A stretch of DNA of 24,000 nucleotides from positions 853,013-877,012 of the forward strand of contig CAVRNQ010000007.1 of NCBI GenBank assembly GCA_963722555.1, written 5' to 3'. Below are positions 1-24,000 of the stretch, one piece after another. The notes beneath the pieces were generated by a model. It ran no database searches, was not told the origin of the DNA, and saw only the letters and a list, made by a program, of their open reading frames with translations. This stretch comes from an uncultured Acidobacteriota bacterium (GTDB lineage: Bacteria > Acidobacteriota > Terriglobia > UBA7540). The translations under genes were made by a program, and so were the position numbers. Numbering within the stretch: the stretch's first letter is position 1; each line of letters starts with the position of its first letter.

Positions 1-719
1 CCGGGTTTCATGGCTTTCAGGGCGGCCAGGTGTGCGTCAACCGAAGCCTCCGCGGCCTTGCGAATCAAGGCTATCTCTCCCGGTGTCTTCACCATGCGCA
101 GGCGGAGCAGCTCCGGGCGTAGGTCGGCAAGCACGGCGAGCGGCGCCAGCTTGCGAATTTTCCCCAGCATCTCCGCCTGGAAGTAGTCTTCGCCGCTCTC
201 CGGCTGCGGCGTCAGCTCCGTATAAATCTTGGAGAAGCCCTTGAGCGACTCCTCGAGGTCAGAGGGGAAAAGGGAGGTGCTGCGAACCGCGGCAAAACCG
301 GTGCGGGCGGGAGCTTCGGCGTCGTCCGCGCCGAGCTTGGGGCCCGTCCATTTTTCCTGGCGGACGTCGTGCGGCGGGATATAAAGAACCTCTTTCTCAA
401 GCTCCGCGGCTGCCCCGGCCTGGCGCGCCTTCGGCACGAGCAGCATCATGGCTTCCGGCTCGTTCCAGCCCGTGAGGTAGTAGAACTCCTCGTTCTGGCG
501 GAAAGACGTGACGCTGGCTGCCACATCAGCCTCGCGATAGCCGAAGAGCACGACCACGCCATCGCCGCCTGTGTCGCGAACCAGGCGCGCGCGGCGCTCG
601 TGGAAGACCGCGGCCGGCTCACGCTCCCAGCCGTAAGCCGCCCCCGCCGCCCCCAGGATGGCCGCAAAAGTTAGTGCCGCCGAAACCAAAACCACCTTGC
701 GTTCGAGCCTTCGTGGCAT
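1..719 (-). CDS. Xaa-Pro aminopeptidase / M24-family peptidase, N-terminal part (ORF continues past window start)
   Basis: Absent from the ORF track because it runs off the window edge. My minus-strand translation from ATG (719-717) is stop-free to position 1. It starts with a signal-like MPRRLERKVVLVSAALTFAAILGAAGAAYG. Next comes FHERRARLVRDTGGDGVVVLFGY...SFRQNEEFYYLTGWNEPEAMMLLVP (AMP_N-like). It ends with LRMVKTPGEIALIRKAAEASVDAHLAALKAMKP (start of the pita-bread domain). SD GGAGGGGG lies at 725-732 (minus). Confidence 0.7.
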   Translation of the reverse strand, partial: MPRRLERKVVLVSAALTFAAILGAAGAAYGWEREPAAVFHERRARLVRDTGGDGVVVLFGYREADVAASVTSFRQNEEFYYLTGWNEPEAMMLLVPKARQAGAAAELEKEVLYIPPHDVRQEKWTGPKLGADDAEAPARTGFAAVRSTSLFPSDLEESLKGFSKIYTELTPQPESGEDYFQAEMLGKIRKLAPLAVLADLRPELLRLRMVKTPGEIALIRKAAEASVDAHLAALKAMKP

Positions 720-832
720 GGAAACCCCCTCCGGAGGTAAGCGTACAGCATAACGCCTGCGTCAAGTGCAGCGAAATCATAACTGCGGCCCGGTACTTGT
801 GTGATTTGGAATGGAATCCCTTTCGAAACACT

Positions 833-921
833 GGTCATTCCCGCGAAAGCGGGAATCCATTCCGTTGACGGCGCATCTGCAATGGCTTGCGGAGTAGATT
901 CCCGCTTTCGCGGGAATGACT
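833..921. repeat. Inverted pair of REP-like palindromic hairpins (TCATTCCCGCGAAAGCGGGAATC and its exact reverse complement)
   Basis: 835-857 reads TCATTCCCGCGAAAGCGGGAATC. 897-919 reads GATTCCCGCTTTCGCGGGAATGA, its exact reverse complement. About 40 nt separates them. The same family occurs at 15984-16006, 16338-16360 and 16444-16466. Confidence 0.85.
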
Positions 922-1047
922 GCACCTGGGAGTACCCGTGTCTCGCAAATGACACCAGTACCCGGCGGCCCGCTGCCGGTAAGGACACCGGCATTACAAA
1001 ATCCGCGATATCAGCAATTCTGAATTGGAAATGAACATGCCGGCAGG

Positions 1048-2670
1048 TTACGTGGCGTGCTCCACGGCGCGGGGCCGAAAGAGTGCTGGCAGCACGTTCG
1101 CGAGCCGCCGCAGCGGCGTCTGGAACAGGGACATCGTCCCCATGTAGGAATAGCCCATGAAAAAGAGCAGCAGGAACGGCGTGGTCAGATAGTTCTCCAT
1201 GCTGAAAGAATAGACGATGGTGAAGGCGAAGTAGGCGGCGAGCGAGAGTTCGACGATCGGGATCCAGCCGGCGCGGCGGCGCACGTATTTCTTGCGCTCC
1301 CAGCCCCCTTCGCTCGCTTCCAGGTGGTATTTGGCGGTGCGCACAAATTCCGACTGATGGCCGAGGAGCGCCTCGATCACTGCCTTGGCGTTAGTGACGG
1401 CCAGGCCGATCCCCGTCGCCATGATGAAAGGCATGTACTTGATCCGGCTGAGCCACTGGCGCGGATAAAGCTCGCGCTGCGCCACCATGTAGAAGCTCGA
1501 AATCGAGCAGGTGGAGGCAAGGAAGAGCGGCAGATCCAGGTAGAGCATCTGGAACCAGCCCTGGTAGAAGCGCACGATCATAGCCGGGAGCAGGATCACC
1601 GAAAAAACGATCATCAGCGGATAGGCGATGTTCGCCGTCAGGTGGAAGGTGGCCTCGATCTTGATCTTGAGCGGCTGGTCGCTGCGCCAGATTACGGGAA
1701 GCAGCTTCTTCGCCACCTGGATGAGCCCCTTGGCCCAGCGCGCCTGCTGCGTCTTGAAGGAATTCATCTCGACGGGCAGCTCCGAGGGGCAGACGATGTT
1801 GGGATCGTAAATGAACTTCCAGCCCTTGAGCTGCGCGCGATAACTCAAATCGGTGTCTTCGGTCAGCGTATCGTGCTGCCAGCCGCCCGCGTCGTCGATG
1901 GCCGTGCGCCGCCACATGCCGGCGGTGCCATTGAAGTTAAAGAAGCGGCCCGAAAAGTTGCGGGCGCCGTGCTCGATCACGAAGTGGCCGTCCAGCAGAA
2001 TGGCTTCGACTTCCGCCAGGTTCGAATAGTGACGGTTGATCCACGTCCAGCGGCCCTGCACGACCGCCACCTGGAGATCGGTGAAATAATGAACCATTTC
2101 ACGCAAAATCGCGGGCGGCGGCACGAAGTCCGCGTCGAAGATGGCGATAAACTCGCCCGTGGCGCTCTTCATGCCCTCGGCAAGCGCGCCGGCTTTGTAA
2201 CCCTCGCGGTTGTCCCGATGATGGTAACTGATGGGGTGACCGGCGCTCGCGTACTCACTCACCAGACGCGAGGAGACAATGCGGGTCTCGTCGATCGAGT
2301 CGTCGAGCACCTGGATATCCAGCAACTCGCGCGGATAGTCGATGCGGGTAACAGCCTCGAGCAGGCGTTCCACCACATAGCGCTCGTTGAAAATCGGGAG
2401 CTGGATGGTGACACGCGGCAATTCTCGGAACTGCTGCCCCGGCTTCGGCGCCTTGCCGCGGCTCTTCATGTACAGATAAACGAGATAGTAGCGATGCATG
2501 CCGTAGATCGAAAGGATGATCAGGATCGTGAAATAAGGAATCAGGATGGAAAGGTCAAAGGCGTTGGGCTGATAGATGCCTCGGAACGGATCTTTGTGGA
2601 AGACTTTGTAAAAATACTTCACCACCGGGTTCGCGGGGGCGACCAGGATGGCGAAAAGCAGATGATGCAT
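1048..2670 (-). CDS. Family 2 glycosyltransferase, processive (cellulose synthase / CslA-like beta-glycan synthase)
   Basis: 540-aa ORF with motifs QVLDDSIDET, FDADF (DxD), LTEDTDLS (TED) and QQARWAKG (QxxRW). Hydrophobic segments occur at both termini. Confidence 0.9.
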   Translation of the reverse strand: MHHLLFAILVAPANPVVKYFYKVFHKDPFRGIYQPNAFDLSILIPYFTILIILSIYGMHRYYLVYLYMKSRGKAPKPGQQFRELPRVTIQLPIFNERYVVERLLEAVTRIDYPRELLDIQVLDDSIDETRIVSSRLVSEYASAGHPISYHHRDNREGYKAGALAEGMKSATGEFIAIFDADFVPPPAILREMVHYFTDLQVAVVQGRWTWINRHYSNLAEVEAILLDGHFVIEHGARNFSGRFFNFNGTAGMWRRTAIDDAGGWQHDTLTEDTDLSYRAQLKGWKFIYDPNIVCPSELPVEMNSFKTQQARWAKGLIQVAKKLLPVIWRSDQPLKIKIEATFHLTANIAYPLMIVFSVILLPAMIVRFYQGWFQMLYLDLPLFLASTCSISSFYMVAQRELYPRQWLSRIKYMPFIMATGIGLAVTNAKAVIEALLGHQSEFVRTAKYHLEASEGGWERKKYVRRRAGWIPIVELSLAAYFAFTIVYSFSMENYLTTPFLLLFFMGYSYMGTMSLFQTPLRRLANVLPALFRPRAVEHAT

Positions 2671-2808
2671 AATAATAGTCGCGACCTTTTTGAGAACAGT
2701 CCCCTACATTATACACCGCAAACCGGCCCAGGGGAAACTGCGCCCTCCAGGTGGTGGTGCATTTTGAATTCTTGGATACCGTCCCTACAGGCTCAAGCCT
2801 TCCAACGC

Positions 2809-2837
2809 TTGACGCGCTACGCTGTACGTAGTATGCT
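2809..2837 (+). promoter_or_regulatory. Putative higBA promoter: TTGACG - 17 nt - TATGCT, with CTACG...CGTAG inverted repeat in the spacer
   Basis: TTGACG at 2809-2814, TATGCT at 2832-2837. The higB GTG start (2844) lies only 7 nt downstream, implying a leaderless or very short-leader mRNA. Inverted repeat at 2817-2821 and 2827-2831. Confidence 0.4.
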
Positions 2838-2843
2838 TCGAGA

Positions 2844-3122
2844 GTGATCCGGAGCTTTCGCTCGAAGCAGACGGAAGAGCTTTTCCATTACCATCACACC
2901 CAGCGGTTCCGGGCCTTTGAGCGGATCGCGTTGCGCAAACTGCTCCAGCTTCACGCTGCCACGGAGTTAATGGTTCTGGCGTCTCCTCCCGGGAATCACC
3001 TGGAGGCGTTACGGGGCACCCGGATGGGACAGCATTCGATTCGCATCAACGACCGGTGGCGGATCTGCTTCGTCTGGCGCCAGGGTCATGCCTACGAAGT
3101 GGAGATTGTGGATTACCACTGA
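2844..3122 (+). CDS. higB: HigB toxin (RelE/ParE superfamily, plasmid maintenance killer protein type)
   Basis: 92 aa with GTG start. (M)IRSFRSKQTEELF at the N-terminus and RINDRWRICFVWRQGHAYEVEIVDYH at the C-terminus are typical of HigB. A HigA-type gene follows 12 nt later. Confidence 0.85.
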   Translation: MIRSFRSKQTEELFHYHHTQRFRAFERIALRKLLQLHAATELMVLASPPGNHLEALRGTRMGQHSIRINDRWRICFVWRQGHAYEVEIVDYH

Positions 3123-3134
3123 GGAGAATTTGCC

Positions 3135-3452
3135 ATGCGCAAGCCGCAGACTTTGATGCCGCCTGTCCATCCGGGCGAGATCCTGCGCGAGGATTTCATG
3201 AAGCCGCTCGCCCTCTCGATCAACAGGCTGGCGCTCGACCTGCACGTGCCGGCGACCCGCATCGGCGAAATTGTGCACGAGCGCCGCCGCATCACCGCCG
3301 ACACAGCCTTGCGCCTGGCGCGCTACTTCCACACCAATCCCGAGTTCTGGCTCAATCTGCAAAACTTCTTCGACCTCGAAATCGAGAGACGCTCGGGCGC
3401 GACGGTCGAAATCGAGCGCCAAGTGCATCCCGCTGCCGTACAGGCTTCTTAA
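3135..3452 (+). CDS. higA: HigA antitoxin (XRE-family HTH, VapI/COG3093 type)
   Basis: 105 aa. PVHPGEILREDFMKPLALSINRLALDLHVPATRIGEIVHERRRITADTALRLARYFHTNPEFWLNLQ matches the HigA HTH core. GGAG lies 8 nt upstream of the ATG. Confidence 0.85.
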   Translation: MRKPQTLMPPVHPGEILREDFMKPLALSINRLALDLHVPATRIGEIVHERRRITADTALRLARYFHTNPEFWLNLQNFFDLEIERRSGATVEIERQVHPAAVQAS

Positions 3453-3618
3453 CCCAGCTTTTCTTGAATTACACTCTGTGGACCAAGCTGGGAGCCACGG
3501 CGCGGTTTTGGCGCCGTGCGCTTGTCGATGGCCAGAACCCGCAAAAGCCCACAGCATAGAAAGCGTGCCGTGCCTACCTACCTTCAAAATCCTCTGGGCC
3601 TGAGGGTGCAGGTTGTAG

Positions 3619-3643
3619 CGCAGACTTGTTTTTGAAGTCTGCG
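3619..3643. other. Perfect 9-bp stem / 7-nt loop hairpin (possible terminator between the higBA and vapBC modules)
   Basis: CGCAGACTT (3619-3627), loop GTTTTTG, AAGTCTGCG (3635-3643). No clear U-tract follows on either strand. Confidence 0.35.
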
Positions 3644-3772
3644 GCCCTTTATCGGGAAAGCAAAGAGCCGCGGAGTTAAAGGGCAACTCCGCGCTACCTG
3701 CTTTGTTGATCCAACGCTCTCGTCGAGGTAGGAATTAGATAGCTTGACTTACATAAATCAAGAGGGTAGGAT

Positions 3773-4030
3773 ATGAAGCATGGTAGGTGCCCAATGAAGA
3801 TCGAAGCCAGTGTCGTCACGACCAAGGGACAACTCGTCATCCCCGCTCGTCTGCGCCGGCGATTCGGGATCAAAAAGGGGACGATGGTCACCTTTGTAGA
3901 AGATGGCGGGCGTATAATCGTTCAGCCCGTTACACGAGAGTTCATTCGCGGCCTGCGCGGTTCGCTCAAGAGCGGCCCTTCGGCGCTGGACCACCTGATC
4001 AAGGAACGCACGAGAGAGCGCACTCTGTGA
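3773..4030 (+). CDS. vapB: VapB antitoxin (AbrB/MazE/SpoVT fold)
   Basis: TKGQLVIPARLRRRFGIKKGTMVTFVEDGGRIIVQP is a SpoVT/AbrB looped-hinge-helix motif. Its stop overlaps the vapC start (GTGA). An alternative start is ATG 3794 (MKIEAS...). Confidence 0.8.
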   Translation: MKHGRCPMKIEASVVTTKGQLVIPARLRRRFGIKKGTMVTFVEDGGRIIVQPVTREFIRGLRGSLKSGPSALDHLIKERTRERTL

Positions 4031-4419
4031 AAACTCACGTCCTTGACGCCAGCGCCCTTATGACATTCTTCGAGGATCGCCCCGGCGCCGGGAAAGTCGA
4101 AGAACTGCTCGCCAAAGCCGCCGAAGCTAAGTGGCCCCTGCTGATGTCCGTAGTCAACTGGGGTGAGGTGTACTACTCGGTCTGGCGCGCGCGCGGCGAA
4201 GCGGCCGCGAACGAGAAGCTCCGTGAGATCGCTCAATTGCCCATCGAGATCGTCGACGCCGACTCCGGCTTGACGCGTGTGGCCGCCAGCCTCAAGGCGG
4301 AGCACAACCTTCCTTACGCCGACTGCTTCGCCGCCGCCCTCGCCCAAGCCAGGAAGGCAACCTTGGTCACGAGTGACAGCGACTTCAAGCGCGTTGGCAC
4401 CGCCCTCAAAATCCTTTAG
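4027..4419 (+). CDS. vapC: VapC toxin (PIN-domain ribonuclease)
   Basis: GTG at 4027 overlaps the vapB TGA (4028-4030). VKTHVLDASALMTFF...WGEVYY...LPYADCFAAALAQARKATLVTSDSDF carries the conserved PIN acidic positions. The 210-aa track ORF (3787-4419) is this frame extended upstream through vapB. Confidence 0.85.
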   Translation: MKTHVLDASALMTFFEDRPGAGKVEELLAKAAEAKWPLLMSVVNWGEVYYSVWRARGEAAANEKLREIAQLPIEIVDADSGLTRVAASLKAEHNLPYADCFAAALAQARKATLVTSDSDFKRVGTALKIL

Positions 4420-4545
4420 GTCTGAGGGTGCGGTGATCCTCGCGAGATGGGGAATCGGCCAACCGCACACATCGCAAGAATCGCGACGTGTGCGCCAGAC
4501 CAATCTCTCACCCTCGGCCTTCAGAGCCTGCCCTATTCGCTGCGC

Positions 4546-4758
4546 TCAGGGCAAGCTCTGAGCGGGGCGAAGGGTCCGCCCTTGTGTCGCTTCCTCTTGT
4601 TTCAGCCGCTCGGCCAGCAGAACCCTGAGCAGCGAATGATAGGGAACATCGCGCTGGTTCGCCAGGGCTTTGAGCCGGGCGATGAGAGCTTCGGGCAAGC
4701 GCCGTGAAATCGTTCGGAGGGAAGGTTTCAGATTCGGCAGGTTTCTGCCGGAGGACAA
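4546..4758 (-). CDS. Ribbon-helix-helix (CopG/BrnA-like) antitoxin, orphan and probably 5'-truncated
   Basis: ISRRLPEALIARLKALANQRDVPYHSLLRVLLAERLKQE is a typical RHH antitoxin C-terminal module. The only possible start is TTG, with no SD and an in-frame TAA 36 nt upstream. There is no adjacent toxin ORF. Confidence 0.5.
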   Translation of the reverse strand: MSSGRNLPNLKPSLRTISRRLPEALIARLKALANQRDVPYHSLLRVLLAERLKQEEATQGRTLRPAQSLP

Positions 4759-4768
4759 GATTTTTTGA

Positions 4769-4796
4769 TTGACAACGTTAACTTATGCGTTATAAT
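4769..4796 (+). promoter_or_regulatory. Near-consensus sigma-70-type promoter TTGACA - 16 nt - TATAAT reading into repeat locus C1
   Basis: TTGACA at 4769-4774, TATAAT at 4791-4796. No protein-coding gene lies downstream on this strand. Confidence 0.55.
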
Positions 4797-4870
4797 ACAT
4801 AGAGTACCGAGCGCCCCGGCTCGATAGAAGCTACTCGGGAGGTAGCCTTGCCCTTGCCACCCACGAAGCA

Positions 4871-4988
4871 GGCAGTAGGCAGAAAGCAGTAGGCACAAGG
4901 CAGTAGGCAGGATGCTGACTCCTGGCTCCTAGCTTCTTACTCCTGACTTCTGACTCCTGATTGCTGAACGCTGAAGGCTGATGGCTGG
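4871..4988 (+). repeat. Simple-sequence blocks (GCAGTAGGCA)n then (CTGACTCCTGA)n of locus C1
   Basis: GGCAGTAGGCAGAAAGCAGTAGGCACAAGGCAGTAGGCAGG at 4871-4911, then GCTGACTCCTGGCTCCTAGCTTCTTACTCCTGACTTCTGACTCCTGATTGCTGAACGC. The 22-mer at 4889-4910 and the 18-mer at 4943-4960 recur exactly, reverse-complemented, at 15665-15686 and 15636-15653. Confidence 0.9.
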
Positions 4989-5027
4989 ACGCCAAGCCCG
5001 CGAGCGTGGAGATTTTGAAAATGTCCA

Positions 5028-5290
5028 GCCTCTCCATTATGTTGATGATAATAAATATACTTAGCGATATTCATCATGATTCTGCAAAATCATCAAGTCG
5101 TTGAAATTAAGCAAGTTAAATGCATTGCGCTGACGTTGGCCTCAGAAAACGCGGGGGGGAAAAATGAAGGTAAGTTCCATTATGTTGTTGAAAACACATG
5201 TAGAAAAAATGTCACTTTGTGGGCTCTCCATTATATTTATGATAATAAACGAGTTATAGTTGCCTCTCCATTATGTTGATGATAATAAAT
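5028..5290 (+). repeat. AT-rich body of locus C1 with dispersed copies of CCATTATGTTGATGATAATAAAT-type motif and a conserved 33-nt core
   Basis: The identical 29-mer GCCTCTCCATTATGTTGATGATAATAAAT occurs at 5028-5056 and 5262-5290. Degenerate copies are at 5174-5197 and 5222-5250. The core AAGTCGTTGAAATTAAGCAAGTTAAATGCATTG is at 5095-5127. G+C is 18/60 in line 5041-5100. Confidence 0.85.
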
Positions 5291-5320
5291 GGAGTTAGCA
5301 GCGATTCTTCATTGCAGAAT

Positions 5321-5390
5321 GGCAGGGCAGGAGGCACAAGGCAGTAGGCAGTAGGCAGAGGGCAGTAGGCAGTAGGCAGAGGGCGGTAGG
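5321..5390 (+). repeat. Second (GCAGTAGGCA)n simple-sequence block closing locus C1
   Basis: GGCAGGGCAGGAGGCACAAGGCAGTAGGCAGTAGGCAGAGGGCAGTAGGCAGTAGGCAGAGGGCGGTAGG, in the same orientation as the 4871-4911 block. Confidence 0.85.
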
Positions 5391-5484
5391 AAGGAGGCGG
5401 CGAGCGCCGTTCGACGCGAACCTACAGAATTTTTGTGGACCACAGCGAGTCAGAGGTGAGAAGCGGCGACGAAATGCAGGAGGG

Positions 5485-6720
5485 TCAGGCGCGGGCGGGC
5501 GGCGGGGCGTCACGCCTGGCCCGGCGCTCGCGCAACTGGGTGCAGATCCAGAGAATCCCGTGCAGGGCAAACCCTGCCAGGAATCCCCACATCAGGTTAG
5601 TGGTAAGTAGCGAGACGAGACCAACCGCAATGGCAATCAGAAGCAGGGACGGGCGCTTGAGGATGTCGCGCACATAGGCGGCGTGCTGGATGCCCACGTA
5701 GACGAGGAACACTCCCAGGACCGCCAGGGGGATCAGGCTGAGCAAGCCGACGGCGGCTCGGCCGAAGAAAGCCAGCAGAAGGCACACGCCGCCAATCACG
5801 TAGCTGGACTTGGGCGTGCGCGCGCCGAAGCGGTAATGCGCCGTGATTCCGCCCGAACCGTGACACAGGGGTGAGCCCATGATCGTGGCGCTGGCCAGGT
5901 TCACGATGCCGATGCTCAAGCTGAGGGCGCGCACCGTGACCCGCCGGGCCTGCACACCATAGAGAATCTGCGCGGTGTTCTCGGTGGCCACAATCGAGTT
6001 TCCGAAGGTCAGGGCAAATTGTGGAATGACGAGCAGGGGCAGGACCCGCTTGAGCTCTGCAACCTGCGGATGAAGCAGTTCGAGCGGCACGAGGCCAAAA
6101 CTCAGCGCCGGGAGTTTGCCCCAGTCGAGCGCCACACCCAAGGCAATTCCCGCGGCCAACAGGACGAGCGCAGCGGGGAAACGGCGTGAATTCCTAAACG
6201 CCAGCAATAATGCGGCCCCGGCGAGGGCGACCAGCCACGGCCCGAGCGCGCCACCGGGAAGAGTCCGCCCCCCCTGCGGCCTGAGCAGCAAGCGGAAACC
6301 CTCGCGCGCCAGCAGCAGGCCCAGTCCCAGTTGAATCCCGCGCACGATCGGCAGGGTGAAGAGCTTGGCCAGCCAGCGCGCGAGATTCGTCAAGCCCACC
6401 AAGAGCAGCAGCGCGCCCATCAGCAGGCCGGCGCTGGCGATGGCGGAGGGCGCGAGCGACAAGGCCAGGGCAATCGCCGCTACCGCCTTCAACGGCTGCA
6501 CGGCAATAGGAATCTGGAAATATCGCGCCGCGATACAATAGGTGAGCCCGGCCGCCAGGAACAGCGCCGTGGGATTAAGGTGGTTCAGAGTGATCAGGGC
6601 GATCGCGAGGGGGAAGAGCACACCGATGTCGCCAAAGGCGCCGGCCACGTCCAGGCGCGTGAGCGGCCAGGCAAACCCTGGTGATTTGGTTTCGGCCGCG
6701 GTGAATGCCGGCAAGCTCAT
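5485..6720 (-). CDS. MOT1-type putative molybdate/sulfate transporter (MFS_MOT1 family)
   Basis: 411-aa polytopic membrane protein. AGAFGDIGVLFPL, IPIAVQPLKAVAAIALA and PLCHGSGGITAHYRFGARTPKS correspond to the duplicated signature motifs of MOT1-family transporters. GGAGG SD lies before the ATG at 6720. Confidence 0.8.
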   Translation of the reverse strand: MSLPAFTAAETKSPGFAWPLTRLDVAGAFGDIGVLFPLAIALITLNHLNPTALFLAAGLTYCIAARYFQIPIAVQPLKAVAAIALALSLAPSAIASAGLLMGALLLLVGLTNLARWLAKLFTLPIVRGIQLGLGLLLAREGFRLLLRPQGGRTLPGGALGPWLVALAGAALLLAFRNSRRFPAALVLLAAGIALGVALDWGKLPALSFGLVPLELLHPQVAELKRVLPLLVIPQFALTFGNSIVATENTAQILYGVQARRVTVRALSLSIGIVNLASATIMGSPLCHGSGGITAHYRFGARTPKSSYVIGGVCLLLAFFGRAAVGLLSLIPLAVLGVFLVYVGIQHAAYVRDILKRPSLLLIAIAVGLVSLLTTNLMWGFLAGFALHGILWICTQLRERRARRDAPPPARA

Positions 6721-6739
6721 GACCTCCGTGGCAGGCAGT

Positions 6740-7612
6740 TTAGAACCGCACCGACTTCAAATAGGCGAAAGTCTTCGCGATGCCGTCCCAGGCCGTGGGG
6801 CTTTCGTCCTCGACGTAATACTCCTTCACGCCGGCTGCTGCTGCCGCGGCCAGAGTCTTCGGCCAGTCGATCTGGCCCGTCCCCAGGGGCACGCAGGTCG
6901 AGTCGGGTTCTTCCTGGAACCCCACCTTTACACCCTTGGCGATGTCCTTCAGGTGCAATTGCTTCGCCCGCGCCGCATGTTTCTTGATGAAGTCCGCCGG
7001 AACCAGTCCCACTTTCTGGACAAAGTAGAGGTCAAATTCAAAGTCCACGAGCTTGGGATCGGTCTCGCTGAGGAAGATGTCTTGAGCTGTGGTCGTCCCG
7101 AGGGGTTGGAAATCCACATCGTGGTTGTGGTAGGAGAAGCGGAAGCCCGCGGCTGCGAGTTTCTTGCCCCAGGCATTGAAATCCGCCGCGACGCGCTTTG
7201 CGCCTGCCGCGTCCTTGCGATGCTCCTCCTGCACCCACGGGCAGGAGACATGCAAGGGCTTGAACACCCTTGCCTCGGCAATGATCTCATCGAGATGGTC
7301 GCGGAAGCGGTCGTCGTCGCCCGCGTGCATGCCGGTGCACTTCAGACCCGCCTTGTCGAGCTCGCGCTTGAAGTCCGCGGGCTTCATATCGTAAAAGCCC
7401 GCCGTTTCTACCGCCGTGTAACCGACCTCGCGGATGTGCTTGAGTGCGCCGGGAACGTCTTTGGCGAGCTGGTCGCGCAGGCTGTAAAGCTGCACGCCAA
7501 ACGGCCCTCGGAAGGTGCGCCCCGCCGCCGGCAGCGCCTTGGCCGCCTGCACGAGCCCGGAACCTGCCACCACTCCTGTAAAGGTCTTTATGAAATCGCG
7601 TCGAGATCCCAT
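6740..7612 (-). CDS. Sugar phosphate isomerase/epimerase (xylose isomerase-like TIM barrel) with Tat signal
   Basis: Start chosen at ATG 7612 (MGSRRDFIKTFTGVVAGSGL, twin-arginine motif), preceded by AAGGAGGA. The rest is AP_endonuc_2/xylose-isomerase-like. It lies 19 nt upstream of the transporter gene on the same strand. Confidence 0.8.
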   Translation of the reverse strand: MGSRRDFIKTFTGVVAGSGLVQAAKALPAAGRTFRGPFGVQLYSLRDQLAKDVPGALKHIREVGYTAVETAGFYDMKPADFKRELDKAGLKCTGMHAGDDDRFRDHLDEIIAEARVFKPLHVSCPWVQEEHRKDAAGAKRVAADFNAWGKKLAAAGFRFSYHNHDVDFQPLGTTTAQDIFLSETDPKLVDFEFDLYFVQKVGLVPADFIKKHAARAKQLHLKDIAKGVKVGFQEEPDSTCVPLGTGQIDWPKTLAAAAAAGVKEYYVEDESPTAWDGIAKTFAYLKSVRF

Positions 7613-7852
7613 GATGTCTTCCTCCTTGGTCAGATCAAAACGAAAGTGCGAATCTTGTCGCCCCAATTATGGCACAGCGGAGCGGGCATTGGCGGATTTG
7701 CTGCGGCGGCGGCCTGGCAAGACAAAAGGGCGGGCACAAGGCCCAGCCTCCGCGCTAGCAGTCATCTCAGGGGAGTTGCCGCGAAACTGCGGTTTATGGG
7801 TTGCGTTGACTATAAGTCTTGTGCTAACTAGAGAGAAGAAGAGGCGACGGTC

Positions 7853-8884
7853 ATGGGAAAAAAGCAGCGACCTGCGAAGGAGTTGAGGGAGGAATACGAA
7901 ACACTTCTTAACACTGCCTCTCGGTTCAAGAACGAGATTGTAGCACAGATATCTGCAATGGTTCAGAGCGAGGACATCCACCTCGCCGTCCCTATCGAAT
8001 CGCGGGTGAAGAAATGGGACTCCATATCGTCCAAGCTGGATCGACTGCCGTTGAGGGTTGATTCGCTAAAGAATCTACAAGATTTCGTCGGGGTGAGAAT
8101 AATAGTCCTCTTCCGCCGCGACGCGGAAAGGCTCATTCGGTTAATCTCAGAGAAGTTCAAGGTTCTTAAGAGCGAGGACACGAGCACTCGACTCCGTGAA
8201 GACCAGTTTGGGTATCTATCCACCCACATGATCGTAAAGGTTCCTGACGAATGGCTTAAGGTCCCTACCATGTGTTCGCTGGGGGACCTAACAGCAGAGC
8301 TTCAGATCCGGACATTAGCCCAGCATATGTGGGCAGCTGCATCTCATGTGCTTCAATACAAGCAGGAGGCCAACGTCCCGATGCCGGTACGCAGGTCCAT
8401 CCACCGGGTTTCGGCCCTCCTTGAAACCATCGACATTGAATTCGACGGCGTTCTCGACGCCAGAGACAAGTACAGGGCTCAGCTTAGGACAGATACTTCA
8501 GAATCCCTCAATGCTGACTCGCTGGAGCGTTTGCTGGACTCACTCTTCCCCGCAAAGAACAAGGAAGGAACGGAAAACTACTCTGTGATGCTCAAGGAAT
8601 TGTCCGACTTCAAGATTCACACGACTGATGAAGTCGAGCGGTTGGTAAAGAAACACCTGAGGCCCGCGCTGGATGAGGACTCTAAATTCGCCAGTGAATA
8701 CCTCGGGCTTGCCTGGGTCCCCGATTCCAGGAAGGAGAGGATGCGCGAAAAGAGTGTATATTTCACACACGTCGGCCTGCTTAGAACAATAATGAAGCTG
8801 GAGTTTCCAGACGGTTGGCAGGAGTACATGGACAAGCTCGCTGCGTCTGCGAAGGCGAGACCTCGCAAGGCTGAGAAAGAGTGA
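7853..8884 (+). CDS. RelA/SpoT-domain protein (small alarmone synthetase-like nucleotidyltransferase) with ~140-aa C-terminal extension
   Basis: RVKKWDSISSKLDR, DFVGVRIIVLFRRD, FGYLSTHMIV and ELQIRTLAQHMWAAASHVLQYK are the synthetase-domain motifs. Residues ~205-343 have no motif I recognise. G+C is lower (28/60 and 31/60 in sampled lines) than in the flanking genes (38/60, 34/60). Confidence 0.85.
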   Translation: MGKKQRPAKELREEYETLLNTASRFKNEIVAQISAMVQSEDIHLAVPIESRVKKWDSISSKLDRLPLRVDSLKNLQDFVGVRIIVLFRRDAERLIRLISEKFKVLKSEDTSTRLREDQFGYLSTHMIVKVPDEWLKVPTMCSLGDLTAELQIRTLAQHMWAAASHVLQYKQEANVPMPVRRSIHRVSALLETIDIEFDGVLDARDKYRAQLRTDTSESLNADSLERLLDSLFPAKNKEGTENYSVMLKELSDFKIHTTDEVERLVKKHLRPALDEDSKFASEYLGLAWVPDSRKERMREKSVYFTHVGLLRTIMKLEFPDGWQEYMDKLAASAKARPRKAEKE

Positions 8885-9078
8885 TTAAGTAACCTTCCTC
8901 ATGCAGAGACCCCCCCGAAATTGTGGCTTTCTTGGGGCTTTCCGATGTTAGCGCTTAAGTGCGAGCCGTGCGCTACACGCCACAAACAGAAAAGGCGGGT
9001 ACTATAACGGCCCGCATGTGGCGATATGGATTTGCCGCTACTAAGTCTCCACACCCTATTGCCGTCGCCGTCTGCAGG

Positions 9079-10710
9079 TTAAGCCTGGGCGGCTTTTGGG
9101 GTCCCTCGCTCCAGCGGCACGGAGAACTGCTTCTCGATCTTTTCGCGGAAGCAGGGGCCGGAGTTGTAAGTGCAGAAGGGGTAGACCAGCCCGTTGGGCG
9201 CGGTGTAGTGGATGACGCAACGCTTGACGCGGTTGATGTCATAGTTATAGACATCCATAAAGTGCATACCCGCGACAAGGAGAGTCTTATAAGTGAATGT
9301 GCCGTCACCCTGGCCGCGGCCCTGGGTGTGGTCGGTCATACCCTGGAGAGTGTTCAGGAAGCGTTCAAAGGTAAGGCCCGGGGGCGCGAATTCCGGCTTG
9401 AAGTGGCGGCGCAGGGAATTCCAGGCGCTGATCTTGGAGAAAAGCTTGACCCGCGCCCCCTGCGCCTTACGCGCCAGGAGGTCGATGTCGCGCAGCATGG
9501 CGCCGACATCGAAGAAGCGGGTGATGGGCACGGCCTTCTTCGAAACGGGATCGACGTAAAGATAGGTCCCCATGGCGCAGTGAGGGTGCGAAGTCAGATT
9601 GGGCCGCTGGAAGTCTTGCAGGGCCGATAGGAGCTTCGAAAACGGCGACGTGCAGGCGAGCGGCATCCAGTCGTGATACGCGTCGGTCATGCCTGTCTGG
9701 TCGGCGATGCAGTGGGCCAGATCCGACTGTGTGAAGCGCTTCTCCTCCAGATCGCGACGATTGATGCGGCCCGTGAAGGCCACGGGCTGGAAACTGAAGC
9801 CACTGACGCAATCGATGTTATCAATGGCGAACCGGACCATGTCGCCGAGTTGATGGTCGTTCACGCCCTTGACGATGGTGGGCACAAAGACAATCTTCAG
9901 GCCCACCTCGCGACAATTCTCAATACAGGCCAGCTTCGTTTCCATCAGGCGCTGGCCGCGGGTGCGGAGATAGATGTCGTCCGTGAGGCCGTCGAACTGC
10001 AGGTAGAGAGTGTGCAGACCTGCTTCCTTGGCGGCCGCGGCAAACTCCGGACGGGCGAAATGGATCCCATTGGTGGCCGCCTGGATGTGCGTGAAGCCGA
10101 GTTCGGTGGCCGTGCGCAGCACGTCCAGGAAACGCGGGTACATGGTCGGCTCGCCGCCGGAGAATTGCACCACGCGGTTGGGCACGGGACGCTGCGCGCG
10201 CAGGCCCTTCAGCATGTCGCACACCTGCTCGAAAGAAGGCTCGTAGAGATACCCGGCCGTGTTGGCGTTGGCAAAGCAAACCGGGCAGGTCAGGTTGCAA
10301 CGATTGGTCAGGTCGACGTTGGAAAGAACCGTGTGCGACGTGTGCAGCGAGCAGAGGCCACAGTCGTCGGGGCAGCGTGTGGCGTTCAGGACGGCAGGGT
10401 TCTCCAGGCCACGATTGTCGCCGAATTCCCACTCTTCCATCTTGAGGTAAAGGCGGGCGTCGGAGTAAATCTTGTCGCGGAAGTCGCCATGCGCCAAGCA
10501 GGTTTTCTCCATGTAAACGGCGCCGTTCTCCTCGAAAAGTCGCGCCTCAATCACCTGCAGGCATTCGGGGCAGACGGATTGCGTCGTCTTGGGCAAGCCC
10601 TTCTCGAGCGGCTCGATGCGCGAGCCGGTAAAAGTGGTTTTGGGCTGGATGATCTCAAAATCGCTCCGGCGGCGAGACTTGGTGGGCGGAGCTACGGTCA
10701 GAGTGGCCAC
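9079..10710 (-). CDS. Radical SAM enzyme of the COG1964 / tetraether lipid synthase (Tes, GDGT-MAS)-like family
   Basis: N-terminal Cys ribbon CPECLQVIEARLFEENGAVYMEKTCLAHG, then CPDDCGLCSLH. The radical SAM motif is CNLTCPVC (CX3CX2C), followed by SGGEPT. Start set at GTG 10710, preceded by AGGAGG. The track ORF extends to 10779. Confidence 0.7.
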   Translation of the reverse strand: MATLTVAPPTKSRRRSDFEIIQPKTTFTGSRIEPLEKGLPKTTQSVCPECLQVIEARLFEENGAVYMEKTCLAHGDFRDKIYSDARLYLKMEEWEFGDNRGLENPAVLNATRCPDDCGLCSLHTSHTVLSNVDLTNRCNLTCPVCFANANTAGYLYEPSFEQVCDMLKGLRAQRPVPNRVVQFSGGEPTMYPRFLDVLRTATELGFTHIQAATNGIHFARPEFAAAAKEAGLHTLYLQFDGLTDDIYLRTRGQRLMETKLACIENCREVGLKIVFVPTIVKGVNDHQLGDMVRFAIDNIDCVSGFSFQPVAFTGRINRRDLEEKRFTQSDLAHCIADQTGMTDAYHDWMPLACTSPFSKLLSALQDFQRPNLTSHPHCAMGTYLYVDPVSKKAVPITRFFDVGAMLRDIDLLARKAQGARVKLFSKISAWNSLRRHFKPEFAPPGLTFERFLNTLQGMTDHTQGRGQGDGTFTYKTLLVAGMHFMDVYNYDINRVKRCVIHYTAPNGLVYPFCTYNSGPCFREKIEKQFSVPLERGTPKAAQA

Positions 10711-11038
10711 GATCCCTCCTGAAGATTGCGTATGATTCAGCAGCGCACGCCCGACGAGCGTGCCGCTTCGGCTGTCCATTAGCGCGAGAGCAAGTCCTAT
10801 GAAAGCGTTGAGGGCTCAAGCGTCAAGGAGGGGATTAGACCATTCTATGCTGTGAGGTGGAACAACAAACCCTCGGATGGTGAAATGGGAGCATCAAACG
10901 GCAAGAAAAAGGGGTCGAACAGGCATGACAAATTGTTCATTCAAAAGGACGTACTGACATCTTGTCCGCCTCTACTCTGAGGGCTCTGGAGACGACCAAA
11001 CTCCCACGGACTTCAGGCCGGGAGCAAGCAGGGCCCCT

Positions 11039-11449
11039 CTATTTCCGGAAAAGGTTCTCAAAGGCGGCGCGAGCGTCCAGTGGCCTGGCGGTTGAAGTCT
11101 CGCGTTCAATAGTGGCACGCGGCGAGTAGAAGTTGCAGTGGTTGCGGGCATCCTTCTTGGGGAGGCGCGCGCTGACCGGTTGGGTACACTCGAAGCGGCT
11201 GGCGGTATCAAAGAAAGCGCACTGTTTGCAGCTATGCAATTCAAAACTGCAACGCGGGCACTTGCCCGTGTAATCAATGCCCGCCGGCAAGAGCGCGGCG
11301 CAGGAGGCGCAACGCACCACCTCTCGTTTGCCCGGCAGGTTGGGTGTTCGCGGGCCGAAGTTCTCGGGTCTCTTCGCGGGTTTGTGCTCGGTGCGTTCGC
11401 GCTCGCCACCCGAGTCCATATACCCCCGCTGTTTGTACTTCCTGTCCAT
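11039..11449 (-). CDS. Cys-rich zinc-ribbon protein, function unknown
   Basis: MDRKYKQRGY... with CASC, CPRC, CKQC, C and C arrangements. GGAAGGAG lies 6 nt before ATG 11449. Confidence 0.6.
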   Translation of the reverse strand: MDRKYKQRGYMDSGGERERTEHKPAKRPENFGPRTPNLPGKREVVRCASCAALLPAGIDYTGKCPRCSFELHSCKQCAFFDTASRFECTQPVSARLPKKDARNHCNFYSPRATIERETSTARPLDARAAFENLFRK

Positions 11450-11590
11450 CCGCACTCCTTCCAGTTTGACGGCTGGTTAATTCGATCGCTGGATTGCCAA
11501 TAAACTTATCATACGCTGGCCGGATGCTTCGCGCCACCAAGAAAAAAGGAACCTTGCAGGGCAGTGGTGAACTCTGAGCTTCCTCCTGCC

Positions 11591-12577
11591 TCAGTAACCG
11601 AGGGTCTTCCGGACGAACTCGCGGCTGATTTTCCAGTCCTCGCGCAAGGGTCGCGTCAGTTTGAATCCCTGTTCGTGCGCGAGTTCGATCACCGCGTCAC
11701 CCGCGAACGGGATGGCATCGAGCGCCTTGGCGATGCCGGCGTAATCCATGTTCCCTTCGCCCACGGCTTCGGACCACTTACCATCCGCTTTCTGGTCGCG
11801 GATGTGCATAAACACGATCTGCTTGCCGTAGCGATGAATGAAGTCCACGGGATTAACCCCGGCGCGCACCAGCCAGTTCAGATCCGGCCCCAGCTTGACG
11901 TCGGGGATGCGGGCGAGTGTGCCCTTGAGATCATGCAGGTCATTCTCGACTTCATACGTATGGTTGTGGAGGTTCAGAATGACCCCGTGCGACTTGCCGA
12001 GGGTGATGATCTTCCGGAGCACCTCCGCCTGCGCATCGAGTTGCTCAGGCGTCTTGGGCGCGGGCGCGCGGCCCACCGAGGTCCCGAGCGTGCGCCCGCC
12101 CAGCTTGGCGAGCCGCGTGATCGCCAGGTCGGCGTCTTCCAGAATTGCGCTGTGCTTTGTACGGTCCCACATTTCACCTTCGAAGGACGTCCCGAGAATG
12201 GGCAGCGCGTACTGGTGCGAAAGCGCGCCGATGTGTTCCACGGCGTCGGGGTGCCGCAGGACGATGTGCATCAACTCGAACGCTTCGATACCCGCGTATT
12301 TGAGATCGGAAAAGATCTGCTCGAGAATCGGCGTGTAGTCATAGCCCGGCAGGGGGGCCGCATAGACCCACCCGTGGGCGCCTACCACAACCTTCTTCGC
12401 TTGCGGAGCGCCGGTCCCTGGGAATGCCCACTCCTCCGGCGCCAGCACCCCTGCTCCGAGTGCCACGGCAGACTTCAGGAACTCCCGGCGCCCCGGCATC
12501 TTCGCGGTTCCCGCACCAAGCGTCGCGCGCTTATCCCATACTCCCTCTCGCTTCTTCCGATTAGATGATTCCAGCAT
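11591..12577 (-). CDS. Sugar phosphate isomerase/epimerase (xylose isomerase-like TIM barrel) with Tat signal
   Basis: MPGRREFLKSAVALGAGVLA is a twin-arginine signal (alternative start ATG 12499). The TIM-barrel body contains LNLHNHTYE and FMHIRDQ. Confidence 0.75.
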   Translation of the reverse strand: MLESSNRKKREGVWDKRATLGAGTAKMPGRREFLKSAVALGAGVLAPEEWAFPGTGAPQAKKVVVGAHGWVYAAPLPGYDYTPILEQIFSDLKYAGIEAFELMHIVLRHPDAVEHIGALSHQYALPILGTSFEGEMWDRTKHSAILEDADLAITRLAKLGGRTLGTSVGRAPAPKTPEQLDAQAEVLRKIITLGKSHGVILNLHNHTYEVENDLHDLKGTLARIPDVKLGPDLNWLVRAGVNPVDFIHRYGKQIVFMHIRDQKADGKWSEAVGEGNMDYAGIAKALDAIPFAGDAVIELAHEQGFKLTRPLREDWKISREFVRKTLGY

Positions 12578-12858
12578 ACCATCCCCCTTTACGGATGACC
12601 GGGCTCAATAGGACTGAGGAGAGAAAAGACTTTGATCACGGGTTACCGCGCTGCGCCGGTCAGATCCAGTCTACGAGTCTTCTGCGATTGGAGATCTCCT
12701 TACCGAGTGCGGCAGTCGTACCTTGAAGGTGATTCATTTCGGCCCCTAAGATAAACCGTGCTGTGGACGGATGCAAGTGCTTGCCAACTTCGCCGCTCAT
12801 AGAGCGGCGCTACAGCGGGCGACGCCGAGTTTTGAGACAGCCTCCGAGGGGAGAGGGT

Positions 12859-12875
12859 GTCCGCCGACGGCGGAC
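12859..12875 (-). terminator. GC-rich hairpin 10 nt 3' of the membrane-protein ORF (possible terminator, no U-tract)
   Basis: GTCCGCC-GAC-GGCGGAC, a 7-bp stem. Confidence 0.25.
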
Positions 12876-12885
12876 GGATAAGGGA

Positions 12886-13278
12886 TCACTTCACTTGTTC
12901 CCCCGCGGTGGCCCCAGGACTATGATGTTCCCCCCGCCCGGCGCGTTTGAGCCAACTCACGAGGAAGAGCGCGGCTAACACGAAAAGCGGGCCGGATATG
13001 GTCAGAATCCAACTGGGGTGCCGCCATGCCATTTTCGCATACAGCAAGCCGGCGCTTCCAAAGCCCACCGCGCCAATCCACTCCCACCGCCAGGCAAGCG
13101 CCAATACACCCAGGACAATGGCGGTCGGGATAAGATGCATCATCAGAGCGAATAGGGTCCTCGCAAAGCCATAGCCCTCACTGAAAACATCCAGCGCGAA
13201 CAGACTGAGAAAGATAGCAAAGGCAATTCCCAGCGCGCGCGGGGTCCAGACCAAGATCCTCCTCGAATAAGCAGTCAT
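12886..13278 (-). CDS. Small integral membrane protein (about 4 TM segments), function unknown
   Basis: 130 aa with four hydrophobic stretches (ALGIAFAIFLSLFAL, LIPTAIVLGVLALAW, IGAVGFGSAGLLY, ILTISGPLFVLAALFLV). Confidence 0.55.
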   Translation of the reverse strand: MTAYSRRILVWTPRALGIAFAIFLSLFALDVFSEGYGFARTLFALMMHLIPTAIVLGVLALAWRWEWIGAVGFGSAGLLYAKMAWRHPSWILTISGPLFVLAALFLVSWLKRAGRGEHHSPGATAGEQVK

Positions 13279-13352
13279 CTTGCCTCCCTGCTCGGGCCGA
13301 ATGGACTGGCCCGATTAGAAATCCGCTGCACGCTCAAGTCAAGGGAGAAACT

Positions 13353-14773
13353 CAGGACTTTCCCCATTTTTTAGCCTTCCCAAGCCAGCAGGAGTTCCAA
13401 TTGCCAAGTTTTGGGCGGTGGACCGGATGGTTCGGGGCTGGTTTGAGAAAGAACCTTATGGATGCCATCGGCCAGAGCGTAGAAGCGGAAAGGCGGAATG
13501 CCGAAGAAGCGGAAGGAAATGATCAGGAGCCTTTCGCACAAGATTCTCAACTTTAACTTCTGCCCTAAGAAAGTGGCGGCAAAGTAAGCCGCGGCCGTCA
13601 CCAACACCACCAGGTTTTTCAGCCGTTGATAGCGCAGAACGCGAATATCTTCCAAGTGATAGCTCTGTTTGAGGAAGCGAAAAGTTTCCTCAATTTTCCA
13701 GCGGGTCAGATAGATTTGCACGATCCACCATAGCGATTCTGAGTCCCGCGCTCCCTCCAGGTTGGTCAACAGCAGGAGCGGATCTTTCCCGAAACCGGCC
13801 ACCACCACCAAGAGCATCTTCTCCTCTCGCCCCGGCAGGTGCAGGGGTTCGGCACCGTAGCGGAGCTCATAGACCTTTTCTTTCCCCTCTTCGATCTTGA
13901 TCACGCGCGCCGCATAACGCAGACGACACCGGCCACCCACCTCCGCCACACTCCCTTGCAGGCGGCGTCGATCGATCACGAAACGTTTACCGGTGGACCG
14001 GATCACAAAGCGCTCCCGCCGCGCCAGCAGCGGCTCCAACACCTCCCGGCGGTCTCCGCCTCGATCTAGCACCCAGATCCCTCGCCCTCTCGTATGGCTC
14101 CGCACTAAGTCCACGGCCGCCAGAATCTCCGCGTTCTCACTACGGAACTCTTTCGCCTCCGCCGAGTACAGCTTCTGGTACAGCGGCACGATCTCGCTGC
14201 TTTTCACCTCCGCCGCCGTGATGTCACACAACCAATAGCCGTCATGCAGTTCGCCGGTGCTGCCGTCCCGCACCTTTGCCAGGTATTCCATCTTCTGGGC
14301 GTATTCCTTGCGCAGGTCACTCAGGTCCAGGCACAGCACCGTGTTCGCTTCTACTCGTTGACTCCCCAGCGCTGCCAAGCGCTCGCTCAGGTGGCTTTCC
14401 AGTTCCGTCGCCTCCAGATTGCGCGACAGACGGTTCTCCGTCTTGATCAAATCAATCTCTTCTTTCAGGCTGCGCGCGATGTTGCTGAGCTTCACGTCCT
14501 GACTGGCCTGCACGCCAAACAACATCTGACCGACGAACTTCTGTAAGGGGCGGCTCAGACCTTCGGTGAGCTGCAAGGAGAACTTCGTGAGCTGGGCTTT
14601 CAGTCGGGAACGCAGTCTGTTATCGTGCATCGGGGATGCCTCCCAGGTGGTTTGGATTTCTCGCAAAAACCCTTCTACCACGGAGTTCGTCCCCGTTCAC
14701 TTGTTAGAAAAAACAACTCCCGCTGGTTCTATTACTTGCCTGAAATCAGACAGAAAAAATGGGGAAAGTCCTG
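13353..14773 (-). mobile_element. IS4-family insertion sequence, copy A (1421 bp)
   Basis: Perfect 20-bp terminal inverted repeats CAGGACTTTCCCCATTTTTT (13353-13372 and revcomp 14754-14773). Flanking direct repeat AGAAACT at 13346-13352 and 14774-14780. Confidence 0.9.
13371..14630 (-). CDS. IS4-family DDE transposase (copy A)
   Basis: YLTRWKIEETFRFLK carries the Y(2)R(3)E(6)K signature of IS4-type DDE transposases. Start placed at ATG 14630 (MHDNRLRS, GGAGG upstream). The track ORF extends to 14681 from a GTG. Confidence 0.85.
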   Translation of the reverse strand: MHDNRLRSRLKAQLTKFSLQLTEGLSRPLQKFVGQMLFGVQASQDVKLSNIARSLKEEIDLIKTENRLSRNLEATELESHLSERLAALGSQRVEANTVLCLDLSDLRKEYAQKMEYLAKVRDGSTGELHDGYWLCDITAAEVKSSEIVPLYQKLYSAEAKEFRSENAEILAAVDLVRSHTRGRGIWVLDRGGDRREVLEPLLARRERFVIRSTGKRFVIDRRRLQGSVAEVGGRCRLRYAARVIKIEEGKEKVYELRYGAEPLHLPGREEKMLLVVVAGFGKDPLLLLTNLEGARDSESLWWIVQIYLTRWKIEETFRFLKQSYHLEDIRVLRYQRLKNLVVLVTAAAYFAATFLGQKLKLRILCERLLIISFRFFGIPPFRFYALADGIHKVLSQTSPEPSGPPPKTWQLELLLAWEG

Positions 14774-14985
14774 AGAAACTCCGTTGCGGTAGATGGCGAA
14801 TTCATGGGCACAAGTCTGCCGGGCAAGGCCAGGATTCGCAACGCCGAGGTATCCCAATATGTACTGGGGGAAAAAGGTAAGGTTGAAGCCGACAAAGATG
14901 ATGGCGGCGGCCAGACGCGCCCAGCCGCCGGGTGCGAGTAAAACCAGAACAGGTGTTGGAAGAGAATCGGGTCGCCGCCCACCGC
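14774..14985 (-). pseudogene. Cytochrome c oxidase subunit I relic (two out-of-frame fragments with an internal deletion)
   Basis: [17 protein letters not shown] appears in one frame. It joins directly, in another frame, to [20 protein letters not shown], which lies ~110 residues later in intact CoxI. A stop immediately precedes GGDP. The fragment ends at the IS copy A junction. Confidence 0.6.
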
Positions 14986-15026
14986 CTACTTTCCTCGACC
15001 TCGCGCCCAACGCCTTTCTCCTTTCT

Positions 15027-15535
15027 TTTCATCAACATCGCCGCTAACCATAAAAGCGACGCCGATAATGTGTCAAGTCGTGTTGATTCTAAAGGACATC
15101 GCCGGAGTCACTTTCATTTTAACATCTTTTTTGTTTTGCCCGCCAAGCCAGAACTCAATGTAGTTAACTTGTTTGATTTCAACGACTTAATTTTTGTGGT
15201 TGGTCATCATAAAAACCGCTAACTGCCTGTCTTATCATTAACATCGCCGGATGCCTGGCTTTTCTCCAAAATTTCCTGCCCCGGCGCTTGCCGTCGTGTT
15301 GTAGCGCTGGACTTTAGTTCAGCATGTGCCGACCTGAAGGTCGGCGCTACTTCGCCCCGATTATCGCGCCACCGGTGCATTTTCGGCCAAGGAGCCCGAT
15401 CGATTGTCGTCCATTATCGCGAAATCTGTGTATTTTCGGCCAAAAAGCCCATCCGATTGTCGTCCATTTTGTCACCAGCGCCTTTGTTTTCATACACATC
15501 CCCGGGTCGATCTTCATTTTTAACATCTCTATAGG
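15027..15535 (-). repeat. Motif array of locus C2 (reverse-strand copies of CGGCGATGTTGATGAAAAG-type motif, conserved 33-nt core)
   Basis: On the plus strand, TCATCAACATCGCCGC is at 15029-15044 and TCATTAACATCGCCGG at 15235-15250. Weaker copies are near 15097-15106, 15115-15128, 15487-15500 and 15513-15527. The core is at 15156-15188 (revcomp AAGTCGTTGAAATCAAACAAGTTAACTACATTG), 29/33 identical to 5095-5127. Confidence 0.8.
15360..15465. repeat. Two tandem 53-bp units
   Basis: 15360-15412 reads ATTATCGCGCCACCGGTGCATTTTCGGCCAAGGAGCCCGATCGATTGTCGTCC. 15413-15465 reads ATTATCGCGAAATCTGTGTATTTTCGGCCAAAAAGCCCATCCGATTGTCGTCC. Confidence 0.85.
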
Positions 15536-15627
15536 TCAGGGCCCCGTTTCGGACCTTGAAAAGCACACTCGTGAGCCGCCACAATTGGCGCAGGCGGGAA
15601 TCTTCCATCCTCCGCATGAGCATCGCG

Positions 15628-15695
15628 TTCAGCAGTCAGGAGTCAGAAGTCAGGAGTCAGCCTACTGCCTACTGCCTTGTGCCTACTGCCTACTG
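15628..15695 (-). repeat. Simple-sequence blocks of locus C2 (reverse complement of those in C1)
   Basis: TTCAGCAGTCAGGAGTCAGAAGTCAGGAGTCAG then CCTACTGCCTACTGCCTTGTGCCTACTGCCTACTG. It contains the exact reverse complements of the C1 18-mer and 22-mer. Confidence 0.9.
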
Positions 15696-15771
15696 TTCTA
15701 TGGTTTGCGCCGACCCCTTGTATAGGTCTGCGGTCTTGCACGTCAGCCAGCGGGTGCTAGCCTTCCAGTTT

Positions 15772-15799
15772 AGTATAACACGACTCTTAATTTTGTCAA
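15772..15799 (-). promoter_or_regulatory. Near-consensus sigma-70-type promoter TTGACA - 16 nt - TATACT on the minus strand, reading into locus C2
   Basis: Plus-strand TGTCAA at 15794-15799 and AGTATA at 15772-15777. Spacer length and position relative to the simple-sequence blocks match the C1 promoter. Confidence 0.5.
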
Positions 15800-15973
15800 G
15801 AATGAAATTAGCATATCCGCTAATACCTATCAATTAAGACAAAACGTCAGAGATTCCTCCTGCCGGGAGGAGAAAATCTTTTGGGAGGGTGTCTAATTGT
15901 CCGAACTGCGTCCCGCGCTTGCTTATTCCCCTCCTCGTTGAGGAGGGGGCAGGAGGTGGTCGAACAGAGGATC

Positions 15974-16008
15974 GCCATGGTGGTCATTCCCGCGAAGGCG
16001 GGAATCCA
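15974..16008. repeat. 35-bp direct repeat, copy 1 (contains REP hairpin), 16 nt 3' of the GIY-YIG ORF
   Basis: GCCATGGTGGTCATTCCCGCGAAGGCGGGAATCCA, identical to 16434-16468. Confidence 0.9.
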
Positions 16009-16024
16009 AGGGCGAACCATCGCT

Positions 16025-16324
16025 CTACGGCATATGCATCACGGTATGAGACAAGTCCTCCCACCCAGGATTGACCGATTCGATGAGCCTAATCTTCCAC
16101 GCGCGATTCCACTTCTTGAGGCATTTTTCTCTCTGGATCGCATCACGAGGCCGCGCAAAGGATTCGCAATACACCAGCCGATGGACGTTGTACTTCTTGG
16201 TGAAACCCTCCAGCAAACCTTGCTGGTGCTCCCACACCCGGCGCGCGAGATTATTCGTCATGCCGATGTAGAGGGTCCCATTGGGCTTGCTGGCAAGAAT
16301 GTAAACATAATACTCGCGGTTCAT
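16025..16324 (-). CDS. Small GIY-YIG nuclease family protein (COG2827/URI-domain type)
   Basis: MNREYYVYILASKPNGTLYIGMTNNLARRVWEHQQG...REKCLKKWNRAWKIRLIESVNPGWEDL has a GIY-type N-terminus, here EYYVY...LYIG. Start set at ATG 16324. The longer track ORF (to 16447) translates REP hairpins (SFPRRRES). Confidence 0.85.
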   Translation of the reverse strand: MNREYYVYILASKPNGTLYIGMTNNLARRVWEHQQGLLEGFTKKYNVHRLVYCESFARPRDAIQREKCLKKWNRAWKIRLIESVNPGWEDLSHTVMHMP

Positions 16325-16337
16325 CGGATGGTTAGTG

Positions 16338-16360
16338 GATTCCCGCCTTCGCGGGAATGA
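16338..16360. repeat. REP hairpin in inverted orientation, 13 nt upstream of the GIY-YIG start
   Basis: GATTCCCGCCTTCGCGGGAATGA. Confidence 0.85.
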
Positions 16361-16433
16361 CTGCCCCCTAGCCGTGCACCGGCGTATCCTGCCCAAAGCG
16401 AGTGCCCCCTTGCGTGGGTGACACGTCAAGGCA

Positions 16434-16468
16434 GCCATGGTGGTCATTCCCGCGAAGGCGGGAATCCA
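16434..16468. repeat. 35-bp direct repeat, copy 2
   Basis: GCCATGGTGGTCATTCCCGCGAAGGCGGGAATCCA, identical to 15974-16008 and 460 bp away. Confidence 0.9.
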
Positions 16469-16474
16469 CGCTTT

Positions 16475-16971
16475 TCAAATTGCCTTCGGATCCCCGAGCG
16501 GGATCCAAATATCCTCGACGGCGATATACCGGCAGCGAGAATGATTTAGATTTAGCGTGGACTTGGCATCCCGAATTGAATCGGCATGCTCGCTCAGACG
16601 GCTGTACAGAACCAAGCCGGGGCTCGCGCCAAGGCCGAATCCCCATTTGCGGGCACCAGCGGGAACGGCCTTGCCGATATAAATCGGCGTTTCGGCGCGG
16701 ACGTCCTTGGCGGCGGCCCGATTCTTTTCAACCAGCGGCGCACCTTGAATGGTCCGTGGTAGTAGATCGCGTAGACGCCAGCCGCTATGAATTTCTCGGG
16801 CGGAGGTAGCCGACCGATCTCACGCTCTAGCAGCGCATCAGCTACGCTTTTGCCGAGGTTTTCCTTCGCCAACGGATTATACGGGGGTTCGATCCTGACT
16901 TGGGGGTTCCGCATATAAGACTCACAGTTTACGTATCTGAGAACACTAACACGCGGAGTCTTAGCAGACAT
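16475..16971 (-). pseudogene. Eco29kI-family (GIY-YIG type) restriction endonuclease relic: frameshifted and 3'-truncated
   Basis: Frame 1 reads NPLAKENLGKSVADALLEREIGRLPPPEKFIAAGVYAIYYHGPF. After a frameshift near 16730-16750, my translation continues in another frame. That frame reads APLVEKNRAAAKDVRAETPIYIGKAVPAGARKWGFGLGASPGLVLYSRLSEHADSIRDAKSTLNLNHSRCRYIAVEDIWIPLGDPKAI-stop (stop 16475-16477). The REP/direct repeat follows immediately. The pattern matches my recollection of the RE_Eco29kI family (GxYAxYY, PIYVGKAxPxGxRK, CRYLxVxDIWIPLGE). Confidence 0.6.
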
Positions 16972-17147
16972 ATCCAGGGCATGATCTGCTAGCCAGCGCT
17001 CAGCTTGCGCATTCTACTACAACCTTCACTCCGCTCAAGGTTCTACGCCAGCCGCGTTGTTAGAACAAAAAATACTGTGCTCCCGGTTGAAATTCCCGCG
17101 AGCAAGCTCGCGGGGAGGAAGGCGGCAGGAAGCTGCCGCACTCCTAA

Positions 17148-18545
17148 CAATACTCGGTTAAGTAGTCAGGACGTGTCGGTGAACTCCGTTAAACACCATG
17201 GGCAACGCCCAACGATTCTAAGGAGCAGCGCCAGGAGTCTCTTGCGGACTCGCGGCAGTGTCCAGGTCGCACCAGGAGTTTTTTTTAAGGCGCGCCTGCT
17301 CGGAACGCAGAAAGGCGTAGGCCATGCTGACCAGGCAAACATGATGGTGCCATCCCCGCCATTGGCGGCCCTCGTAATGGTCCAACCCGAGTTCTTCTTT
17401 CAATTCGCGGTAATCCTGTTCGACCCGCCAGCGCGCCTTGGCGATGCGCACGCAGTGGCGCCATCCGGGCGGCTGTGCACCGAGTTGGGCCAGCCAGTAT
17501 TTCGTCGGCTGCTTTTCCTCCTTCGGCCATTCCACCAGCAACCATTCCTTGACCCGCGGGGGATGGGCTTGTTGCCGCCACCCGTGGGCCGCCCAAACCG
17601 GCAGCAGGGCAAAGCGGGAGCTTTGCGCTCCCCGGCTGCCCTGCCGCCAAGTCACGGTGCGCCAAGCCGCCGCGGGCCACGGTTGGGCCACCTTCTCCAA
17701 GCTTTGCGGTCGCGGCAGTGCCTCCCGCGGAGGATAACGGCGCGGCCGTCCCGTCTTTTGCTTTTTCGGCGTGGGCAAGGGAAGGTTCGGATCCGTCGTC
17801 CAAACCACCGTGCTCGGCTCGACCTGCACGGCGTAGGTCAGGTGGCGCTCCCGCAGCGCCTGCCGGAAACCAAAATCATTGCCATAGAAGGAATCTGCCA
17901 CCACCGGCAAGGCGGGCAATTCCCAGGCCAAGGCCTGATCGATCACCTCCAAGGCCAGTTCCGTCTTGCTTTGATAGACCGTTCCCGGCGGCAGCTTGAC
18001 TTCCTGAGCCCGCGCGGCGTCCTCGAACCACTTCTGAGGCAGGTAGAGCCGCCACAACAGCGGACAGCTCGCCGCCTCGCTGGACCAGTGCAGGCTGACC
18101 GCCACTTGGCAGTTGGCCACTTTCCCCAAGGTGCCACAATACTGCCGCGCCACCCCCACCGAATGCTCGCCGGCCTTGGGGAAAGCCGTCTCATCCAGGA
18201 TCCAGACCTGCGCCTCGCTGAGCAGGTCGACCATCTTGTGGGCCAAACGCCGCTGGACTTGTTCCACCTCCCAGGGGCTTTGCCCCACGAACTGTCGCAG
18301 GGCTTGCACGTCCGCGCCGGGGAGGCGCGCTGCCATCGGCTCAATCGACTTGCGTTCCCCGTCCAGCAACAGGCCCTCCACATAAACCCGCGCCCAGTGG
18401 CGCCGCTCGCTACGCCCCATGGGTTCCAACAAGTCTTCGAGAAAACGCATCAGACGACTCTCGAGGCTTCTCAGGCTCTGCGGTGTCATGGCGGCACTCT
18501 AGCACACACCGCATTGTCGATCAAGAACTACTTAACCCAGTATTA
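17148..18545 (-). mobile_element. IS701-family insertion sequence
   Basis: Imperfect terminal inverted repeats: CAATACTCGGTTAAGTAGT (17148-17166) versus the revcomp of ACTACTTAACCCAGTATTA (18527-18545). A possible 4-bp duplication CTAA lies at 17144-17147 and 18546-18549. Confidence 0.7.
17218..18489 (-). CDS. IS701-family DDE transposase
   Basis: 423 aa. WILDETAFPKAG...GVARQYCGTLGKVANCQV and ARWRVEQDYRELKEELGLDHYEGRQWRGWHHH are typical of IS701-like transposases. Confidence 0.85.
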   Translation of the reverse strand: MTPQSLRSLESRLMRFLEDLLEPMGRSERRHWARVYVEGLLLDGERKSIEPMAARLPGADVQALRQFVGQSPWEVEQVQRRLAHKMVDLLSEAQVWILDETAFPKAGEHSVGVARQYCGTLGKVANCQVAVSLHWSSEAASCPLLWRLYLPQKWFEDAARAQEVKLPPGTVYQSKTELALEVIDQALAWELPALPVVADSFYGNDFGFRQALRERHLTYAVQVEPSTVVWTTDPNLPLPTPKKQKTGRPRRYPPREALPRPQSLEKVAQPWPAAAWRTVTWRQGSRGAQSSRFALLPVWAAHGWRQQAHPPRVKEWLLVEWPKEEKQPTKYWLAQLGAQPPGWRHCVRIAKARWRVEQDYRELKEELGLDHYEGRQWRGWHHHVCLVSMAYAFLRSEQARLKKNSWCDLDTAASPQETPGAAP

Positions 18546-18549
18546 CTAA

Positions 18550-18869
18550 GCGGGCTGCACCCGCACAAGCATTGGGTGTGGAACACGGGCCTCGTCCAAC
18601 ACATCAACCGCAACCCGGCGGCGCTCGCTGCGGAGTTGGAGAGCCGGATAACTCCCCAGGAAAAGGCCGAGTGGCAAAAGGGGAGCATCGAGGACTGGGT
18701 GATGGAGGGGCACCGCCTCGCTCAAACGGTTGCATACGGAGACCTCAGCAATGAGAATCCACCTCCGGTTAATCCCGCGTATGAGCGGCAAGCGGACCCG
18801 GCGATCGACCTTCAGTTGGAGAAGGCCGGAGTCAGGCTGGCCTACCTCTTGAACACCGACCTAAAGTGA
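18550..18869 (+). pseudogene. S1/P1 nuclease, C-terminal fragment only
   Basis: GLHPHKHWVWNTGLV (LHxxWD-like), SIEDWVMEGHRLAQTVAYGDL and the terminal LEKAGVRLAYLLN match the C-terminal third of S1/P1-type nucleases. The fragment starts at the IS701 junction. No N-terminal part lies on the other side of the IS. Confidence 0.55.
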
Positions 18870-19206
18870 CGAGCTTGCAGCAAGCGTGCGCGGCGCGGAA
18901 TCCCGGTCTCAAGGGTCACTGGCCCTACTTCTTTCAATCACGCGGCCACGTTCCGCCGGATTTTCGCGAACCACAAGGTGGTAAGCGGAATCGCAATGTT
19001 GCAGGCGATGAGGGTCCAGTAGATGGGGGCGGCAGGGCCGGCAAAAACCACGCGGGGTGAGCTTCTTCGGCCGGCGTTGTACGACGCACGGCCAACTTCC
19101 CAACCCTCATGCGGTAGGAAGGCGAAGCAACCTTCGGCCTGCCCGGCGGGCCTGGGCCTTCCCTTCTTAGGGGAGGTTTGGCCCGGCGTTTTGGGCCGTG
19201 TATTTT

Positions 19207-20627
19207 CAGGACTTTCCCCATTTTTTCTGTCTGATTTCAGGCAAGTAATAGAACCAGCGGGAGTTGTTTTTTCTAACAAGTGAACGGGGACGAACTCCGT
19301 GGTAGAAGGGTTTTTGCGAGAAATCCAAACCACCTGGGAGGCATCCCCGATGCACGATAACAGACTGCGTTCCCGACTGAAAGCCCAGCTCACGAAGTTC
19401 TCCTTGCAGCTCACCGAAGGTCTGAGCCGCCCCTTACAGAAGTTCGTCGGTCAGATGTTGTTTGGCGTGCAGGCCAGTCAGGACGTGAAGCTCAGCAACA
19501 TCGCGCGCAGCCTGAAAGAAGAGATTGATTTGATCAAGACGGAGAACCGTCTGTCGCGCAATCTGGAGGCGACGGAACTGGAAAGCCACCTGAGCGAGCG
19601 CTTGGCAGCGCTGGGGAGTCGACGAGTAGAAGCGAACACGGTGCTGTGCCTGGACCTGAGTGACCTGCGCAAGGAATACGCCCAGAAGATGGAATACCTG
19701 GCAAAGGTGCGGGACGGCAGCACCGGCGAACTGCATGACGGCTATTGGTTGTGTGACATCACGGCGGCGGAGGTGAAAAGCAGCGAGATCGTGCCGCTGT
19801 ACCAGAAGCTGTACTCGGCGGAGGCGAAAGAGTTCCGTAGTGAGAACGCGGAGATTCTGGCGGCCGTGGACTTAGTGCGGAGCCATACGAGAGGGCGAGG
19901 GATCTGGGTGCTAGATCGAGGCGGAGACCGCCGGGAGGTGTTGGAGCCGCTGCTGGCGCGGCGGGAGCGCTTTGTGATCCGGTCCACCGGTAAACGTTTC
20001 GTGATCGATCGACGCCGCCTGCAAGGGAGTGTGGCGGAGGTGGGTGGCCGGTGTCGTCTGCGTTATGCGGCGCGCGTGATCAAGATCGAAGAGGGGAAAG
20101 AAAAGGTCTATGAGCTCCGCTACGGTGCCGAACCCCTGCACCTGCCGGGGCGAGAGGAGAAGATGCTCTTGGTGGTGGTGGCCGGTTTCGGGAAAGATCC
20201 GCTCCTGCTGTTGACCAACCTGGAGGGAGCGCGGGACTCAGAATCGCTATGGTGGATCGTGCAAATCTATCTGACCCGCTGGAAAATTGAGGAAACTTTT
20301 CGCTTCCTCAAACAGAGCTATCACTTGGAAGATATTCGCGTTCTGCGCTATCAACGGCTGAAAAACCTGGTGGTGTTGGTGACGGCCGCGGCTTACTTTG
20401 CCGCCACTTTCTTAGGGCAGAAGTTAAAGTTGAGAATCTTGTGCGAAAGGCTCCTGATCATTTCCTTCCGCTTCTTCGGCATTCCGCCTTTCCGCTTCTA
20501 CGCTCTGGCCGATGGCATCCATAAGGTTCTTTCTCAAACCAGCCCCGAACCATCCGGTCCACCGCCCAAAACTTGGCAATTGGAACTCCTGCTGGCTTGG
20601 GAAGGCTAAAAAATGGGGAAAGTCCTG
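19207..20627 (+). mobile_element. IS4-family insertion sequence, copy B (1421 bp)
   Basis: Same 20-bp terminal inverted repeats as copy A (19207-19226 and 20608-20627). Flanking 9-bp direct repeat GTGTATTTT at 19198-19206 and 20628-20636. Confidence 0.9.
19350..20609 (+). CDS. IS4-family DDE transposase (copy B)
   Basis: Differs from copy A at one residue in the supplied translations (Q vs R; nucleotide 19621 G versus 14359 T on the plus strand). Confidence 0.85.
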   Translation: MHDNRLRSRLKAQLTKFSLQLTEGLSRPLQKFVGQMLFGVQASQDVKLSNIARSLKEEIDLIKTENRLSRNLEATELESHLSERLAALGSRRVEANTVLCLDLSDLRKEYAQKMEYLAKVRDGSTGELHDGYWLCDITAAEVKSSEIVPLYQKLYSAEAKEFRSENAEILAAVDLVRSHTRGRGIWVLDRGGDRREVLEPLLARRERFVIRSTGKRFVIDRRRLQGSVAEVGGRCRLRYAARVIKIEEGKEKVYELRYGAEPLHLPGREEKMLLVVVAGFGKDPLLLLTNLEGARDSESLWWIVQIYLTRWKIEETFRFLKQSYHLEDIRVLRYQRLKNLVVLVTAAAYFAATFLGQKLKLRILCERLLIISFRFFGIPPFRFYALADGIHKVLSQTSPEPSGPPPKTWQLELLLAWEG

Positions 20628-20745
20628 GTGTATTTTCTCTTGACAAGCTCTGCCCATTCGCTCCACGCTTACGCGATTAATTCCAGTTTGATCGCGTCAA
20701 ATCCCCGGCGGCCCCTGCGGACCGTCCGGCCCGAGGAGAATCAGG

Positions 20746-23700
20746 TTGAACTTGCACCCGCTCTCGCGTGTCCTGACCCTGTGGGTGGTCATGTTGTCGG
20801 CCGTCAGTGGCCTTTGGGGGCAGACGACCGGAACGATTCGGGGTACCGTGAAGGACCCCTCAGGCGCCGTCATTCCGGGGGCCCGCGTCAGAGCGGTCCT
20901 AGCGGAGGCTTACGTCAACCGCACCACCCAGACTACGGAAGAGGGGGATTATGTATTCCCCGCCCTGCCGGTGGGCCGCTACACCGTCGTGGTTGTGGCT
21001 GAGGGGTTCCGGGAGTTCCGGCAACTTGATGTGGAAGTCCAGATCGGTCATGTGGCCATCGTCAACGCCGACTTGCAGCTCGGGACGCTGGCGCAAGTGG
21101 TGACGGCGGAGGCCATCGCCCCACTGGTCGAAACCACCAGCACCCAGTTGGGGGCGGTGGTGACGGACCGCGAGGTGACGCAGCTTCCCCTCAACGCCCG
21201 CGACACATACCAGTTGCTCCAGTTGCAGCCCGGCGTCCAGTCGCAGGTGGGATCCGACCTGTTCTACGGCAGCAACCGCGCGGGCGTCGTCTCGGTGAAT
21301 GGCGGACGCGGGCGCTCCAACAACTTCACCGTGAACGGCGGGGACGCCAACGACCAATTCGCCAATTTGCCCGCCATCCAGCCTTCCCCGGACTCCATCG
21401 AAGAATTCCGCGTGATGACCAGCACCTTCGACGCGGAATTCGGCCGCAATTCCGGGTCGGTCGTGAACGTCGTTACGAAATCAGGTACCAACGCCTTACG
21501 CGGAGATCTTTATGAGTTTATCCGCAACCAGCACATGAACGCTCGCAACTTCTTCGAGGTCACCCGGCCGGATTTCAAGCAGAATCAGTTCGGAGGCACG
21601 CTGGGTGGCCCGATCAAACGCGACCAATCGTTTTTCTTCCTTTCTTACGAGGGCCGCCGCATCCACCAGGGGATTCCCTCCGCCACGGTCGCCGTCCCCA
21701 CCGCCGCCGAGCGGCAGGGCGATTTCTCTGCTGGCTCGACCTTCGCCGGCACGCTTGCGGATCCATTTCTCGCTGGGGTGCTGGCCGCGCGCCCGGGCTG
21801 CGCTGCGGCCGTGCAACGGAACACCGGCGCCAGCGTCGCGCCGGGAGTGCCTTATGCCGCAATTTTTCCGGGCAACACCATTCCCGGGGAGTGCTTTGAC
21901 CCCACGGCTGCCGATCTGATGAAGCAGTTCGTGCCGCTGCCCGACTCCGGCGCGCAATTCTTTCAAGCCTCCCCACTGGAACGCAACCGGGTGGATCAGG
22001 GGACTGTCCGCATCGACCAGAAACTCACGGATCACCAGCAACTTAATGCGTATTATTACTTCGATGATGATTATCTCGCGAAGCCCTTCGCGCGGTTTGA
22101 GGCCGGCGGCGCCACGCTGCCGGGCTTCGGCGACCTGACGAATGAACGCTTCCAGCAGATCAACCTGACGCACACCTGGGCGTCAGGTGCGACGGGCGTC
22201 AATGAACTCCGCTTTTCCTTTTTCCGGGAAGGCCAGGGGAGATTTCTTCACCCGCAGCGCACGGGCCTGGTGCAAGGGTCCTGCCAGAACGTTCCAGCCG
22301 ACCAGTGTTTCAGCGATCCCAACAACCCGCGCGCCGGCATTACCCCGAACCTTGGCGCCAGCCACGAAGGTGTGCCCTTCGTCGCCGTTTCGGGCGGGTT
22401 TTCGTTGGGCGACAATTTTGAGGGCGAACTCCCCCAGTTCGGCAACACCTTTCAGTGGGCCGACAATTTCAGCAAGGTCGTGGGCAAACACACCCTGAAA
22501 TTCGGCGCCGACCTGCATCGCCAGCAGTTCAATCAGACACTCTATTTCGCCGTTAACGGGCAGTACAACTACTTCGGTGGCGGGCCGAACGACGTGGGGT
22601 TCGACGACCTCGTTCCCAATTACCTGCTGGGGGTTCCCGACATTTATCTCGAAGGCTCCGCGCAACACGAATACGTACGTGGGACGGGGTTATACCTTTA
22701 CGCGGAAGATAGCTGGAAGGTGCAACCCAACTTCACGCTTAATTATGGCCTGCGCTGGGAATTGAACACGCCCATCGCCGACGTGGGGGGACGCACGCAG
22801 ACTTTCCGGCCGGGCCAGGACTCTCACGTCTTCCCCTGCCAGCTTGCGCCGGATAATCCCCTCGTTGGCATCTATGGTTCAACCGCTTGCGGCCCCGGCA
22901 GCGCGGGCGAAGCCGTCTTCCCACGCGGACTCGTCATGCCCGGGGACCCCGGCATTCCGCAAGGCCTGACGCAAACCTATTATCGGTCGGTTGCCCCGCG
23001 CCTGGGGCTGGCCTGGAGCCCCAGTGCGGGCAGCGGCTGGGTCAAAAAACTCACGGGCGGCCCAGACCAGACCAGCATCCGCATGGGCTGGGGGCTCTTT
23101 TACAATCCCATCGAGCAATTGGTTCTGGAACAGTTCAACGGGGAGCCGCCCTTCGGCGGAAGCAGCAGCCTCTCGAACAGCCTTTTCAATACTCCCTTCA
23201 TCGGACAGGATGGCACGGTCAATCCCAACCCCTTCAATGGCATCCTGAACCCGCAGCGCGGGCAGCCTGTGGATTTTTCCCAATTCCGGCCCATCCAGCT
23301 CTACGGCCAGTTCCAACCTAAACTACGGTCGCAATATTCAGCGCAGTATAACTTTACAGTTCAACGCCAATTAACACCCAACCTGCTGGTACAGATCGGG
23401 TACGTTGGCTCGCAGGGACACCGGCTGCTGGCCACCCACGACCTTAACTATGCCGGCGCGCAAACTTGCCTCGATTTGCACCAGATCGCGAGTCTCGCCG
23501 GCGACAGCAGCAACGACTGTGGCCCCTTCGCTGAAGATAACTCCTATTTCCTGCCCGCGGGAGCCATCCCATCGGGTGTAACACTGCACTTGCCTTATGG
23601 TTCCGTGCCTGCAGTCACCGGCCCCAATCCGACCCCGATTACCCTGGTAGGACTGCGGCCATATTCTGCGCCGTTCTGCCAGCCGACCACGGGCGACGGG

Positions 23701-24000
23701 TGCCCCCCCGACGGCGTGCCTGTTTTCGCCAGCATTTTCGCCGAAGACACGATCGCCAATTCCAACTACAACTCACTGCAGGCCCTGCTGGAGAAGCGCT
23801 TCTCCAAAGGGATGGAATTCCGCGCTTCCTACACCTGGAGCAAATCCTTCGATCAGGCTTCGAGCTTCGAGAATGTCTTGAACCCTCTTGATATTCGCCG
23901 GAGCTGGGCTTTGTCGCTCTTCGATGCCCGGCACCGTCTGGTGTACAGCTACGTGTGGCAACTCCCTATTGCACAACGCCGGGGCTGGGCTGGCAAGCTA
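20746..24000 (+). CDS. TonB-dependent receptor with N-terminal carboxypeptidase-regulatory-like domain (3' partial, runs off window end)
   Basis: Absent from the ORF track because it is open to the window end. My translation from TTG 20746 (AGGAGA upstream) starts with MNLHPLSRVLTLWVVMLSAVSGLWGQTTGTIRGTVKDPSGAVIPGARV...GDYVFPALPVGRYTVVVVAEGF. It continues with ...VVTDREVTQLPLNARD...VNGGRGRSNNFTVNGGDANDQF...FGRNSGSVVNVVTKSGTN. The frame is still open at 23941-24000 (VYSYVWQLPIAQRRGWAGKL). Confidence 0.85.
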   Translation, partial: MNLHPLSRVLTLWVVMLSAVSGLWGQTTGTIRGTVKDPSGAVIPGARVRAVLAEAYVNRTTQTTEEGDYVFPALPVGRYTVVVVAEGFREFRQLDVEVQIGHVAIVNADLQLGTLAQVVTAEAIAPLVETTSTQLGAVVTDREVTQLPLNARDTYQLLQLQPGVQSQVGSDLFYGSNRAGVVSVNGGRGRSNNFTVNGGDANDQFANLPAIQPSPDSIEEFRVMTSTFDAEFGRNSGSVVNVVTKSGTNALRGDLYEFIRNQHMNARNFFEVTRPDFKQNQFGGTLGGPIKRDQSFFFLSYEGRRIHQGIPSATVAVPTAAERQGDFSAGSTFAGTLADPFLAGVLAARPGCAAAVQRNTGASVAPGVPYAAIFPGNTIPGECFDPTAADLMKQFVPLPDSGAQFFQASPLERNRVDQGTVRIDQKLTDHQQLNAYYYFDDDYLAKPFARFEAGGATLPGFGDLTNERFQQINLTHTWASGATGVNELRFSFFREGQGRFLHPQRTGLVQGSCQNVPADQCFSDPNNPRAGITPNLGASHEGVPFVAVSGGFSLGDNFEGELPQFGNTFQWADNFSKVVGKHTLKFGADLHRQQFNQTLYFAVNGQYNYFGGGPNDVGFDDLVPNYLLGVPDIYLEGSAQHEYVRGTGLYLYAEDSWKVQPNFTLNYGLRWELNTPIADVGGRTQTFRPGQDSHVFPCQLAPDNPLVGIYGSTACGPGSAGEAVFPRGLVMPGDPGIPQGLTQTYYRSVAPRLGLAWSPSAGSGWVKKLTGGPDQTSIRMGWGLFYNPIEQLVLEQFNGEPPFGGSSSLSNSLFNTPFIGQDGTVNPNPFNGILNPQRGQPVDFSQFRPIQLYGQFQPKLRSQYSAQYNFTVQRQLTPNLLVQIGYVGSQGHRLLATHDLNYAGAQTCLDLHQIASLAGDSSNDCGPFAEDNSYFLPAGAIPSGVTLHLPYGSVPAVTGPNPTPITLVGLRPYSAPFCQPTTGDGCPPDGVPVFASIFAEDTIANSNYNSLQALLEKRFSKGMEFRASYTWSKSFDQASSFENVLNPLDIRRSWALSLFDARHRLVYSYVWQLPIAQRRGWAGKL

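Follow-up and report, generated by a model that had tools for sequence, protein, structure and literature searches.

The window, a stretch of 24,000 nucleotides from an uncultured Acidobacteriota bacterium, carries two related loci, C1 and C2, which read on opposite strands and share a promoter, heptamer-repeat arrays and an AT-rich body (Table 1). A transcript from C1 would run antisense into the 3′ end of a molybdate-transporter gene, and one from C2 into a coxI relic. An earlier note, made from the sequence alone, had placed the loci at 4769-5390 and 15027-15799; both are real and all positions given there for their architecture hold on rechecking, but homology with copies in other contexts widens their bounds to those in Table 1.

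The two loci have relatives in other genomes: about a dozen distinct copies, L005-L012 among them, were recovered from metagenomes, 31 clusters of open reading frame (ORF) calls overlie such elements, and an nhmmer profile of the most conserved block scores 135-167 bits in 20 loci. C1 and C2 are diverged copies of an undescribed non-coding module of 0.7-0.85 kb with its own promoter, predicted to be strong. As far as the recovered sequences tell, its carriers are uncultured peat-soil Acidobacteria (Terriglobia), in which copies lie sometimes directly 5′ of genes and sometimes as orphans.

The C1 and C2 bodies align over ~300 nt, beyond the 33-nt core in which 29/33 positions are identical, and are AT-rich as first described (G+C 37.8% over 4990-5312 and 42.4% over 15022-15290, against 58.9% for the whole window). 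Proposed earlier as a paralogous pair, the loci are related but not equal partners, C2 being mostly without the most conserved block: against the nhmmer block profile C1 scores 165.6 bits, and C2 yields only a 30-nt piece (E = 0.62). C2 is a degenerate long form in decay. Its long-form insert, which also occurs in L005, L030 and L022, contains a 53-nt tandem repeat at 15360-15468, a G+C hairpin near 15326-15347 and, near 15480-15527, a first ATGAAG... unit.

Both bodies hold degenerate copies of a motif, ATGTTNWTGAWAA, found three times in C1, twice in C2 and nowhere else in the window. A fuller unit of ~38 nt has four copies in C1, and the motif consensus of ~25 nt, YCUCUCCAUUAUGUUGAUGAWAAUAAA, recurs as 3-4 phased copies per body. 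Readings of the motif as a dif/XerD arm, a Fur box or an FNR box were rejected, each being a partial fit of the kind that AT-rich sequence gives easily. A 25-mer pattern of the core has two matches in the window against none expected (100 shuffles), and the core sequence varies in L014, L020 and L030. Read on its reverse strand, the core departs from the IHF consensus WATCAANNNNTTR at a single position and is rich in A/T on the 5′ side, and is on this score a putative IHF site.

Table 1. Positions of the C1 and C2 elements and their parts in the window
Feature	Position	Strand	Basis or remark
C1, whole element	4733-5445	+	bounds from homology with copies in other contexts
C1 left-edge hairpin CGGCAG-GTTT-CTGCCG, then T-run touching the -35	4735-4766	+	sequence; homology starts at 4733
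C1 sigma-70-type promoter, TTGACA-16-TATAAT, predicted	4769-4796	+	12/12 consensus positions
C1 5′-proximal stem-loop, ACCGAGC / GCUCGAU	4806-4825	+	sequence
C1 5′ arrays (GGCAGTA)n, (CTGACTC)n, (GCTGAAG)n	4870-4910, 4915-4960, 4963-4987	+	Tandem Repeats Finder
C1 AT-rich body, 37.8% G+C	4988-5312	+	homology to the C2 body and every family member
Motif copy 1 (GCCTCTCCATTATGTTGATGATAATAAA...)	5028-5065	+	repeat family D2; secondary nhmmer match
33-nt core common to C1 and C2	5095-5127	+	reverse strand reads WTTCAACGACTTR, resembles an IHF binding site
Most conserved family block: G-run (5153-5159), A-run, ATG at 5164, ~50 nt with motif copy 2	5151-5213	+	
31-codon open frame (MKVSSIMLLKTHVEKMS...), begins in the block	5164-5259	+	open in all ten members
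Motif copy 2	5171-5208	+	within the conserved block
Motif copies 3 and 4	5222-5259, 5262-5299	+	spacings 51 and 40 nt from copy 2 onward; kept in 10/10 aligned members
C1 3′ (GGCAGTA)n array, ~10 units	5326-5398	+	Tandem Repeats Finder; unit number varies between strains
C1 tail, two short G+C hairpins, ending ...GGACCACAG	5399-5445	+	right limit of homology with L012
C2, whole element	15850 (at least) to 15022	-	bounds from homology with copies in other contexts
Hairpin 5′ of the C2 promoter, terminator-like read on the + strand	15854-15872	-	sequence
C2 promoter, TTGACA-16-TATACT, TG before the -10, predicted	15772-15799	-	11/12 consensus positions
C2 5′-proximal stem-loop, GGCUAGC-ACCC-GCUGGCU	15745-15762	-	sequence; kept in L005 with a one-side change
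C2 arrays, (GGCAGTA)5 directly followed by (CTGACTC)4-5	15629-15695 (called as 15660-15695 and 15629-15660)	-	Tandem Repeats Finder
Long-form-specific insert, bracketed by two TGCTGAAC copies (15627-15634, 15317-15324)	15317-15628	-	
C2 AT-rich body: core at 15156-15188, degenerate motif copies, conserved block largely decayed	15022-15316	-	
Degenerate heptamers (GTAGGCG GTGGGCG), junction with the coxI relic	14975-15021	-	L005 homology stops at 15022

Promoters, left edge and heptamer arrays

Both near-consensus promoters reported earlier are present, and their hexamers are shared by the family: among 13 members TTGACA occurs in 12, the 16-nt spacer in 12 and TAnnnT in all 13, with L005 reading GTGACA-16-TATAGT. 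Across these members the spacing is 16 or 17 nt, and the spacer sequence varies while the hexamers are fixed; the window and L010, strains whose DNA is 93-95% identical over the C1 locus, differ at five positions in the 3′ half of the spacer. Hexamers and spacing are conserved more than the spacer, the pattern that marks a sigma-70-type promoter, and the hexamers would be under selection.

Immediately 5′ of the -35 in L030 and L022 stands a terminator-like hairpin with a T-run, the hairpin sequences being unrelated to each other, and the C1 left-edge hairpin is a degraded form of such a putative insulator, which is intact in L012, L030 and L022. Promoter and terminator scans of family copies gave no intrinsic terminator that would define the 3′ end of the element, and no convincing antisense promoter was found within it, only weak sites matching 9/12. 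Downstream of the promoter, C2 and L005 have a stem-loop at the position equivalent to that of C1, with a different sequence, and in L030 the pairing of the 5′ stem is preserved through two C-to-U changes that give G-U pairs.

The heptamer arrays that follow contain an identical 22-mer, GTAGGCACAAGGCAGTAGGCAG (4889-4910 and the reverse strand of 15665-15686), and an identical 18-mer, CTGACTTCTGACTCCTGA (4943-4960 and the reverse strand of 15636-15653), with TGCTGAACGC after the 18-mer in both loci. They had been described as part of a shared architecture, which is correct in that both loci possess them, but they are not specific to the element and are widespread in the lineage. No other part of the element is as poorly conserved as the 5′ arrays. 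The arrays are a separate genome-wide phenomenon of the lineage and not a signature of the module. Two roles considered for them were rejected: (i) a conserved hairpin, the GGCAGTA and CTGACTC units being complementary at 5/7 positions, but with the CTGACTC array missing in L024, L029 and L014; and (ii) stops in all frames, which the stop-carrying units do provide, but which the common variants GGCAGAA and GGCAGTG lack. Arrays of 3-10 heptamers in intergenic DNA are also found in the cyanobacterial STRR, the Beggiatoaceae TAACTGA repeats (PMC4679880) and the Geobacter metallireducens MTYCTGA heptanucleotide sites (PMC2700814), with a function established for none, and the CTGACTC/CTCCTGA unit of the window lineage fits the Geobacter consensus. 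In contrast to those systems, the arrays here are variable trimming, found also around tRNA genes and inside relics, and it is the promoter and the AT-rich block that define the element.

Conserved block, coding potential and RNA structure

The most conserved part of the family is a 62-nt block within the body. Between C1 and L020, L021 and L022 its identity is 57-59/62 (92-95%), falling to 3-7/12 (25-58%) in the next 12 nt; its 51-nt core, allowing up to 8 substitutions, is found in 18 loci besides the window, and across ten members ~160 nt are free of indels. Over the body as a whole, the window and L010 differ at only 2/325 positions, against 7.0% at synonymous sites of the adjoining gene. 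Such slow change between close strains speaks for constraint, but the near-identity could reflect recent recombination rather than selection. The window and L014 bodies have diverged by 14%, against 15-17.5% at synonymous sites; this is near the synonymous rate, so that constraint is either local (block and promoter) or lost in some copies.

A 29-31-codon frame beginning MKVSSIMLLKTHVEKMS... opens in the block, and its translation, as a product or as a regulatory upstream ORF, would make the element a small-protein or leader-peptide gene, with a type I toxin-antitoxin-like locus as a variant. Every member has a Shine-Dalgarno-like G-run, an A-rich spacer and a start codon (ATG in nine members, GTG in L022), and the frame stays open in 10/10. 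Possible masking by CUCUCC, paralogous copies, toxin-antitoxin surroundings and nucleotide-level conservation also recall type I toxin mRNAs such as hok and aapA1. The pattern of change speaks against a peptide: the three codon positions need at least 18, 12 and 14 changes, with no excess at the third position and the same counts, rotated, in the other two frames; most changes alter the amino acid (10/10 in a 27-codon frame compared between C1 and L014); synonymous variation of the amount that the divergence of the flanks would predict is missing from the first 17 codons; the members read have frames of anything between 29 and 51 codons; and a second frame is equally open. The peptide would in addition hold too many charged residues for a membrane toxin. 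The type I loci of E. coli (LDR, SIB) and Helicobacter (aapA/isoA) resemble the module as repeated intergenic units of ~0.4-0.5 kb with strong promoters, a very short frame, nucleotide-level conservation and sequences able to mask a Shine-Dalgarno, and differ from it in that the window peptide is not hydrophobic, has no coding signature and is not opposed by a detectable antisense promoter. Because no frame of the element shows codon periodicity, the peptide option raised in the earlier note is disfavoured, and we judge it improbable. Substitution patterns likewise ruled out three candidate short ORFs and a 67-codon ORF as genes.

Database searches agree with the earlier statement that no ORF in either locus has recognisable protein features. 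Ten ORFs from C1, C2, L022, L030 and L020 gave no meaningful Pfam match up to E = 10, since the sole hit, on a domain of unknown function, was negligible (E = 0.11; 13 bits where the cut-off is 27), and PADLOC matched no ORF. The 23S-rRNA-IVS/four-helix-bundle family PF05635 was found neither among these ORFs nor as a pattern in six-frame translations. With Rfam 15 the whole window gave no match at the gathering score, the regions 4400-5700 and 14700-16100 gave only chance-level hits (E ≥ 1.1, scores far below the cut-offs), and L020, L022 and L030 gave nothing at E ≤ 1, as expected from the view that this is no described RNA family. Plasmid sequences had no match to the element and phage sequences a single chance match, and an exact look-up of the window's transporter protein returned nothing. 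Terminal inverted repeats were absent from C1, L012 and L030 and no transposase lies within the elements, in line with the earlier note, which recognised no described insertion sequence or MITE in them. No mechanism by which copies might move was found. Like MITEs and the Correia elements of Neisseria, the module is a non-autonomous repeat, present or absent per locus, that can supply a neighbour with a promoter; unlike them it has no terminal inverted repeats, is much larger and is internally modular.

These searches bear on whether the loci are functionless, decaying relics of a gene, an insertion sequence or a 23S-IVS/four-helix-bundle cassette, accompanied by genome-wide simple-sequence repeats. 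Such decay would suit the near-synonymous divergence from L014, the visibly degenerate C2 and L014 copies, the abundance of heptamer arrays in the lineage and surroundings rich in relics and mobile DNA. Homology to a decayed gene or a four-helix-bundle cassette, which by the earlier note would have refuted its proposal, did not appear; members with no alignable sequence elsewhere still share the promoter hexamers and the 62-nt block, and the C1-type and long-form subtypes are each retained in more than one lineage. We regard a mere relic as very improbable.

The block is under unusually tight constraint, though neither as protein nor as folded RNA. In ten members RNAalifold gave a consensus of -6.7 kcal/mol with 15 pairs and zero compensatory pairs, and the single-sequence folds are mutually discordant; no covariation of the kind that marks a structured regulatory RNA (riboswitch, ribozyme or large ornate RNA) was found among the ten. 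A weak fold without a compensatory pair does not demonstrate action at the RNA level. Hints of such action may be seen in the G-run, which can pair with the CUCUCC of motif copy 3 in 8-10/10 members, with C/U alternation opposite G, and in the G-U pairs of the L030 stem. The way in which the sequence is conserved would be just as well explained if the DNA were what is recognised.

Genomic contexts of the family copies

Copies are located in unrelated contexts and are missing from the corresponding locus in relatives; in L015-L019 the orthologous transporter has no such element downstream, and a sharp left edge is shared across differing flanks in the window and L012, and in L024 and L025. Highly similar promoter stretches upstream of unrelated genes, within and between genomes, have been described as reused or 'mobile' prokaryotic promoters (Nijveen, Matus-Garcia and van Passel, PMC3575422), and the module resembles these in recurring as a promoter stretch in unrelated contexts. 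It differs in its length of 0.7-0.85 kb, its conserved long leader, phased motifs and insulating hairpin, and in that about half of its copies have no gene.

In four distant lineages a co-oriented gene follows ~10-230 nt 3′ of the module: an alpha-glucosidase-like N-terminus in L020 (read by eye), an MR_MLE enzyme in L021, a 3-hydroxyacyl-CoA dehydrogenase in L022 and an alpha-L-fucosidase in L030. In L020 and L022 the stretch from promoter to gene contains no terminator-like site. The claim that the promoters lead into no recognisable gene is accordingly true of C1 and C2 but not of the family, whose module stands directly upstream of real genes in distant relatives. These four cases suggest a role as a leader; they are few, and the chance of all four being co-oriented is ~1 in 16. 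Of the closer C1-type copies, those in the window and L010, L012, L014 and L027 face a convergent neighbour, so that orientation over all contexts is near random; a leader and an autonomous RNA gene would fit this equally.

An autonomous, trans-acting non-coding RNA would make the orphan copies functional, for example as decoys for a ribosome-associated or RNA-binding protein through their A-rich motifs, and the leaders of catabolic genes its regulated targets. Besides the division of neighbours into about half co-oriented and half convergent, it would account for orphan C1-type copies that keep promoter and block intact in several lineages, for the 3-4 motif copies in an A+U-rich, unstructured RNA, and for the downstream genes of distant members all being catabolic enzymes. 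CsrB/RsmZ (CsrA) and CrcZ (Hfq/Crc) offer a likeness, being promoter-driven non-coding RNAs with several initiation-region-like motifs and possibly related copies per genome. The module departs from them in its motif, which lacks the GGA that CsrA sites carry in hairpin loops and, read from the sequence, fits ARN/AAnAAnAA loosely; it has no intrinsic terminator to define a 3′ end; and its gene-proximal copies share the full ~160-nt arrangement, unlike the short-motif targets of Csr/Crc. No candidate binding protein was found, and we consider this possible but rather unlikely.

At the DNA level, the element could instead be a protein-binding platform: a mobile-element end or attachment site, a partition or operator array (perhaps bound by the neighbouring CopG-type ribbon-helix-helix protein) or a relic replication origin. 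The invariant 51 and 40 bp spacings, the lack of indels across 160 bp, the putative IHF site, the left edge recurring in different contexts and the lack of RNA covariation are all consistent with this, and the layout of the body (one motif, the IHF-like core, three motifs) recalls that of Mu and Tn7 ends and of phage attP arms. In the window, L010, L014, L024, L026, L029 and L030 the element has a CopG-antitoxin gene, or what is left of one, next to it. The only core match in genome contigs, to the 25-mer, falls in the dnaA-dnaN origin region of L001, a Pyrinomonadaceae genome; the matches in L001, L011 and L013 are, however, few enough for chance, and the pattern also matched AT-rich phage coding DNA by chance. 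Moreover, no recombinase, transposase or Rep gene lies beside the element in the contexts examined, terminal inverted repeats are missing, what lies between C1 and C2 is a set of conserved chromosomal genes and not cargo, and a strictly conserved promoter with its insulator would be left unexplained. We hold a DNA platform to be quite unlikely. Several specific identities were rejected: C1 and C2 as ends of a 10-kb transposon (the intervening genes are conserved chromosomal neighbours in relatives without elements), an origin of replication (no replication genes in the window, similarity limited to 25 nt), the core as a sigma-28 or other alternative promoter (a single case, 60 nt upstream of a flagellin gene in L011, with the key -10 CGA absent) and an integron attC-like reading of a 90-nt hairpin element (R′ and R′′ boxes absent).

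The surroundings of the elements include toxin-antitoxin and abortive-infection genes, and the window region is rich in relics and mobile DNA. Such company, together with a promoter followed by tandem units of ~40-51 nt, raises the possibility of a type III toxin-antitoxin-like antitoxin RNA array whose toxin gene has been lost, or of another defence-island RNA. A type III array has a promoter, tandem repeats of about 36-45 nt and a terminator, with an endoribonuclease toxin gene after them. In about ten contexts, however, no ToxN, AbiQ, CptN or TenpN-like gene follows the element, such genes as do follow encode ordinary catabolic enzymes, the tandem units lack uniformity, and PADLOC is negative; this origin appears to us hardly probable at all.

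Proposed mode of action and its meaning

Further copies, hexamers kept over the spacer and the lack of a match to known families support the earlier proposal of a functional, promoter-driven, non-coding and undescribed family. We tentatively favour, at a confidence a little short of even, the reading that C1 and C2 are copies of a lineage-specific, modular and self-contained non-coding transcription unit, a portable, insulated promoter-plus-leader cassette that acts as RNA. In this scheme, the hairpin and T-run would halt incoming upstream transcription, and the near-consensus sigma-70 promoter would fire a few bases past the -10. The RNA would begin with the short stem-loop, continue through the heptamer arrays and run on into an A+U-rich, largely unstructured leader carrying 3-4 phased motifs of ~25 nt and the nearly invariant block, which resembles a strong translation-initiation region (G-run, A-run, AUG). 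We infer that the module is transcribed, and that block and motifs would be its functional part, acting as nucleic acid; the likeliest role is that of a platform on which the 30S subunit or an RNA-binding protein lands or binds. The G-run might be masked by the CUCUCC tracts, and the block would set the expression of a downstream gene; since no gene follows either window copy, both would make non-coding RNA.

A bolder version, which we think unlikely, is a regulatory or selfish system made of RNA and DNA only: a self-insulated promoter module whose A+U-rich RNA would imitate a translation start and capture 30S subunits or an RNA-binding protein. Orphan copies would then be decoys for gene-attached ones, forming an acidobacterial counterpart of the Csr/Crc circuits on a new motif, and the module would spread between loci without a transposase of its own.

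The heptamer arrays should not be taken for the element's signature. As a ready-made promoter, predicted to be strong and provided with an insulator, the module could serve as a genetic part, and its 62-nt block offers an unusually constrained sequence that would be neither protein nor folded RNA. Terriglobia are abundant in peat and soil and mostly uncultured, and to our knowledge almost nothing is known of how they control gene expression; the coexistence of gene-attached and orphan copies amounts to a natural experiment that could reveal a post-transcriptional regulator in Acidobacteria.

Anatomy of C1 and C2

The earlier note had described in C1 and C2, the two copies in the window, a promoter, shared repeats, an AT-rich body and a 33-nt core; the feature is real, and each of these observations was confirmed. 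Both promoters lie where it had placed them and match the sigma-70 consensus at 12/12 (C1) and 11/12 (C2) positions, the shared 22-mer, 18-mer and TGCTGAACGC string are exact and in place in both copies, and Tandem Repeats Finder recovers the heptamer arrays, together with a 53-nt tandem repeat inside C2 (see the table). The bodies contain 37.8% (C1) and 42.4% (C2) G+C versus 58.9% for the whole window, are alignable across ~300 nt, and carry cores identical at 29/33 positions; the core 25-mer pattern matches twice in the window versus never in 100 shuffles. Homology to C1 in copies with other contexts starts and ends at the tabulated limits, which define a discrete unit of ~713 bp. Against a profile of the family's conserved 160 nt, C1 reaches 165.6 bits and is a short form of canonical type. 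Only a 30-nt piece of C2 is matched (E = 0.62), which identifies it as a degenerate long form.

Family members follow a common plan: (i) a hairpin and T-run immediately 5' of the -35; (ii) TTGACA, a 16-nt spacer (17 in L022) and TAnnnT; (iii) a leader bearing a 5' stem-loop; (iv) variable heptamer arrays, absent in some copies; (v) an insert of ~300 nt between TGCTGAAC repeats, confined to the long form (C2, L005, L022 and L030); (vi) an AT-rich body comprising copy 1 of a ~25-nt motif, the core, a near-invariant 62-nt block with motif copy 2, and two more copies at spacings of 51 and 40 nt; and (vii) in C1-type copies, more heptamers. The upstream hairpin looks like a terminator in both L030 and L022, and the two hairpins are unrelated in sequence. 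Heptamer arrays are the least conserved part within the family, and tandem heptamers are a genome-wide, general trait of the lineage: others are arrayed as hairpins (inverted pairs) around tRNA genes in L012, and a nifS (cysteine-desulfurase) relic in L008 is broken up by arrays built from other heptamers. Comparable heptamer repeats have been described in cyanobacteria and in Beggiatoaceae (PMC4679880), and the MTYCTGA sites of Geobacter metallireducens (PMC2700814) are likewise comparable; for all of these a function has yet to be established.

Coordinates of the features, in the window unless a locus is named
Feature	Position	Strand	Remark
Truncated CopG/BrnA-type antitoxin gene	4546-4758	-	left neighbour of C1
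C1	4733-5445	+	short form
Heptamer arrays, C1	4870-4910, 4915-4960, 4963-4987, 5326-5398		
62-nt block, C1	5151-5213		
G-run/A-run boundary	5153-5159		also L010, L012, L014, L029, L030
MOT1-type molybdate transporter gene	5485-6720	-	3' end faces C1
RelA/SpoT-domain ORF	7853-8884		
Insertion sequence, two copies	13353-14777, 19203-20627		inverted
coxI relic	14746-15010		frameshifted
C2	15850-15022	-	long form
53-nt tandem repeat, C2	15360-15468		
Heptamer arrays, C2	15629-15695		
GIY-YIG nuclease gene	16025-16447	-	
Palindromic units GTCATTCCCGCGAAGGCGGGAATCCA	825-926, 15974-16008, 16334-16367, 16434-16468		
~90-nt hairpin element	3614-3703; L008 1067-1156; L024 and L029 756-839; L026 51-134; L030 1958-2055		
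~157-nt module	L010 1493-1649; L014 6186-6336; L025 2053-2198; L027 2025-2181; L030 2591-2698		missing from window
Core 25-mer AAGTCGTTGAAATNAANCAAGTTAA	L001 2230-2254; L011 1987-2011; L013 1112-1136		outlying matches
Other heptamer arrays	L012 8800-9400; L008 1292-1365, 7165-7206		tRNA genes; nifS relic

Distribution and neighbouring genes

The additional copies that the earlier note anticipated in related genomes exist: a metagenome scan with the core found true relatives. L006, L007 and L010 represent the C1 locus in a strain with ~93-95% DNA identity; L008, L009 and L012 hold a C1-type copy (82% identity) with both flanks unlike the window's, and L005 a C2-type copy (82%). Homologues of the transporter assign the host organism to Terriglobia, and their loci were traced in relatives. 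L014 (transporter protein identity 91%) has a C1-type copy in the corresponding position, in degraded form, and L015-L019 (87-81%) have no element there, so that presence varies at a given locus. A spurious 67-codon ORF called over the body, used as a query against a large protein collection to trace more elements, returned 31 clusters, and DNA was fetched for several (L020-L032). The 160-nt profile gives one strong match per locus in 20 loci besides the window (135-167 bits). We found no description of the family in the literature and nothing matching it in Rfam, Pfam or PADLOC.

Scanning genomes for the core returned a single match, inside a Pyrinomonadaceae dnaA-dnaN origin region (L001); phage matches to the core pattern were dismissed as plainly chance. 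The 25-mer AAGTCGTTGAAATNAANCAAGTTAA recurs in three unrelated places: this origin region, where it lies between DnaA boxes, a position in L011 that precedes a flagellin gene by 60 nt, and a third contig (L013). Its reverse strand has one mismatch to the IHF consensus; these outlying matches may be chance or a common protein-binding site.

In four copies from distant lineages a co-oriented gene starts within ~10-230 nt of the element, encoding a secreted protein with an alpha-glucosidase-like N-terminus as read by eye (L020), an MR_MLE enzyme (L021), a 3-hydroxyacyl-CoA dehydrogenase (L022) and an alpha-L-fucosidase (L030); L020 and L022 have no terminator-like site between promoter and gene. 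A co-oriented fragment of a repeat-type protein gene follows in L024, L025 and L026. Closer C1-type copies (window/L010, L012, L014, L027) face various convergent genes. C2 lies downstream of the GIY-YIG gene and leads into a coxI relic interrupted by a 1425-bp insertion sequence. An autonomous decoy-type RNA, which would act apart from any next gene, is a less probable reading of this family than a leader, but the most credible of the alternatives.

Toxin-antitoxin genes adjoin many copies, commonly with a CopG-type gene or relic among them; left of C1, a PIN/AbrB pair lies beyond the antitoxin gene. That the element is itself an orphan type III antitoxin array is very improbable. A ~157-nt module, containing a pair of G+C hairpins and a mini-frame of 5 codons, lies between the CopG/BrnA relic and the promoter in several relatives and is missing from the window, which marks the element's left edge as a recombination or insertion hot spot. 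A ~90-nt element, a single long hairpin (-41.5 kcal/mol) of 87-90% identity across unrelated contexts, is in most cases 0.7-1.5 kb away from a C-type element, the interval being occupied by toxin-antitoxin genes. Rfam gave no match to it, and it may represent either another repeat family or the outer boundary of a toxin-antitoxin island.

Elsewhere in the window, the two insertion-sequence copies are 100% identical, encode a DDE transposase of 436 residues and have imperfect 33-nt terminal repeats; one abuts the coxI relic. The palindromic units flanking the GIY-YIG gene also occur 15 kb away from it. In PADLOC, the RelA/SpoT-domain ORF has a further match to PDC-S33, a candidate defence family (E = 2e-17). 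Cumulative GC skew climbs to a maximum near 11.3 kb, about midway between C1 and C2, and falls symmetrically, probably owing to gene orientation.

Constraint, coding potential and structure

Promoter hexamers and spacing are kept in 13/13 members compared and the spacer sequence varies, with 5 differences in its 3' half between the window and L010. The block (G-run, A-run, ATG and ~50 nt) is identical at 57-59/62 positions between C1 and L020, L021 and L022; the 12 nt just after it match at only 3-7/12, and upstream no alignment is possible in L021 and L022. Ten members show zero indels across ~160 nt. We consider a plain relic very unlikely. Between the window and L010 the body differs at 2/325 positions (0.6%) versus 7.0% of transporter synonymous sites; for L014 the values are 45/325 (14%) and 15-17.5%. 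Constraint is thus local, lost in some copies, or blurred by recombination.

We traced the 67-codon frame and three short ones through the members. The 31-codon frame starting in the block has minimum changes per codon position of 18, 12 and 14, and a rotation of these counts is obtained in the other two; in the 27-codon frame C1 and L014 differ by ten changes, all nonsynonymous; the 67-codon frame is broken in L012 by a frameshift, and the sequence there is the same in three independent contigs. ORFs from the members gave zero PADLOC matches and, at E up to 10 (ten ORFs from C1, C2, L020, L022 and L030), one negligible Pfam match, which removes the four-helix-bundle/IVS cassette that the earlier note had weighed. 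As judged from these frames, the element appears to have no protein-coding role. One feature favours the initiation of translation: the succession of G-run, A-run and ATG is what a strong ribosome-binding site would look like, and in L022 the start position is occupied by GTG. That the locus encodes a small peptide, or is type I toxin-like, is nevertheless improbable. The G-run/A-run boundary shifts (G7A5, G6A6, G10A2) at constant summed length, and ORF call P0150 fuses both open frames; the homopolymer may be slippage-prone.

Ten members together give a weak consensus fold (-6.7 kcal/mol) that contains no compensatory pairs; a single long-range helix recurs, pairing the G-run with CUCUCC of motif copy 3. 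With no Rfam match either, the element is, by these comparisons, not a folded RNA of known kind. No terminal inverted repeats were found in it, and plasmids and phages showed no similarity except one chance match. A DNA-level binding platform is doubtful, slightly less so than a peptide.

A proposed portable promoter-plus-leader

The earlier note's reading of an undescribed, putatively transcribed non-coding family holds. Based on these observations, we tentatively propose, at a little under even confidence, that the family is a promoter-plus-leader cassette, portable and insulated, with a functional core that would be recognised as nucleic acid. Both window copies are orphans. C1 would then give a non-coding RNA that enters the transporter gene at its end in antisense orientation; C2 is a decaying copy. 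We class the family as a promoter-bearing intergenic repeat, or non-coding leader; its chief interest is the tightly constrained 62-nt block, which appears neither coding nor structured.
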